This document shows, one piece after another, positions 1 to 64,000 of a DNA stretch of 64,000 nucleotides. Origin of the DNA: an uncultured Gammaproteobacteria bacterium. Its GTDB lineage: Bacteria; Patescibacteriota; Patescibacteriia; 2-12-FULL-60-25. The first letter of the stretch is position 1; every line of letters starts with the position of its first letter. The stretch lies in contig CAZKEE010000001.1 of NCBI GenBank assembly GCA_964551765.1, forward strand, positions 33,458-97,457, in the 5' to 3' direction. The notes below the pieces were generated by a model. It saw nothing but the letters and a program-made list of their open reading frames with translations, ran no database searches and was not told the DNA's origin. Both the position numbers and the translations under genes were made by a program.

Positions 1-1
1 T

Positions 2-2008
2 CTGCGCTTTCAGACCCTTCTTGGGGCTACCGGCACGGGCAAGACCTTCACCGTCGCGAATGTCATACAGCAGGTGCAAAAGCCGACCCTGGTCATCGCG
101 CATAACAAGACCCTCGCCGCCCAGCTCTGTAATGAGTTCCGCGAGTTCTTCCCCGAGAATGCCGTGGAATACTTCGTGTCCTATTACGACTACTATCAGC
201 CGGAGGCGTATATCGCGAAGTCGGATACGTATATCGAGAAGGAAGCGATGATCAATGAGGAGATAGATCGGCTGCGGCACAGCGCGACCCAGGCGCTCCT
301 CACGCGCAAGGATGTCATCATCTGCGCATCCGTCTCGTGCATCTATGGTTTGGGCGCGCCAGAGGCCTATGCGCAGTCGGCTTTGCAATTGAAAGTAGGG
401 GACGATGTGCAGCGCCAAGACGTTCTCGGCAAATTGGTCGGCATGCAGTTCACGCGGCTCTCCGGCACGGACCTGGGACGCGGGTCTTTCCGCGCCATGG
501 GCGGCCTGCTCGAGGTCATGCCCGCGAACGAGGAGAACATCTATCGCATCGAAGCGCCGCGCGGCGTCATCGAGGCCATCTTGCTCATTGACCCCGTGAC
601 GCGGCGCATCAAAAAGGAATTGAAGGACATGTGGCTGTTCCCGGCCAAGCATTTCGTGACCCTCGGGCCGGAACGCGAGCGCGCGCTCGTGGAGATACGC
701 GAGGAATTGAAACAGCGCCTGGCGTATTTCGAACGCTCCGGCAAATTGCTCGAGGCGGAACGCATAGACCGCCGCACCAAGTTCGATCTCGAGATGATAG
801 AGAACCTCGGGTACTGCAATGGCATCGAGAACTATTCGCGGCATCTCTCCGGGCGCAAGGCCGGCGAACCGCCGGACACCTTGTTCTCCTATTTCCCCGA
901 GGACTTCTTGCTCGTCATCGATGAATCGCATGTGACCGTGCCGCAGCTCGGCGGCATGTACGAAGGCGACCGCTCGCGCAAAGAGACCCTCATCGACTAT
1001 GGCTTCCGTTTGCCGAGCGCCGCGGACAATCGCCCCCTCAAGTTCCATGAGCTCGAGCAAAAGATGCAGCATGTCATCATGGTGTCTGCCACGCCGAGCG
1101 ACTTCGAATACAAGAACTCGGGCCAGATCGTGGAGCAGATCATACGCCCCACCGGCCTCGTGGACCCCGAGGTGCTCGTCCTGCCCATCACGCCGGGCAA
1201 AAAGGGCGGCAAGTCCCAGGTGGATGATTGCATCGAGCGCATCGGCGAGGTCACCAAACGCGGCGATCGCGTGCTCGTGACCACGCTCACCAAAAAGATG
1301 GCCGAGGACCTCTCCGGGTTCTTGGCGGAGAAGGGGATAAAGACGCGGTACCTGCATTCCGACATCGAGACCATCGAACGCTTGGAGATCTTGAGCGATT
1401 TCCGCAAAGGCACCTATGAGGTCATCGTGGGCGTGAACCTGTTACGTGAAGGTTTGGACCTGCCCGAGGTCGCCCTCGTGTGCATCCTCGATGCGGACAA
1501 GGAAGGTTTTCTGCGTTCGGACACGTCCTTGATACAGACCATCGGCCGCGCGGCCCGCAATGTGCGCGGGCAGGTCGTGCTCTATGCCGACAAGATCACC
1601 GAATCCATGCGCCGCGCCATCGCCGAGACGGACCGCCGCCGCAGCAAGCAGGTCGCGTATAACAAGGAACATGGCATCACGCCCAAGACCATTTTGAAGG
1701 CCATCAAGGACTTCCGCGAGGTTCTTGGCCTCGGCGTGGGCTCGCAAAAGGACGTGAAAGCCCTGCTCAAGCTCGAGATGACGGCCGAGACGCATGATCT
1801 GAAGACGGTCGTGAAGGAAAAAGAGAAAGAGATGAAGGAAGCCGCGTTGAACCTGCAGTTCGAGCTTGCCGCCATCTTGCGCGACGAGATCTCCGTGCTC
1901 TCGAAAGAGATCAAACAGCGCGAGAAAGGCGTCACCATCGGCGAGGATGGCAAGACGGTCGTGGCCCCCAAGAAGCCTCGGCAGGTGAGGCATGGACGGG
2001 CGAGATAG
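2..2008 (+). CDS. uvrB: Excinuclease ABC subunit B (UvrB), 5' partial; reading frame is open to the window edge
   Basis: Frame from nt 2 translates LLGATGTGKTFT (Walker A) before the tool's first Met. Helicase motifs and the C-terminal UVR coiled-coil (ELAAILRDEISVL) are present. Confidence 0.9.
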   Translation: MRFQTLLGATGTGKTFTVANVIQQVQKPTLVIAHNKTLAAQLCNEFREFFPENAVEYFVSYYDYYQPEAYIAKSDTYIEKEAMINEEIDRLRHSATQALLTRKDVIICASVSCIYGLGAPEAYAQSALQLKVGDDVQRQDVLGKLVGMQFTRLSGTDLGRGSFRAMGGLLEVMPANEENIYRIEAPRGVIEAILLIDPVTRRIKKELKDMWLFPAKHFVTLGPERERALVEIREELKQRLAYFERSGKLLEAERIDRRTKFDLEMIENLGYCNGIENYSRHLSGRKAGEPPDTLFSYFPEDFLLVIDESHVTVPQLGGMYEGDRSRKETLIDYGFRLPSAADNRPLKFHELEQKMQHVIMVSATPSDFEYKNSGQIVEQIIRPTGLVDPEVLVLPITPGKKGGKSQVDDCIERIGEVTKRGDRVLVTTLTKKMAEDLSGFLAEKGIKTRYLHSDIETIERLEILSDFRKGTYEVIVGVNLLREGLDLPEVALVCILDADKEGFLRSDTSLIQTIGRAARNVRGQVVLYADKITESMRRAIAETDRRRSKQVAYNKEHGITPKTILKAIKDFREVLGLGVGSQKDVKALLKLEMTAETHDLKTVVKEKEKEMKEAALNLQFELAAILRDEISVLSKEIKQREKGVTIGEDGKTVVAPKKPRQVRHGRAR

Positions 2009-2010
2009 GT

Positions 2011-2610
2011 ATGCGACCAAACAGAAAACGCGCATTTGAAGGAGTAGTCATAATAGGTTCCTTACTCGCAGTAACTGTCGTTGGTGCTTACCACATTCTT
2101 AGTTTAGAACAATTATTAGGCTGTTTGACTGCAATAGGAGCTTTATGGGCTGCTTATGCGACCACGGGATCGATGAGGGAGGCCCAGAGACAATCCGCCT
2201 ATGAGAGGACACCTTTTCTGCGTTTACAATGGAACCGTGCGGAAAATGCGATCACTAACCTTGGCCAATATGTTCCGGTAGTTAGGAATACAGCCGGCTT
2301 AACCGATTTATCCAAAATAGAATTTTCTGACATAGAAATTCTTAATGAAGGCCGCGGCCTTGCTATAGATGTCTACTTTGCTCCAATTGATATACAACAA
2401 GCCGATGTATGGCTAAAAACGGTTTCCGTTATCCCCTCCAAAGGGAGGGTACAAGCAAAGTTTGAAGATACAGTTGATACTTCCGAAAAATTTTACTGTA
2501 GGCAGGAGCAAAATCATATATTTCGAATTCACGTTACATACTTTGATATTGAAAAAGACAAATACGAGGCAATTTTTGAATCGGATGATTCTGAATCAGA
2601 TGGATTTTGA
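2011..2610 (+). CDS. Hypothetical membrane-anchored protein on a low-GC (about 37%) island; orphan
   Basis: 199-aa ORF starts 3 nt after the uvrB stop. Two N-terminal TM helices then a soluble domain. AT-rich codon usage is unlike the flanking genes. Confidence 0.5.
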   Translation: MRPNRKRAFEGVVIIGSLLAVTVVGAYHILSLEQLLGCLTAIGALWAAYATTGSMREAQRQSAYERTPFLRLQWNRAENAITNLGQYVPVVRNTAGLTDLSKIEFSDIEILNEGRGLAIDVYFAPIDIQQADVWLKTVSVIPSKGRVQAKFEDTVDTSEKFYCRQEQNHIFRIHVTYFDIEKDKYEAIFESDDSESDGF

Positions 2611-2645
2611 TTAATTAGACAAAAAAAGCTAACATAACCCTCAGT

Positions 2646-3044
2646 ATGCCCAACCCCCGCCCCGTACACTTCGAGATACACGCCGCCGATCTGGAACGCT
2701 GCAAGAAGTTCTATGCCGACGCCTTCGGCTGGACCTATCAAAGCTGGAAAGGCGAAGGCTTCGAATACACCATCGTCATGACCGGCACCAAGGAGGAGCT
2801 CGGCATCAATGGCGGCATGGTCAAACGCATGGGCCCGCCGCCGGCCGAGGATGCGCCCGTCATGGGCTATGTGAACGTCATCGGCGTGGACAATATCGAC
2901 ACCTACATCGCCAAGGTGGAGGCGGCAGGCGGCAAGGTCGCGCTTCCCAAGTTCCATACCGATAAGGTCGGTACCATGGCCTACTATAAGGACACCGAGG
3001 GCAATATCTTCGGCATGATACAGCCCGAGATGGCCCCGATGTAG
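2646..3044 (+). CDS. VOC/glyoxalase-bleomycin resistance family protein
   Basis: 132 aa. HFEIHAADLERCKKFYADAFGW is typical of the VOC fold N-terminus. Host-like GC. Confidence 0.75.
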   Translation: MPNPRPVHFEIHAADLERCKKFYADAFGWTYQSWKGEGFEYTIVMTGTKEELGINGGMVKRMGPPPAEDAPVMGYVNVIGVDNIDTYIAKVEAAGGKVALPKFHTDKVGTMAYYKDTEGNIFGMIQPEMAPM

Positions 3045-3137
3045 GCTTGACTTTCGCCTGAAAACCCCTAAGATACGCCTCCGCTCCGTGCTCTGCGGGG
3101 CGGTTTCGTACTCTACAACCCACAAGGACGGTATCTC

Positions 3138-4757
3138 GTGTCCAAATGCGCATTGCTCTCGGTCTATGACAAGACCGGCATCGTCGAGTTCGCACGCGAG
3201 CTCATCATGCTCGGCTATGACATCCTGTCTTCCGGCGGCACCGCCAAGACCTTGCGCGAGCATGGTGTGACGGTCACCGACGTCGCCGAGATCTCGGGCC
3301 TCAAGCCCATACTCGACCATCGCGTGGTCACCTTGACCCCGCAGGTGCATGGCGGTCTCCTCGCCAAGACGGAAGACCCGAAGCACCTCGCCGAGCTCGA
3401 AAGCATCGGCGGACGCATCATCGACCTGGTCTGCGTGGACCTCTATCCGCTCGAAGCGGAGATCGCCCGCGCAGGCGCGACGCGTGAGAGCGTCATCGAG
3501 AAGACCGACATCGGCGGCCCGACCATGTTGTCGTCCGCCGCCAAAGGTCGACGCATCGTGGTCAGCGATGCCGCAGACCGCAACAGCGTCCTCGGATGGC
3601 TCAAGGAAGGCCAACCGGACCGTGAGGAATACCTCACCCTCCTCGCCGCGAAGGCCGATGCCGTCGTGGCCCGCTATCGCCTGGCATCGGCGCGCTACCA
3701 AAGCTCCGGTGCCGTCAACGGCATGGTCGGCACGCGCATCCAGTCCTGCAAATACGGCGAGAACGCCTCGCAGACGCCCGCCGGGCTCTTCAGCACGTGG
3801 ACGGAGGACCCGCTCGGGCTCGACAAGTTCACGCTCGTGGCCGGCACCTCGCCCAGCTACAACAACCTGTGCGACCTCGACCGCCTGCTCCTGACCATGA
3901 CGCGTTTGGCGGCGTTCGCCGAAGACGTCAACGGGACGGTCCGCGTCACCCCGGACATGGCCATCGGCGTGAAGCACGGCAATCCGTGCGGTGCGGCGCT
4001 CGGCGATTGGGAACGAGGACGCCAGGAGGTCCTCGAGGAGATGCTCGAAGGTGAGCAGCGTGCCATCTTCGGCGGACTGGTCATGACGAACTTCGCCATC
4101 GACGAGGAGCTGGCAGACATCCTGCTCACGCATGGCATGAAGAAAGGACGCCGGTTGCTCGACGGCATCATCGCGCCGGACTTCACGCAAGGCGCCGTGT
4201 CGCAACTCGCGCGCAAGGGCGACAAATGCCGCTTCCTCAAGAACCCGGCGCTTGCAAAGCTCAACGCAAGCTCCATCGATACCGCGACGCGCTTCCGTTA
4301 TGTGCGTGGAGGATTCCTGGTCCAGCCCAACTACACCTTCAGGCTGGGCACCTTGCTCAACATGTCCGGTCTGGGTGAAGCCCCGGCCGACATAAGGTCC
4401 GACCTCGGTCTTGCCTGGGCCGTGGGCTCCACCTCGAACAGCAACACCATCACCTTGGTGAAAAACGGCAAGCTCATCGGCAATGGCGTCGGCCAGCAAG
4501 ACCGCGTCTCCTGTTGCCAGCTTGCGCTCAAGCGCGCGGAGGATGCGGGGCACGACGTCAAAGGCGCCGTCGCCTACTCGGACAGCTTCTTCCCGTTCCC
4601 GGACGGCGCGGAAGTGCTCTGCAAGGCCGGCATCAAGGCCGTGTTCACGACGACGGGCTCGGTCAATGACGCCAAGGTCTTGTCGACCTTCATGTCCTAT
4701 GGCGTCGAGGTCTATAGCCTGCCCGACACCGTGGCCCGCGGTTTCTTCGGCCACTGA
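3138..4757 (+). CDS. purH: Bifunctional AICAR formyltransferase / IMP cyclohydrolase
   Basis: 539 aa. MGS-like N-terminus (ALLSVYDKTGIVEFA, GYDILSSGGTAKTL) and AICARFT domain. Confidence 0.9.
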   Translation: MSKCALLSVYDKTGIVEFARELIMLGYDILSSGGTAKTLREHGVTVTDVAEISGLKPILDHRVVTLTPQVHGGLLAKTEDPKHLAELESIGGRIIDLVCVDLYPLEAEIARAGATRESVIEKTDIGGPTMLSSAAKGRRIVVSDAADRNSVLGWLKEGQPDREEYLTLLAAKADAVVARYRLASARYQSSGAVNGMVGTRIQSCKYGENASQTPAGLFSTWTEDPLGLDKFTLVAGTSPSYNNLCDLDRLLLTMTRLAAFAEDVNGTVRVTPDMAIGVKHGNPCGAALGDWERGRQEVLEEMLEGEQRAIFGGLVMTNFAIDEELADILLTHGMKKGRRLLDGIIAPDFTQGAVSQLARKGDKCRFLKNPALAKLNASSIDTATRFRYVRGGFLVQPNYTFRLGTLLNMSGLGEAPADIRSDLGLAWAVGSTSNSNTITLVKNGKLIGNGVGQQDRVSCCQLALKRAEDAGHDVKGAVAYSDSFFPFPDGAEVLCKAGIKAVFTTTGSVNDAKVLSTFMSYGVEVYSLPDTVARGFFGH

Positions 4758-4764
4758 TCTAAAC

Positions 4765-4791
4765 CTCGTACCCCTCGGTACGAGTTTTCTT
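4765..4791 (+). terminator. Rho-independent terminator after purH
   Basis: Stem ctcgtacc / ggtacgag with loop cctc, followed by ttttctt. Confidence 0.6.
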
Positions 4792-4804
4792 AATTGGACA
4801 TCCA

Positions 4805-6652
4805 ATGTCTTTTTTTGCCTGCACCAATACGTATCAGAACATGATATACTTTTTATACTGCATGAAAAAAGCATTTTTATTAGACTGCCTACATCATATC
4901 TTTTTCATTGCCGCTTTCGTATTGCCGGTCTTGGCATTCGTAATATACGTTCCAGGTTATGCCGTCATTGCTGCTTGTAGCTTAGAAAACATCCCATTCA
5001 TCAACACGCAGATCAGTGAATTTGCGAATTTTGATACAAAAGCAGCAAATGCCTTAGACGGTATAGAGAACCTTATAGATAATGGCGTCGTCTCGGAAAA
5101 TGGGCCCGTGCTCTCTTACAAAACCGCACTTCAACAATGGGGTGCGCAAAGTAAAGATTACATAGATGCTTTACAAAGGTATAAAGTCGCACTCGATGCA
5201 AACGCCAGCGCTAGTAGCTATGATGAACATGTTATGACCTGCTCAGTCGCAGTGTCTGAGAATCAAAGGCTGCAAAACGTAGGTGTCCAGCTCAAAAGTT
5301 CTGAAAATATCATCAATCAACTTCAAGCCGATGCGCTGAAATGGCACGGAAATACGAACGACCCACTTGCAGCATCGCAATTTTATCTCAGACCTATCGA
5401 TAAAGTAGATACCATACCCTCGGATCATAAAGTTATCGTAGCCGTCATTGACGAAGGCGTGAACATCTACCAAGAAGACCTGGTCGGACATATATGGACC
5501 AACTCGAATGAGGTGGACGGGAACGGCATCGACGATGATGGAAACGGCTTTATCGATGACGTCCACGGATATAATTTCGTGAAGGGCAGCGGTGAGCTCA
5601 CGCCATATGGTAGTCATGGCACACATGTAGCCGGTCTTATAGCAGCTTCACAAAATAACGGTAAAGGAATAGAAGGTATAGCTCGAAATGCCCTTATCAT
5701 GCCCCTTATCGTTGGTGACGATAAGACGATTCCTATGGCTAACGTGGTTTCGGCGATAAAATACGCGGTAAATAATGGTGCAGATATTATCAATCTGTCA
5801 CTTGGCCTACGTGGTACCCAGTCTTATTCGACAGACTACGATGATGCGATCGGGTATGCCTTTGAACGCGGGGTCCTGGTTGTTGCTTCGGCCGGAAACG
5901 GTGACATATTGAACGGCAGCGGAGAGGACACGGGTGTCTATAAAACATCACCTGTTTGCAATGACAACGCCGAAAACATGGTTCTGGGCGTTGGGGCGAT
6001 AAATATTTTTGCGCAAAAAGCTCCTTGGTCGAACTTTGGCCCATGTGTTGATCTTTATGCCCCTGGAGAATCCATTCTCTCAACTGCCGTCTCAGCCTTT
6101 GATGGGTCCGAGTACGCAATTGATAGTGGAACATCGTTCTCAGCTCCAATCGTAACTGGTGTCGCTGCTGAGTTGAAGGCCATCTATTCCGACTTGAACC
6201 CCAAGGAGATTGTCTATCATCTAAAAAATACTGCCAGGATTATCAAAGGCATCCGCGTCATCGATATGCGCGCCGCCTTAGGCGCAACGCCTAAACGTGT
6301 AGCAATGGACTTACTTCCTCGTGTAGTCCCGCAAGCAATCGATTGTCCGCCAAATTCAATCCCTTTAAATGGTACCTGTGTCTGTTTGGTCGGTTATGAG
6401 AAAGACGCCTTTACGCTTACCTGCAATTCTCCGACGAACCAGCCGGCTACGCCCATACAAACTCCAGTCGCCCTCGCGATGCCCCCTGCTCAGCCAAAGA
6501 AGGAAAGCAACTGCCCCCTCGTGGGGGACACGAAGACGAAAAGGTACTACGCAAAAAACGACAAACGTGTGCCGAAAATTGTAGCTAAGAACCGAATTTG
6601 TTTCTCGGACGATAAGCAGGCGAAAACAAAGGGATACAAAAAAATAAAGTAA
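4805..6652 (+). CDS. Subtilisin-like serine peptidase (S8 family), secreted or membrane-anchored; low-GC island
   Basis: Asp/His/Ser triad motifs VAVIDEGV, HGTHVAGLIAA and GTSFSAPIVTG. N-terminal hydrophobic segment. GC far below genome average. Start codon uncertain (alternative Met near 4861). Confidence 0.85.
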   Translation: MSFFACTNTYQNMIYFLYCMKKAFLLDCLHHIFFIAAFVLPVLAFVIYVPGYAVIAACSLENIPFINTQISEFANFDTKAANALDGIENLIDNGVVSENGPVLSYKTALQQWGAQSKDYIDALQRYKVALDANASASSYDEHVMTCSVAVSENQRLQNVGVQLKSSENIINQLQADALKWHGNTNDPLAASQFYLRPIDKVDTIPSDHKVIVAVIDEGVNIYQEDLVGHIWTNSNEVDGNGIDDDGNGFIDDVHGYNFVKGSGELTPYGSHGTHVAGLIAASQNNGKGIEGIARNALIMPLIVGDDKTIPMANVVSAIKYAVNNGADIINLSLGLRGTQSYSTDYDDAIGYAFERGVLVVASAGNGDILNGSGEDTGVYKTSPVCNDNAENMVLGVGAINIFAQKAPWSNFGPCVDLYAPGESILSTAVSAFDGSEYAIDSGTSFSAPIVTGVAAELKAIYSDLNPKEIVYHLKNTARIIKGIRVIDMRAALGATPKRVAMDLLPRVVPQAIDCPPNSIPLNGTCVCLVGYEKDAFTLTCNSPTNQPATPIQTPVALAMPPAQPKKESNCPLVGDTKTKRYYAKNDKRVPKIVAKNRICFSDDKQAKTKGYKKIK

Positions 6653-6670
6653 AAAATCCCCTGGGGGGGA

Positions 6671-7198
6671 TTACGATGCGGGCGGCCGCCTGATAATCGA
6701 CCGCACAACCGCGCCATGTTCGAGGCAGAGCACGGTGGGGACCTGGCCGGTCGCGACATCGAAATGGAAATGCGAGAAGATGCCCATGCGGATGCCATCG
6801 ACCTGATCGTCGCGATAGCGGCGCTTGAGCCCGGCCCAGAGGTCCGCGTACGTGCTTTCGAGCATCTCCGCGTCGAAGTACAGGCGTTGATACGCGGTGC
6901 CGGGCCTATCGCGCAGGGGGCCGAAGATGTCCGGGACCTGGCGCGCCGGCACGTCGAACGTGAGCGGGATGGCGTCGAAGCGCAACACGTGCACGGTGAT
7001 GATGCCTGGCCCGCGCGTGTCGTCGCGGAAGCCTTGACGCAACACGGTCTGCACGAGATCGGCCTTGAGCAGGCGTCGCGTGCCCTCGGAAAGCAGGCTT
7101 GCCAGGATGTCTTCGCCCGGGGCGGAGCCCAGGAGGAAGACGCGATTGTTCATCTGCCAAAATTGGCGAAGGAGCGGATGTGCGAAATGAGCGTCCAT
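6671..7198 (-). CDS. Hypothetical protein, weakly metallophosphoesterase-like (YfcE/MJ0936-like motifs DxH ... SHFH)
   Basis: 175-aa ORF fills the gap between the subtilisin gene and dnaG. The plus-strand alternative is the junk N-terminal extension of the dnaG ORF. Motif match is weak. Confidence 0.4.
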   Translation of the reverse strand: MDAHFAHPLLRQFWQMNNRVFLLGSAPGEDILASLLSEGTRRLLKADLVQTVLRQGFRDDTRGPGIITVHVLRFDAIPLTFDVPARQVPDIFGPLRDRPGTAYQRLYFDAEMLESTYADLWAGLKRRYRDDQVDGIRMGIFSHFHFDVATGQVPTVLCLEHGAVVRSIIRRPPAS

Positions 7199-7255
7199 GT
7201 GCGCCTCCGCGCATACCGTAACCCGCTTTACGAGCCTAAGTCCCGTCGCTTGTCA

Positions 7256-8977
7256 ATGCAGGCCTCCCAACGTAACAATAGGTCCATGGACGCCGCACAG
7301 GAGGTCAAATCCAAGCTCGATGTCGCGGACATCGTCGGCGAATACCTGCAGCTCAAACCCGCAGGAAGCGGCTCTTTCAAGGCGAATTGCCCCTTCCATC
7401 AGGAAAAGACCCCGTCTTTCTACGTGAACCGGCCCCGGCAAAGCTGGCATTGCTTCGGCTGCAATACCGGCGGGGACATCATTTCCTTCGTGCAGCAGAT
7501 GGAAGGCATGGATTTTCCCGAGGCTCTCGCCTTGCTCGCGCAAAAGGCCGGCGTCATCTTGCCCGCCTTCGATGCCAAGACCTCGTCGCTCAAAAAACGC
7601 TTGCACGAGATCAATGGCCTTGCCGCGAAATATTTCCAAGCGACCTTGCATACGGCGCCCGAGGCGGAAGACGCGCGCGCCTACGTGAAGCGCCGCGGCT
7701 TGGACGATCTGACGGCCGACGTGTGGCGCATCGGCTATGCGCCCGAAGGCTGGAACCATCTCACGGACGCGCTCAAACAAAAGATGGTGACGGAGGACGA
7801 GCTCATCCAAGCAGGCCTCGCGATAAAAGGGGACAGGGGCGCCTATGACCGCTTCCGCGGACGCGTCATGTTCCCCATCTGTGATGCGCATGGGAACGTG
7901 GTCGGCTTCACGGGGCGCATCTTGAAGGATGACAAGGAGCAAGCGAAATACGTGAACACGCCCGAGACCATGGCCTATAAAAAGAGCCATGTCCTGTTCG
8001 GCCTCGACAAGGCCAAGGGCGAGATCAAGCGACAAGACCTTGCGGTCATCGTCGAGGGCAACATGGACGTCATCTCGTCGCATCAGTTCGGCATCGAGAA
8101 CGTGGTCTGTTCTTCCGGCACCGCGCTGACGGAAGAGCAATTGCATTTGCTCAAACGCTTCACGATCACGCTCGCCATCGCCTTCGACGCGGACGCGGCA
8201 GGCAATGCGGCGACCGTGCGTGGCCTCGACCTCGCCCGCAAGATGGACTTCGACATCAAGATCATCACCTTGCCGCCTGACGCGGGGAAAGATCCGGACG
8301 ATGCCGTACGTAAGGATCCCGAGATCTGGAAGCAGGCCATCAAAGACGCGCTTCCCGTGGTCGAATGGCTGTATCGCAATGCCTTTCGCGGCGAGGACGT
8401 GTCAAAACCCGAAGGCAAGAAGGCCGTGGCGAAAAAGCTCTTGCCCGAGCTTGCCCGCATCTCCGATGCCGTAGAACGCGATGCCTGGCTGAACCGCCTC
8501 GCAAAAGACCTGGGCGTCTCCATAGACGCCTTGCGCGAGGCCTTGAGACCCACGTCCTCCTCGTTCCGCGACACCTTGAGACGACCCGACCCGCGTCCCG
8601 TCATGCCCGCGGCGCCGACCAAGGACCGCACGCAGGAGATGCTCGAACGCGTCTGGGCCATCCTCTACCTCAAGCCCGAGCTCGCACCCCTTGCCGAAGG
8701 CCTTTTTTCGGCGTATGCTCCCGTACAGTCCCCGCCGGACGACCTTTTGAACTATATCGCGGTCCTTGCCGACCGCGAGTTCCAGGACCAATCGCTCGAT
8801 GCCTTACGGCGGGAGCTCGAGCAGGCCCTGCATCTCCTGCGCGCCCATCTGGACGCCAAGGAAATGGCCCAACTGGAACAAGACATGCGTGATGCCGAGC
8901 GCGTCGGCGATGAGCCGCGCATACAAGAGCTCGCCGCACGCTTCGCAGAACTCTCGGACCGTTCGCGGTCCGGTTAA
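7256..8977 (+). CDS. dnaG: DNA primase
   Basis: Zinc-ribbon CPFHQEKTPSF...HCFGC, TOPRIM domain (EGNMDVIS) and C-terminal helical domain. The tool ORF from 6716 is an upstream extension; start is probably Met 7256 or 7286. Confidence 0.85.
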   Translation: MQASQRNNRSMDAAQEVKSKLDVADIVGEYLQLKPAGSGSFKANCPFHQEKTPSFYVNRPRQSWHCFGCNTGGDIISFVQQMEGMDFPEALALLAQKAGVILPAFDAKTSSLKKRLHEINGLAAKYFQATLHTAPEAEDARAYVKRRGLDDLTADVWRIGYAPEGWNHLTDALKQKMVTEDELIQAGLAIKGDRGAYDRFRGRVMFPICDAHGNVVGFTGRILKDDKEQAKYVNTPETMAYKKSHVLFGLDKAKGEIKRQDLAVIVEGNMDVISSHQFGIENVVCSSGTALTEEQLHLLKRFTITLAIAFDADAAGNAATVRGLDLARKMDFDIKIITLPPDAGKDPDDAVRKDPEIWKQAIKDALPVVEWLYRNAFRGEDVSKPEGKKAVAKKLLPELARISDAVERDAWLNRLAKDLGVSIDALREALRPTSSSFRDTLRRPDPRPVMPAAPTKDRTQEMLERVWAILYLKPELAPLAEGLFSAYAPVQSPPDDLLNYIAVLADREFQDQSLDALRRELEQALHLLRAHLDAKEMAQLEQDMRDAERVGDEPRIQELAARFAELSDRSRSG

Positions 8978-9040
8978 TGCCTCCCATACGGTGGCCCCGC
9001 TTCGATCGGGACCCCTGCCGGACGGGAGCGCGACATTTTT

Positions 9041-10318
9041 ATGCCTACCCCTAAAAAGGCCAAGATCGTCAAAAAGACCACCTCCCGCACCATGCCAAAA
9101 CCCAAGCAGGCCCCCAAGAAGTTCCAGGCGAACAAGGGCAAAAAGCCGCAACCGCAGAAAAAGCAAGGGAAAGCGCAAGGCAAAGGTCCGGTAAAACCCG
9201 TCAAACAAGGTCCATACGTCAAAACCCCGGCCCCCTCGGCCGAGATGTTGGATAAGCTGTTCGAGAAGGCCCGCACGCGCGGCTTCATGACCGAGAACGA
9301 GGTCTTGTACGCGTTTGGCGAGGTGGAGGACTATATCCCGACCTATGAGGCCTTCGTGGACCGCTTGGACGCCGCCGGCATCGGCATCGTAGAGATGAAG
9401 GAAGGTCTCTTGGGCCGCCAAAAGGAACGCGCCGAGGCCATGGAGGCCTTGCACAGCGCCGATGACAAGCGCGGCAAGGTGGACCCCTTCGACCTCACGG
9501 CTGATTCCATACAGATGTACTTGCGCGAGATCGGCAAGATCCCGCTCTTGACGGCGGAAGAGGAGATCGCGCTCGCCAAACGCAAGGAGAAAGGGGACAA
9601 GGAGGCGGACAAAAAGCTCATCGAGGCGAACTTGCGCCTCGTCGTGTCCATCGCCAAGAAGTTCATGGGCAAGTCGCTCTCGCTCTTGGACCTCATCCAA
9701 GAGGGGAATATCGGCCTGTTCCGCGCCGTGAAGAAGTTCGAGTACCGCAAGGGCTATAAGTTCTCGACCTATGCCACCTGGTGGATACGCCAGGCCATCA
9801 CGCGCGCGCTCGCCGACCAAAGCCGCACCATCCGCATCCCGGTGCACATGGTCGAGACCATCAACAAGTTCCAACAGATCGAACGCCAGCTCATCCAAGA
9901 CCTTGGCCGCGAACCGTTGCCCGAGGAGATCGCCGCCGAGATGGGCGAAGAGGTGGAGAAGGTCCGCCACATCATCAAGATCTCGCAAGACACCGTGTCG
10001 CTCGAGACCAGCGTGGGCGAGGATGACGAGGACTCGACGCTCGAGGACTTCATCGAGGACGTCAAGAACGTCACGCCGGACCGCGCCGCCGCGCTCCAGC
10101 TCCTCAAGGACTATGTCGGCGACATCATCAAGGACCTCTCGCCCCGCGAGCAAAAGATCCTCGAGATGCGCTTCGGCCTCACCGACGGCGTGAGCCACAC
10201 GCTCGAAGAGGTGGGCAAGGAGTTCGACGTCACGCGCGAGCGCATCCGACAGATCGAGGCCAAATCCATCGAACGCATACAGCAACACCCGCTCATCAAG
10301 AAATTGGTGGACTACTAG
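9041..10318 (+). CDS. rpoD: RNA polymerase primary sigma factor (sigma-70), Lys-rich N-terminal extension
   Basis: Regions 2-4 conserved ([33 protein letters not shown], ...). Canonical dnaG-rpoD arrangement. Confidence 0.9.
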
Positions 10319-10346
10319 ACGCGTTTTGCCTTGACGCATGCCGACG

Positions 10347-10378
10347 AAAGAGCTATCCCTAGGGATAGCTCTTTCTTG
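10347..10378 (+). terminator. Rho-independent terminator after rpoD
   Basis: Perfect palindrome agagctatccctagggatagctct followed by a T-rich tract. Confidence 0.65.
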
Positions 10379-10407
10379 GTCTTGCCTGGAACCGGAACCA
10401 ATGGAGG

Positions 10408-10989
10408 TTGGTCATGCGCAAAGTCGCCATTGCGAGGCATAGCAAGACGGCATGGAACGCCGCTTGCAAGATCATCGGTCAAGAAGACATCCCCCTCATC
10501 GCGGAAGGACGCATACAGTCCGCCGCCTTGGGACGGACGCTTCAGGGCTCCCCAGAGGTGCGGATCGAACATATCGTGACATCCGACCTGTCGAGAGCAG
10601 CTGAAACATCGTGCACCGTGGCGCAGGCCCTGGGCCTGTCGCGTGCGCGCATCCGCAAGGACGCGCGATTCAGGGAAGCGAACCTCGGACGCCTGCAAGG
10701 GAAGACGGCGGCCGAGATCGCGAGTACCCATGGTCAGGGCATCCTGCGACCGCCTTTCGATTTCACGCCCTTCGGCGGGGAAACGCATGAGGAGGTCGTC
10801 GAACGCATGGTCTCCGGCATGCACGATGTCGCGAGGCTTTCCGACCCGTCCGGGACGATCGCGACCGTCCTGGTCGTCAGCCACTCCTGGGCCATCGAGG
10901 CCTATCTCCGGCATCTCCTGGGAGAACGCGTCCAGCTCGGCAATGCCGAGTGGCGCATCCTGACCCTGCAGGACCCGCCGCCGCCCTAG
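10408..10989 (+). CDS. Histidine phosphatase family protein (phosphoglycerate mutase-like)
   Basis: RHSKTAWN catalytic His motif near the N-terminus. C-terminal VVSHSWAIEAY. Confidence 0.7.
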   Translation: MVMRKVAIARHSKTAWNAACKIIGQEDIPLIAEGRIQSAALGRTLQGSPEVRIEHIVTSDLSRAAETSCTVAQALGLSRARIRKDARFREANLGRLQGKTAAEIASTHGQGILRPPFDFTPFGGETHEEVVERMVSGMHDVARLSDPSGTIATVLVVSHSWAIEAYLRHLLGERVQLGNAEWRILTLQDPPPP

Positions 10990-11009
10990 CCCCATAAGGG
11001 GCTTTTTTT
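10988..11009 (+). terminator. Rho-independent terminator
   Basis: agcccc-ataa-ggggct followed by ttttttt. Confidence 0.7.
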
Positions 11010-11114
11010 AGCCAAGAAACACCCTTGCCAAGTCATCGATGACTTGGTAACTTACCGCTCGCCTCACAGGAGGCGAATATTCCGAGGTAGCTCAGCGGTA
11101 GAGCAGAGGACTGT

Positions 11115-11672
11115 GAACGCGTTTATCAGGGATTCGTAGAAAACTCTATGAAGAAAGATAAACGGACCTATGCCGAGCGTGCCGATTATCTCAAGAAGGC
11201 GGTCGTCAAAAGGCGGAAGAAGGTACGAGAGATGGCCATCGCATACAAAGGAGGTGTCTGCAGCATATGCGGATACGACCGATGCATGGGGGCCCTTGAG
11301 TTCCATCATCCCGACCCTTCGCAAAAGGATTTCAGCATCTCGATGGACGGACTGACGCGGTCATGGGACCGGGTCAAGAAGGAGATCGAGAAATGCGTCC
11401 TCATTTGCGCGAACTGCCATCGCGAGATACATGCCGGCATGACGCAGCTTCCGACGGTAACGTCGGATTGAAAATCGAGGTGAATTGCTGGAAGCCTACA
11501 GTCATCGATCGGATGACTACGGTGATCAGCAGCCAAGCCCTGGCATGGCCAGGGAAGGTTCAGAGACTATCCCGTACGGGAGTACATCGACGAAAGTCGG
11601 TGGAAGCGCCTCGCTCCGCCTAAGGCGGATGAAGATATAGTCCACCCCGTGCGGAAACGCATGGACAATGTG
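11115..11672 (+). mobile_element. Group I intron (about 558 nt) in the tRNA anticodon loop carrying an HNH homing endonuclease ORF
   Basis: After the ORF, TTCAGAGACTA (11559-11569) and GATGAAGATATAGTCC (11628-11643) match conserved P7/J6-7 and P7-P9.0 strands of group I ribozymes. Both candidate 3' splice sites end on G (11670/11672); the preferred 5' splice is after exon position 35 (11114), the alternative after U33 (11112). Candidate IGS ACAGTC at 11498-11503 would pair with exon GACTGT. Confidence 0.75.
11148..11471 (+). CDS. HNH homing endonuclease encoded within the group I intron
   Basis: 107 aa with CSICGY...LEFHHPDPS...CANCHREIH (HNH / zinc-finger motif). Confidence 0.85.
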   Translation: MKKDKRTYAERADYLKKAVVKRRKKVREMAIAYKGGVCSICGYDRCMGALEFHHPDPSQKDFSISMDGLTRSWDRVKKEIEKCVLICANCHREIHAGMTQLPTVTSD

Positions 11673-11720
11673 TAATCCTTTGGTCGTGGGTTCGATCCCC
11701 ACCCTCGGAGCCATGTATAG

Positions 11721-11750
11721 ATCCCTCCCGACGTGGAGGGATTTATATAT
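11721..11750 (+). terminator. Hairpin / terminator after the tRNA
   Basis: atccctcc-cgacgt-ggagggat followed by an AT-rich tract. Confidence 0.5.
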
Positions 11751-11772
11751 GTTCCCATGATAAAATGACCAT

Positions 11773-12024
11773 ATGCCTAAAAAATCCCTCGCCGGCGGGA
11801 CGGTGCACAAACTGCCGGATGACTTTCGGCAGGCCATCAAGTCCACGCCCGCGGTACTGGCCTTATGGGAAGACATTACGCCGCTCGCGCGTAATGAGTG
11901 GATCTGCTGGGTCACGGACGGCAAAAAAGCGGAGACGAGGGGCATCCGTATCACGAAAGCGCTCTCGAAGATGAAAGGCGGGATGCGGAGACCGTGTTGC
12001 TGGGCCGGGTGCACGCATAGATAA
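11773..12024 (+). CDS. YdeI/OmpD-associated family small protein
   Basis: 83 aa. DFRQAIKSTPAVLALWEDITPLARNEWICWVTDGKKAETR is typical of that family. Confidence 0.55.
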   Translation: MPKKSLAGGTVHKLPDDFRQAIKSTPAVLALWEDITPLARNEWICWVTDGKKAETRGIRITKALSKMKGGMRRPCCWAGCTHR

Positions 12025-12031
12025 GAAAAAG

Positions 12032-12050
12032 GCACCCGTGCGGGTGCTTT
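12032..12050. terminator. Bidirectional hairpin terminator between convergent genes
   Basis: gcacccg-tg-cgggtgc followed by ttt. Confidence 0.5.
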
Positions 12051-12054
12051 GAGG

Positions 12055-12741
12055 TCATTGTTCGCGGCCATCGCCGTGGCCCGGGGCATCGTCCACGCCA
12101 TGCGTTTTGCTCGGCGGATGGAGCTTGGCGTATTCGTGGATCTTCCGCACCACGATATTGAGGACGAAGAGCGTGACGATGACGAGGATGGTGGTCACGA
12201 TGGCCTCGGCATAGAAGCCGAGACCGACCGAGATGCCCAGGCCGCAGACCAGCCAGAGCGCCGCGGCCGTGGTCAGTCCCACAACATGGTTGCCGCCGTC
12301 CAGGGGACGGAGGATGACGCCGGCGCCGAGGAAACCGATGCCGGTGATGATCTGTCCCGGGACCCGGGTCGGATCGATGCCCTTGTCCGGGAACGCGTCG
12401 AGGGCGAGCACGCCGGCGATGGTCATGAGGCAGGCGCTCAAGCCGACCATGGCATTGGTGCGCAAGCCGGCCGGCTTGTTGTGGTATTCCCGCTCGACGC
12501 CGATGATCCCCGAAAGGAGCAGGGCGACGACCAAGCGCAAGAACACGTCGATGCGCGAGATGGGCTCATGGCCGCCGGTCCCCGGCCTGCCCGCGGGATG
12601 CAGCGCGCCGATGACCCCGATCAGTCGATGGAACACGTCCGATGCGCCCCCGGCCGGATCGCCGTGGCCGACGAGGCAGCTGGCGATGACCAGGGAAATG
12701 ACAAGCGTGGCGGTGACCGCGAAAAACGTGCGAGACCGCAT
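12055..12741 (-). CDS. mgtC: MgtC/SapB family membrane protein
   Basis: GIIGVEREYHNKPAGLRTNAMVGLSACL MgtC signature. Multiple TM helices. Confidence 0.8.
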   Translation of the reverse strand: MRSRTFFAVTATLVISLVIASCLVGHGDPAGGASDVFHRLIGVIGALHPAGRPGTGGHEPISRIDVFLRLVVALLLSGIIGVEREYHNKPAGLRTNAMVGLSACLMTIAGVLALDAFPDKGIDPTRVPGQIITGIGFLGAGVILRPLDGGNHVVGLTTAAALWLVCGLGISVGLGFYAEAIVTTILVIVTLFVLNIVVRKIHEYAKLHPPSKTHGVDDAPGHGDGREQ

Positions 12742-12796
12742 GGTGAACTCCTATGGAAAAGGGCGGGCTGGCATGAGCTAACAGCGTTTCAATGCA

Positions 12797-12820
12797 AAAG
12801 TCAAAAGGGCTATATAGCCC
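12797..12820 (-). terminator. Rho-independent terminator (minus strand) after the flavodoxin-like gene
   Basis: gggctatatagccc palindrome; the minus-strand transcript follows it with UUUU. Confidence 0.55.
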
Positions 12821-12825
12821 TCCGG

Positions 12826-13506
12826 CTATTCCTTGGCACGGAGCGGGTGCTGCTTCAGCAGATGCGCGTAGTAGAGCAGGTTGCGCGCAAGGTTCATGGC
12901 CATATGCGGCGTCGCCTTGTTCTTGAGACGTCGTTCGCGGTCGGTAGACGGAGGCTGTCCGACCTCGCCCACCCAGTACGCGGCGCATTCCGGCGGAAGG
13001 GTGAAGCCCATCCAGGTGAGCACCGTCATGATGGACCCCATGGTCGATAAGGCGCCGTCCTCGCTCCCCGTGATCACGATGCCGGCGACCTTGTTGTAGA
13101 ACGCGCTCCGTCCTTCTGCGACATATTCCTCGTCGAACGCGTCCAGCCTCTCTATGATGCGTTGCATCAGGCTCGACCTGCCACCCCACCAGATGGGTGT
13201 CGCGAACAGGACGATGTCCGCTTTCCGAAGCTTTTGCGCGATTTCCGGCCACTCGTCGGTGTCTGATTCCTTGAACTTCAGGCCTACTGGGAGCTCCTTA
13301 TCCGCCAGTCGCACGATGTCTGTCGAAAGAGAGGCGCCCTCCATGCCCTTCATGGCGTCGAGCACGAGCCTGGCGACCTCTTCGGTGTTCGATATCCCGT
13401 CATTGTCGTGCTTCAGGGATGCGTTGAGGACCAGGACGTTCAATCCGGTGTCCTCTTTCTCACAGTTCGGCATCCCGCATTCGAACGTCGGTTTGGTCTT
13501 GTACAT
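12826..13506 (-). CDS. NAD(P)H-dependent oxidoreductase, flavodoxin-like fold (FMN reductase / quinone reductase family)
   Basis: LVLNASLKHD...ADIVLFATPIWWGG...GIVITGSEDG pattern. Start placed at internal Met (MYKTK), not the tool's upstream Met. Confidence 0.7.
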   Translation of the reverse strand: MYKTKPTFECGMPNCEKEDTGLNVLVLNASLKHDNDGISNTEEVARLVLDAMKGMEGASLSTDIVRLADKELPVGLKFKESDTDEWPEIAQKLRKADIVLFATPIWWGGRSSLMQRIIERLDAFDEEYVAEGRSAFYNKVAGIVITGSEDGALSTMGSIMTVLTWMGFTLPPECAAYWVGEVGQPPSTDRERRLKNKATPHMAMNLARNLLYYAHLLKQHPLRAKE

Positions 13507-13656
13507 AGGAAGAAAAGTGTACGGAGAAGAATGCCGAACGAGCAGGCTGTTTGCAACTCGGCCCGGATGGTGACGCCCCATTGACGAAAAGGGCTTTTTC
13601 GTCTATGTTCGGGCATTGCTCCTTCGACGTTCCACACAGTACTCTGGAGAACAACG

Positions 13657-14973
13657 ATGCCTATGCAATCACATGAACACAAGGTGGCGCGGATCGCGGC
13701 CCAGCTCAAGGGATATACCGGCACCAAGCCGGTGTCCCTCAAGAAAAAGGCCGTCTCGCATGAGGTGCCGAAACCCGGCGATAAGCGCCATGACGACACC
13801 AAGATCGATATCAGCGACCTCTGCGAGGTCCTGTCCATCGATGCGGACAAACGCCTCTGCGTCGCCGAGCCCGGCGTCACCTTCGTGGACCTCGTCAAGG
13901 AGACGATGCGCTATGGCCTCGTGCCCATCGTCGTCCCGGAGCTCAAGACCATCACCATCGGCGGCGCCGTCGCCGGCTGCTCCATCGAGTCCATGTCCTT
14001 CCGCGAGGGCGGCTTCCACGACACCTGCCTCGAGTACGAGATCGTCACCGCCAAGGGCGACGTGCTGACCTGCACGCCCGACAATGAGCATCAGGCCGTG
14101 TTCCAGATGGCGCATGGCACGTTCGGCACGCTCGGCATCATCACCAAGCTGACCTTCCGCCTGGTGCCGTCAAAGCCTTTCGTCCACGTGACCTACGAAA
14201 AATACGGCGACCTCGAGGCGTACAAGGCCGCGATCAAGCGGCATTATGACGCGCGCGATGTCGCCTTCATGGACGGCATCATCCATTCGCCGACCGAGCT
14301 GGTCTTGAGCGTCGGCGACTTCGTCGAGGAGGCGCCGTATAAGCACAGCTACGATTGGATGCGGGTGTACCCCACGAGCACCAGGACGCGGACGGAGGAC
14401 TACCTGCGCACGCCGGATTACTTCTTCCGATACGACCGGGGCGTCACCCAGGTCACGCCGAGTTCCTTCCTCGGTCGCCTGCTTTTCGGCAAGTTCTTGG
14501 ATTCCACGCGCCTGCTGCGGCTCATCAAGCTCATGCGCCACGTGATCCCGGCCTCGGCCATCCCGGTGACGCTCGACACCTTCATCCCGTTCTCGAAGAT
14601 GACCGAGTTCTTCGCCTGGTATCGCCGCGAGGTGGATTTCTTCCCCCTGTGGTGCGTGCCCTACAAAAAGGTCCGCACCTATGAGTGGATCGACACGGAG
14701 TTCGCGAAGAAGGCGCCGGACGACCTCTATCTCGACATCGCCATCTACGGCATGCGCCAGCAGCCGGGTAAGAACTTCTACGCGATGTTCGAGCAGGAGC
14801 TGATGCGCATCGGCGGGCTCAAGACCCTCATCACGCCGAACTTCTACACCGAGGAAGACTTCTGGAAGGTCTGGAACAAGCCCAACTACGACGCGGTGAA
14901 GCGCATCACCGACCCCGACAATATCTTCCGCGACCTCTACACCAAGATGTGCAAGGCCGCGCGAGGCGCATAG
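13657..14973 (+). CDS. FAD-binding oxidoreductase (PCMH-type FAD-linked oxidase)
   Basis: 438 aa. N-terminal FAD-binding domain (ITIGGAVAG, GGFHDTC). Confidence 0.7.
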   Translation: MPMQSHEHKVARIAAQLKGYTGTKPVSLKKKAVSHEVPKPGDKRHDDTKIDISDLCEVLSIDADKRLCVAEPGVTFVDLVKETMRYGLVPIVVPELKTITIGGAVAGCSIESMSFREGGFHDTCLEYEIVTAKGDVLTCTPDNEHQAVFQMAHGTFGTLGIITKLTFRLVPSKPFVHVTYEKYGDLEAYKAAIKRHYDARDVAFMDGIIHSPTELVLSVGDFVEEAPYKHSYDWMRVYPTSTRTRTEDYLRTPDYFFRYDRGVTQVTPSSFLGRLLFGKFLDSTRLLRLIKLMRHVIPASAIPVTLDTFIPFSKMTEFFAWYRREVDFFPLWCVPYKKVRTYEWIDTEFAKKAPDDLYLDIAIYGMRQQPGKNFYAMFEQELMRIGGLKTLITPNFYTEEDFWKVWNKPNYDAVKRITDPDNIFRDLYTKMCKAARGA

Positions 14974-14985
14974 AAGACGACGCGA

Positions 14986-15017
14986 CGCCTCTCCCGACCT
15001 GGGACGGGCGTTTTTTT
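14986..15017 (+). terminator. Rho-independent terminator
   Basis: cgcctctccc-gacct-gggacgggcg followed by ttttttt. Confidence 0.65.
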
Positions 15018-15020
15018 GTA

Positions 15021-15854
15021 TCACGCGATGTCCCGTGCCAGGATGAAGGCCTCGACGCCGACCGGTCTCGTTACGTTCGGGAAGATGATATAGGAATCTT
15101 GTTCGGCCAGGATGGGTTTGCCGCCTTCGATCGCGATAGGTTCGCCGTCGCGTATCAGATCGAACGTGCGGAAATCCTTCACGAACGCAAGGTCTTCCTT
15201 GGTCTTCTTATGGAACGTCGAGAGCCGCAGCTGCTTTTGCGCGGGAACTTTGGAGTACGGTCTCGAGGCCACGCATCCGAACATCGCGAGAAAGCGCATG
15301 GCCGTCTCGAACCCAAGATCGACGAAGAGGTCCGGCCTCTCGTTCGCGCCGAGCTCGACGCAGATACCGGTCTTTCCGTGCAAGAACATGTACCCGTCGC
15401 TGCCGCCCTCTTCCGCCTCGGTGAACCCGCTCACGACGATGGGCACGTCGAAGAGCGCGGCGATCGGGAAGCTCGGGGCTTCGCAGATGGCAAAGGGGAT
15501 AGCCCGTTCCGGCGCCTGCGGGGCGGGATAGGAGTGCAGATCGAGCAAGGCGTCGCACTCGTCCAGCAGGTCCATGAGCTCGGACGCGCGTTGATGCTCA
15601 TACGAGGGTTCTGCGACATCGCGTCTCACGAACAGCCTGTTCAGGTTCGCATTGATGAGGCGCGCGCCGCGTTCGATCGCCGGCGGGTTCGCATGGACGA
15701 GATGGACGGTACCGGCCTCGACGGTCAGTTCTTTCTCGAGCCTTTCGACGACCGTGATGCCGGCCGTCTCATTCCCGTGTACGCCGCAAAAGATCGCGAC
15801 GGAGGGACCGGGTCTTGCGCCGGTCTTCGTGATGACATGGTCTGGTGTGTTCAT
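15021..15854 (-). CDS. Succinylglutamate desuccinylase / aspartoacylase family zinc hydrolase
   Basis: VAIFCGVHGNETAGI motif. Start taken at MNTPDH. Confidence 0.7.
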   Translation of the reverse strand: MNTPDHVITKTGARPGPSVAIFCGVHGNETAGITVVERLEKELTVEAGTVHLVHANPPAIERGARLINANLNRLFVRRDVAEPSYEHQRASELMDLLDECDALLDLHSYPAPQAPERAIPFAICEAPSFPIAALFDVPIVVSGFTEAEEGGSDGYMFLHGKTGICVELGANERPDLFVDLGFETAMRFLAMFGCVASRPYSKVPAQKQLRLSTFHKKTKEDLAFVKDFRTFDLIRDGEPIAIEGGKPILAEQDSYIIFPNVTRPVGVEAFILARDIA

Positions 15855-16069
15855 AGTGATAGCGGATGATGTGCGGCAAAAGAAACAGCCCTCCGGAGAG
15901 GGCTGTCGGCGGCATCCGGCGCGCATGCGTCAACGGATCCCACGAAGAGACCTCTCCCGAGGGGAGATGCGACGCCACGCGGCGCAGAACGGTCTCATGT
16001 CCATAGGAACAGGATACCATATGCCGGACATTCGACCCTGTCCCTCCGTTCCGGTACCATGTCCCGCAT

Positions 16070-16546
16070 ATGATACGAAAAACACTGTTCGCCTCCGTCA
16101 GCGTCCTCGCCCTGCTCGGCGCGGGATGCGCCAAACCCGCCACGCCCCCACCGTCGGCGGCGCAAGGAGAGGTCCCGGGCGTCACGGACGCGGACAAGAC
16201 CGTCGAGGTCACCTGGCGGCAGCCGCAAGCCTGCCCGCAATATGGCGCGCCGAACAATTGCTACAACCCCGAAGGCAAATGCGGGGGATATGACAAGTGG
16301 GCCTCGACCTGCGCGACCTTCTTGTGGAAGATCAATCCCTGTCCCGTCGGCAAAAAGGTCGTGTTCGTGAAGAACGCGTCCTGCAGCTATGACACGGACC
16401 CCTTCCCCTCGGGAGGCGCGTCGTCCACGGTGATGGCGGATGGCGAGGCGGCCATCGACTGCCGCTCCTTCGCGAAGCAGTTCAAGTCGGCATCGTGCAC
16501 GTGCAATAACGGCATCACCCTGCACGCCATCCTGCAGTGCAGATAA
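16070..16546 (+). CDS. Cys-rich secreted lipoprotein, unknown function
   Basis: Lipobox LLGAGC. 11 Cys in the mature part. Overlaps the msrA start by about 10 nt. Confidence 0.55.
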
Positions 16547-17058
16547 AAGACATCATGCATATGGAAAACACGACACAGACGGCCGTGCTCGCGGGAGGAT
16601 GCTTTTGGGGGATGGAAGAGCTCATCCGCAAATTGCCAGGCATCATCGACACCGAGGCGGGATATACGGGAGGCGAGAACGATGACCCGACCTATCAGAA
16701 CCATCCGGGCCATGCCGAGGCGCTCCAGATCAGGTTCGATCCGACCAAAACGACGTATCGCGACATCTTGGATTTCTTTTTCCGCATCCATGACCCCACG
16801 ACCTTGAACCGGCAGGGGAATGACATCGGTACCGCGTATCGCTCCGCCATCTTCTACGCGGACGAGACGCAAAAGAAGGAGGCGCAGGCGTTCATCGACC
16901 TCGTGAACAAGTCCGGACGTTGGTCCAGCCCGGTCGTGACCACGCTCGAGCCGCTCAAGACCTTCCATCCGGCCGAGAGCTATCATCAGGACTATCTGCA
17001 AAAAAATCCGGGCGGGTATACCTGTCATTACGTGCGATTGCCGACCTATCTGACATAA
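16537..17058 (+). CDS. msrA: Peptide-methionine (S)-S-oxide reductase
   Basis: [13 protein letters not shown] active-site motif. Start may be Met 16555 or 16561. Confidence 0.85.
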
Positions 17059-17061
17059 GAA

Positions 17062-17090
17062 AAGACCTCCCTTGCGGGAGGTCTTTTCGG
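17062..17090. terminator. Bidirectional terminator between msrA and the cold-shock gene
   Basis: agacctccc-ttgc-gggaggtct followed by tttc. Confidence 0.7.
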
Positions 17091-17103
17091 TCTGCGGCCT
17101 GTA

Positions 17104-17301
17104 TTAGGCGCGCTTGACGTTGACGGCGGCCGGGCCCTTTTCGCCCTGCTCGACGTCGAAGGTGAGCGCATCGCCCTCACGGAGTTCCTCGAAAGTAACG
17201 CCGATCAGGTTCTTGCTGTGGAAGAACAGGTCTTTGGCCTGGCCCTCCGCGCCGACGAAGCCGTAGCCCCGTTCGTTCAGCTTCTTGATGATACCGTTCA
17301 T
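17104..17301 (-). CDS. cspA: Cold-shock protein (CspA family)
   Basis: 65 aa. MNGIIKKLNERGYGFVG...KDLFFHSKNL contains the RNP1/RNP2 motifs. Long 5' UTR toward 17499. Confidence 0.85.
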   Translation of the reverse strand: MNGIIKKLNERGYGFVGAEGQAKDLFFHSKNLIGVTFEELREGDALTFDVEQGEKGPAAVNVKRA

Positions 17302-17498
17302 AGGTTTCAACAGTTTAGATAAAATTGCTGTATGTAATATGCGATTTCTCAAAGTAGACGCTTTTTGAAACAGGGCAACTTTAGACGATACTATAGCGGA
17401 ATTTCGCGATTTTGTCAATGCAGGGCCGGGATGTTGGCCACCGTTAGCCATTCTTTGCACCAAGAGCTATCCTCGGTCTTGTAGGCACATTTTCCTTT

Positions 17499-19721
17499 AT
17501 GAACGACATCTCCCTCATCGAAACACGCTACGCGACATCGAAAGACAGGCTCGTGGAGGCCCGAAAAAGGCTCGGTCGGCCTTTGACCTATGCCGAAAAG
17601 GTGCTCTGTTCGCATCTGGATGCGCCAAGCGCGCAGGAATGGGCGCCGGGATCGTCCCAGCTCGCCCTGCGTCCTGACCGCGTGGCCATGCAAGACGCCA
17701 CGGCCCAGATGGCCTTGCTCCAGTTCATGCAAAGCGGCCAAGCGCGTGTCGCCGTGCCGTCCACCGTGCATTGCGATCATCTCATCCGCGCGCAAAGCGG
17801 CGCCGCGCAAGACATCGAACGCGCCAAGACCGAGAACAAAGAGGTCTATGATTTCCTCCGTTCGGCCTCGGCAAAATATGGCATCGGCTTTTGGGAACCG
17901 GGCGCGGGCATCATCCATCAGGTCGTGCTGGAACGATATGCGTTCCCGGGAGGCCTCCTCATCGGCACGGATTCGCATACGCCGAACGGCGGAGGGCTCG
18001 GCATGCTTGCCATCGGCGTGGGAGGCGCGGATGCCGGCGAAGTGATGGCGGGCCTGCCCTGGGAAGTCCTGCACCCCAAGCTCATCGGCGTGAAGCTCAT
18101 CGGGCAACTTTCCGGCTGGACCTCGCCCAAGGACGTCATCCTGTACTTGTGCGGCTTGCTCACGACCAAGGGCGGCACGAACAAGATCATCGAATATTTC
18201 GGCCCCGGCGCCGCGACCATCAGCTGCACGGGCAAGGCGACCATCGCGAACATGGGCGCGGAGCTCGGCGCCACGGGCACGGTCTTTCCCTTTGATGCGC
18301 GCATGGCGGAGTATCTGCGCGCAATGGGCCGCGCGGATGTCGCCGCGCTTGCCGAGGCGCATGCGGCCGATCTCGCCGCGGACCCGGAGGTCGCGGCACA
18401 ACCCGATCGCTATTATGACGAGGTCATCGAGATAGATCTCTCAGCGCTCATGCCGCATGTGGTGGGCCCGCATTCGCCCGATGTGGCGCATCAGGTCACC
18501 CAGCTCGCGGATTTCGTGACCGCGCAGGGGCATCCGGCCGCGCTCACGAGCGCCCTCATCGGCAGCTGTACCAATTCTTCGTATGAGGACCTGAGCCGCG
18601 CGGCCGATGTCGCCAGGCAGGGGATAGCGGCCGGGCTCAAGGCGAAGGTCCCGTTCTTCGTGACGCCCGGGTCGACCCAGGTCTATGACACGGTGAAACG
18701 CGACGGTTTGCTCGACGTGTTCGAACAGATGGGCGGCATCGTGCTCGCCAATGCCTGTGGGCCCTGCATCGGCCAATGGAAACGCAGCGATATCCCGGAT
18801 GGACAGAAAAACTCCATCATCTCTTCGTTCAATCGCAATTTCCCCGGCCGCAATGATGGCAATGCTTTGACCTGCTCCTTCCTCGCGAGCCCGGAGGTGG
18901 TCACGGCCTATGCCTTCACCGGCCGTCTTGATAGCGATCCCATCGCGGCGCTCGGTTTGAAGCCCCCTGTCGGTGATACCCTTCCGACGAACGGCTTCGT
19001 GGCAAGCGATGCGGGGTTCCAGGCACCGGGCGAGGGCACGGATGTCGAGGTGCTCATCTCGCCCACGAGCGAACGTCTCCAGGTCTTGAGGCCTTTCGAT
19101 GCCTGGGACGGCAAGGACATGACGGACCTGCCCATCTTGCTCAAGACCAAGGGCAAGACCACGACGGACCACATCTCGCCGGCGGGCAAATGGCTGGCCT
19201 ATCGCGGACATCTCGACAAGATCAGCGACAACATGTTCTCGGGCGCCATCAATGCTTTCAGCGACAAGCCTGGCACGGGTCTCGACGTACGCACGGGCGA
19301 GCGCGAGGTCCCCATCTCGCAGATCGCGCGGCGATACAAGGCCGCGGGCCTGGGGTCCCTCGTCATCGGCGATGAGAACTATGGCGAAGGCTCGAGCCGC
19401 GAACATGCCGCCATGTCCCCGCGCTACTTGGGCGTGCGCGCCGTCCTTGCGCGCTCTTTCGCGCGCATCCATGAGACCAATCTCAAGAAGCAGGGCATCT
19501 TGCCTTTGACCTTCGCGGACGCGGGCGACTATGGCCTGTTCGGCGAGACCGACAAGGTCAGCGTCATCGGACTTTCGGAGCTCGCGCCAGGACGCGCGAT
19601 CGAAGTGCTTGTCCATAAGCCCGACGGCACGACGGCCACCATCAAGACGAAACACTCGCTCACCGCGCCGCAGATCGCCTGGTTCAAAGCCGGCTCGGCG
19701 CTTAATGCCTTGAAACCTTGA
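17499..19721 (+). CDS. acn: Aconitate hydratase
   Basis: 740 aa. Fe-S ligand region [19 protein letters not shown], and C-terminal swivel domain. Confidence 0.9.
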
Positions 19722-19722
19722 T

Positions 19723-20982
19723 ATGTACGAGAAATTGACCCCTCCGGCCGGCGACGCCATCACGCTCGCGGATGGAAAGCTCCGTGTCCCCGACCATCCC
19801 ATCATCCCTTTCGTGGAAGGCGATGGCACGGGGCCGGACATTTGGAAGGCCACGCGCCGCGTGCTCGATGCGGCGGTGGAAAAGACCTCGAACGGGGGAA
19901 AGAAGATCTCCTGGTTCGAGGTGTATGCAGGCGAAAAGGCGAACACGGTCTATGGCCCCAACACGTGGCTGCATGATGACACCATCAAGGCCTTCGAGAC
20001 CTATCGTGTGGGCATCAAGGGCCCGCTCACCACGCCCGTTGGCAAAGGCACGCGCAGCATCAATGTCGCCCTGCGCCAAAAGCTCGATCTCTATGCCTGC
20101 GTGCGGCCCGTGCGCTGGTATCAGGGCGTGCCCTCGCCCGTGAAGCGGCCGGACCTCGTGGACATGGTCATCTTCCGCGAGAACACCGAGGACGTGTATG
20201 CGGGCATCGAATGGGCCGCGGGCACGGAAGAAGCGAAAAAGCTCATGGCCTTTCTCCGCGATGAGCTCAAGGTCACCAAGGTGCGCTTTCCCGAGACGTC
20301 CGGCTTCGGCATCAAGCCCATCAGCAAAGAGGGGACGGAGCGCCTGTTGCGCTCGGCCATCGACTACGCGCTCGCACATGGCCGCAAGAGCCTCACCATC
20401 GTGCATAAAGGCAATATCATGAAGTTCACCGAAGGCGCATTCCGTGAATGGGGCTATGCCGTGGCGAAGAACGAGTACGGCGACAGGACGATCTCGTGGG
20501 AAGAGAGCGGCGGCGTGGTGCCCGAGGGCAAGCTCCTCATCAAGGACGCCATCGCGGACAATTTCCTCCAACAGATCCTGACGCGGCCCGCGGAATACGA
20601 TGTCATCGCCACCACGAACTTGAACGGCGACTATATCTCGGACGCGCTCGCGGCCGAGGTCGGCGGCTTGGGCATCGCGCCCGGCGGCAATATCAACTAT
20701 CTCACCGGCCATGCCGTGTTCGAGGCGACGCATGGCACGGCGCCCAAATACGCGGGCATGGACAAGGTGAACCCGGGTTCGCTCCTGCTCTCGGGCGTCA
20801 TGATGCTGCGCTACATGGACTGGGACGAGGCCGCGGACCGCATCGAGACCGCGCTCGCCTCGACCATCGCGGCAGGAGAGGTCACGTATGATCTGGCACG
20901 CCTCATGCGCGCCGAAGGACGTCAGGACGTCAAAGAGCTCTCCTGCTCGGCCTTCGCCGAGGCCATCGTGGGGCGGGTGTAA
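19723..20982 (+). CDS. icd: Isocitrate dehydrogenase (NADP-dependent, prokaryotic homodimeric type)
   Basis: 419 aa. Starts 2 nt after the aconitase stop. [13 protein letters not shown] isocitrate/isopropylmalate dehydrogenase signature. Confidence 0.9.
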
Positions 20983-22728
20983 CTAGAACTTCACGTATTT
21001 GTTGATCCATTGCAGGGCCTTGAACTTGAACTTGGTGATGAAGCCGCCGCCCACCAGGTCCACGTCGCCGTTCTTGAGGGCCGCGCGGATGTCGGCGCCT
21101 TTCATGAGGTTGTCGAAGACGTCATAGCTCTTCACATTGATGGTCACATAGGGGGACTCGATGGCGCCCAGGCCCACGTCGGTCGCCTGGAAACCCGTGA
21201 TGGTGGCATACAGGGTGTCCTCCTTGTGCTTGTCGTTCGCGGGGATGTGGAGGTTGACGCGCGAGTTCTGGAAGGAGCGGCTGGCATAGTCGATGAGCTC
21301 ATCACGCGCGGCGACCTTCTTTTCATCCTTCACCCCGAAGATGAAATGCCAAAAGATGGTCGCGAGGCCGGGTGCGCCGTCGCCGTTCTTGTCCTCCTCG
21401 TCCAGCATCTTGCGGCGCGAGGCGAGATCGGCCAGATGATGGTCGGCGAACTGTTTGGCCTGCTTCACCAGACCGTCGCGGAAGTCTTCCTCGTTTATCT
21501 CTTTGCGGATGCGGGTGAGGTTGCCTTGCACGATGCTGTCCGACGGGATGTCGCCATGCTCCGCGCCCGGCACGTAGATGTCCTCGTCCACGCCTTTCAG
21601 GTCCGATCCCTTGGCCGGCACGGTGCCATCGCCGGCCTTGGTCTCCACGCGCTCGAGCTTGAGCAGGGGCTTCGAGAGGCCCACGTCCACCAAGGTCGCA
21701 TCCAGCAATTGCAGGGTGTTCGTCTTGTCGCCGCGTATGAGCCAGTATTTGCCGTCATATTTCGTCGCCGTGTCGCCCAGCTCTTGATGGAAGGGGACCA
21801 CGGAACGCCGCAAGGCCGCGTTCGGCAATCCCGTGAGGGGCTGGCCTTGCTTGCCCCCGGCGATCCAATGCGAATACGCCTGCTCCGAGATGAAGCCGTC
21901 GCCGTACATCTCGTCCAGGCTCCAGACGCGGCCGGTCTTTTTGTCGCGCACGGCCGTCCAATCCGGCAAGAGCTGATAGCCCGCGGGCCAGTTCTGCATG
22001 ATCTCCCACATCTTGGCATCGGAGACCTTTTTGTTGCCGAAATTATACCCTTGCGTGTAGGCCCAAAAGACCTGCGGCGCGCCATGCTGCGGCGAACCGA
22101 GGAAGACGACGCCGCCGACCTTGGCCGCGCGTGCGGGGTCCTTCATGTAGAGGCGCACTTGGATGCCGCCCATGGAATGCCCCATCAAGATGACCTTGTC
22201 CGCGCCCGTCTCGGCCCGCACCGCGTCCACCTTCTTGTCGAGGTCCGCGGTCCATCGGTGATTGTCCATGCGCCAGTCATAGACGAAATCATAGAACACC
22301 TTGCCGTCCTCATGCGCCTTGTTGTACGCGAACCCCTGGCCTTCCATGTAGGTATAGAACCCGTTGTAGACCGAGGCGAAGGTGAGATCGGGGAAATAGC
22401 TCATCTCCCAGCCCGCGCCATACCGCATCACCTTGGTGGGCCACACGCCCGCGCCATGCGTCGGTTTTTGATCGGGGGTCAGGGCGAGCTCGCCGAAGGC
22501 ATCGTCATTGGGCCATAAGGTGCCCGGCCAATAATTGCCTCCCGCGCCGTCGAGCTCGGCGCCTGCCGCGCCATGGATGAAGATGATGGGATAGCTCCGC
22601 TTGTCTCTCACGGCATAATTGCCCTTCGCGTCCGAGCCATGCTTGGTCAGCGCGAGGGCGGGGAGGGGAAGGAACTGGGCAATCACAGCGACGAGCGTGA
22701 GCGCGGCCGCGGTTTTGAGATGGCGCAT
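20983..22728 (-). CDS. Secreted alpha/beta-hydrolase lipase-like protein (LCAT / PGAP1-like)
   Basis: Signal peptide then IIFIHGAAG...GHSMGG nucleophile elbow. Start set at MRHLKT. Confidence 0.6.
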   Translation of the reverse strand: MRHLKTAAALTLVAVIAQFLPLPALALTKHGSDAKGNYAVRDKRSYPIIFIHGAAGAELDGAGGNYWPGTLWPNDDAFGELALTPDQKPTHGAGVWPTKVMRYGAGWEMSYFPDLTFASVYNGFYTYMEGQGFAYNKAHEDGKVFYDFVYDWRMDNHRWTADLDKKVDAVRAETGADKVILMGHSMGGIQVRLYMKDPARAAKVGGVVFLGSPQHGAPQVFWAYTQGYNFGNKKVSDAKMWEIMQNWPAGYQLLPDWTAVRDKKTGRVWSLDEMYGDGFISEQAYSHWIAGGKQGQPLTGLPNAALRRSVVPFHQELGDTATKYDGKYWLIRGDKTNTLQLLDATLVDVGLSKPLLKLERVETKAGDGTVPAKGSDLKGVDEDIYVPGAEHGDIPSDSIVQGNLTRIRKEINEEDFRDGLVKQAKQFADHHLADLASRRKMLDEEDKNGDGAPGLATIFWHFIFGVKDEKKVAARDELIDYASRSFQNSRVNLHIPANDKHKEDTLYATITGFQATDVGLGAIESPYVTINVKSYDVFDNLMKGADIRAALKNGDVDLVGGGFITKFKFKALQWINKYVKF

Positions 22729-22786
22729 ATGGAACGAGTATATCAAAAAACCTCGCCACGCAGGCCCCGTGATATACTTCAGACGT

Positions 22787-23788
22787 ATGCACATCGTCTC
22801 CTGGTTCAAAAAGCACAAGGTCCTCAAATATACGGCCATCGGGCTCGCGGCCCTGGTCGCCCTGGGCATCGCCGCGGATCTCGCGGGGCCGTATCTCCCG
22901 CATGGACGAGATGATGGCGGAAGCTATGGGACGAATGTCCTCGGAGGGGCGGCCTCTCGCGGCATGGCCGTCGCGCCCTCGGGCGCACCCATCATGGAGG
23001 AGGGCATCATGCCCCGGCCTCCGCAGCTGCCGCCGGCGGGCAAGGATGCCGAGGCGTATGAGGTGACGGATTACAGCGCCACCATCGAGACGCGCGAGCT
23101 GGACAAGACCTGTGGCGATCTCCTCGCCCTCAAGGCCAAGGACTATGTCATCTTCGACGCGTCCAACCGCTATGAGCACGGCTGTTCGTATTCGTTCAAG
23201 GTGACGCATGAACATGAGGCAGAGATCTTGGCCGCCATCAAGGCGATGGACCCGCGCACCCTGTCGGAGAACACCCAGACCATCAAAGGCCAATTGGACG
23301 ACTATGCGAACCAGGTCGAGATACTCCAAAAGAAGAAAGCGAGCATCGAAGAGACCCTGTCCGATGCCTTGAAATCCTATGACCAGATCACGGCCTTAGC
23401 CACCAAGGCGCGTGATGCCGAGAGCTTGGCCACCATCATCGACAGCAAGGTGCGTCTCATCGAGCGTTTGAGCCAGAGCCGCGTCGACATCAATGCCGAA
23501 CTCGATCAATTGGCCAAGGCCAAGGCGGACCAGATGGACCGCCTCAACTACACGTTTTTCAACGTGACCGTGAGCGACGTGCGGTATCTCGACCTCAAAG
23601 AGCTGCAGGATTCCTGGCGCAGCGCGATACGCGATGCCGTGGACAGCGCGAACCAGGTGCTGCAGGGTCTCACGGTACAATTACTGACCTTCGTTCTCGT
23701 GGTCGCCCAATTCCTGCTTTATATCGTCCTCCTGACCTTCGCCGCCAAATACGGGTGGCGCGCGGTCAAGCGCATTTGGAAAAAGTGA
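22787..23788 (+). CDS. DUF4349-like membrane protein (N-terminal TM, coiled-coil, C-terminal TM)
   Basis: Architecture and Ala/Gln-rich coiled coil. The tool's upstream start would overlap the divergent lipase gene. Confidence 0.5.
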   Translation: MHIVSWFKKHKVLKYTAIGLAALVALGIAADLAGPYLPHGRDDGGSYGTNVLGGAASRGMAVAPSGAPIMEEGIMPRPPQLPPAGKDAEAYEVTDYSATIETRELDKTCGDLLALKAKDYVIFDASNRYEHGCSYSFKVTHEHEAEILAAIKAMDPRTLSENTQTIKGQLDDYANQVEILQKKKASIEETLSDALKSYDQITALATKARDAESLATIIDSKVRLIERLSQSRVDINAELDQLAKAKADQMDRLNYTFFNVTVSDVRYLDLKELQDSWRSAIRDAVDSANQVLQGLTVQLLTFVLVVAQFLLYIVLLTFAAKYGWRAVKRIWKK

Positions 23789-23791
23789 TCT

Positions 23792-24730
23792 ATGAAAAGA
23801 CAAGAGACGCATCATCTCTCCCTGACCTTCTTCGCGGGAGCCGCCACCGGGGTCTTCGCCCTCTTGGTCGGCGTCTACCTCGCCTCGCCGGGCGAAGAGC
23901 GCGCGCAGGCCATGTATATCGGCGCACCGAGCCCGGTCTCAAGCGGTTCGGACGCAACGACGGCCGCACCGACGCCGACACCCGCCGCGCAGGTCTCGCC
24001 GCCGACCCTGTCGAACACCGTGCCGGGCAGGGCGGATACGACGCCGACCGAGGTCAAACCGAACGTGGGCGAAAGCGGCCCGACCATGGTCTCTTCGACG
24101 CCGGAACCGGTCGTGGTCATCATCTCCCCCGCGAACGGGGCCTCATTGAGCGGCACGGTCAGCGTCTTGGTGCGCGGGTATGCCGGATATCAGATGCGCT
24201 CAGGCAAGAAATGGGCCACGCCTTTCGATTATGCGTCATTCTCCATCGATGGCACGGGCATAGGCGCCAATCGCTCGGGCTCCATGTATCCCTGTTCCGA
24301 GAACGGCGCGAACACCAACAATTACAATGACGTGTCCTGGTGGTGCACGAGCAAATCCATCAATACCGCGGACCTGGGCAATGGCAGCCATACCTTCACC
24401 GTCATCGCGGGGGAGGGGGGCAATGATGCCAGGGCGTCGGTCTCGGTCACGACGAGCAATACGCCGCCGGCGCAGACCAACACCCCGCCGACCCAGCAAA
24501 CGGGATCTTCCGTGGGCACCTTGAACGTCCTGTCCGAAGGCTATCTCTACATCGCCGGTCCCAAGAACGGCTATCTGGGACAGAACAAGCGCGTCATCAA
24601 CTTGTATGCGGGCACCTACACCGTCTATGCCCGCGCGCCGAGCGACGGCCACATCTGCTGGTCGCGTCGGACCGTCATTTCCGCGGGCAAGACGACCCTC
24701 ATGCGGATAAGCGGCATCTATTGCCGCTAG
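23792..24730 (+). CDS. Secreted Pro/Thr-rich protein with an Ig-like/beta-sandwich C-terminal region
   Basis: Signal/TM then PT-rich linker. Starts 4 nt after the preceding gene. Confidence 0.45.
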   Translation: MKRQETHHLSLTFFAGAATGVFALLVGVYLASPGEERAQAMYIGAPSPVSSGSDATTAAPTPTPAAQVSPPTLSNTVPGRADTTPTEVKPNVGESGPTMVSSTPEPVVVIISPANGASLSGTVSVLVRGYAGYQMRSGKKWATPFDYASFSIDGTGIGANRSGSMYPCSENGANTNNYNDVSWWCTSKSINTADLGNGSHTFTVIAGEGGNDARASVSVTTSNTPPAQTNTPPTQQTGSSVGTLNVLSEGYLYIAGPKNGYLGQNKRVINLYAGTYTVYARAPSDGHICWSRRTVISAGKTTLMRISGIYCR

Positions 24731-24733
24731 GCG

Positions 24734-25768
24734 ATGCCCATGGACAAGCTCCGACCCGTCCTCATCTTCGGAGGCCTTCTCGCGGCGGTGCTCGGGCTCG
24801 CGAACGCGTCCGTTCACGCCCAATACGAGGAGGGCGGCTATGACGTGCCGACCCAGCTCGAACGGATACCGGACGTGGGACAGCCGCAGGATGTGCAAGA
24901 TGTCGCGCCGTCCAATGGGGGAAATGACACGCCCTCGTATATCGGGCCGAGCCAGGGCACGGATAATTTCATCCAATACACGGGTCCGACCGATGCCTGG
25001 GGGGACCTGCAACCGCTCACGGACATCCCGCATTATTCGGACATGGGAGGCGATGGCGTGCTGAAAGATGACGTCGCCCAGGACCAATTGCAGTTCCCGA
25101 CGCAGGAACAGCATCCCGTGCTCGACGACATCAAAGAGGCCATGCTACGCGACATGCTCATGGTCAAAAAGAACCAACGCGTCACGCCTGACGATCCGCT
25201 TCTGCATGTCGACCAGGGAAAGACCGGACCGAAGAACGCCACCAAGGACCTGGAACTTTCGCCGGCGGCCAAGGTCTGCAATACGGACGGCAACATCAAA
25301 TGTTCAGATGCGGAAGCGAAGAGGTTTTTGGACAAGAAAGGGGTCGACTACAAGAAGAACGCCTGTTCGGACAAGATCAAGACGCTTTGCACCTCTTTCG
25401 GAGGCATGCAACCGAGCACCCTGGAGCAGATGGGGCGCCTGAAAGGCGCATGTAACTGTACCCTCGTCATCACGGGCGGGACCGAATACGGACATACGGA
25501 AAATGGGAGCGATCTCTCGCACGCGAACGGGTATAAATACGATGCGAAGAAGAACACGGGCCTCAACAGGTTCATCGTCGATCGCTGCTCGGAGAAGAAC
25601 CATTGCGACGAAGGGGAACGCGTAGAGAAGAACGGCAATATTTCACCGACATACACCTATACGATCAATGGACGGACCGTGATCTACGTGGACGAAAAGA
25701 TCGGCGCGCCGCACTGGGACATCACGGTGGCCCCCCTCGAACCTACGGACCCGACGGCCAAGAAATGA
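24734..25768 (+). CDS. Secreted hypothetical protein
   Basis: Signal peptide. Starts 4 nt after the previous gene. No recognisable motif. Confidence 0.45.
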   Translation: MPMDKLRPVLIFGGLLAAVLGLANASVHAQYEEGGYDVPTQLERIPDVGQPQDVQDVAPSNGGNDTPSYIGPSQGTDNFIQYTGPTDAWGDLQPLTDIPHYSDMGGDGVLKDDVAQDQLQFPTQEQHPVLDDIKEAMLRDMLMVKKNQRVTPDDPLLHVDQGKTGPKNATKDLELSPAAKVCNTDGNIKCSDAEAKRFLDKKGVDYKKNACSDKIKTLCTSFGGMQPSTLEQMGRLKGACNCTLVITGGTEYGHTENGSDLSHANGYKYDAKKNTGLNRFIVDRCSEKNHCDEGERVEKNGNISPTYTYTINGRTVIYVDEKIGAPHWDITVAPLEPTDPTAKK

Positions 25769-26187
25769 CCCGTCGGGGTCCTTGGCTTGACAAAGCGCAA
25801 AAATTCGCGTATGCTTCGCGTCCTATGTATACATCACCCCGTGGGAAGCGCTCCTTCGAGCGCAAGGGCGCCAAGCCCTTTGGGAAGCCTTCTTTCGGGA
25901 AGCCTTCCTTCGGTAAACCGTTCGGCAAGCCCGAGCTGCATGCGGCCACCTGCGCCGACTGCGGCGTCTCGACCATGGTGCCCTTCAAGCCTAATGGCAA
26001 GAAGCCGGTGCTCTGCCGCGACTGTTTCGGCAAAGGCGATGCCGGTCCGAAGCGCTTCGACGACCGTCCGCGCCAGGACTTTGACCGCCCCCGCCCGTCC
26101 TATGGACGCCCGGGCGTGGACCTCGAGTCGCAATTGCGCGAGATCAACGCCAAATTGGCCGCCATCATGGAGGCCTTGGACGTCTAA
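25765..26187 (+). CDS. Zinc-ribbon protein with tandem FGKP repeats
   Basis: KPFGKPSFGKPSFGKPFGKP repeats followed by CADCG-x17-CRDCF. ATGA overlap with the upstream gene. Confidence 0.5.
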   Translation: MTRRGPWLDKAQKFAYASRPMYTSPRGKRSFERKGAKPFGKPSFGKPSFGKPFGKPELHAATCADCGVSTMVPFKPNGKKPVLCRDCFGKGDAGPKRFDDRPRQDFDRPRPSYGRPGVDLESQLREINAKLAAIMEALDV

Positions 26188-26201
26188 AGACCGACCCTGC
26201 C

Positions 26202-27653
26202 ATGGCTGATCACGGCAACGTCATCATCCGTTTCAGCGACGTCACCTTCGGGTATGACGAAGAGAGGCCCTTGCTCGAAGAGGCCTCTTTTTCGGTCCGC
26301 GAGGACGCCAAGATCACCCTCATGGGGCAGAACGGCGCGGGCAAGAGCTCCATCTTCAAACTGATGCTCGGGGCGCTTAAGCCTAAGGAGGGGACCATCA
26401 GCATCACGCAAGGCAAGACCGACCTCGCCAAGCAGGTCATGGCGCGCGAGCATCTGGACGAGACGGTGCGCGCGTATTTTTCCCATGCCTTTGCCGAGAC
26501 GCCTCGCAATCTCGACCTGCGCATCACGAACGTGCTCGAGACGGTCAATTTGAAGACCACGCTCGAACGCACGGTCAAGGACCATTCCGGAGGCCAACAG
26601 GCGCGCCTGCTCCTCGCCTTCGCCCTCATCCAAGAGCCGGACATCCTCCTCCTTGACGAGCCGACGAACAATCTCGACCAAGAGGGGATAGACCATCTTA
26701 CGGCCTTCCTCGTGATGTATCCCAAGACCGTGCTCGTCATCTCGCATGACGCGGATTTCTTGAACGCCTTCACCGAGGGCGTGCTCTATCTCGACGTGTT
26801 CACGCATAAGATGGAGCAATACGTGGGCAACTATTCCGACGTGCTCGAACAGATCTCCGCGCGCCTCGAGCGCGAACGTATGCAGAACGCGCGCCTGCTC
26901 AAGGACATCCAGGACCGCAAGGACAAGGTCAATTTCTTCTCGAACAAGGGAGGCAAGATGCGCAAATTGGCGTCCAAGCTGCGCGACCAGATCGAAGAGG
27001 CGGAAGAGGACATGGTCGACGTGCGGCGCGAGGACAAGACCATACGAGACTTCGTCATTCCCGCGCAGGAGTACACGGACGCCCTCATCAAGCTCACGAG
27101 CATCAATATCGTCCGCGACGGCGAGGCGACGCGCAAAGAGGTGGACATCAGCATACGCAAGGGCCGCAAGCTCCTCATCTCGGGACCGAACGGCATCGGC
27201 AAGACCACCCTTCTCAAGACCATTGCGGAGGCGTCGGACCAAGGCGTGACCATCGGCGAAGGCGTCAAGATCGGCTATTATCGCCAGGATTTCTCGGGCC
27301 TCGACTTCGACAAAACGGCCTATCAGGCGCTCGAAGAGATGATGGAGATGCCGGACAATGAACGCCTGCGCGCCGTGGCCTCGGAGTTTTTGCTCACCTC
27401 GCCGCTCCTGAAGAACAAGGTCGGATCGCTTTCGGAAGGCCAAAAAGGCCTCCTGTGTTTCGCGCGTTTCGTCCTGCAAAAGCCCGGCCTGCTCATCATG
27501 GACGAACCGACCAATCACATAAACTTCCGTCATCTGCCCGTCATCGCCAAAGCCCTCGATGCGTATAAGGGAGGGCTCATCCTGGTGAGCCATGCGCCGG
27601 ATTTCGTGTCCCAGATCGCCATCGACGAGTATCTCGACCTGGGGCAGTTGTAA
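26202..27653 (+). CDS. ABC-F family ATPase (tandem ABC domains, no TMD; EttA/Uup-like)
   Basis: Two Walker A motifs (GQNGAGKSS, GPNGIGKTT) and two ABC signatures. Inter-domain linker present. Confidence 0.85.
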   Translation: MADHGNVIIRFSDVTFGYDEERPLLEEASFSVREDAKITLMGQNGAGKSSIFKLMLGALKPKEGTISITQGKTDLAKQVMAREHLDETVRAYFSHAFAETPRNLDLRITNVLETVNLKTTLERTVKDHSGGQQARLLLAFALIQEPDILLLDEPTNNLDQEGIDHLTAFLVMYPKTVLVISHDADFLNAFTEGVLYLDVFTHKMEQYVGNYSDVLEQISARLERERMQNARLLKDIQDRKDKVNFFSNKGGKMRKLASKLRDQIEEAEEDMVDVRREDKTIRDFVIPAQEYTDALIKLTSINIVRDGEATRKEVDISIRKGRKLLISGPNGIGKTTLLKTIAEASDQGVTIGEGVKIGYYRQDFSGLDFDKTAYQALEEMMEMPDNERLRAVASEFLLTSPLLKNKVGSLSEGQKGLLCFARFVLQKPGLLIMDEPTNHINFRHLPVIAKALDAYKGGLILVSHAPDFVSQIAIDEYLDLGQL

Positions 27654-27684
27654 GCAAAGGCACGGCTTGTCACACTGGAGCCCT

Positions 27685-28080
27685 ATGGAAACGCCCAAGC
27701 TCCCGCGCATGCGCGCCGTCGAACAAGGCCCGCAAGAGGTGCCGCAGATCGTGGAAGAGACGGGCGTGAGCGCGGACTATTCGAACGAGTTCAATTGGGC
27801 TTTCATGAGCGACGAGGAATATTTCGCCGAAGATGCGAAGGACAAGGCGAAGGCGCGTGGAAAACTCCTGCCACGGTACGAAGAACGCTTTCCGACCGAC
27901 GAATATCCGGGAGCCACCACGGACAAGAACCGCAAGGCCGTCGCGGCCATCAATGCCATCGCCGACGAGGTGAACGCCGCCCACGCGGCAGGCACCCTGA
28001 CCCATGCCTCGTTCCGCGAGGCGACCACGCGGCTCGCCAAGGTCCTCTACGGCGCGAGCCTTCCCGCCGGATACGGATAA
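27685..28080 (+). CDS. Hypothetical acidic protein
   Basis: ORF only. Start set at METPKL. Confidence 0.35.
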   Translation: METPKLPRMRAVEQGPQEVPQIVEETGVSADYSNEFNWAFMSDEEYFAEDAKDKAKARGKLLPRYEERFPTDEYPGATTDKNRKAVAAINAIADEVNAAHAAGTLTHASFREATTRLAKVLYGASLPAGYG

Positions 28081-28109
28081 AAAAAGACCTCCTGACGGAG
28101 ATCGGAAGA

Positions 28110-28712
28110 CTAGTTCTTGTGCTTGAGGCCCATGTGCAGGATGCCGATGGGCGCGCGGAGCTTGAGATAGACGGCCGGTGCGAACCCGATGCCGTCCTTG
28201 TTGTACTCACGCCCCTGGACCTCGACGCCGAGCAGGCTATAGCCTGCGGCGGCCATGAAGCCGGGATGCGGATGCGTGTCCAAGAGCCCGCCGACCTGGC
28301 CCCAAAATCCTGACTCGAGATGGACGAGGTCTGCCTGCAGGCCGAAGGTGGCGAGCTGCAGGTCGGAGATCTCATACGTGGGACCGAGGCCGATGAAGAA
28401 CGAATCGTGCTGATGCAGCACGCCGGCGCGGATGCGCCCGAAACCCGTCCATCGGTTCTTCGACCCGTCCGGAAAGAGCCTGCCCGCGGCGCCTTCGATA
28501 TTGAGGTCCCAGTCCCAATACCGTTCATGCGGGACGATGTCGCCGCGCAACACGGCCAAGGGCGGTGTCATCGGGCCTGGCTGGGCCTTGGGCGGCGGAG
28601 GGGTCGGTGCATCCTGCGGGACGGGCGTGGGGTCGGCGGATGCCGGAGCCTCCACGGCGAACAGGAGCGTGGACATGATCAATATCCCGGAACCAACGTA
28701 TACGGCTTTCAT
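28110..28712 (-). CDS. Secreted hypothetical protein (signal peptide, Pro-rich linker)
   Basis: MKAVYVGSGILIMSTLLFAVEAPASA signal peptide. Confidence 0.45.
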   Translation of the reverse strand: MKAVYVGSGILIMSTLLFAVEAPASADPTPVPQDAPTPPPPKAQPGPMTPPLAVLRGDIVPHERYWDWDLNIEGAAGRLFPDGSKNRWTGFGRIRAGVLHQHDSFFIGLGPTYEISDLQLATFGLQADLVHLESGFWGQVGGLLDTHPHPGFMAAAGYSLLGVEVQGREYNKDGIGFAPAVYLKLRAPIGILHMGLKHKN

Positions 28713-28787
28713 GGGTCCTCCTGGGAGGTGGGAAGGGACAAGGTCTTTTCGCATGCGACCGCGTTCGTGTCAATGAAAAACCCGCGT

Positions 28788-29339
28788 TCACGCGGCGACG
28801 GCCGACGCGGAAGGCGGGTAGAAATGATGGTCGAGGCGCGCGCCCCAGCGATGCTCCTCGCCGTAGGGATGTGGGGCGGCTTGACGCCAATGGTCGCGGG
28901 CAACGCGCATCAGGCCTCCGGTGGTCGTCTTGTCCTCGCGACAGGCGCCGATGAGGGAGAAACGCTTCTGCGAGACCTTGTCGGCGAAACGCGGGACCGC
29001 GCCCATGGCATGGCAGGTGTCATTGAGCAGGAGGATGGGTCGTCTCGCCTTCTCGAACATCCAGGCAAGCTGGCCGTATCCATAGGTCCGGACATCGTCC
29101 AGACCCCAGCCGACCTCGTTGCCATGGCCGCAATAGGCGATGAGCAGGGCTTCCTTGGTGCGCTGGAGCACGGCCTGCTCGATCACATGTTCCATCCTGG
29201 TGTCGTCGAGATAGGCGGTGCGCAGCCATTTGATGTTCTTGGGGCCTATTTTGGCCACGCGCACGAGATAGTCGTTCAGGTCACGGATATCGTCTTGGAA
29301 ACGTTGGGCGTTCCCGGCGATGAGGATGGCTCGAGGCAT
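28788..29339 (-). CDS. Mini caspase-like (clan CD) cysteine peptidase domain protein
   Basis: 184 aa. beta-strand-His-Gly (LLIAYCGHGN) then beta-strand-Cys (ILLLNDTCHA) about 37 aa apart, as in caspase / legumain / gingipain dyads. The long tool ORF 28788..31001 is an artefact. Confidence 0.45.
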   Translation of the reverse strand: MPRAILIAGNAQRFQDDIRDLNDYLVRVAKIGPKNIKWLRTAYLDDTRMEHVIEQAVLQRTKEALLIAYCGHGNEVGWGLDDVRTYGYGQLAWMFEKARRPILLLNDTCHAMGAVPRFADKVSQKRFSLIGACREDKTTTGGLMRVARDHWRQAAPHPYGEEHRWGARLDHHFYPPSASAVAA

Positions 29340-29363
29340 CTGGCAAACCTCCGGTGAAGGAAC

Positions 29364-30989
29364 GTGGCCCAGCCTAGCATAATCCGGCGCCTCGGTATAG
29401 GCTGGGAGCGGAGGTGCTCCGTGACGTACCTTAAAATCAGCAATAGGGGGTCGCTCCATCGCAAAAAGCTCGAGCTCATCGGGTTTACCAGCAAACGAGA
29501 CGCGGGCCCCGAGACCATCGGCCACAAAGGCTCGGGGACCAAGCTCGCGGCCGTCGCCTCTTTGCGCCTCGGCCTGAACGCCGTGGTCGCGTCCACCGAC
29601 AGCCTGGGCCAATACCTGCTGCGCTACGAGACGCAAGAGATCGACGTCGACGGCATGAAGGCCGAGCAGGTCTATTTCCACTACCAGGCGACCTCGACCC
29701 AGCGCGGGTCGGTGCGCAATCCGACCAACATGGTCATCGAGGCCTTCCAGGACTGGGACAAGACCATCGGCAAGGACGACAAGCGATCGTTCAAGGTGCT
29801 GCGCGAGTTCATCTGCAATGCCCTCGACGAAGACCGTTCGTTCACGCTTGCCTTGGTCGAACAGGCGCCGGCCGTCCCCGAGGGAGAGACCGCGGTGTAC
29901 ATCACGTACATCACGGAGATCCGTCAGGTGTTCGCCGAGATCGCGCGCTATTTCAAGTTCTTCAAAGGCGTGCCCGCGCCGCTCTTCTCCGTCGACGGGC
30001 TCGGGGACATCTATCCCAAGTCCGAGGACGGGAAAACGCGCCTCTTCGTCCAAGGCGTGCTCGTCGACTGCGATGACAACTTTTGGCGGGACACCTTGTA
30101 TGATTACTCGCTCCGCGAGAAGACCCTGGTGTCCGAAGAGCGCATCATCAAGAGCTCGACCGACTATGAAACGCATGTCGGACGTCTCCTGGGACAGCTC
30201 ACGGACCGGGACATGGCCAAGAACATCCTCGAGGCCATCGCGCGGAACACGGCGCATTTCGAGGAAAGCGCCCTCGGCCGCGTCGAGGTCGTCACGCCGC
30301 CCTCGGCCAAGGTCTGGCTCTCCGTCTTGCACGAGATGCACGGCAAAGAGCTTGCCGTCGCCTCGGGCAATGTCGACAAGGACAAGGACTGCGAGCAGAT
30401 CTTCGGCAAGACGCCCATCGGCGCGGCGAGCGAGTCGCTCCAGCATTTCTTTTCCCGGCTGGGCATCCCGCTGGCAAAGGACATCGTCCCCTCCAAGGAG
30501 ACGATGAAATACGAGGTCATCGGCTTCGACGACTTCGAAGAGCCGGACCGGCGGCGCTTTCTCGGCGCCTTCCGCAAACTGGCCGCGCGACACCCTGACC
30601 GGGCCTTCTACCCGATCGAGTTCCGCTATCCGCTCGACGAGAACCTGCGGAAGTACGCGGGCCTCGCCGACATCGGCGGCGCCCAGGATGGGAAATGCAG
30701 CCTCATGACCACGTCGAGGACCACCCTCGACGAGGACGAGGAGGAGATCTATCTCACCCTCTTGCATGAGACGCGCCATCTCAAGACGGGGGCCCCCGAT
30801 TACAACCGCAACTTCATCGAAGCCGCGGACCGGGACGCCTCGCGCGCGGACTATGGGCCTCCGCCCGTCCCGAACGGCATCTGGCCCAACTTCGTCCTTC
30901 CGGCGAAGAAGCATCTTGAGATCTTGGAAGAGCTCACGCTCGACCTGACGGATCTCGAGTTCCACCCCGATCCCCCGAAAGGGGCCTGA
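29364..30989 (+). CDS. Large hypothetical protein (541 aa), possible nucleotide-binding N-terminus (IGHKGSGTKLAA)
   Basis: Divergent from the caspase-like gene. No confident family match by eye. Confidence 0.5.
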   Translation: MAQPSIIRRLGIGWERRCSVTYLKISNRGSLHRKKLELIGFTSKRDAGPETIGHKGSGTKLAAVASLRLGLNAVVASTDSLGQYLLRYETQEIDVDGMKAEQVYFHYQATSTQRGSVRNPTNMVIEAFQDWDKTIGKDDKRSFKVLREFICNALDEDRSFTLALVEQAPAVPEGETAVYITYITEIRQVFAEIARYFKFFKGVPAPLFSVDGLGDIYPKSEDGKTRLFVQGVLVDCDDNFWRDTLYDYSLREKTLVSEERIIKSSTDYETHVGRLLGQLTDRDMAKNILEAIARNTAHFEESALGRVEVVTPPSAKVWLSVLHEMHGKELAVASGNVDKDKDCEQIFGKTPIGAASESLQHFFSRLGIPLAKDIVPSKETMKYEVIGFDDFEEPDRRRFLGAFRKLAARHPDRAFYPIEFRYPLDENLRKYAGLADIGGAQDGKCSLMTTSRTTLDEDEEEIYLTLLHETRHLKTGAPDYNRNFIEAADRDASRADYGPPPVPNGIWPNFVLPAKKHLEILEELTLDLTDLEFHPDPPKGA

Positions 30990-31093
30990 CATCGTCCGCA
31001 TCCGCGGACGATTTTTCTTCTCCGCGACGATTGACGCGCGGGCCTGTTTTTGATATGACCGGAGCGGCTCATTACAGACAAGGAGGAGCCCTC

Positions 31094-32908
31094 ATGAACG
31101 AGGTCCTATCGATCATCGGCAGCTACTGGTGGGTGTTGCCCCTCATCCTGCTCGTGGTCCTGCATCGGCTCGTGATGCGCCTGTTCGGCGTCATCATGGT
31201 CCCGCAAGACCATATCGGCATCGTCAACAAGAAGTTCGTCCTCTTCGGCGCGCACAAGGCCCTGCCCGACGGCGCCATCGTGGCGCTGAACGGTGAGGCC
31301 GGCGAGCAGGCCGACCCCCTGCCTCCCGGCGTGCATTTCTTCCTCTGGCCCTGGCAATACCAGGTCAGGATGGAGAAGTTCAAGACCATCCCGGACGGCA
31401 AGATCGGCGTGGTCACGTCCCGCGACGGCAAGCCGCTCGGCGGCGGACGCGTGCTCTGCAGGGATGTCGCCTGTGATTCCTTCCAGGACGCGCGCGCCTT
31501 CCTCACCAAGGGCGGCGAGCGCGGCCCGCAGATCACCATCATCCCGCCGGGCACCTACCGCATCAACACGGCCCTGTTCGCGGTGACGGAGGAAAAGGCG
31601 ACCGACGTCGCCGACAACATGCTCGGCATCGTCACGACCAAGGAAGGCAAGGCGCTCCCCACGGGCGAGATCGCCGGCAAAGAGGTCCCGGGGCATAACC
31701 TGTTCCAGGACGGCGAAGCCTTCCTCTCGAACGGCGGCTACAAGGGCCGCCAGGAGCAGGTCATCCTCGCGGGGCGCTACTTCATCAATCCGCTCTTCGC
31801 GAGCGTGGAGTACGTCCCGATGACCGAGGTGCCCATCGCCCATGCGGGAGCGGTCATCGCTTTCGTCGGCGATCCCGGCGTGGACATCACGGGAAAGGAG
31901 TTCCCGCACGGCAACCTCGTGACCAAGGGGCAGAAGGGCGTCTGGAGCGAACCGCTCGATCCGGGCAAATACCCCATCAACCCGTACACCCACAAGGTGG
32001 TGTTCGTCCCCACGGCGAACGTCGTGCTCAACTGGGCCGACAGCAAGAGCGAGGCGCATAAGCTGGACGAGAACCTCTCGACCATCACCGTGCGTTCGTC
32101 CGACGGCTTCAAGTTCAACTTGGACGTGAGCCAGATCATCCACATCCCGCGGAACGACGCGCCCAAGGTCATCGCGCGCTTCGGCAGCGTCGAGAACCTG
32201 GTCACCCAGGTGCTCGAGCCGACCATCGGCAACTACTTCCGCAACACCGCGCAAGGGTCCGATGCCATCGACTTCCTCAAGCAGCGCAGCCAGCGCCAGG
32301 AGGAGGCGCGGATGGCGATCGAGAACGCGCTCAAGGAGTACAACGTAGGCGCGGTCGACACCCTCATCGGCGACATCGTGCCGCCGGAAGCGCTCATGAA
32401 GACCCTCACCGACCGCAAGCTCGCCGAGCAGGAGAAGATCACCTTCCAGACGCAGAAGCTCGCCGAAGAGACCCGCAAGGAGCTCGAGCAGGCCCGCGCC
32501 ATCGCGGCCACGCAAGCGCGCGTCGTCGATGCCGAACGGAAGGTGCAGATCGCGGAGTTCGACGCGCAGTCATCGGTCAAGAAGGCCGAAGGCGACGCCA
32601 AGTCCAAGACCATCAATGCCGAGGCCGATGCCAAGGTGCTCATCACCGTCGGCGACGCCCAAGGCAAGCAGATCACCGCCGTGGGAACGGCCGAGGCCGC
32701 GGTCATCCAAAAGAAGACCGAGGCGGTCGGGCAGTCCAACTTCGCGGTCATCGAGGTCTCCAAGGCCCTCGCGAACGTGAAGATCCCGCTCGTGCCCGAG
32801 GTCATGGCAGGCGGGAGCGATGGGAAAGGCGGCACCTTGGTGGATGTCCTTCTCGCCAACCTCATCCGTGACGGGCTCAAAAAACAAGAGCCCAAACCCA
32901 ACACCTAG
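31094..32908 (+). CDS. Flotillin-like SPFH/band-7 protein (YqiK-like)
   Basis: AGGAGG RBS 7 nt upstream. N-terminal TM, SPFH domain, long Ala/Glu/Lys coiled-coil tail. Confidence 0.8.
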   Translation: MNEVLSIIGSYWWVLPLILLVVLHRLVMRLFGVIMVPQDHIGIVNKKFVLFGAHKALPDGAIVALNGEAGEQADPLPPGVHFFLWPWQYQVRMEKFKTIPDGKIGVVTSRDGKPLGGGRVLCRDVACDSFQDARAFLTKGGERGPQITIIPPGTYRINTALFAVTEEKATDVADNMLGIVTTKEGKALPTGEIAGKEVPGHNLFQDGEAFLSNGGYKGRQEQVILAGRYFINPLFASVEYVPMTEVPIAHAGAVIAFVGDPGVDITGKEFPHGNLVTKGQKGVWSEPLDPGKYPINPYTHKVVFVPTANVVLNWADSKSEAHKLDENLSTITVRSSDGFKFNLDVSQIIHIPRNDAPKVIARFGSVENLVTQVLEPTIGNYFRNTAQGSDAIDFLKQRSQRQEEARMAIENALKEYNVGAVDTLIGDIVPPEALMKTLTDRKLAEQEKITFQTQKLAEETRKELEQARAIAATQARVVDAERKVQIAEFDAQSSVKKAEGDAKSKTINAEADAKVLITVGDAQGKQITAVGTAEAAVIQKKTEAVGQSNFAVIEVSKALANVKIPLVPEVMAGGSDGKGGTLVDVLLANLIRDGLKKQEPKPNT

Positions 32909-32931
32909 TCCGCCTCAGGCGGACTTTTTTT
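32908..32931 (+). terminator. Rho-independent terminator
   Basis: gtccgcc-tca-ggcggac followed by ttttttt. Confidence 0.75.
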
Positions 32932-33006
32932 GCACCCGACCTGGGCGCCCCTTCGTATGGGAGCTATACTGTCACGTAACGACGCTCTCTTATCGAAGAA
33001 ACACCG

Positions 33007-33600
33007 ATGTCGAATGCCCCATTCCCCAGGCTGCAACGCCTGCTCATAGGCCTGACCGGGCTTTTGCTTGTCCCCGCGCTTGTCGTCCTGCTGTGGTCAC
33101 GGCCTATCAGGCCCTCGGCACAGCGTTCTGACGCGCCGCAGGCGCCGCCTGTCCAAGCAGATCCGGCCCATCCGCCCAAGACCGATGCGGAATGGAGGAA
33201 GGTCCTGACGCCCGAGCAATACCACATCATCCGCGAGCAGGGGACGGAACTTCCTTTTTCGAGCGCGCTCGACCACGAGACCCGCCCCGGCACCTATGTC
33301 AGCGCGGATTGCGGCATCCCGCTCTTCCGTTCCGAACAAAAATACGATTCCGGCACGGGATGGCCGAGCTTTTGGGCCCCCATCGATCCCAAGGTCGTGA
33401 CCTTGGTCGAAGATGACAGCCTGCCTTTCGAAAAACGCGTCGAGGTGGTGGATACGGCGTGCGCGGGCCACCTCGGCCATGTCTTCGATGATGGACCGCC
33501 GCCCACGGGCAAACGCTATTGCATGAACGGGCTTGCCTTGCGCTTCATCCCGGACCAGGCCGCGACCTCCACCCACAGCCCCTCCTTGCAGCGTCCCTGA
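33007..33600 (+). CDS. msrB: Peptide-methionine (R)-S-oxide reductase MsrB with N-terminal signal/TM anchor (extracytoplasmic)
   Basis: SelR signature CxxC...[13 protein letters not shown]...RYCMN after a hydrophobic leader and Pro-rich linker. Confidence 0.85.
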   Translation: MSNAPFPRLQRLLIGLTGLLLVPALVVLLWSRPIRPSAQRSDAPQAPPVQADPAHPPKTDAEWRKVLTPEQYHIIREQGTELPFSSALDHETRPGTYVSADCGIPLFRSEQKYDSGTGWPSFWAPIDPKVVTLVEDDSLPFEKRVEVVDTACAGHLGHVFDDGPPPTGKRYCMNGLALRFIPDQAATSTHSPSLQRP

Positions 33601-33649
33601 CCGCAGACTATCCTCGCTACACGATTATCCACTCACCCCTCCCTCTCCT

Positions 33650-34411
33650 ATGGACGAGAAGAAAGGTTTGTTCGACCTCTTGGATGCCAAGCAGGCCCTC
33701 ATCCTGGGCTTTGTCGCCGCCATCCTGACGATGTGCACCGTCGGTTTCATCGCGTTCGCCGCGTTGTACTTCAAAGGCGGTCTGCCGAGCTTTGGCGCGG
33801 CGCAGCAGCAGCCGAGCCCCACGGCACAGCAGCCTGACCAACAACAGCAACAGCAGCCCCCGACGCCGACCCATGCCGACGTGAGCCCCGGCCATTTCCC
33901 GGCCCTCGGCAAGGCCGACGCCAAGGTCACGGTCATCGAGTTCGCGGACTTCCGCTGTCCGTTCTGCGAACGGTATTACAATGATGTCGGCAAGAACCTG
34001 CTCAAGGACTACGTGAACACGGGCAAGGTCAAGTTCTACTTCCGCGGCTTCGCCTTCCTTGGCCCCGCCTCGACCGACGCGTCCGAAGCCTCGGAATGCG
34101 CCAATGAGCAAGGGCAGTTCTGGAAGTTCCATGACTGGCTCTATGAACATCAGGCGGACGAGAGCGATACGGCCTACTATTCCAAGGACAATCTCATCAA
34201 TTACGCGGCAAACTTGGGCTTGAACCGTGCCAAGTTCGCGGATTGCTTGAACGGCCACAAATACGCGGCCAAGGTCCAGGAAGACCTGACGGACGGCCAG
34301 AACGCCGGCGTGAGCGGCACCCCGACCACCTTCGTCAATGGAGACATCGTGGTTGGCGCCGTGCCCTATGCCCGGCTCAAGACCATGATAGACGCGGCCC
34401 TCGCCAAATAA
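33650..34411 (+). CDS. DsbA-family thiol:disulfide oxidoreductase, membrane-anchored
   Basis: TM helix, Gln-rich linker, thioredoxin fold with active-site CPFC. Confidence 0.75.
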   Translation: MDEKKGLFDLLDAKQALILGFVAAILTMCTVGFIAFAALYFKGGLPSFGAAQQQPSPTAQQPDQQQQQQPPTPTHADVSPGHFPALGKADAKVTVIEFADFRCPFCERYYNDVGKNLLKDYVNTGKVKFYFRGFAFLGPASTDASEASECANEQGQFWKFHDWLYEHQADESDTAYYSKDNLINYAANLGLNRAKFADCLNGHKYAAKVQEDLTDGQNAGVSGTPTTFVNGDIVVGAVPYARLKTMIDAALAK

Positions 34412-34498
34412 AGGCTTGGACCCACGCGACAAGGCCTTCGGGCCTTGTTTGCGTTGCGGGCAATGGACCCGACGGGTATCGTCGGTCGTATCAGGGAT

Positions 34499-35884
34499 AT
34501 GTCCGCGCGCAAGACCCACACCGTCGTCATCTCCGACGTCCATCTGTGCCAGGTCGTCCCGAGCGACGGGCTGTGGATGCGCTATCGCAATGCGCGTTTT
34601 TCCCCGGATGCCGAGATCGCGGCCATGCTCGACGGCGTGCGTGCCGGGATGGGGGAGGGCGATGACCTCGAGATCGTCCTGAACGGCGACGTGTTCGATT
34701 TCGACGCGCCGCCCGTCATTGACGGGGAAGTGACCTTCCTCGACCAGGGTCGCGGCGAGGACGCGGCCGTGCAGACCATCGAACGCATCCTCGACGACCA
34801 TGCCGAGCTCGCGGCCGCGTTGGCGCACGCCGTCGCGCGCGGCGAGCATCTCATCATCATGGTCGGCAACCATGACACCCAGGTCGTGTTCCCCGGGGTG
34901 CAGGCGGCCATACGCCGCCGCATCGGCGAGCGCATCCTGTTCCGACCCTGGTTCCATCTCTCGACGACCGGCATCCATCTCGAGCATGGCAACCAATATG
35001 ACCCGTACTGCTCGTATCGCTTTCCGACACGGCCTTTTGCCGCGGACGGCAAAAGCATTCAGCCGACCATGGGCTCCTTGACCTTCCGCAACTTGGCGAG
35101 CCGTCTGGGCTATTTCAATCCGCACATAGACAGCACCTTCATGCTGACCGTCCCGGACTACGTGCGCCATTGGGCCACGTATTATCTGTTCACGCGTCGC
35201 GAGCTCGTGCTCGCATGGGTCAAAGGGTCCATACGGACCTTCATCGCGAACTGGAAAAGCCGCACGCCGGCGGATGCCGCGCAGACCGAGCGCTTGCTGC
35301 GGGAAGTGGCGTCGGAGACGGCCCTCGCGCCCGATCTCTTGCAGCGCCAGGTCGCGCTCTTCGTCCCGCCCTCGCAGGAAGCGCGCTTCCAGGTCTTTCG
35401 CGAGCTGTGGCTCGACCGCGCCCTCATGCTCCTGATCGCGTTGGGCGTCGCGGCGGCGTTCTTGGCCGCGAAAGGGGAATGGGCCTCGCTCAAGGCCGCG
35501 GCCGCCGCGGCGACGGTCATCCTGGTGTATGAGATCCTCGTCCCCAAGCCGACCCTCGACGACATGTACAAGCACGTGGACGCCTGCGAAAAAAAGGTGC
35601 TCGGGATCTACGGTCGCAAGGCCATCGTGTTCGGGCATACCCATATCCCGCTCGGCGAGTGGACGGCGGACGGCTGTTTCATCGGCAATAGCGGCACCTG
35701 GGTGGCGGGGTTCAAGGACATCGCCTGCACGGAACCGACCATGCGCGGCAAGCCCGTCATCTGGCTTCGTGGCGAGGCCGAAGGCCCGCTCGAAGGCGGA
35801 TTATATCGTTGGACGGAAGGCGCTTTCGTCCCCTGGGGACCTGATACGGTTCGCGCCCTTACTCATACAACTGCTTCCGGGTGA
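34499..35884 (+). CDS. Calcineurin-like metallophosphoesterase with C-terminal membrane region
   Basis: VVISDVHL, LNGDVFDFD and GNHD motifs. Start 34445 or 34499. Confidence 0.6.
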   Translation: MSARKTHTVVISDVHLCQVVPSDGLWMRYRNARFSPDAEIAAMLDGVRAGMGEGDDLEIVLNGDVFDFDAPPVIDGEVTFLDQGRGEDAAVQTIERILDDHAELAAALAHAVARGEHLIIMVGNHDTQVVFPGVQAAIRRRIGERILFRPWFHLSTTGIHLEHGNQYDPYCSYRFPTRPFAADGKSIQPTMGSLTFRNLASRLGYFNPHIDSTFMLTVPDYVRHWATYYLFTRRELVLAWVKGSIRTFIANWKSRTPADAAQTERLLREVASETALAPDLLQRQVALFVPPSQEARFQVFRELWLDRALMLLIALGVAAAFLAAKGEWASLKAAAAAATVILVYEILVPKPTLDDMYKHVDACEKKVLGIYGRKAIVFGHTHIPLGEWTADGCFIGNSGTWVAGFKDIACTEPTMRGKPVIWLRGEAEGPLEGGLYRWTEGAFVPWGPDTVRALTHTTASG

Positions 35885-36383
35885 GGTGCTTCGGCAAATA
35901 CTCCCAAAAATAATACAGCGAACAGAGGTCGAGGAAGAGCGCGAACAAAGTGACGTAAGAGAAATGCACGGTGATGCGATAGAGGCCGTAAAAACCGACC
36001 AGGGAAAAGAAGGCGAGACCGATCTCGCGGATGGCGGCGAAACGGAACCACAGGCAGGCCGCGAGCAAGAGCTTGGTGAGGCCGATGCCGATGAAGATGG
36101 CGCCCAGCATGTGGGTGTCTATGTGATATTGCTCGATGTTCGAGATGATCCAGTTCGCCAATTGGTCCTGCGGATCATCGCCCAGCTCGGCGGCGAGATA
36201 GCCTTTCGACAGGAAAAAGAACAGTCCGGATGCCACCTCGACCAGGCCCCAGACGCCTTTATAGGCCATGACGAGCAAAAGACCGACCGGACGATCGGCG
36301 ATATGGGCCCCCAGGCGCTGATGCAGGCGCAGTTTCGTCCCGGGGATGGGGGTCTTCATCTCCATGGGCATAGTATACGCCAT
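35859..36383 (-). CDS. DUF2127-like membrane protein
   Basis: Four TM helices. Convergent overlap of about 25 nt with the upstream gene. Confidence 0.5.
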   Translation of the reverse strand: MAYTMPMEMKTPIPGTKLRLHQRLGAHIADRPVGLLLVMAYKGVWGLVEVASGLFFFLSKGYLAAELGDDPQDQLANWIISNIEQYHIDTHMLGAIFIGIGLTKLLLAACLWFRFAAIREIGLAFFSLVGFYGLYRITVHFSYVTLFALFLDLCSLYYFWEYLPKHLTRKQLYE

Positions 36384-36401
36384 GCGGGCGGGAACGGACC
36401 G

Positions 36402-37034
36402 TCAGGGATGATGTTCGCGATAGAGTTGGAAAGACACGATGATGCAATACGCGCTCGCGCCGACGATGGGCAGGAACAGGAACCAGGGGGCGAGATCGGG
36501 CACGGCGAGGCCGCACAGCATGATGAAGGCCGCGGCTTGGAAGGCCATGGACCCCAGACGATGCGTCTCGTCCCACACGACATCATCGGACACGGTCCAG
36601 GGCGTGCGTATGCCAAAGAACCAATTGCGCTTGAGACGCCGCAAAAGCCGACCGAGGCCGAAGAACAGGACGGAGAGCGCCACGATGAGCCAAGACACGA
36701 GATCGATGCGATACCCGAGGTTCCAGGCGAGGATGAGGCCTTGCATGAAGGCGAGGAACACCTGGAACAGGGCCAGGAACCGTTCCGCCGGCACGCGGTT
36801 CGCGGCCTGATGCTGCTTCAAGGGATCGAAACGCGGAAGCCAACGGAACAGGCCGAGGGAACCCAACATGAGGAGCGGCACCACGGTCACGCCCCACACG
36901 CGGGACATGCGGCCATCGGCCTGGCCACCCGCGTCCCAGTGGGAAACGATGTGGGCGGGCAACTGCGGATAGGCCCAGATGCTCACGGCGACGGTGAGCG
37001 CGAGGATGATCCAGGGCGCGGAGCGGTATTTCAT
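36402..37034 (-). CDS. SdpI/YhfL-family (DUF1648) membrane protein
   Basis: MKYRSAPWIILAL...WNLGYRID pattern. Start at MKYRS, not the tool's upstream Met. Confidence 0.55.
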   Translation of the reverse strand: MKYRSAPWIILALTVAVSIWAYPQLPAHIVSHWDAGGQADGRMSRVWGVTVVPLLMLGSLGLFRWLPRFDPLKQHQAANRVPAERFLALFQVFLAFMQGLILAWNLGYRIDLVSWLIVALSVLFFGLGRLLRRLKRNWFFGIRTPWTVSDDVVWDETHRLGSMAFQAAAFIMLCGLAVPDLAPWFLFLPIVGASAYCIIVSFQLYREHHP

Positions 37035-37065
37035 AGATGTCCACCCTAGTATACCCTGTACGGAT

Positions 37066-37617
37066 ATGAAAACCCCGCTTGTCGCCGCCGTGCTCCTGAC
37101 CGTGGTCTTCCTGACCATCCATGTCGCCGTGCGGCAATCCTTGCGCATGGGGGCGAACGATCCGCAGATACAGCTGGCGGAAGACGCCGCAACCTTGATC
37201 GCGGGCGGCAAGGACCCGTCCGCCCTGATGCCGCCCTATACCGTGGACATGGCCGAGAGCCTGGCCTTTTTCGTCAACGTGTATGACGCCTCCGGCAAGC
37301 CCGTGGTCGGCAATGGCACCTTGGACGGCGCCGTGCCGAGCGTGCCCGAGGGCGTGCTCGCCTACGCGAATGCCGAGGGTCAGGACCGCGTGACCTGGCA
37401 ACCCCAGCGCGGCGTACGCATCGCCGCCGTGGTCATCCCGGTGAGACCGAAGGACGGCGGCCTCGTGACGCGTTTCGTCCTGGCAGGGCGCAATCTGCGT
37501 GAGGTCGAGAACAGGGAACGTCGCGACGGGAACCAGGTCGGCGCGGGATGGCTTGCCTCCATGGTCGTCCTGATCGGCGCGACCGTCATACAGAGAAAAA
37601 CGCGCAAACGGGCATAG
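37066..37617 (+). CDS. Membrane-anchored hypothetical protein
   Basis: N-terminal TM and C-terminal TM. No motif recognised. Confidence 0.4.
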   Translation: MKTPLVAAVLLTVVFLTIHVAVRQSLRMGANDPQIQLAEDAATLIAGGKDPSALMPPYTVDMAESLAFFVNVYDASGKPVVGNGTLDGAVPSVPEGVLAYANAEGQDRVTWQPQRGVRIAAVVIPVRPKDGGLVTRFVLAGRNLREVENRERRDGNQVGAGWLASMVVLIGATVIQRKTRKRA

Positions 37618-37690
37618 GGCCGCGCATGCCGCCTTGCCAATCGCCCCATGCGGCGATAGGGTTGGACCGTCGTACACGCGGGAGGTCGAC

Positions 37691-38551
37691 ATGCCCATTT
37701 CACGCAGCACGCGGCTCGAACGACGCGCCTGCCGTCGGCTCATCAAGACCCTGGAGCAGACCATCGTCATGCTCGCGTCCCAGGGCAAACGCGTCCACAT
37801 CATCTGGGACGTGGACCATGTCCTCGTCTCCGGCCGCAGCGACGATGCCTTCGCCCTGCTCGGCTTCGACGTCAAGAAGTACTTCACGTACGAGGAACGC
37901 CTGCTCACCGAGCCCCTCGAAGCGGGCCCGTGGGCCGCGTTCGCCGCGCGTTGCGGCGAGCTGCATGTCTCGCAGGACATCGTGACCGCGCGCTCGAGCT
38001 ATCTCGCCTTGCGCGTCACGTTCTTCCTCATCACGCGCGGCCTGCCGATGCGCTGGCAGCTCTTCGTGGGCCATCAGCCCAAGACCGAGAGCTATCGCAT
38101 CGTCCTCTCCTCGTTCAAGAAGGACGCGGACATGTGCGTCATCAACATCGACGACGCGGCCAAGCATTGCCAGGCCTTCGACGCCGTGGCCGCCGAGCTC
38201 GGCATGGCCGAGAGGTGCATGAGCATCCTTTCGCCGCAGATGCGCGACTATGACGACGCGGAACTGCGCCGCGAGCTCGACCTCGTCATGGCGGAACGCG
38301 ACACGGCCCCGTATGTCGCCCCCGTGCGCGGCCATGCGCGCGATCGCATGGGCAGATACGTGCAGGTCACGCCCGATCCGCTCGGCACCCTGCAGCGCAT
38401 GTTCCGGGACGTCTCGCTCACGGCGCACAAAGAGTCCATGGTCTCGCAACATCGCCCCGAACTGGAGGCGCTTGCCAAAGAGCTCATGCCCGGCCGTGAG
38501 CCTACCGTGGACAACCTCTACTTCTTGTGGGACCTCGTCCGACAACCGTGA
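37691..38551 (+). CDS. HAD-like hydrolase superfamily protein (DVDHV motif I)
   Basis: HIIWDVDHVL nucleophile motif. Start at MPISRS. Confidence 0.45.
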   Translation: MPISRSTRLERRACRRLIKTLEQTIVMLASQGKRVHIIWDVDHVLVSGRSDDAFALLGFDVKKYFTYEERLLTEPLEAGPWAAFAARCGELHVSQDIVTARSSYLALRVTFFLITRGLPMRWQLFVGHQPKTESYRIVLSSFKKDADMCVINIDDAAKHCQAFDAVAAELGMAERCMSILSPQMRDYDDAELRRELDLVMAERDTAPYVAPVRGHARDRMGRYVQVTPDPLGTLQRMFRDVSLTAHKESMVSQHRPELEALAKELMPGREPTVDNLYFLWDLVRQP

Positions 38552-38609
38552 CCCAGCCCTTCGCGAAGGGCGGGGTCATTTTTCTTAAAACCCCCGCGTA
38601 CAGCGGGGG
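38550..38609. terminator. Back-to-back hairpin terminators between convergent genes
   Basis: gacccagcccttcgcgaagggcggggtc + attttt (plus strand), and cccccgc-gtaca-gcggggg read on the minus strand. Confidence 0.6.
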
Positions 38610-38615
38610 CGAGGG

Positions 38616-39269
38616 TCAGATGAACTTGTCGAGATGGGGGAGGGCATTGATGCGGCGCACCTGCCATCCCAAGAGGTCATGCGACAATGTGGTGATGGAC
38701 GTGTTCGAGATGTCGATGCGCCACGTGAGATCGGGACGGTTGCCCAGGATGCGCGAAAGCAGGCATTTGATGGCCAGCCCATGCGAGAACACCGCGATGC
38801 GGCGCGGACCCGGTTCGGGCCCTTGGAGCAAGGTCCTGACGACCCAATCATGCATGCGGCCCGCCACCTCGTGGAGGCTTTCGCCGCCGGGCGCGCGATG
38901 GTCCATGCCTTGCAAGGCCATGAGACGCAGCTCATCGGACGTCATGATCGGATCGCGGTCCTTGCCCGTCCATTCGCCGCGGCGTATCTCGACCAGGTTC
39001 TCGTCCCGGACGATGTTCTCGAGCGGATAGCCGATGCCGTCGGCCACGATGTCGGCCGTATGCGCGGCGCGCGTCAGGGTCGAGGAATAGATGATGTCGG
39101 GCTTGTAGCCATGCCGTTTGAGATACGCGGCAAGCTCCAGGGACTGCTGCATGCCGATGGGATGGAGGCGCGCGTCGGGGGTGCCGAAGGTCTTGCCTTC
39201 GTCATTGACCGTGGAGCGCGCGTGGCGAAAGAGATCGACAGTGAAGCAGCGGGTCGAGGCAAGGAACAT
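38616..39269 (-). CDS. Histidine phosphatase family protein (SixA/PGAM-like), second paralogue in window
   Basis: RHARS catalytic motif near the N-terminus. Confidence 0.7.
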   Translation of the reverse strand: MFLASTRCFTVDLFRHARSTVNDEGKTFGTPDARLHPIGMQQSLELAAYLKRHGYKPDIIYSSTLTRAAHTADIVADGIGYPLENIVRDENLVEIRRGEWTGKDRDPIMTSDELRLMALQGMDHRAPGGESLHEVAGRMHDWVVRTLLQGPEPGPRRIAVFSHGLAIKCLLSRILGNRPDLTWRIDISNTSITTLSHDLLGWQVRRINALPHLDKFI

Positions 39270-39337
39270 GTTCCCCTCCGTTGGTGGACAGGTGAAAGGT
39301 CTTCCTCGTGTGTACCGTCCGCACCAGGCGCGGTCAA

Positions 39338-39847
39338 TCAGGAGACGGCGATGATCTCGACCGCGATGCGGCCCGCCGGCGCGTCTATGTGCACGACGTC
39401 GCCCGCGATGGCGCCCAGGAGCGCCTTGCCGAGCGGGGAGAGATGCGAGATGCGTCCGCGCGTCGGGTCCGATTCCTGCGAGCCGAGGAGGTGATAGGTC
39501 CTTTCCGCGTCGTTCACGCGGACGGTGACGCGCGAGCCCACGCGCGCGGCGCCTTGGTCCGTGCCCGGTTCGATGGGGATGGCGTTCTTGATGCGCTCCT
39601 TGAGCGAGAAGATTCGGCCGTCTATGCGCCCCATGCGCGCCTTTGCGTCCTGATACTCCGCGTTCTCCGACAGATCGCCCAAAGCGCGCGAACGTGCCAC
39701 GTCCTCGACGATCTTGGGCCTTTCCAACACCTCCAGCTCATACAGGGTGCGCTTCATCCGTTCCAGCTTCTCCGCGGTCACATAATGGCTGTCTTGCGAT
39801 GCGTCATGCACGCGCAGCAGCTCATGTCGTCGTTTGGGAACACGCAT
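39338..39847 (-). CDS. greA: Transcription elongation factor GreA
   Basis: Coiled-coil N-domain (LGDLSENAEYQDAKARMGRIDGRIFSLKE) and FKBP-like C-domain. Start at MRVPKRR. Confidence 0.85.
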   Translation of the reverse strand: MRVPKRRHELLRVHDASQDSHYVTAEKLERMKRTLYELEVLERPKIVEDVARSRALGDLSENAEYQDAKARMGRIDGRIFSLKERIKNAIPIEPGTDQGAARVGSRVTVRVNDAERTYHLLGSQESDPTRGRISHLSPLGKALLGAIAGDVVHIDAPAGRIAVEIIAVS

Positions 39848-39852
39848 ACGGT

Positions 39853-41088
39853 CTACAGAACGGCATGCTCGCCGGCAAGGCGGCCCGTGGCCCAGGAAGC
39901 TTGCAGATTGAAGCCGCCCGTGAAGCCGTCGATGTCGAGGATCTCTCCCGCGAAGAACAGGCCGGGGCATTTTTTCGATGCCATGCTCGACGGGTCCACC
40001 TCGGCGAGGTCTATGCCGCCCGCGGTCACGAACTCGTCCCCGGCCCCGCGCGCCACGGCTTGCAGCGGCACGCCCTTGAGCCATGCGGCGATGCGGGCCT
40101 GGTCCTTTTTCGAGAGCTCGGCCGCATGCCTCTCCGCAGGCACGTCATGCAATTGGCACACGATCTCGGCCAAGGACTTGGGCATGAGGGTCCCAAGCGC
40201 GTTCATCGCGCTTTTCTTCGCGTGCGATGCGCATGCGGCCGCGAGACGCGACATGAGCTCGTCCTGCGTCACATCGGGGAAGAGATCGATGGTGAAGTCG
40301 AGCGGGGTCTTGGCATCATAGGTCTCGAACGCGACCAGGGAAGACAAGGCGAACACGGCCGGCCCGCTCACGCCCTTATGCGTGAAGAGGAAAGGCCCCG
40401 TAAAGGCATAGGTCTTGTCACGTCGTGCCGTGAAGGTCGCTTTCTCGAAAGAGAGACCGGAGAGCGCCGCGGGCCAGGTCTCGCGCGTGAAAAAGGCGTT
40501 CAAGCTCGGCGCGAGCGTGGTGAGCGAATGACCAAGCGCGATGGCAAAGGCATAGCCGTCGCCGGTGGAACCGGTATGGCGATAGGCTTGGCCGCCGGTC
40601 GTGAGCACCACGCGGTCCAACAGGAGCGGTTCGTCCTTCCCTTTGACCGACACGGCAAAGCCGTCGCCGCGTTTTTCGATGCCCTGCACCTGTGCCTTGG
40701 TCCAGATATGGACATTCGAACGTGAAAACAATTTTTCGAAAGCCCCGACCACGTCACGCCCATCGTCCGAGACGGGGAAGACGCGCAGGTCTTCTTCGAC
40801 CTTGAGCGGCACGCCATGCGCCTCGAACCAGTCATACACGGCCTGCGGAGGGAAATGATGCATGGCCTTGGCCAGGAACTTGCCGCCGCGCGGATATTTG
40901 GTGAGCACGGTGCGGATATCCGTGATGCCGGTCGTGACATTGCAGCGCCCGCCGCCGGAGATGATGACCTTTTTGCCCAGGGCGTCGTTCCGTTCGAGCA
41001 CAAAGACCTCCGTCCCCGGAACGTGTTCGAGCACGGTCGCGGCGCTCATGAGCCCAGCCGCGCCGCCGCCCACGATGGCGATCTTCAT
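39853..41088 (-). CDS. NAD(P)/FAD-dependent oxidoreductase, HI0933/BaiN family
   Basis: MKIAIVGGGAAGLM dinucleotide-binding motif and C-terminal GEILDIDGFTGGFNLQ. The tool ORF to 41703 is an upstream artefact. Confidence 0.8.
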   Translation of the reverse strand: MKIAIVGGGAAGLMSAATVLEHVPGTEVFVLERNDALGKKVIISGGGRCNVTTGITDIRTVLTKYPRGGKFLAKAMHHFPPQAVYDWFEAHGVPLKVEEDLRVFPVSDDGRDVVGAFEKLFSRSNVHIWTKAQVQGIEKRGDGFAVSVKGKDEPLLLDRVVLTTGGQAYRHTGSTGDGYAFAIALGHSLTTLAPSLNAFFTRETWPAALSGLSFEKATFTARRDKTYAFTGPFLFTHKGVSGPAVFALSSLVAFETYDAKTPLDFTIDLFPDVTQDELMSRLAAACASHAKKSAMNALGTLMPKSLAEIVCQLHDVPAERHAAELSKKDQARIAAWLKGVPLQAVARGAGDEFVTAGGIDLAEVDPSSMASKKCPGLFFAGEILDIDGFTGGFNLQASWATGRLAGEHAVL

Positions 41089-41184
41089 GACACGGTTTGT
41101 ACCATATCCACGGGGTTTTGACAGGCGGTTCCCGGTCTTTCTCCGCTCTGGCATCATGGTCCCATCATTCCTCATCCTTTTTCT

Positions 41185-41553
41185 ATGGACGAAAACCCAC
41201 AGGCCGTCGAGCTCCACGTGTGCCGCGGCATGAACTCTTGTGCCGGCAAGGGCAAAGACGGTTCCGGTGCGATGGCCGGCGGCGGTTCTTGCGCCACCGC
41301 GTCCACCCATCATTGTGCCGGCAACAATGAATGCAAAGGCCAGGGCGGTTGCGGATATGGCTCTGCCGAGGTGCAGGAACATCCGGGCGAGAATGCGTGC
41401 AAAGGCCAGGGTGGGTGCGCCGTGCCCATCACGACCAATCTGAGCACCGATGGCACGAACAAGGACAAACCGGTGTGGGACCTGGCGCGCAAGTTGTTCG
41501 AGGCCCGCATGGCGAAGCAGGGCAAGGACGTGGCCCCAGCGCCAAAGGCATAA
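41185..41553 (+). CDS. Cys-rich bufferin-like RiPP precursor candidate (8 Cys; duplicated CKGQGGC cores), no signal peptide
   Basis: 122 aa. Cx5C/Cx7C units; [15 protein letters not shown] resembles DUF2282 cores (GHSCAG / AGKNDC). In-frame stop at 41119 and no alternative start upstream. Stop is 1 nt before the MNIO start. Confidence 0.6.
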
Positions 41554-41554
41554 C

Positions 41555-42394
41555 ATGATCGCGCCACGGCTCGGCTTGCCGAACCTCGGCATCGGGGTCG
41601 GTTTGCGCATGCCGCATGTCCCGTATGTGCTCGAACATCGGCCGAAGGTCGAGTGGTTCGAGATCATCTCGGAGAACTTCATGGGCTCGCATGGACGGCC
41701 CATGAGCCAGCTCGACGAGGTCGCGGAGCGCTATCCCATCGTCTTGCATGGCGTCTCCCTCTCCATCGGGAGCACGGATGCCGTGGACCGCGGCTATCTC
41801 GCGGCGCTCAAGTCGCTCGCCACGCGCATGCGAACGCCGTGGGTCTCCGATCATCTCTGCTGGACGGGCGTGAACGGTCTCAATACGCATGATCTCTTGC
41901 CGCTCCCGTTCACTGAGGCGTCTTTGCGACATGTCATCGCGCGCGTGCGGATGGTGCAAGAGGTCCTCGAGCGGCCCCTCGTCCTCGAAAACCCCAGCAG
42001 CTATGTCGCCTTCGCGTCTTCGAGCATGGGCGAGGCCAAGTTCCTCTCGCGCCTCACCGAGGCCACGGGCTGCGGTCTGCTCCTCGACGTGAACAACGTG
42101 TATGTGACGAGCCGCAATCTTGGGCTCGACCCGCTCGCGTATCTCGACGCCTTGCCGCATGACCGCGTCGTGCAATACCACGTGGCGGGCCATACCGATG
42201 CCGGCACCCACCTCATCGATACCCACGATGCGCCGGTCTGTGATGCGGTGTGGGACCTCTATGGAAAAGCGCTCGCGCTCACCGGTCCAGTATCGACCCT
42301 TCTCGAATGGGATGCGAAGCTTCCCACCTTCCCCGAGCTTGTCGCCGAGGCCGACAAGGCGCGTCAGTATCACCGACATCCTGCCTATGCCTGA
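41555..42394 (+). CDS. DUF692 multinuclear non-heme iron oxidative enzyme (MNIO; MbnB/BufB-like)
   Basis: [56 protein letters not shown] and HVAGH family signatures. Confidence 0.8.
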
Positions 42395-42989
42395 TCTGCA
42401 TGCCGTGCAAACCTGGATGTTCGACGCGATCACCCGTCCGCGCACCATCCTGCCCGATGAGATAGGGGAGCGTCTTCGCGGGTCGCCGACCCTTCCGCCA
42501 GCACGCGGCCTGGCCATCTATCAAGATGGATATGTCTCGCGTCTCGTCGAGTGCCTGGAAAAACAATTCCGCTTCCTGCACATGACGCTCGGCGATGAGG
42601 TCTTCGCGGCCTTCGCGCGCGACTATATTGCCGCCCATCCGCCGTCAAGCCATACCCTGGCCGATCTCGGCGCGCGTTTTCCCGACCATCTGCGGGAGAC
42701 GCGTCCGCCGAAAGAGGGGACATCACCCGATTGGCGCGACTTCCTCATCGACCTCGCCCGCTATGAACTGGCCTGGTCCGAGGTCTTTGATGCGCCGCAG
42801 GCGCAGGCCCTGCGAAAGCTCGCCTGCGACTATCCGGTGCATGCCTATGTGGACGCCTTGCGCCGTGACGCGACGACCGAGATGCCGGCCGCCCGACCGA
42901 CCTTGCTCGTCCTGGACCGCCCCGACCTGACCGTGCGCGTTCGCGAGCTGGAAGAACACGTGATACCATCGCGACACATCATATTATGA
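42387..42989 (+). CDS. DUF2063 partner protein (MbnC/BufC-like), short form
   Basis: 8-nt overlap with the MNIO gene. N-terminal [15 protein letters not shown] is typical of DUF2063. 200 aa, so likely the N-terminal domain only. Confidence 0.6.
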
Positions 42990-43375
42990 CCGACACACCC
43001 ATGAAGAAAGATGAAGAGCTCTCTCCCGAGCTCTATCGCGTGGCCCGCGCAAAGGGCACGGAACCGGCCTTCACCGGCGCTTATGTGAACGAACATGCGA
43101 AGGGGATGTATCACTGCGCGGTCTGCGGGGCCGAGCTGTTCTCGTCCGACACCAAGTTCGATTCCGGCACGGGATGGCCGAGCTTCACCGAGCCCGCCAA
43201 TCTCGCCAATGTCGAGCTCCATGACGACGACAGCCTGGGCATGCGGCGCACCGAGGTGACCTGCAAAAAATGCGGCGCGCATCTGGGACATGTCTTCGAT
43301 GACGGCCCGAGCGACAAGGGCGGCAAGCGCTATTGCATCAATTCCGTGTGTCTTGCGCTGAAAAAGCAAGAATAG
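42986..43375 (+). CDS. msrB: Peptide-methionine (R)-S-oxide reductase MsrB (cytoplasmic), translationally coupled to the MNIO operon
   Basis: ATGA overlap with DUF2063 stop. HCAVCG...[16 protein letters not shown]...RYCIN SelR motifs. Confidence 0.85.
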
Positions 43376-43413
43376 ATTGTCCCGGAAGGTCTTGCATGCT
43401 ACGGTGAACATCC

Positions 43414-43980
43414 ATGGAGATCACGGATTCCCATCTCATCAAGGCGCATCTCGCGGGGGAAAAGGGCGCGTTCGACATCCTCGTCGCGCGGTATCTGCGT
43501 GCCGTGCATGCCGTGGCATTCCACTATGCCAAGAACCGCGCGGATGCCGAGGACATCGCGCAAGAGACCTTTCTCAAGGTATGGCGCCATCTGCAGCGCT
43601 TTGACACGGACAAGAACTTCAAGCCGTGGGTCTTGCAGATCACCAAGAACCAGGCCTTGGACCATCTCAAAAAGAAACGTCCGATGACGTTCTCGTCCAT
43701 CGAACAAGAGGACGTGGACCTGCTCGACCTCATCCCGGACACCTCCCCTTTGCCGGACGCATTGGCAAGACGCGCCGAAGAGATCGGCGGCCTGCGCGAG
43801 ACCCTGGACGGGCTGCCGGCGTCTGACAGAAAATTGCTTTTTTTCCGCTATATGAAGGGATTTTCCTTCAAAGAGATCGCGGAAGAGCTTGGTGAGGTCC
43901 TGGATACCGTCAAAAGCCGCCATCGCCGCCTCTTGCTGAAGCTCCGCAAAGAACTGCTCAATGCGGCCCCGTGGTCCTGA
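43414..43980 (+). CDS. ECF-type RNA polymerase sigma factor
   Basis: Sigma-70 region 2 (DAEDIAQETFLKVWRH) and region 4 (LLFFRYMKGFSFKEIAEELG). Confidence 0.85.
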   Translation: MEITDSHLIKAHLAGEKGAFDILVARYLRAVHAVAFHYAKNRADAEDIAQETFLKVWRHLQRFDTDKNFKPWVLQITKNQALDHLKKKRPMTFSSIEQEDVDLLDLIPDTSPLPDALARRAEEIGGLRETLDGLPASDRKLLFFRYMKGFSFKEIAEELGEVLDTVKSRHRRLLLKLRKELLNAAPWS

Positions 43981-44405
43981 AAAACACGCACCGAAACGGA
44001 CCCGACCCTCGTAATGAGGGTATGGTGAGTTTGCCCGATACTGCGCCCCGCGAAGGCCTGCTCCAAGAGATCTTGGCCGCGGTGGAACGTCAAGAACAGA
44101 CCCGCGCCGCCCGAAGGCGTTTTTGGGGGTTCCTGTTCCTGTGCGGCGCATCGCTTTGGGCGGTCATCTCGATGTCCATGGCCTTGGCCGCCGACCTGCG
44201 GCATTCCGGCTTTTTGGCCTTTGCCTCTTTGCTCTTCACGAACGGCGGTGACGTGCTCGCCAATTGGCGGGAGTTCTCTTATTCCTTGCTCGAGTCCTTG
44301 CCGGTCACCGAGCTCATCCTGACCTTGGGTCTCGGTCTCGCGGGCATGTATGCCTCGCGCTCGCTCCTGACCCGTCATGAACGCCTATGGACCCCCAACG
44401 CATAG
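43971..44405 (+). CDS. Putative membrane anti-sigma factor
   Basis: Overlaps the sigma gene stop. Cytoplasmic N-segment then TM helices. GTG start at 43971 or ATG at 44022. Confidence 0.45.
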   Translation: MVLKNTHRNGPDPRNEGMVSLPDTAPREGLLQEILAAVERQEQTRAARRRFWGFLFLCGASLWAVISMSMALAADLRHSGFLAFASLLFTNGGDVLANWREFSYSLLESLPVTELILTLGLGLAGMYASRSLLTRHERLWTPNA

Positions 44406-44836
44406 ATCGCCTCAAGACCGTGATGCTCACCTTGGCCGGCGTCATCGCCGTGCTTGCCGTGTTCCAGACCGGCGTCTTCGTCGGCTATCGCAAGGCGGCG
44501 TATTCCTGCCATTGGGGCGAACATCGTCGCCCGTTCTTCGAGCCGCGCATGGGGTTCATGGGTCCGCCTCCCGGTCCTCCCGGCGACGGTCCGGGGCGCG
44601 ACGCCTACATGGGCGGGCATGGCCTCGAAGGCACCGTCACCAAGATCGACGGAGATTCCCTCATCGTCACGGACCTCGACGGCGATGAGCGCACCGTCGT
44701 CATGGCGACGGGCACGGCGGTCAAACCCTCGGACAGCGACATGAGCACGGGCAGCCACGTGGTCATCCTGGGCGCGCCGGACGATGTCGGGAACATCGAG
44801 GCCCGCTTCATACGCATCACCCCATCGACACATTGA
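44387..44836 (+). CDS. DUF5666-like membrane-anchored beta-domain protein, paralogue 1
   Basis: N-terminal TM, Gly/Pro linker, GTVTKIDGDSLIVTDLDGDERTVVMATGTAV beta-rich domain. Overlaps the anti-sigma gene. Confidence 0.5.
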   Translation: MDPQRIDRLKTVMLTLAGVIAVLAVFQTGVFVGYRKAAYSCHWGEHRRPFFEPRMGFMGPPPGPPGDGPGRDAYMGGHGLEGTVTKIDGDSLIVTDLDGDERTVVMATGTAVKPSDSDMSTGSHVVILGAPDDVGNIEARFIRITPSTH

Positions 44837-44839
44837 CCT

Positions 44840-46750
44840 ATGCACCTTCCACGCATGTTCACGACCAAGCGCCTGATCGCCGTCCTCCTCTTGGGCGGCG
44901 CCGTGGCGGGCGTCCTCGTCTACAGGAACTCGACCGCCGTCACGACCAAGCCGACCTATGTGACCGCGCAGCCCTCGCGCGGCCTGCTCATCGTGTCCTT
45001 GAACGGCGCGGGCCAAGTGGCGTCGGAGAGCCGCGTCGACATCAAGCCCAAGGTCTCGGGCGACCTGCTCGCCATGAAGGTCGCGCCGGGGCAGCTCGTC
45101 AAGAAAGGCGATGTCATCGCTGAGATAGACAAGACGGCCGCGCTCAAGACCGTGCGCGATGCCGAGATCTCCCTCGCCTCGGCCAAGCTCTCCTTGTCCA
45201 AGCTCAAGCAGCCTCCCACCACGTCCAGCCTCATCGCGGCAAAGAACGCCGTGAGCGCGGCCGAACGAAATCTCCAGAACGCGCAGGCCACGGCGGCCGC
45301 GAACCTGCAGCAGGCCCAGGACCAAGTGGACGCGGCCGTGCGCAATACCCAGCTCTCTTCCGACGGCGTGACGCCGCAAGTGGTGCGGAACGTCTATGAC
45401 AACAGCGCGTCGGTCTATATCGCCGCCATGCAGACCACGGCGAACGCGGTGCATGACACGGACGGCATGGACTATAATCCGGACCTGTACTCGACCTTGG
45501 ACCCCACGCGCCGCGCCACCTTCGTGAGCGCATACCAAGCGGCCATCGCCGCGCGCGACGAGGCGATCAAACTGACCACGGCCTTGGCCATACAGAACGA
45601 GAAGATCGAGAACCTCGATGCCGCCAAGGACAAGGTCTCCTTCGCCATGGAAAAGACCATGGTGCTTTTGGGCGCGGCGGCCGATGCCTTGCAGACGACC
45701 ATCGCCTCGACCGGGCTTTCGCAGAGCGCCCTGGACCAGTTGAAGAGCGCGATACAGAGCGATCGCACCAATGTCGCGTCCAAGCAGGCGTCCATCCTGT
45801 CGCAGCAGCAGACCATCATCCAGGCCAAGAACGCCTATGCGGATTCCGGCGCCCAGTTGGCGCAGGCACAATCGACCTTGCAGCGCTTGCAGCAGGGCGG
45901 CGCGGACAAGGACGTCAAAGACGCGCAGGAGCGTTTGAACGAGGCCACGCAACAATTGAAAGACCTGCAAGCGGGACCCATGAGCATAGACGTCTCGCTC
46001 TCACAGAACACCATAGACAGCCGCGCGGCCACGCTTTCGGACGCCTTGGCCGCGCTCGCGGATTACACGGTGTATGCGCCGTTCGACGGCACCATCGCCG
46101 TGGCCGCTCCCTTGCCGGGAGACCCGATGGGCCCGAGCACCGTCGTCGCGACCATCGTGGGCAAGCAGCAGCTCGCGCAGATCACCTTGAACGAGGTGGA
46201 CGCGGCCAAGGTCAAGGTCGGTCAAAAGGCGACCGTGGCCTTCGATGCCATCCCTGACCTGACCATCAGCGGCGTGGTGCAATCCATCGATACCTTGGGC
46301 ACGGTCTCGCAGGGCGTCGTGAGCTATGCCGTCAAGATCAGCTTCGACACCCAGGACGAACGCGTGCGGCCCGGCATGAGCGTGAGCGCATCCATCATCA
46401 CGGATTCCAAAGCGGATGCGCTGACCGTGCCTTCGAGCGCGGTCAAGGCCGCGGGCGCGGGATCGTATGTCGACGTGCTCGACACGGTGCCCGCCGATGC
46501 GACCGGACCCGTCGAAGGGACCCCGCGCCGCGTCACGGTGCAGACCGGCCTCGCGAACGACAGCCAAACGGAGATCACGAACGGCCTCACGGGCACCGAG
46601 AACGTGGTCGTGCAGACCATACAACCCAAGACCGGCACGACCGCGACGACCCAGAACACCAATGCCTTACGCGCCCTCACGGGCGGCGGGGGAGGGGGTG
46701 GAGGAGGGAACTTCCGTTTCGGCGGGGGAGGCGCGGCGGGCGGACGCTGA
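44840..46750 (+). CDS. HlyD/MacA-family periplasmic adaptor (membrane fusion protein) with poly-Gly C-terminal tail
   Basis: N-terminal TM, long coiled-coil, beta-barrel/lipoyl-like C-domain. Ends in GGGGGGGGGNFRFGGGGAAGGR. Confidence 0.75.
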   Translation: MHLPRMFTTKRLIAVLLLGGAVAGVLVYRNSTAVTTKPTYVTAQPSRGLLIVSLNGAGQVASESRVDIKPKVSGDLLAMKVAPGQLVKKGDVIAEIDKTAALKTVRDAEISLASAKLSLSKLKQPPTTSSLIAAKNAVSAAERNLQNAQATAAANLQQAQDQVDAAVRNTQLSSDGVTPQVVRNVYDNSASVYIAAMQTTANAVHDTDGMDYNPDLYSTLDPTRRATFVSAYQAAIAARDEAIKLTTALAIQNEKIENLDAAKDKVSFAMEKTMVLLGAAADALQTTIASTGLSQSALDQLKSAIQSDRTNVASKQASILSQQQTIIQAKNAYADSGAQLAQAQSTLQRLQQGGADKDVKDAQERLNEATQQLKDLQAGPMSIDVSLSQNTIDSRAATLSDALAALADYTVYAPFDGTIAVAAPLPGDPMGPSTVVATIVGKQQLAQITLNEVDAAKVKVGQKATVAFDAIPDLTISGVVQSIDTLGTVSQGVVSYAVKISFDTQDERVRPGMSVSASIITDSKADALTVPSSAVKAAGAGSYVDVLDTVPADATGPVEGTPRRVTVQTGLANDSQTEITNGLTGTENVVVQTIQPKTGTTATTQNTNALRALTGGGGGGGGGNFRFGGGGAAGGR

Positions 46751-46756
46751 TCGCCT

Positions 46757-47458
46757 ATGGTGATGATAGAGGTGGACAATGTCACCAAGTCGTACACGAC
46801 GGGCGACGGCACGGAGTTCCAGGCCCTGAAGGGGATCTCGTTGAAAGTGGCCAAAGGAGATTTCGTGGCCATCATGGGGCCTTCGGGTTCCGGCAAATCC
46901 ACCCTCATGCATATCCTCGGCGCGCTCGACACGCCCACCACGGGCCGCTATTTCCTCGACGGCAAGGATGTCTCCCGGATGCGCGAGGACGAGCTCGCCG
47001 TGGTCCGCAGGGAGCGGATCGGGTACGTGTTCCAGTCCTTCAACCTCTTGCCGCGCACCACGGTACTGCGCAATGTCTCTTTGCCGCTCATGTACAAGGG
47101 CGTGCCGCGACATGAACGCATGGAGCGTGCCATCAAGGCCTTGCACGCCGCGGGCATGGAAGAGGCGAAGTTCTTCAACCTCTCGAACCAGCTCTCCGGC
47201 GGGCAGATGCAGCGCGTGGCCATTGCCCGCGCGCTCGTGAACGATCCGGCCATCATCCTGGCGGACGAACCGACCGGCAATCTCGACACCAAGACCGGCG
47301 AGTTCATCATGGGCACGTTCCAACGCCTCAATGACGAAGGCCATACCATCGTGCTCATCACGCATGAACGCGACGTGGCCGAACATGCCAAACGCATCTT
47401 CGTGCTGCGCGACGGCGTGGTGCAGCAGGAGGTACAAGGGAAATATGAACGTCACTGA
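46757..47458 (+). CDS. ABC transporter ATP-binding protein, MacB/LolD type
   Basis: GPSGSGKST Walker A, LSGGQMQRVAIARAL signature, and ILADEPTGNLD. Confidence 0.85.
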   Translation: MVMIEVDNVTKSYTTGDGTEFQALKGISLKVAKGDFVAIMGPSGSGKSTLMHILGALDTPTTGRYFLDGKDVSRMREDELAVVRRERIGYVFQSFNLLPRTTVLRNVSLPLMYKGVPRHERMERAIKALHAAGMEEAKFFNLSNQLSGGQMQRVAIARALVNDPAIILADEPTGNLDTKTGEFIMGTFQRLNDEGHTIVLITHERDVAEHAKRIFVLRDGVVQQEVQGKYERH

Positions 47459-48668
47459 TCTCGCGGAAGAGACCTATTTGGCGCTGTCCTCGAACAAGGT
47501 GCGCTCGGCCTTGACCATGCTCGGCATCGTCATCGGCATCGCGTCCGTCATCGCCATGGTGGCCATCGGCCAGGGCGCGCAGGCCGGCATACAGGCGAGC
47601 ATACAATCCGTCGGGTCCAACTTGGTCCTGGTCCTGCCGGGCGCGCAACGCGGCGTGGGCGTGCAGGTCAGCGCGGGACGCGGGTCGGCACAGACCCTGA
47701 CCCAGGGCGACGCGGACGCCATCGCGTCCTCGGTCCAGTCGCTCGCCGGCGTCGCACCCGAGCTCACGCGCCGCTATCAAGTGACGGCCAAGGGGACCAA
47801 TACCAATACCTCGGTCATCGGCACGACGCCGGACTATCCGGCGGTGCGCAATGTGCAGATCGACCAAGGGCGTTTCATCACGGACCAGGACCTGCGCTCG
47901 CTCGGCCGCGTGGCCGTGATCGGGCCCACGGCGCGCGATGACCTTTTTGGCGCGGACGCCCAGGCCATCGGCCAGATCATCAAGGTGAACAATATCGAGC
48001 TCCGCGTGGTCGGCATCACGGTGGCCAAGGGCGGCTCCGGCTTCAACAATCCGGATGATGCCATCTATATCCCGCTCGCCAGCGCGCAAAAGCTCTTGGC
48101 CGGGTCCTCCTTCGTCTCGACCATCAGCGTGGCCGCCTCGAGCCAGGACGCGATGTCCGCGGTGCAGGCCCAGGTGACGGCGCTCTTGCTCGCGCGCCAT
48201 AACATCTCGGACCCGGCCATGGCAGATTTCAACGTGCTCAACCAGGCGGACATCGTGGCCACGGCCTCGAGCGTCGCGAACACCTTCACCGTCCTGCTCG
48301 CCTCCATCGCCGGCATCTCCTTGCTCGTCGGCGGCATCGGCATCATGAACATGATGCTGACCTCGGTCACCGAGCGCACACGCGAGATCGGTCTGCGCAA
48401 GGCCATCGGCGCGCAACGCGAGGACATCACTTTGCAGTTCCTGACCGAGGCCGTGGCCCTGACCTTTTTAGGCGGGCTCATCGGGGTGATGCTCGGCCTG
48501 GGCGTCTCTTGGGGCGTGACGAAGTTCGCAGGCATCGCGAGCCAGGTCTCCCTCGGGTCCATCGCCCTGGCCTTCGGCGTCTCGGCCGGCATCGGCGTGC
48601 TGTTCGGGTATTATCCCGCCCAACGCGCGGCACGGCTCAACCCCATCGAGGCTTTGCGCTATGAATAG
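47445..48668 (+). CDS. ABC transporter permease, FtsX/MacB type
   Basis: N-terminal TM, large periplasmic domain, and three C-terminal TM helices of the FtsX fold. 14-nt overlap with the ATPase gene. Confidence 0.8.
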   Translation: MNVTDLAEETYLALSSNKVRSALTMLGIVIGIASVIAMVAIGQGAQAGIQASIQSVGSNLVLVLPGAQRGVGVQVSAGRGSAQTLTQGDADAIASSVQSLAGVAPELTRRYQVTAKGTNTNTSVIGTTPDYPAVRNVQIDQGRFITDQDLRSLGRVAVIGPTARDDLFGADAQAIGQIIKVNNIELRVVGITVAKGGSGFNNPDDAIYIPLASAQKLLAGSSFVSTISVAASSQDAMSAVQAQVTALLLARHNISDPAMADFNVLNQADIVATASSVANTFTVLLASIAGISLLVGGIGIMNMMLTSVTERTREIGLRKAIGAQREDITLQFLTEAVALTFLGGLIGVMLGLGVSWGVTKFAGIASQVSLGSIALAFGVSAGIGVLFGYYPAQRAARLNPIEALRYE

Positions 48669-48711
48669 GCCAGTGCACCAAGACCTTCCGTTCCAACGTA
48701 TATAAAAATAT

Positions 48712-49185
48712 ATGTCACATCCTCTCAGCAAGAACCATCTCCTCATCACGGCCCTGGCCTGCGTCGCGGTCGGCGGGGCGTCCTTCTACGGCGGCATGCT
48801 CTATGGCAAGGCAGGCAGCCCTCAAGGAGGGGACCGCGGCGGTCGCGGACAGTTCGCGGGCGGTCCCGGTGGGCGGCAAGGCGGCTTCGCGCGGGGCGCG
48901 AACGGCGGTTTCGTCGGCGGGACCGTCATCTCGAAGGATGACAAGAGCCTCACCGTGGAGCAGCGCAACAATGGCTCCAAGATCGTCTTCTTCACGGACA
49001 AGACCCAGACCATGAGGTCCGTGACGGGAACGCTCGACGACGTGGCCGTGGGCGCGACCATCATGGTCCAAGGCTCGGCCAATCCCGATGGGAGCGTGAC
49101 CGCGGAATCCATCCAAATACGACCGTCCATGCCTCCCGGACAAGACCGCGGACCGGGGCCGCAGGCCACGAGCACGACGAAATAG
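48712..49185 (+). CDS. DUF5666-like membrane-anchored beta-domain protein, paralogue 2
   Basis: TM then GGDRGGRGQFAGGPGG linker, then VISKDDKSLTVEQRNNGSKIVFFTDKT beta domain. Same architecture as 44387..44836. Confidence 0.5.
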   Translation: MSHPLSKNHLLITALACVAVGGASFYGGMLYGKAGSPQGGDRGGRGQFAGGPGGRQGGFARGANGGFVGGTVISKDDKSLTVEQRNNGSKIVFFTDKTQTMRSVTGTLDDVAVGATIMVQGSANPDGSVTAESIQIRPSMPPGQDRGPGPQATSTTK

Positions 49186-49232
49186 CATCACGAAAAGAGG
49201 CCGACCGGCCTCTTTTCCTATATACTCGTCCC

Positions 49233-49895
49233 ATGTGCTTTTCCGCGACGGCGAGTTTCACCGCGAGCGCCGCGCTCGGCGCGGGCGGGCTCATCATCTT
49301 GCACAAGGTGAAAAGGCAGGAAGAGCGGCCGCTCGCCGCCATCCCGCTCATCTTCGCGGCGCATCAGGCCATCGAAGGCCTGATCTGGACCCATCTTGGC
49401 GACCCGGTCATCAACCATTATCTCGCCATGGCCTATGTCGCCATCGCGGGCGGCTTGTGGCCCATCCTGCTCCCCGCCGCGCTCTCCTTCATCGAACCGT
49501 CCTTCATGCGTCGGACCTTTTTGCGCCTTTTGGGCGTGCTCGGCCTCGGCTTGGGCGCATGGACCATGGGACAGTCTTTCCTCATCCATGTCACGGCGCA
49601 AGTGTGGCAGAGCTGCTTGGTCTATCAGCCGCTCGTGCCTGGCGAGATCTACTATGGCGTGTACGTGCTCATCGTGTGCGGCAGCTGCATCGCCTCGAGC
49701 CATCAATTGATGCGCCTCTTCGGCGTGGGCCTGGTCTTTTCCTTCCTCGCCGCCTATACGATGAACTTCTATGCGGGCGCCTCGGTGTGGTGCTTCTTCG
49801 CGGCCATCTTGAGCGGCATCATCTATCTCCAGGTGTCCCATGCGCCCGTGAAAGAGCTGCGCAAGGCCTTGAACGCCCCGCTTGCGGGCCTCTGA
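49233..49895 (+). CDS. Polytopic membrane protein, unknown function
   Basis: Six predicted TM helices. Several conserved-looking His/Cys residues. Confidence 0.4.
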   Translation: MCFSATASFTASAALGAGGLIILHKVKRQEERPLAAIPLIFAAHQAIEGLIWTHLGDPVINHYLAMAYVAIAGGLWPILLPAALSFIEPSFMRRTFLRLLGVLGLGLGAWTMGQSFLIHVTAQVWQSCLVYQPLVPGEIYYGVYVLIVCGSCIASSHQLMRLFGVGLVFSFLAAYTMNFYAGASVWCFFAAILSGIIYLQVSHAPVKELRKALNAPLAGL

Positions 49896-49944
49896 CGGAA
49901 GGGCTAACCTGGCGCTGCACATTCGCCAGCAAAGGAGGCGGACC

Positions 49945-50865
49945 ATGACGACGGCAGAAGTGGACTCGCAGGTATTGCGTATCCCACGGAGGCGCATCCG
50001 TCTCTTCGACGGCCAACCCCGGAAGTTCTTCGACCCGGTCAAGCTCGAGGAGCTCGCGACCAGCATCAAGGAGATCGGCCAACGCGAACCCATCAAGGTC
50101 ATCCCCATCGACGGGGACCCGGAACACGACTACGTGCTCGACGACGGCGAGCGTCGTCTCAAGGCCTGCGAAAAAGCGGGCATCGAGACCATGCGCGCCC
50201 TCATCTGCACCGACATCAAGCCGGGCTACGAGCAGTTCGTCGACTCGGTCGTGTCGAACTTCGGACGCGAGCCGCATACCCCGCTCGAATCGGCGCGCGC
50301 CATCAAGCGCATCCTCGACGACCCGGAGTTCCCCGGGCGCGGCTTGAGCCAGCACAAGCAATACCTCATGATCGCCCGCATGTTCGCGCGGTCGTACTCC
50401 TGGGTGGCCATGACGGTGCGGCTCCTCGACGAGCTGCACCCCAAGGTCCTCGCCATGCTCGAACCCGACGTGCCCGAGGAGCAACGCCTCGGCCTCGCCA
50501 TGGCCGACTTCCTGGCCAGCCTCAAGGACAAGGACATCCAGCTCGTCATCGCGAGCCGCGTGGCGTCCAAAGGCCTCAAGCTCAACCAGGCGCGAGCCGC
50601 GGCACGCCAGCTCGCCAAACAGCATGGCGTCCAGCTCGGCAACCCCAAGAAGCCGTCGGACCAGTTCCGCACCCTCCAACGCTTCATCCACCGCATCGAC
50701 GAGGACGCCGAATACGTCCTCGACATGTCGAACAAGAAGCTCAAGGAGATGCTCGCGAGCCGCGGCAAGAACGAGCTCAATGCCCTCGCCGACACCATCG
50801 ACGAGCGCATGAAGCAGCTTGGCGAGCTGTCCCAAGCCATGCGTCGCGCCGCGAACGGACGCTGA
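49945..50865 (+). CDS. ParB/sulfiredoxin-like N-terminal nuclease domain protein, stand-alone
   Basis: AAAGGAGG RBS. DGERRLKA motif equals the ParB GERRxRA box. No ParA adjacent. Confidence 0.6.
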   Translation: MTTAEVDSQVLRIPRRRIRLFDGQPRKFFDPVKLEELATSIKEIGQREPIKVIPIDGDPEHDYVLDDGERRLKACEKAGIETMRALICTDIKPGYEQFVDSVVSNFGREPHTPLESARAIKRILDDPEFPGRGLSQHKQYLMIARMFARSYSWVAMTVRLLDELHPKVLAMLEPDVPEEQRLGLAMADFLASLKDKDIQLVIASRVASKGLKLNQARAAARQLAKQHGVQLGNPKKPSDQFRTLQRFIHRIDEDAEYVLDMSNKKLKEMLASRGKNELNALADTIDERMKQLGELSQAMRRAANGR

Positions 50866-50868
50866 CCC

Positions 50869-50895
50869 TCCCGACCTCTCCGGTCGGTTTTTTCA
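50869..50895 (+). terminator. Rho-independent terminator
   Basis: ccgacc-tctcc-ggtcgg followed by tttttt. Confidence 0.75.
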
Positions 50896-50926
50896 TGCCC
50901 GCGATGGCCTGCTATGCTTGTCGCCT

Positions 50927-51103
50927 ATGCGATGCGCCTCACGTCTCCTCCTGGCCGCCGCCGCGCTCGCCCTGCTCGGCGCCGGCTGCGCCGACGATCA
51001 GCGTCCCGTGTCGGTCTCGAACGGGCAGACGGACGAGATACGCGCCTCGTCCGACATGTTCCCGCAGGGCATGCAGGTCCAAGTGACGGCCACCGTCAAA
51101 TGA
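50927..51103 (+). CDS. Small lipoprotein (58 aa)
   Basis: LLGAGC lipobox. Short ORF with weak support. Confidence 0.3.
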   Translation: MRCASRLLLAAAALALLGAGCADDQRPVSVSNGQTDEIRASSDMFPQGMQVQVTATVK

Positions 51104-51130
51104 AAACCCCCGCGAGCAGGGCGGGGGATG
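51104..51130. terminator. Bidirectional hairpin terminator
   Basis: cccccgc-gagcagg-gcggggg. Confidence 0.5.
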
Positions 51131-51137
51131 TCGTCTT

Positions 51138-52010
51138 TCAGCGTTCGAGGAGCTTGGCGAAGGCCTGGATGTTCTCGGGGACGGCCTCGGCCTTCATGGC
51201 ATAGAGGTCGTCCTTCTTGTGCACGTTGCCCCGCATCACGGTGCGAGCGGCGACATAGCCGGCCTCCTTGGTCTTGTCCTGGACGGTCTTGTCGAAACCG
51301 CCATAGGGATAGGCCAGGAAATCCGGCTCCTTGCCGATATTGTCCTTGATGGCCTTGCGGCTGTCCGTGAGCTCGTAGACCAGGCGCTTCTCCTGCATGC
51401 TCCGCGAGAGCATGGGGTGGGTGCGCGTATGCGAGGCGATGGTCATGCCCGCGGCGTCGAGCTCCTTCATGTCCTTCCAGGTCATGAGGGCCGGGCCTTG
51501 GGTCGCCGTGGTGACGAAGAAGGTCGCCGTCATCTTGTGCCGCTTGAGGAGCGGGAAGGCATTGACGTGCTGGGTCTTCCAGCCATCGTCGAAGGTCAGC
51601 ACGACGGCCTTTTCGGGCACATTGTTGCCGGTCCGCATGCAGTCGACCAGGCGTCCGTATGAAATGACGTTGTAGCCATGCGCCTCGAGATAGTCGAGCT
51701 GCTTGTCGAGGGCGTTCGGGGGGACGTTCAAGGAACGCGCCACCGGGCCTTCGCTCGCGAAATGGGCCTGGATGTGGTGATACACCAGGACCGTCGCCTT
51801 GCATTCCGAGACCTTTTCGGGCTCTGGAGGCGGGGCGGGAGCGGCGTCTTCGGGCGAAGCGGCATCAGCCTCGGAAGGAGGCGGAGGCGGCGGGTCGTCG
51901 ACCTTGCTCGTGGGTTGCGAACGGCCATGTTCGCGCATGACGACGGCGGAAAAACAGGCCAAAGAGATCGCGCCACAGGCGACTGCCAACACGACATGGG
52001 AACGCCTCAT
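51138..52010 (-). CDS. Polysaccharide deacetylase (NodB homology domain), membrane-anchored
   Basis: VVLTFDDGW motif 1 and HTRTHP motif. TM plus Pro-rich linker. Start at MRRSHV, not the tool's upstream Met. Confidence 0.75.
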   Translation of the reverse strand: MRRSHVVLAVACGAISLACFSAVVMREHGRSQPTSKVDDPPPPPPSEADAASPEDAAPAPPPEPEKVSECKATVLVYHHIQAHFASEGPVARSLNVPPNALDKQLDYLEAHGYNVISYGRLVDCMRTGNNVPEKAVVLTFDDGWKTQHVNAFPLLKRHKMTATFFVTTATQGPALMTWKDMKELDAAGMTIASHTRTHPMLSRSMQEKRLVYELTDSRKAIKDNIGKEPDFLAYPYGGFDKTVQDKTKEAGYVAARTVMRGNVHKKDDLYAMKAEAVPENIQAFAKLLER

Positions 52011-52112
52011 GGGGGCCTCCGTTGTGAAAGGGACCTCGACAGCAAACCAAGGCCGCAATGGGTTGACAAGTGCCCCTTTCTCTGATAGGTTCCGGCGCAC
52101 CTGGAGGATGTC

Positions 52113-52748
52113 ATGGAGAACGCCCCTTTTGTCATGCATGAGCTGTCGCTCGAGCCGACGGTGGGCCGCGCCTGCCCGCCGATAACGAGCTTTCCGGCCC
52201 ATATGGCCCGGTTGCCGCTCGTCTCCTTCGACTTCGATACGGACCTGCGGACCGCATTGCTTCCGCTTCTCGGTCGCGGCATCGCCATCACCCATCGGGC
52301 GGTCAGCCTGCTCGCGACCGTGCCGTGCCGACAGGTCGGCAAGACCTGGTACTTCGTCGAGACCGTGCCTTTGCCCCTAGCGGGCACCACGGCCGCGGCC
52401 GAGGCCCGGAAGCCAGGCCCGCGCGTCAGCTTGGGTGATGCCTATGAGCTCCTTGGCTCCTTGACCCTCCCCGAGGTCTTCGGAGACAAACGCGTCCTGG
52501 CCTTGGCCGGAGCCGTGGTCGAGCGCGAAAGTCCGGAACCCTCGATCAGCGGTATTTTCCGCAAACGGACGGCGCCACGCGCCCCAAAGGTCATCCGGGT
52601 CACGACGCTCATGAGCGCACCCGCCGAGGAGGGGGTACGTCTCATCGACACCATCGACGCGACGCTTTGCGGCGACATGGCCCGCGATGGCCTCGATGCC
52701 TGCACGCACTGGCCCGCGGGACATCATGTCCTGCTCGCCTATCGTTAG
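52113..52748 (+). CDS. Hypothetical protein
   Basis: GGAGG RBS. No motif recognised. Overlapping antisense ORFs were judged less likely. Confidence 0.35.
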   Translation: MENAPFVMHELSLEPTVGRACPPITSFPAHMARLPLVSFDFDTDLRTALLPLLGRGIAITHRAVSLLATVPCRQVGKTWYFVETVPLPLAGTTAAAEARKPGPRVSLGDAYELLGSLTLPEVFGDKRVLALAGAVVERESPEPSISGIFRKRTAPRAPKVIRVTTLMSAPAEEGVRLIDTIDATLCGDMARDGLDACTHWPAGHHVLLAYR

Positions 52749-52771
52749 ACCCGCCCCTGCGGGTCTTTTTT

Positions 52772-53332
52772 TCATCTCATCAACATGGCACGGGCGAAAA
52801 GCCCGATGAGCAAGATGCCCAGGAAATTGAAGGTATAGGACAAAGGGACGAAGAGCCGGTTCGGCATGCGCGAGATGCCCAGGATGAACAGGCCGAGCTC
52901 GTCCGGCAGGGGAGAGGCGATGACCAGGGCGCCGAGCAAAGGCAGCAGCCAGCGGAAAGCGCGCATCTGGGTCAGATGACGCAGACGCTGTGACGAGACC
53001 TGGTTGAGCAAGAACTCGAAATCGCTGGACAAACGGTCCTTGAAGAAACGGAAGATGATAGCATCGCCGCACAAAGCCCCTGCGGCGCCGATGAAGGCCA
53101 CGAGGAAAGGCGAATGGTCCTGGGACAAGGCGCCGAGCACGACCACGGCCGGGGCCGTGGTGAAGAGCGAGGTGAAGAACAGGCCGGCCACGAAGGCCGA
53201 CATCACGAACAGATCGCCTATCCTGCCGTTCACGTAGTCCACGAGGTCATAGCGCGCCACGAAGACCGCGAAGGCGATGCTCAGGGAGATGAGGGCCAGG
53301 CTGCGCAAGAAATGACGGGTGCGCGGTTCCAT
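52772..53332 (-). CDS. DedA/TVP38 family membrane protein
   Basis: 186 aa with characteristic re-entrant loop region (GxxxGALxGDxI pattern). The tool ORF to 53878 is an artefact. Confidence 0.65.
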   Translation of the reverse strand: MEPRTRHFLRSLALISLSIAFAVFVARYDLVDYVNGRIGDLFVMSAFVAGLFFTSLFTTAPAVVVLGALSQDHSPFLVAFIGAAGALCGDAIIFRFFKDRLSSDFEFLLNQVSSQRLRHLTQMRAFRWLLPLLGALVIASPLPDELGLFILGISRMPNRLFVPLSYTFNFLGILLIGLFARAMLMR

Positions 53333-53353
53333 GCCGCATACTATACTAGGCCG

Positions 53354-55180
53354 ATGCACAAACCGATAGCGCCGCTTCTCGTCCTCGCCGCCATGCTCGC
53401 CGCGTTCGCGCTCCGGGCCCTGGGGCTCGTCGCGGCGGAGCAAAGCGTCCTCGCCCTTTTGCTCGCGGCCGGTATCGGCGTCTATGCCTGGAACATGCTC
53501 GCCGAGCTGTTCCGAGGACATTTCGGCGTGGACCTCATCGCGCTCACCGCCATCTTGGCCTCGGCCCTCTTGGCCCAGTGGTGGGCCGGCGCGGTCATCT
53601 TGCTCATGCTGACCGGCGGCGAGGCCTTGGAGGCCTATGCCATGCGCCGCGCCCGGCGCCAGTTGGCCGCCTTGCTTTCGAGCTTGCCGACCGTGGCGCA
53701 TCTGAAGCGCGGCGAGATCATCGAGGATGTGGACCCGGCGCGCCTCGCCGTGGGCGATGTCGTGGTGGTCAAACCCGGCGAGACCGTCCCTGCGGATGGC
53801 GTGGTGCTTTCGGGCATCTCGACCGCGGACGTGTCGCGGCTCACCGGCGAAAGCCTGCCCGTGGACGTGGGACCGCATACCCGCCTCTATGCCGGCAGCA
53901 TCAATCAGGCCGGATTGATAGAACTACGCACCTTGTCCGACGCCTCGCAAAGCCAATATGCGCGCATGCTCGAGCTCATCCGCCACGCCGAGCAGAGCAA
54001 GGCCCCTATTGTGCGCCTGGCCGATGCCTATAGCGGGACCTTCACCCTCGTGACCTTCGCGCTCGCGGGGCTGGCCTGGGCCTTTACCGGCGATCCCTTG
54101 CGCGTGCTCGCCGTCCTGGTCGTGGCCACGCCTTGCCCGCTCATCCTGGCCACGCCCATCGCCATCATCTCGGGTGTGAGCCGCGCTGCCGGCCGCGGCA
54201 TCATCGTGAAGCAAGGCGGCGCGCTCGAGACCTTGGCGCGGGTCAAGGCCATGGTCTTCGACAAGACCGGGACCCTGACCTTCGGGAACCCGACCATACG
54301 CGACGCGTTCGGACAGGGCCTGACCCCGCATGAGGTCTTGCGGCTCGCGGCCTCGCTCGATCAAGCCTCGACCCATGTCTTGGCCGGGGCCTTGGTGCGG
54401 CATGCCGCGTCCCAAGGCATGGACATCGCCTTTCCCGCCGATATGCGCGAGATCCCGGGGAAAGGCGTCACGGGAACGGTGGATGGGCAGGCCTATGCGT
54501 TCGGCCGCTTGTCCTTTTTGGCGGGCCTCGGCGTCCGCATTCCCACGGACGCGCGCGCAGTTCAGGCGGCGGACCGGGACAAGGGCATACGCACGGTCTA
54601 TTTGGCACGCGACAAAGATCTCGTCGGCGGCGTGCGGTTTTCCGATACCTTGCGCGCGGGATTGGATGTCTTCATCGCGTCCTTGTCGCGACAAGGCATC
54701 GAGCATATCGCCATGCTCACGGGGGACAAGGCAGGCGCCGCCCGCGAGGTGGCCAAGGCCATCGGCATCACCCATGTACGGGCCGAATGCCTCCCCGAGG
54801 ACAAAGTGCATGAGGTCGAGGCCATACGGCGGGACCATGCGCCCGTCGCCATGATAGGGGATGGCATCAATGATTCGCCGGCGCTCGCCGTGGCCGACGT
54901 GGGCATTGCCTTGGCCTCGGATACGGCGGGCATGGCCTCGGATGCGGCCGATATCGTGTTGACCGTGGACGACATCACCAAGGTGGGCGAAGCGCTGACC
55001 ATCGCGCAGCGCACGGTCTCGGTCGCAAAGACCGGGATCTTCGTCGGCATGGGCTTGAGCTTCGGTCTCATGGGGCTCGCGGCCATCGGCATCATCACGC
55101 CGCTCTATGGCGCCGTCTTGCAAGAGGTCGTGGACGTCCTCGTCATCGTGAACGCCTTGCGCGCGCATCGCGAGGCCTAA
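53354..55180 (+). CDS. Heavy-metal translocating P1B-type ATPase lacking an N-terminal HMA domain
   Basis: CPC in TM6 (VVATPCPLILATP), DKTGTLT phosphorylation site, GDGINDSPAL hinge. Confidence 0.85.
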   Translation: MHKPIAPLLVLAAMLAAFALRALGLVAAEQSVLALLLAAGIGVYAWNMLAELFRGHFGVDLIALTAILASALLAQWWAGAVILLMLTGGEALEAYAMRRARRQLAALLSSLPTVAHLKRGEIIEDVDPARLAVGDVVVVKPGETVPADGVVLSGISTADVSRLTGESLPVDVGPHTRLYAGSINQAGLIELRTLSDASQSQYARMLELIRHAEQSKAPIVRLADAYSGTFTLVTFALAGLAWAFTGDPLRVLAVLVVATPCPLILATPIAIISGVSRAAGRGIIVKQGGALETLARVKAMVFDKTGTLTFGNPTIRDAFGQGLTPHEVLRLAASLDQASTHVLAGALVRHAASQGMDIAFPADMREIPGKGVTGTVDGQAYAFGRLSFLAGLGVRIPTDARAVQAADRDKGIRTVYLARDKDLVGGVRFSDTLRAGLDVFIASLSRQGIEHIAMLTGDKAGAAREVAKAIGITHVRAECLPEDKVHEVEAIRRDHAPVAMIGDGINDSPALAVADVGIALASDTAGMASDAADIVLTVDDITKVGEALTIAQRTVSVAKTGIFVGMGLSFGLMGLAAIGIITPLYGAVLQEVVDVLVIVNALRAHREA

Positions 55181-55218
55181 AAAAAGCTCCCCATCGGGGA
55201 GCTTTTCCGTTCTTCGCG

Positions 55219-55671
55219 TTATTGCGGTGTTTGATTGGTGTTCGTTCCCGTCGCGGCCTGCTTGCGAAGCATTTCTTCCTTATACTTGCGCATCATCTCT
55301 TCGCGCTGCTGGTCGGTCATGTTCTGGCCACCCTGACCACCATCGCCACCCATCATCGGCGGCTTCCCCTTCATCATGCCTTGGTCTTTCCCTTGGCCCT
55401 GGTCTTGGCCTTGCATCATACCCTGGTCTTGGCCCTGCAGCATCATGTCGCCTTGACCGCCTTGTCCCATGCTTTCGAGGTCCTTTTCGATGCGTTCGAT
55501 GCCGGACTCGATGCGTTTCCCTTGCAATTGCAAGGCGTTCAATTGACGCGAGATGACGACCATGGGGTTCTGTTGCGTCTGCTGCGGCTTGGTCGGTTCG
55601 GCGGCACCGGCGGAATAACTGATGGCGCCGCTCGAGACGGCGACGGCCGCGACGGCCAACCAGGCGGCCAT
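55219..55671 (-). CDS. Secreted Met/Gln/Gly-rich protein (candidate periplasmic Cu(I)/metal binder)
   Basis: Signal peptide then repeats GDMMLQGQDQGMMQGQDQGQGKDQGMMKGKPPMMGG. Convergent with the P-type ATPase. Confidence 0.5.
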   Translation of the reverse strand: MAAWLAVAAVAVSSGAISYSAGAAEPTKPQQTQQNPMVVISRQLNALQLQGKRIESGIERIEKDLESMGQGGQGDMMLQGQDQGMMQGQDQGQGKDQGMMKGKPPMMGGDGGQGGQNMTDQQREEMMRKYKEEMLRKQAATGTNTNQTPQ

Positions 55672-55848
55672 GCGGATATGCGAGGTGTCCTGGTCCGATG
55701 ACGGCATCGGGGCCGGGGCGGATGGAGCGCTCGGAGGCGCCAATTTACGAGCTCTTGGCATAGGTACGGTTTGTTTTTGACCTTCTAAGAGTGAATATGG
55801 GCGCAGTATACCACATGATATACTTCATCGCAGTTCCGACGCCCTTCC

Positions 55849-57525
55849 ATGAACGCCTTCATCGAGATCGGTCTGATGCTTGCCATAGCGACCGCCATGG
55901 CCTGCCTCATGCACCGGTTGCGTCAGCCGCTTCTCCTGGGACATATCCTGACCGGCATCTTGGTCGGGCCGGCCGCGCTCGACATCCTGCACGCGCAAGA
56001 GGCGTTCGACGTGTTGGCACGCATCGGCATCACGGCCCTGCTCTTCATCGTCGGCATCGGCTTGAGCCCCAAGGTCGCGCGCGACGTGGGCAAGGCCGCC
56101 TTGACCGCCGGCCTAGGCCAGATCCTGTGCACCACGGCCCTGGGCTTCGGCCTCGGCCTGCTCCTGCATCTTCCGCCGGTTTCGGCCTTCGCGCTTGCGG
56201 TCGCCTTCACCTTCTCGAGCACCATCATCGTGAGCAAGGCGCTCTCGGACACGCGGGACCTGGGCACGCTCTATGGCCGTTTGGCCATCGGCATCCTGCT
56301 CGTGCAGGACGTGGTGGCGACGCTCTTGCTCATCGCCCTTTCGGCCTGGCTGCAAGGGAGCGGATGGCAAGGGTTCCTGGTCCTGGTCCCCAAGGCCCTC
56401 GTGTTCGCCGCGGGGCTCTGGGCCGTGGCCCGCTTGCTCTTGCCGCGCCTCGCGGCCATGTTCGCGACCTCGCAAGAATTCCTCCTCCTCTTCACCATCT
56501 CTTGGGGCTGCGGCGTGGCCGCGCTCGCGCAATACCTCGGCTTGAGCATGGAGATCGGCGCCTTGGCCGCCGGCGTGGCCCTAGCCTCATCGCCGTATCA
56601 GTTCGAGATCGCGGCCAAGATGAAGCTCTTGCGCGATGTCTTCGTGGTCCTGTTCTTCATCCTGCTCGGGTCCCAGCTTTCCTTCGGCCATGCCTCGCGC
56701 CTGCTCCCCTTGGCCGGCGCCTACAGCGCCTTCGTGCTCATCGCGGACCCGCTCATCGTCATGGCCTTGCTCGGCGCCCTGGGATACGGCAAAAAGACGA
56801 GCTTCATGGCCGGCCTCACCGTGGCCCAGGTGAGCGAGTTCTCCTTGCTCATCGTGCTCTTGGCCGTGCGGAACGGGCGCGTACCGCCCGACCTCCTGAC
56901 CCTCACGGCCACGGTGGCCCTCGTGACCATCGCGGCCTCCACCGTGCTCCTGCAACATGCCGATCGGCTGTATCGCGCGCTTTCCCCGGCGCTCGGCCTG
57001 CTCGAACGCCGGACCGCGCAGCGCGAACGCCAGGCGCGCGAACGTTTTGACGCCATCTTGTTCGGCTGTCATCGCGTGGGCGCGGACTTCTTGCCCTCGC
57101 TCGCCGCCGAAGGCGGACGCTACTTGGTCGTCGACTTCGATCCGGACGTGGTGCGCGCCCTCGAGCATCGCGGCGTCCCGGTGCGCTATGGCGATGCCGA
57201 GGACAATGAGTTCCTCGACGAGCTGGACCTCAAGGGCGCGCGGCTCATCGTCTCGACCTTGCCCGACGTGGAGGCGAACGACTTCATCCTCGAGAAGGTG
57301 CGCCGCAAGAACCGGAGCGCCATCGTCATCACCGTGGCGCAGACCGTGGCCGAGGCGGAAGAGCTCTATCGCCGCGGCGCGAGCTATGTCGTCATGCCGC
57401 ATTATCTGGGCGGGAACCATGCCGCCTTGCTCTTGCACCGCTTTGGCACCGATGCCGCGCTCTTCAAAAAGGAAAAGGCCAAGCATGCGGCCTATCTCGC
57501 GCATCGGCGCGACGGGGAGGGGTGA
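55849..57525 (+). CDS. Kef-type monovalent cation:proton antiporter (CPA2) with C-terminal RCK/TrkA-N domain
   Basis: About 12 TM N-domain. LFGCHRVGADF Rossmann motif in the C-domain. Confidence 0.8.
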   Translation: MNAFIEIGLMLAIATAMACLMHRLRQPLLLGHILTGILVGPAALDILHAQEAFDVLARIGITALLFIVGIGLSPKVARDVGKAALTAGLGQILCTTALGFGLGLLLHLPPVSAFALAVAFTFSSTIIVSKALSDTRDLGTLYGRLAIGILLVQDVVATLLLIALSAWLQGSGWQGFLVLVPKALVFAAGLWAVARLLLPRLAAMFATSQEFLLLFTISWGCGVAALAQYLGLSMEIGALAAGVALASSPYQFEIAAKMKLLRDVFVVLFFILLGSQLSFGHASRLLPLAGAYSAFVLIADPLIVMALLGALGYGKKTSFMAGLTVAQVSEFSLLIVLLAVRNGRVPPDLLTLTATVALVTIAASTVLLQHADRLYRALSPALGLLERRTAQRERQARERFDAILFGCHRVGADFLPSLAAEGGRYLVVDFDPDVVRALEHRGVPVRYGDAEDNEFLDELDLKGARLIVSTLPDVEANDFILEKVRRKNRSAIVITVAQTVAEAEELYRRGASYVVMPHYLGGNHAALLLHRFGTDAALFKKEKAKHAAYLAHRRDGEG

Positions 57526-57539
57526 TATACTGACATCAT

Positions 57540-58310
57540 ATGTTCAAAGACCAAGAGATACGGCTCACCATGCCGGCCTTCATCCTGGGGCTCGCGGCCG
57601 TGGCCGCATCCCTCATCGGTGCGAACGCCGCGTACAAGCTCAAGGCCGCGGCCAATGCCGTCGCCGTCACGGGGTCGGCCGAACGCGTCATCATCTCGGA
57701 CACGGCCAAGTGGACCGCGAACTTCAACCGCCAGGTGGACCCCTCGCATCTCAAAGAGGGGAGCGACCAATTGAACAAGGACCTGAACGCCGTGCTCGCG
57801 GCCTTCAAGGCGAAAGGCATCAAGGACGGCGAGATCACGGTGCAGCCGCCGAGCACGAGCGGGGTGTGCGACAGCCAGAACAATGTCATCTACGGCGAGA
57901 AGGGCACGGTGTGCGGCGGCAACCATGTCTCCGGCTATAACTTGAGCCAGACCGTCATCGTGGAATCGCCGAACGTGGACACGGTGACCAAGTTGTCGCT
58001 CGACGCGCCGGGCGCGCTCACGGCGGCCGGGCTCATCTTCTCGAGCCAATCGCTCGAATACTATTACACCAAGCTCGCGGACGTGCGGCTCGAGCTCTTG
58101 GACGAGGCCACGGCCAATGCCAAGGAACGCGCCGAGCATGTGGCCAAGGCCACGGGCGCGCGCATCGGCCGCGTGACGAGCGCGGGGCAAGGCGTGTTCC
58201 AAGTGACCCCGGTCAATTCCACCGAGATCTCGGACTATGGCGTGTATGACACGACGGCCCTGCAAAAGAAGGTCACGGCCGTGGTGCGCGTCTCGTTCAG
58301 TTTGGAATAA
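57540..58310 (+). CDS. SIMPL-domain (DUF541) periplasmic protein
   Basis: TM/signal then SIMPL-like domain pattern. Confidence 0.55.
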   Translation: MFKDQEIRLTMPAFILGLAAVAASLIGANAAYKLKAAANAVAVTGSAERVIISDTAKWTANFNRQVDPSHLKEGSDQLNKDLNAVLAAFKAKGIKDGEITVQPPSTSGVCDSQNNVIYGEKGTVCGGNHVSGYNLSQTVIVESPNVDTVTKLSLDAPGALTAAGLIFSSQSLEYYYTKLADVRLELLDEATANAKERAEHVAKATGARIGRVTSAGQGVFQVTPVNSTEISDYGVYDTTALQKKVTAVVRVSFSLE

Positions 58311-58344
58311 AAAAGGTCCGCAGGAGGCGGACGAGGGGAAAGCT

Positions 58345-59130
58345 TCATGGATCGGTGAAAAGGGACAATTGTACGAATGACGGGCGGCCGCGCAGCACGA
58401 TCTCGGCCGCCCGACGGACGGCGGAATTCCGAGCCGTGACCGCGATGCGCATCAGGACCTTGTCCGCCCGTATCTTGCGCAGATGCGGCACGATGGTCTC
58501 GGGGACCGATGCATCGTGATACTTCTTCGGGTCGGGGACCGAGCCTTTGACATAGGCGCCTCGGACTCCCTCCGACAGCTCGCCGTCCGACTCGCACATG
58601 CGGCCTCCGTCGCCGCCATTGTAGCCGCGGCACATGAGCGGGGCGCTGGACCATCCAGGACTATCGTCGAACTCCTCCCAGCGCGCTTCGTAGTATCCGC
58701 CGAGGGTCTTGAGCTGAACGAAGAAGTCGCCGACGAATTCCGCTCCCCACATCCCGACAAGCTGGGTGATCCAGATGGGCGGGAAGACCAGGGTCTTGTT
58801 GAAGCGCGTCTTGGTCACGATGATGCTCGCCGTATAGGAGCTCGCGCCGCTCACGTCGTTTCCTTCCAGGATGCCATCACGCGAGCCTTGCTCCGTCTCG
58901 AACCCTTTCTCGAGAAGCAGGTCAAAGACCGTGGCTTGACCTTGTTCCCGCGACAATAAGCGGCAGGTCGGTCCCGGGATGAGGCTGAAGGGACCTTCGA
59001 GCATCACGCCGACCACGAGATGGGCCGTCCAGCGCCTGCCGTCCAGCGCGTCCAGACGCCACAGCTGACCGCGTTCCTCGAAAAAACATCCGGGCTCCGC
59101 TTTGAGCGGCGCCTTGCGCATTCTCTTCAT
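58345..59130 (-). CDS. Hypothetical protein
   Basis: 261-aa ORF. No motif recognised. Confidence 0.4.
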   Translation of the reverse strand: MKRMRKAPLKAEPGCFFEERGQLWRLDALDGRRWTAHLVVGVMLEGPFSLIPGPTCRLLSREQGQATVFDLLLEKGFETEQGSRDGILEGNDVSGASSYTASIIVTKTRFNKTLVFPPIWITQLVGMWGAEFVGDFFVQLKTLGGYYEARWEEFDDSPGWSSAPLMCRGYNGGDGGRMCESDGELSEGVRGAYVKGSVPDPKKYHDASVPETIVPHLRKIRADKVLMRIAVTARNSAVRRAAEIVLRGRPSFVQLSLFTDP

Positions 59131-59237
59131 GTGCTCCTCTTTTCATCGAAAGGGCGTTGAACGTGCGCGAAAATACCATGGACCGGCCTTCGCGTCAATC
59201 AAAAACCCCCGGCTCCGGGGGTTTTTTCGTTTGCGAA

Positions 59238-59780
59238 CTATTTCCCTTCGCCCTTGCAGGAACCACCCTTGCCCATGCATTTCCCGCCCATGCACATGGC
59301 CCCGCCCTTACAATACTTGTGATCGAGCGAAAGCTTGCCGGGTCCGCCGAGCAAGAGCGCGATGGCGGTCGCGAGCAACATGAGGTCGGCATCGCCCTTG
59401 GGCAAGCTGAAACCCTTGGCCATGCCCCAGGCCACCAGCATATTGATGGTGATGAGGGCCGCGGCCTGACGCGTGCACAGGCCCAGGATGAGGGCCAAGC
59501 CGCCCAAGAACTCGGTCAAAGCCGAGAGATAGGCGAACAAGGTGGGCAAGGGGAAGCCGAGATTGGCCACCATGCCGGTGAACATGTCCATGCCGCCGAA
59601 CAATTTCCCATACCCATGCAGGACCAGGATGATACCGGCGGCCAAGCGCAGGATGAGCTTGGCTTTTGCGCCCTTCCAATGCTTGTGCATGTGGCCCGCG
59701 CCATGGCAGTCGCACCCGGAGGAGTTGCACGTGCCATCCGCGCATTTCCCGCAATGATCGTTCTTACAGCAGTCCATCAT
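59238..59780 (-). CDS. DoxX-family membrane protein with Cys-rich N- and C-terminal tails
   Basis: DoxX core (LRLAAGIILVLHGYGKLFGG...). Tails CCKNDHCGKCADGTCNSSGCDCHG and CKGGAMCMGGKCMGKGGSCKGEGK. Confidence 0.7.
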   Translation of the reverse strand: MMDCCKNDHCGKCADGTCNSSGCDCHGAGHMHKHWKGAKAKLILRLAAGIILVLHGYGKLFGGMDMFTGMVANLGFPLPTLFAYLSALTEFLGGLALILGLCTRQAAALITINMLVAWGMAKGFSLPKGDADLMLLATAIALLLGGPGKLSLDHKYCKGGAMCMGGKCMGKGGSCKGEGK

Positions 59781-59815
59781 AAAATGACGTGATGTGGATA
59801 AGTTACCCGTCTATA

Positions 59816-60370
59816 TTACTTGCCGTTCGCCTTGGCCATCAACTCGCTCAGTTTGGCCTCGTCAAGGGGACCGGTGAAACGGGCAGCCTCTTTGCCGGAG
59901 GCCGTGAAGGCGATGGTGGTGCGCTCGGACGTCACGTTCAAGGCCTTGGCCCAGGCCACGCCCTCGTCCGTCACTTGATTGTCCTTGAAGTTCACGCGCA
60001 ACAGGGGCGTGCCGAACTTCTTGCCATCGAACAATTTGACCAAGGCCTCATGCTCGGTGCGCTCATCCTTGTTCCAGTCGGCGTAGAAGTTCAACAGATA
60101 CGGCTTTTTCCCGTTCAGGTCGGCATAGCGCTCGGGCGTCTCGCGCATGTACTCGGAGCCGGCCGTGAAATCCGGGTCCACGTCCGTGACCTGGTCTTTC
60201 GGCAAAAGACCCGCGGCCGGGGGCGCGGCGGGAGCGGCAGGTTGCTTGGGCGGCTCGGGCGGCGCTTTGGGTTCTTGCTTGGCGCAACCGGCGCCGAGGG
60301 TGGCCACGGCCAGGCCGAGGACGGCGGCGCGCAGCAGGGGAGAGGAAGAAAAGGGTTTGGACATAGGCAT
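59816..60370 (-). CDS. Thioredoxin-like fold lipoprotein lacking the CxxC motif
   Basis: Lipobox LGAGC, Pro-rich linker. Trx-fold motif position reads FYADWNKD, not WCxxC. Confidence 0.5.
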   Translation of the reverse strand: MPMSKPFSSSPLLRAAVLGLAVATLGAGCAKQEPKAPPEPPKQPAAPAAPPAAGLLPKDQVTDVDPDFTAGSEYMRETPERYADLNGKKPYLLNFYADWNKDERTEHEALVKLFDGKKFGTPLLRVNFKDNQVTDEGVAWAKALNVTSERTTIAFTASGKEAARFTGPLDEAKLSELMAKANGK

Positions 60371-60608
60371 GGAATGATGATGTCAGTTTACTTTGCTGTC
60401 TTGGGAAGGGGAATGTTCTTGGCTTCGGCCGGGATGACCGGCGCGGTCTTGGGGGTCGGCGCCGGTCGCGGCGGAGGAGGCGGCGGCGTCGCCCGCGCGC
60501 AGCCCGCGCCAAACAAGGCCAAGGCGGCGAGCGGGATGAGAATGCTCCGTTTCAACTGCATGTTCCGGTGGATGGTGGCCAGTATAGCATGCTACACTCG
60601 CAACTATC

Positions 60609-61961
60609 ATGCGCATATCCTTCCATGGCGCGACGCGCGAGGTCACGGGCTCCTGTTATCTCCTCGAGGCGGGCAAAAGCCGCATCCTCATAGACTGCGG
60701 GATGTTCCAAGGAAGCGCGTTCGCCGACGCCAAGAACTTCCGCGACTTCGGCTTCGATCCCAAGACCATAGACGCGGTCATCGTGACCCATGCGCATCTC
60801 GATCATGTGGGCCGCATCCCCAAGCTCCTCAAGGATGGCTTCACGGGCAAGGTCTATGCCACGGGGCCCACGGCCAAATTGGCCGCCCTCGTCTTGGAAG
60901 ATGCCGAGAACATCATGGAGGACGATTATAAACGCGAGTTCCGTCCCAAATTGTTCGAACGTTCCGATGTCGAACGCGCCATCAAGGCCTTCACCACGGT
61001 GGATTATTCGCGTCGCGTCAAATTGGACGGCGTCTCGTTCCGTTTCCGCGATGCCGGGCACATCCTCGGCTCGGCCTTCATCGAGATCGAAGAGGTCGGC
61101 GGGCCGCGCGTGGCGTTCTCCGGCGATCTGGGCAATGTGGACGACCCCATCCTCAAACCCACGGCGCAATTGGCCGAACAGGACGTGCTCGTGGTCGAGT
61201 CCACCTATGGCAATCGCTTGCACGAGAACATGTCGCGCCGCGCGCATGAGCTGCGCGACGTCATCGCGGACGCCATAAAACAGAAGGGCGTCCTGCTCAT
61301 CCCGGCCTTCGCCATCGAACGCACCCAGCTCCTGCTCTATGAGATCAACCAATTGGTCGAGAACCGCCTCGTTCCCTCGGTCGAGGTCTATCTGGACAGC
61401 CCTTTGGCCATCAAGGCCTCGGCGGTGATGCAGGAATATCCGCAATACTACAATGCGAACGCGCTCAAATTGGTCTCGACGGGGGATGATCTCTTCACCT
61501 TCCCGGGTTTGCACATGACGCTCTCGCGCGACGAGAGCAAAGGCATCAATGAGGCGCCAAAGCCCAAGGTCATCATCGCGGGCTCGGGCATGATGAACGC
61601 CGGCCGCATCCTGCACCATCTCGTGCGGTATCTGGGCACCAAGAGCACGACGGTGCTCATCATCGGGTATCAGGCCTCGGGCACGCTCGGACGCAAGCTC
61701 TATACGGGCGAACGCAAGGTGGACGTCTTGGGCGAACGCATACAGGTGAAGGCGCGCGTCACCTCCATCGGCGCCTACAGCGCGCATGCGGACCAGCATC
61801 AGCTCGTGCGCTGGATCGCCGGGGCCGCGCGACCCCCAAAACAGGTCTATTGCACGCATGGCGAAGAAGATGCTTCGGCCGCGCTCGCCTCGCGTATCTC
61901 CGAGGACCTGGACATCAAGGCCGACGTGCCGCGCTTCGAACAGACCATCACCCTCTCCTAG
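60609..61961 (+). CDS. MBL-fold beta-CASP ribonuclease (RNase J / CPSF-like)
   Basis: HAHLDHVG metallo-beta-lactamase motif 2. beta-CASP region with ESTYG and the C-terminal His motif. Confidence 0.75.
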   Translation: MRISFHGATREVTGSCYLLEAGKSRILIDCGMFQGSAFADAKNFRDFGFDPKTIDAVIVTHAHLDHVGRIPKLLKDGFTGKVYATGPTAKLAALVLEDAENIMEDDYKREFRPKLFERSDVERAIKAFTTVDYSRRVKLDGVSFRFRDAGHILGSAFIEIEEVGGPRVAFSGDLGNVDDPILKPTAQLAEQDVLVVESTYGNRLHENMSRRAHELRDVIADAIKQKGVLLIPAFAIERTQLLLYEINQLVENRLVPSVEVYLDSPLAIKASAVMQEYPQYYNANALKLVSTGDDLFTFPGLHMTLSRDESKGINEAPKPKVIIAGSGMMNAGRILHHLVRYLGTKSTTVLIIGYQASGTLGRKLYTGERKVDVLGERIQVKARVTSIGAYSAHADQHQLVRWIAGAARPPKQVYCTHGEEDASAALASRISEDLDIKADVPRFEQTITLS

Positions 61962-61964
61962 TAT

Positions 61965-62888
61965 ATGAACTGGCTCCTCGTCGCCATCATCGGCCATATC
62001 GCGAACGGCATCGCCTTCGCGATAGATAAAAGCCTGCTGCGCTCCGCCTTCTCGCGCAGCGCCACCTATGCCGGCATCGTGGGCGGCCTCTCCTGCCTGG
62101 TGCTCCTCGCCGCCCCCTGGGTCACGATGTGGCCGACGGGCTCCGCCCTCGTGAACGGCCTCGTGAGCGGCGCCACCTTCGTGTTCGCGCTCTGGGCCTT
62201 TTTCGGCGCGCTCTCGCGCGGCGAGGCCAGCCGCATCGTGCCCATCGTGGGCTCCCTCATCCCGCTGCTCACCTTGGCGCAAGCGTATGTGTTCTTGCAC
62301 GAACGCCTGGGCACGGGCGTGTTCGTCGGCATCGGCCTGCTTGTCCTCGCGACCATCTTGCTCACCGTGGGCGGGTCTTCGGGACGACCGCCGATGAGCG
62401 CCGTGTATCTCGGCATGATCTCGGCCCTGCTGTTCGCCGTCTCATCCGTGACGGCCAAGGCCGTGTATGACGCGACGGGTTTCCTCGGCGGCTTCGTGAC
62501 CACGCGCGCCGCGGCGGCCGTCGCGGCCCTGCTTATCCTCATCGTCTTCGATCGCGTGGCAGGCGCCGAGGTCTGGGGCATGCTGCGACCGGCCAAGAAA
62601 GGGAAGGCGGGAGGCAAGCATCCGAGCACGTCGGCGGCCCTCGTCGCGCTCGTGGGCCAAAGCCTTGGCGCCATCGGCTTCGTGCTCGTGCAATGGGCCA
62701 CCTCGCAAGGCAGCCCGTCCGTGGTGAACGCGCTCCAAGCCGTGCAATACGCCTTTTTGGTCCTGCTCGCGCTCGCCTTGCGCAAGCGCGCCAAGACCTT
62801 GCTGGGCGAAGAACTGACGCGAGACACGCTCGCCATCAAGGCCGTGGCGCTGACCATCACCGCCATCGGCATGTATCTCATCGTATGA
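61965..62888 (+). CDS. EamA/DMT-family transporter
   Basis: Ten TM helices in two repeats. Confidence 0.65.
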   Translation: MNWLLVAIIGHIANGIAFAIDKSLLRSAFSRSATYAGIVGGLSCLVLLAAPWVTMWPTGSALVNGLVSGATFVFALWAFFGALSRGEASRIVPIVGSLIPLLTLAQAYVFLHERLGTGVFVGIGLLVLATILLTVGGSSGRPPMSAVYLGMISALLFAVSSVTAKAVYDATGFLGGFVTTRAAAAVAALLILIVFDRVAGAEVWGMLRPAKKGKAGGKHPSTSAALVALVGQSLGAIGFVLVQWATSQGSPSVVNALQAVQYAFLVLLALALRKRAKTLLGEELTRDTLAIKAVALTITAIGMYLIV

Positions 62889-63916
62889 CGATGTCCAAGC
62901 ATCCCTTGATACGGTTCTTGGCCGGCCTGGTCCTGCTCTGGATCGTCGGGTCCTTGGCCTTCCTCTTCGTCGGTTGGCCGAGCAAGACGCCGCACGCGGA
63001 ATTCGGGATGACCTATAGCGTGCCCTATAGCCAAGAGCTCGGCCTCGATCCCGACTACGTGCTCAAGACCGCGCTCGATGAGGTGAACATACGCCGCTTC
63101 CGCATCGCGGCCTATCGGAACCGTTTGGAGCCCAACCGCGGCGAATGGCATTGGGAAGAGCTCGATCACATCATCGACGAGATCGGCAAACGCCATGGCA
63201 AGGTCATCCTCGCGGCGGGGGAAAAGCTCCCGCGCTGGCCCGAATGCTGGAGCCCGCAATGGTGGAAGAAGCTCCCGCGCGTCGAGCAAGAGCAGGAGAC
63301 CCTTCATTATCTTGAGACGGTCGTGACGCGGTATCGGAACAACCCGACCATCGCGGGCTGGCAGGTGGAGAACGAACCGCATTTCTATTATGGCGATTGT
63401 CCCAAGCCGGACTATCTCTTCATCCAAAAAGAAACGGCCTTCGTGCGCGGCTTGGACCCGACGCGGCCCATCACGACCACGGATTCGGGCGAGCTCTCGA
63501 GCTGGCTGACCCTGGGACCTTTCGTGGACAGGCTCGGCGTGAGCGTGTACCGCACGGTGCGCAATCCGCTCTTGGGAGACCTCAATTGGCATTATTGGTT
63601 CCTCCCGCCGTATTTCTATGCCCGCAAGGCCATGCTGGCCCGACCGCTCGGGCTCGCAGGCATCTACGTGAGCGAGTTCCAGATGGAGCCGTGGAGCAAC
63701 AAGTCCCTCCCCGAGACCTCGGTGGCGGACCAGCTCACGAGCATGAACGTGGACCAGATGCACCGCAATTTCGAGTTCGCGACGCGCATGGGCATCACGC
63801 CCGTGGATTTTTGGGGCATCGAGTGGTGGTTGTGGATGCGCGACAAGGCCGGGCATCCCGAGTTCATGGACGAGGCCAAGCGTTTTTGGGCCGAGGCCGC
63901 GAAAGACGCGCATTGA
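62885..63916 (+). CDS. Membrane-anchored glycoside hydrolase, GH5-like (TIM-barrel, NEP acid/base motif)
   Basis: 4-nt overlap with the upstream gene. N-terminal TM. GWQVENEP catalytic motif and a later candidate nucleophile Glu. Confidence 0.55.
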   Translation: MTMSKHPLIRFLAGLVLLWIVGSLAFLFVGWPSKTPHAEFGMTYSVPYSQELGLDPDYVLKTALDEVNIRRFRIAAYRNRLEPNRGEWHWEELDHIIDEIGKRHGKVILAAGEKLPRWPECWSPQWWKKLPRVEQEQETLHYLETVVTRYRNNPTIAGWQVENEPHFYYGDCPKPDYLFIQKETAFVRGLDPTRPITTTDSGELSSWLTLGPFVDRLGVSVYRTVRNPLLGDLNWHYWFLPPYFYARKAMLARPLGLAGIYVSEFQMEPWSNKSLPETSVADQLTSMNVDQMHRNFEFATRMGITPVDFWGIEWWLWMRDKAGHPEFMDEAKRFWAEAAKDAH

Positions 63917-64000
63917 CCGGGGCGGGGAAAAGGGGTATACACGATACTTGCCCTTTCACCCCGGAGAACCCGCATGCGCATCGACCTGTCGTCCGTCATC

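Follow-up and report, generated by a model that had tools for sequence, protein, structure and literature searches.

A Patescibacteria variant of DoxX with cysteine-, histidine- and methionine-rich tails, encoded beside a thioredoxin-fold lipoprotein that has lost its CxxC motif

The DNA analysed here (the window, a stretch of 64,000 nucleotides) carries on its reverse strand a putative operon in which a small lipoprotein gene is followed by the gene for a thioredoxin-fold lipoprotein and then by the gene for a DoxX-family membrane protein, with a terminator hairpin closing the unit. The neighbours of the unit are a beta-CASP nuclease, EamA, SIMPL and Kef-type antiporter genes, and no metal-homeostasis gene adjoins the operon in the window. 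The features, in order of transcription, are as follows.

60581..60610, minus strand: promoter-like site 5' of the three-gene unit (consensus scan, 9/12 plus a TG extension; pattern match only)
60388..60561, minus strand: ORF for a 57-aa proline-rich small lipoprotein with lipobox LFGAGC, first gene of the putative operon (GC3 0.79)
59816..60370, minus strand: gene for a 184-aa thioredoxin-fold lipoprotein, CxxC lost (ORF, AlphaFold2, Foldseek)
60284..60298, minus strand: lipobox LGAGC of the thioredoxin-like lipoprotein, residues 25-29 (sequence pattern)
60065..60088, minus strand: former active site FYADWNKD, residues 95-102 (aligned to FYADWCPEC and FYASWCPFC)
59238..59780, minus strand: gene for a DoxX-family membrane protein, 180 aa (stop codon counted in; ORF and Pfam DoxX match)
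59664..59780, minus strand: N-terminal tail of DoxX, residues 1-39, 7 Cys and 5 His, MMDCCKNDHCGKCADGTCNSSGCDCHGAGHMHKHWKGAK (translation; conserved in kind in the protein P0002 and at locus L013)
59325..59663, minus strand: DoxX core, four transmembrane helices, residues 40-152
59238..59324, minus strand: C-terminal tail of DoxX, residues 153-180 plus stop, 4 Cys, 3 Met and 7 Lys, DHKYCKGGAMCMGGKCMGKGGSCKGEGK (translation)
59201..59226, minus strand: terminator-type hairpin, an 11-bp G+C-rich stem followed by a U run, 12 nt past the DoxX stop (RNA fold)

The hairpin folds at -23.6 kcal/mol (z = -2.9). At the other end of the unit, the 57-aa ORF and the thioredoxin-like protein both match the bacterial lipobox L-[AS]-[GA]-C by sequence pattern. 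The C-terminal motif of the small ORF (AP.IPAEA.N.PLP) is kept in a relative of lower GC content (L008), and no counterpart is called in L001 or L010. The idea that this ORF arose by duplication of the 5' part of the thioredoxin-like gene was rejected, as the two share only a lipobox and a proline-rich likeness and no similarity at the DNA level.

The membrane protein belongs to the DoxX family, scoring 74.4 bits against the Pfam model (PF07681; cutoff 23.6) over residues 41-120. AlphaFold2 gives it the compact four-helix core of that family, with residues 40-150 at pLDDT >90, four transmembrane helices and a short amphipathic helix at residues 64-73; a profile search from the sequence found no solved bacterial DoxX structure. 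The search retrieved 99 homologues. The closest relatives carry the label Candidatus Uhrbacteria. Cysteines are sparse in the core of this subfamily (about 0.8 per protein, with a mean of at most 0.24 per core segment), and no conserved Cys column appears in the core among 46 sequences. The lack of a conserved core Cys argues against a relay of the DsbB or DsbD type; the Cys pairs conserved in the membrane core or loops of DsbB/VKOR and DsbD-beta/CcdA are not found in the DoxX subfamily. The earlier note had raised the possibility that the region is a frameshifted fusion of separate small ORFs, and this is excluded because the gene is a single unbroken ORF with the same architecture in dozens of homologues.

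Where translation of DoxX begins determines whether both tails are real. The N-terminus of the long ORF reads MMDCCKNDHCGKCADGTCNSSGCDCHGAGHMHKH and the C-terminus CKGGAMCMGGKCMGKGGSCKGEGK. A public gene call on the identical sequence (P0001) is only 150 aa long and begins at Met31, and no obvious Shine-Dalgarno sequence precedes the upstream ATG, so that the N-terminal tail could be untranslated and the C-terminal tail alone be real. That reading seems to us very improbable. The Cys-rich extension is kept in frame in P0002 (72% identity, 88% of query), which begins MMDCCKNG...CGNSSCDC and has the start MMDCCKN in common with the window protein, and in the DoxX of L013, whose N-terminus is MLGMKNGHCMVCANGACDAKKCVCH. 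Most subfamily members have N-terminal Cys motifs as well. Together with a GC3 of 0.80 over the first 30 codons, the N-termini of P0002 and L013 favour the long start.

Both ORFs are as the earlier note described them, and among the 67 residues of the two DoxX tails are 11 Cys and 6 His. Cys makes up 0.69% of the residues encoded by 20 long genes of the window, and against this background the enrichment in Cys has a binomial p of 1.6e-12. The AlphaFold2 model is confident for the core and disordered in the tails, with pLDDT of 54-61 over residues 1-30 and 50-52 in the C-terminal tail. The tails thus have the character of the Cys/His-rich, disordered and compositionally biased segments of the SlyD type, or of metallothionein-like segments. 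A search of PDB chain sequences with a CC-rich C-terminal tail gave no match.

The earlier note had named the absence of the tails from orthologues as a result that would speak against its proposal; they turn out to be conserved in kind. Tails rich in Cys, His and Met (>=3 tail Cys) are found at 37 of 49 Patescibacteria-type DoxX loci, whereas of 28 homologues outside the Patescibacteria just one has them (Fisher p = 2.5e-10). Judged from this comparison, the tailed DoxX is a clade-specific subfamily typical of Patescibacteria. The recurrent tail motifs are CCx4-5CC and a terminal HxHKH or HDHGHDH, and the C-terminal tail of L001/P0005, GAKCMGMGAKCKAGSCKGGSCKGEGEKKA, is similar to that of the window. 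Tail length is variable and the number of tail Cys runs from 0 to 11 across the subfamily, with 12 of the 49 Patescibacteria-type loci having fewer than three. It follows from this variation that the DoxX core does not need the tails for its function.

The gene upstream of DoxX encodes a protein with a thioredoxin fold at residues 75-184 (AlphaFold2, pLDDT 70-90). Foldseek matches the model to the DsbD C-terminal domain and to thioredoxins at a probability of 1.00, with 346 PDB matches at E <=1e-3. The assignment in the earlier note of a thioredoxin fold without CxxC is therefore borne out. The sequence FYADWNKD lines up column by column with FYA[SD]WCP[FE]C of the relatives, and at the N-terminal end of helix 1 WNKD stands in place of their WCPEC or WCPFC. 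Its sole Cys is lipobox Cys29, and the mature part is otherwise free of Cys. As WNKD replaces the active-site motif and the mature lipoprotein is thiol-free, it cannot carry out thiol-disulfide exchange.

Identity to the WCPEC protein P0105 is 54-55%, and to the WCPFC lipoprotein of L001 it is 32%. An HMM search of 1.84 billion representatives finds CxxC kept in 182 of 194 domain hits, and the CxxC-less state is derived and rare. The rest of the protein stays conserved, from which it probably persists as a noncatalytic binding or scaffold partner. The LGAGC lipobox is the same in L001 and in each of the six members of the family, 56 alignment columns are invariant across the six-member clade, and the clade-invariant surfaces comprise DPDFTAGSEYMRETP and RVNxKDNQVTDEG. 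In the sequence-alignment register, the segment at the expected place of the cis-proline loop, opposite the active site, reads ERTTIAF in the window protein and QHTF in CxxC-bearing relatives, with no proline. The earlier note took the altered active site to suggest a metal- or peptide-binding role; a metal site at the former CxxC is not supported, given that the CxxC-less members differ from one another there (WNKD, WDLP and FNKT).

Two kinds of partner recur upstream of DoxX. An NDH-2-like gene lies directly upstream on the same strand in 16 nonredundant loci, and the closest solved relatives of the encoded flavoprotein are type II NADH dehydrogenases. The other partner is a thioredoxin-type lipoprotein, encoded upstream with WCPFC in L001, with WCPEC in L010/L013, and with WNKD in L008 and the window. 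The window's unit has no NDH-2 gene; its lineage has lost both the lipoprotein CxxC and the NDH-2 gene.

The side of the membrane on which the tails lie bears on what they could do. In the DoxX subfamily, Lys and Arg average 8.4 on the side of the N-terminal tail, loop 2 and the C-terminal tail, and 3.2 on the side of loops 1 and 3. By the positive-inside rule, both tails most likely face the cytoplasm (N-in, C-in), in agreement with the cytoplasmic placement in the earlier note. The argument is weakened by the possibility that Lys richness is intrinsic to the tails. The opposite arrangement, in which the tails are extracellular, disulfide-rich mini-domains that act as clients or partners of the adjacent lipoprotein, draws on the extracytoplasmic location of the partner lipoproteins and on the N-terminal spacing CxxCx4Cx4CxC, which recalls knotted peptides. 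It is a very unlikely reading, opposed by the positive charge of the tails themselves (mean K+R of 5.4 in the C-terminal and 2.5 in the N-terminal tail), by the lack of a signal peptide in DoxX and by an AlphaFold2 model without a folded tail. Free tails of His, Cys and Met are also usual for cytoplasmic metal sites. The PDB chain search did return kalata B1 cyclotides for the window's N-terminal tail, and this match (E = 0.25) is not significant and is treated as chance.

A bufferin-type copper-peptide cluster is present in the same window, and the earlier note took DoxX to be its detached fourth gene. The cluster, 16 kb from the DoxX gene and on the opposite strand, is genuine: its BufB scores 361.8 bits (cutoff 310), its BufA2-like precursor has two CKGQGGC units, and its MNIO operon has MsrB at the fourth position and no DoxX. 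A relocated BufD/HvfX whose tails mimic the precursor, and which works with or is modified by the MNIO enzyme, would fit a cluster lacking DoxX. It would also fit the C-terminal segment CKGGAMCMGGKCMGKGGSCKG, whose composition recalls the C[KA]G[QK]GGC units found in the precursor and in homologues of it, and HvfX is the sole NCBIfam model that DoxX matches. That match (NF050144) reaches 49.2 bits, well short of the cutoff of 80, and covers profile positions 3-85 of 165, the N-terminal half. All 46 subfamily members likewise match HvfX weakly (best E-value 4.8e-17; two scored singly gave 49 and 56 bits). HvfX/BufD membership was rejected on this score and on the position of the gene, neither in nor beside an MNIO-DUF2063 cluster.

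Co-localisation points the same way. MNIO, BufC and precursor genes are absent from the 5 kb around each of 80 related DoxX loci, and DoxX is absent from the 6 kb around each of the 80 closest BufB loci, even though BufC is present in 75 of the latter and the precursor in 65. Tailed DoxX proteins occur instead in dozens of Patescibacteria genomes with NDH-2 or thioredoxin partners. The buf2 cluster of Caulobacter naturally lacks doxX, and bufD1 is dispensable both for copper protection and for modification (PMC11626156). The resemblance of the tails to CKGQGGC holds for the composition in Cys, Lys and Gly of C-terminal tails of the window and L001 type; it fails for most relatives, whose tails end in CCx4-5CC or in His-rich stretches. 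The relocated-gene reading is already largely refuted, and we regard it as extremely unlikely. The tailed DoxX is accordingly not evidence for an extended bufferin system, and the bufferin cluster of the window stands alone.

The explanation we prefer, with confidence that is about evenly balanced, is a Patescibacteria variant of DoxX with putative cytoplasmic metal-binding tails, comparable to that of SlyD, in a partly degenerate redox module of the MauE/MauD kind. An ordinary four-helix core bears disordered, Lys-rich tails dense in Cys, His and Met. By analogy, metals of the soft or borderline class (Zn, Ni, Cu(I) or Fe, for example) could bind to the tails with low specificity, and the tails might buffer, store or sense metal at the membrane beside a DoxX core with a redox role. 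The ancestral unit would have been a membrane thiol/quinone redox module, as suggested by DoxX following a WCPxC lipoprotein in sister genomes and NDH-2 in 16 others. In the lineage of the window, NDH-2 is absent, the CxxC of the lipoprotein is lost, and the lipoprotein has probably been kept as a noncatalytic partner, which may interact physically with DoxX.

The joint enrichment of His and Met in the tails favours metal ligation over a pure thiol relay. Such a relay would make the tails redox hardware, either an Fe-S cluster or a dithiol/disulfide system, passing electrons from NDH-2 to a quinone site in DoxX and on to the extracytoplasmic lipoprotein, as a Patescibacteria counterpart replacing DsbD/CcdA or DsbB/VKOR. 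The partners speak for it, with NDH-2 on the same strand in the 16 loci, WCPxC lipoproteins upstream in L001 and L010/L013, and the DsbD gamma domain as the best structural match of the lipoprotein. So do the paired CC motifs, which recur at a fixed spacing of 4-5 residues, and membership of MauE in the DoxX clan, with weak MauE and MauD matches found. The tails themselves fit less well, as a Cys count of 0 to 11 with motifs out of register is unlike an obligatory cofactor site, and His-rich ends are atypical of thiol relays. Nor does the core offer a conserved Cys through which reducing power could cross the membrane, and the window has neither NDH-2 nor CxxC while its tails are among the richest in the family. 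NDH-2 has moreover been reported to be sparsely represented across the Candidate Phyla Radiation (10.1101/2025.10.14.682086). On balance we consider the relay unlikely. The NDH-2 and thioredoxin context would nevertheless suit an electron-transfer role of the Cys tails equally well.

A bolder combination can be imagined, in which the NDH-2 flavoprotein, the Cys-tailed DoxX and the thioredoxin lipoprotein form an unrecognised minimal transmembrane redox/metal relay that replaces DsbD/CcdA or DsbB/VKOR in Patescibacteria. The Cys/His tails would be its cytoplasmic entry port for electrons or metal, and in the lineage of the window the relay would have turned into a nonredox metal-handling device. 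This is speculation to which we give low credence. The respiratory chain is almost absent from the organisms that would host such a relay.

DoxX is among the most widespread membrane protein families whose biochemical function is still ill-defined. With its conserved Cys/His tails and its defined partners, NDH-2 and a thioredoxin lipoprotein, a subfamily at the level of a phylum gives experiments a starting point for probing metal binding and NADH-dependent thiol chemistry. It is also of interest for the handling of metals and of envelope thiol redox in Patescibacteria, ultra-small bacteria whose genomes are minimal and whose electron-transport chains are largely missing. The literature that could be searched has no paper joining DoxX with Patescibacteria, none relevant on DoxX with cysteine-rich tails or metallothionein, and nothing relevant on MauE with thioredoxin.

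Among known systems, the DoxX family itself (PF07681, including DoxX/MhqP/CatD-type proteins and DoxX of the DoxX-SseA-SodA complex of Mycobacterium tuberculosis) shares the Pfam assignment and the four-helix core. Nambi et al. 2015, in the summary given by PMC7907618, tie the family loosely to thiol, sulfur and quinone redox stress. The window subfamily differs in having disordered Cys/His/Met tails at both termini and in its partners, which are an NDH-2-type flavoprotein or a thioredoxin lipoprotein and not SseA or SodA. BufD/HvfX is in the same Pfam family, and the 64-kb window does contain a BufB-type MNIO cluster; the DoxX described here is nonetheless below the NCBIfam cutoff, nonadjacent, without co-localisation in 160 loci, and from another subfamily with other partners.

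The MauE/MauD pair offers a likeness in layout. MauE works with a thioredoxin-like partner, MauD, and the small subunit of methylamine dehydrogenase depends on the pair for its maturation. Here, too, a four-helix membrane protein of the DoxX clan is encoded beside an extracytoplasmic thioredoxin-fold protein. The likeness does not extend to family membership, as no mau genes are present, the window's thioredoxin partner has no CxxC, and the MauE model scores 22.8 bits on DoxX, below the cutoff of 27; the L001 partner weakly matches the MauD model. MauE is not known to carry Cys-rich tails. For the lipoprotein, DsbD gamma and lipoproteins of the ResA/CcmG type have the same fold (27-28% identity to DsbD gamma by Foldseek) and a lipoprotein anchor, and P0105 and L001 carry WCPxC, in contrast to the WNKD and thiol-free mature protein of the window.

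For the tails, the comparison is with short metal-binding segments and with metallothioneins. The N-terminal extension of HypB and the N-terminal Cys motifs of ZntA-type ATPases are such segments. The C-terminus of SlyD is His- and Cys-rich and binds Ni2+ and Zn2+ (PMC3292732). The DoxX tails differ from SlyD, HypB and metallothioneins in flanking a membrane core at both ends, and sequence homology to them was not detected. They are likewise short, disordered, rich in Cys and His and in Gly and charge, and they share with SlyD/HypB tails, the ZntA-type motifs and metallothioneins the CC pairs and HxH runs.

The DoxX protein encoded at 59238-59780 on the minus strand has unusual Cys- and His-rich ends and belongs to a putative operon of three ORFs lying in one direction between 60561 and 59238. 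The G+C content of the window is 61.6%. The unit and the genes that bound it are arranged as follows.

58345-59130, minus strand: unrelated 261-aa ORF, bounding the unit on one side
12 nt past the last stop codon of the unit: 11-bp G+C-rich hairpin, then a U run (RNA fold)
59238-59780, minus strand: DoxX protein, 180 aa (ORF call)
59816-60370, minus strand: lipoprotein, 184 aa (ORF call)
60388-60561, minus strand: proline-rich lipoprotein ORF, 57 aa (ORF call)
60610-60581, minus strand: promoter-like site of the unit (pattern scan)
60609-61961, plus strand: divergent beta-CASP/metallo-beta-lactamase gene, bounding the unit on the other side

The 261-aa ORF has a coding-like GC3 of 0.79, its own promoter-like site at 59198-59170 and no match in Pfam or NCBIfam. 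It is found in the identical-strain contig L009 and is missing at this position in the related loci L001 and L008.

Assignment to the DoxX family is clear (Pfam, 74.4 bits against a cutoff of 23.6). Modeled with AlphaFold2 from 46 homologues, residues 40-150 exceed a pLDDT of 90 and form four long helices with a short amphipathic helix at 64-73, while residues 1-30 and 158-180 reach only 50-61. The N-terminal (residues 1-39) and C-terminal (153-180) tails, which read exactly as the earlier note gave them, contain 11 Cys and 6 His among their 67 residues (background 0.69% Cys, taken from 20 long window genes; p = 1.6e-12). One public gene call for the identical sequence (P0001) starts at Met31. 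The long start is supported by the 72%-identical protein P0002, which starts MMDCCKNG...CGNSSCDC, by the DoxX of contig L013, which starts MLGMKNGHCMVCANGACDAKKCVCH, and by a GC3 of 0.80 in the first 30 codons. Residues 10-26 of the N-tail (59700-59753, minus strand), CGK-CADGTCNSSGCDC, have the Cys spacing of the cyclotide kalata B1, CGETCVGGTCNTPGCTC, and the L013 N-tail has a related spacing, CMVCANGACDAKKCVC; the likeness of the N-tail to kalata B1 is not significant against PDB sequences (E = 0.25).

Among 99 homologues, almost all of the closest ~50 (50-72% identity) carry Cys/His/Met-rich extensions at one or both ends, and more distant DoxX proteins lack them. Recurring elements are CC or CxxC motifs at the N terminus (MKCENVCCDN, MNTSLKCCGS), CCx4-5CC motifs at the C terminus (GCCGGNGACCEKK, DCCQDEECCGG) and terminal His runs (HEGHDHKH, HDHGHDHNHD). 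With one genome counted per species, at least three tail Cys occur in 37 of 49 Patescibacteria-type loci versus 1 of 28 loci from other phyla, including Binatia, Deltaproteobacteria, Xanthobacteraceae and Ignavibacteria (Fisher p = 2.5e-10). The earlier note had named two ways in which its observation could fail, tails not conserved in orthologues and a frameshifted fusion of small ORFs; both are answered in its favor by this conservation together with the support for the long start. Many TPA assemblies in this set, such as those of L014, L017, L019 and L020, are titled "uncultured Gammaproteobacteria bacterium" and yet resemble Patescibacteria; L020, one and the same contig as L001, shows synteny to the window and to Candidatus Uhrbacteria nzgw364. 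The titles of such records should not be used for taxonomy.

A cytoplasmic location of both tails, as the earlier note proposed, is favored by the charge bias, the four helices and the lack of a signal peptide. In the 46-sequence alignment, mean K+R is 2.5 in the N-tail, 0.5 in loop 2 and 5.4 in the C-tail, against 1.3 in loop 1 and 1.9 in loop 3. The tail lysines may instead be part of the tail function.

In the neighboring 184-aa protein, an LGAGC lipobox and a proline-rich linker precede a C-terminal domain modeled by AlphaFold2 as beta-alpha-beta-alpha-beta-alpha-beta-beta-alpha (pLDDT 70-90), whose Foldseek neighbors are thioredoxins and, at 27-28% identity, the C-terminal domain of DsbD; the fold without CxxC described earlier is thus borne out, with WNKD at the site. 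At high identity the family is tiny: of six 90% clusters, three read WNKD at the active-site position and one each WDLP, FNKT and WCPEC, the last being P0105 (54-55% identical). Since 182 of the 194 domain hits from an HMM search covering 1.84 billion representatives keep CxxC, mostly as WCPTC, the CxxC-less state is, judged from these sequences, derived and rare. The former active site varies within the clade, while 56 other columns are invariant, among them DPDFTAGS.YM.ETP and RVN.KDNQVTDEGV; the lipoprotein is under selection. Because the mature protein has zero cysteines, its sequence indicates that it cannot be a thiol oxidoreductase, in agreement with the nonredox role suggested earlier, and it is most simply a binding or scaffold partner. 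The one locus in which no DoxX follows a CxxC-less thioredoxin-like lipoprotein (here FNKT) is L011 (1875-3488, minus strand); its convergent neighbor is a P-type ATPase whose TPCPL motif suggests a heavy-metal pump.

The 57-aa ORF upstream of the thioredoxin-like gene has an LFGAGC lipobox. It appears confined to the lineage without CxxC, since its C-terminal motif AP.IPAEA.N.PLP is kept in the lower-GC relative L008 and no counterpart is called in L001 or L010, both of which keep CxxC.

Relatives point to likely partners of the tailed DoxX. L001, whose DoxX is 57% identical, shows synteny to the window (cellulase-like, EamA, beta-CASP, ... DoxX, SIMPL) and has the operon order WCPFC thioredoxin lipoprotein, 385-aa Pyr_redox_2 flavoprotein, DoxX; the closest solved relatives of the flavoprotein are type II NADH dehydrogenases (NDH-2). 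In Candidatus Uhrbacteria nzgw364, a WCPEC lipoprotein is followed directly by the Cys-rich start of DoxX, and the gene runs on in L013. L008, with a 72%-identical DoxX, is arranged like the window and has both a WNKD lipoprotein and the tail end of the small ORF. When the neighbors of all nonredundant loci were clustered, 16 loci had an NDH-2-like gene directly upstream in the same orientation, and 29 had a convergent FemAB-RuvA pair, interpreted as synteny rather than an operon. From the L001 and nzgw364 contexts and the 16-locus adjacency, the tailed DoxX has an NADH-oxidizing flavoprotein and an extracytoplasmic thioredoxin as its conserved functional partners.

A second stable context of the subfamily is a block of a DHH-family protein, an NDH-2-like flavoprotein and a tailed DoxX, conserved in L006, L007, L015, L019, L021, L027, L032, L042 and L048. 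Gene calls exist for three of these loci, L006, L007 and the P0023 contig, and in all three ValRS lies divergent and upstream; five loci (L006, L007, L027, L032, L042) have a convergent SpoU methylase downstream. In L001 a 171-aa lipoprotein at 6583-7098 (minus strand), with the sequence GDGVTWINKDRSGHAVRSD... and no Pfam hit on record, is convergent to DoxX; it has no counterpart at this position in the window.

The earlier note had proposed that this DoxX is the detached fourth gene of a bufferin operon. The window does hold a genuine bufferin-type cluster, in a genome that looks Candidatus Uhrbacteria-like.

41185-41553: precursor with two CKGQGGC units
about 41555-42394: BufB (361.8 bits against a cutoff of 310)
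about 42387-42989: BufC-like gene
42986-43375: MsrB
after MsrB: ECF sigma factor
43971-44405: ORF in anti-sigma position, matched by no family model

The precursor is without an N-terminal signal peptide and has a C-terminal extension common to a homologue subgroup (L166, L138, L127). Others among the precursor loci L093-L172 start with twin-arginine-like signals (MNRRQFA...), and some (L121, L142, L156, L128) are fused behind an unannotated ~500-aa N-terminal domain. The linkage to MsrB and the sigma factor may be meaningful, since an ECF sigma factor coregulates msrAB and an MNIO-DoxX operon in Haemophilus and Neisseria (PMC7907618). All of the 80 closest BufB loci lack MsrB.

Five lines of evidence speak against DoxX as the missing member of this cluster. 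It fails the HvfX model (49.2 against a cutoff of 80), and the HvfX profile matches all 46 subfamily members weakly (best E-value 4.8e-17), in its N-terminal half only. Homologues of MNIO, BufC or the precursor are absent within 5 kb of each of the 80 related DoxX loci. Conversely, no DoxX-like ORF lies within 6 kb at the 80 closest BufB loci (metagenomes, 56-64% identity), where BufC is present in 75 and a precursor in 65. The Caulobacter buf2 cluster is without doxX, and bufD1 is not needed for copper protection or for modification (PMC11626156). The link to bufferins, the most exciting one drawn earlier, is therefore without support; the likeness of the C-tail to CKGQGGC is one of composition and extends only to tails of the kind seen in the window and L001.

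The mix of Cys, His and Met, CC pairs, HxH runs, disorder, Lys/Gly richness and free variation in length is best read as the signature of low-specificity metal-binding tails. We infer, at roughly even confidence, that the cytoplasmic tails would bind metal with low specificity and serve in buffering or sensing, joined to the DoxX redox core. The main rival makes them electron-transfer hardware, an Fe-S cluster or a dithiol relay that would link NDH-2 to the membrane core. This is unlikely given the variable number of Cys, a core without conserved cysteines and the rich tails kept in the window though NDH-2 and CxxC are both lost. Extracytoplasmic, disulfide-bonded tails are more improbable still, being at odds with the charge bias.

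Within the library searched, no paper treats DoxX together with Patescibacteria, and nothing relevant connects DoxX with cysteine-rich tails or metallothionein. The tailed DoxX is a new variant within a known family rather than a system of a new kind. The N-terminal CxxCGC of HypB and the CCCDGAC of ZntA are similar to the tail motifs. Metal buffering or sensing is favored because the tail features match the metal-binding signature and have an analogue in SlyD, the best documented one, whose His- and Cys-rich C terminus binds Ni2+ and Zn2+ (PMC3292732).
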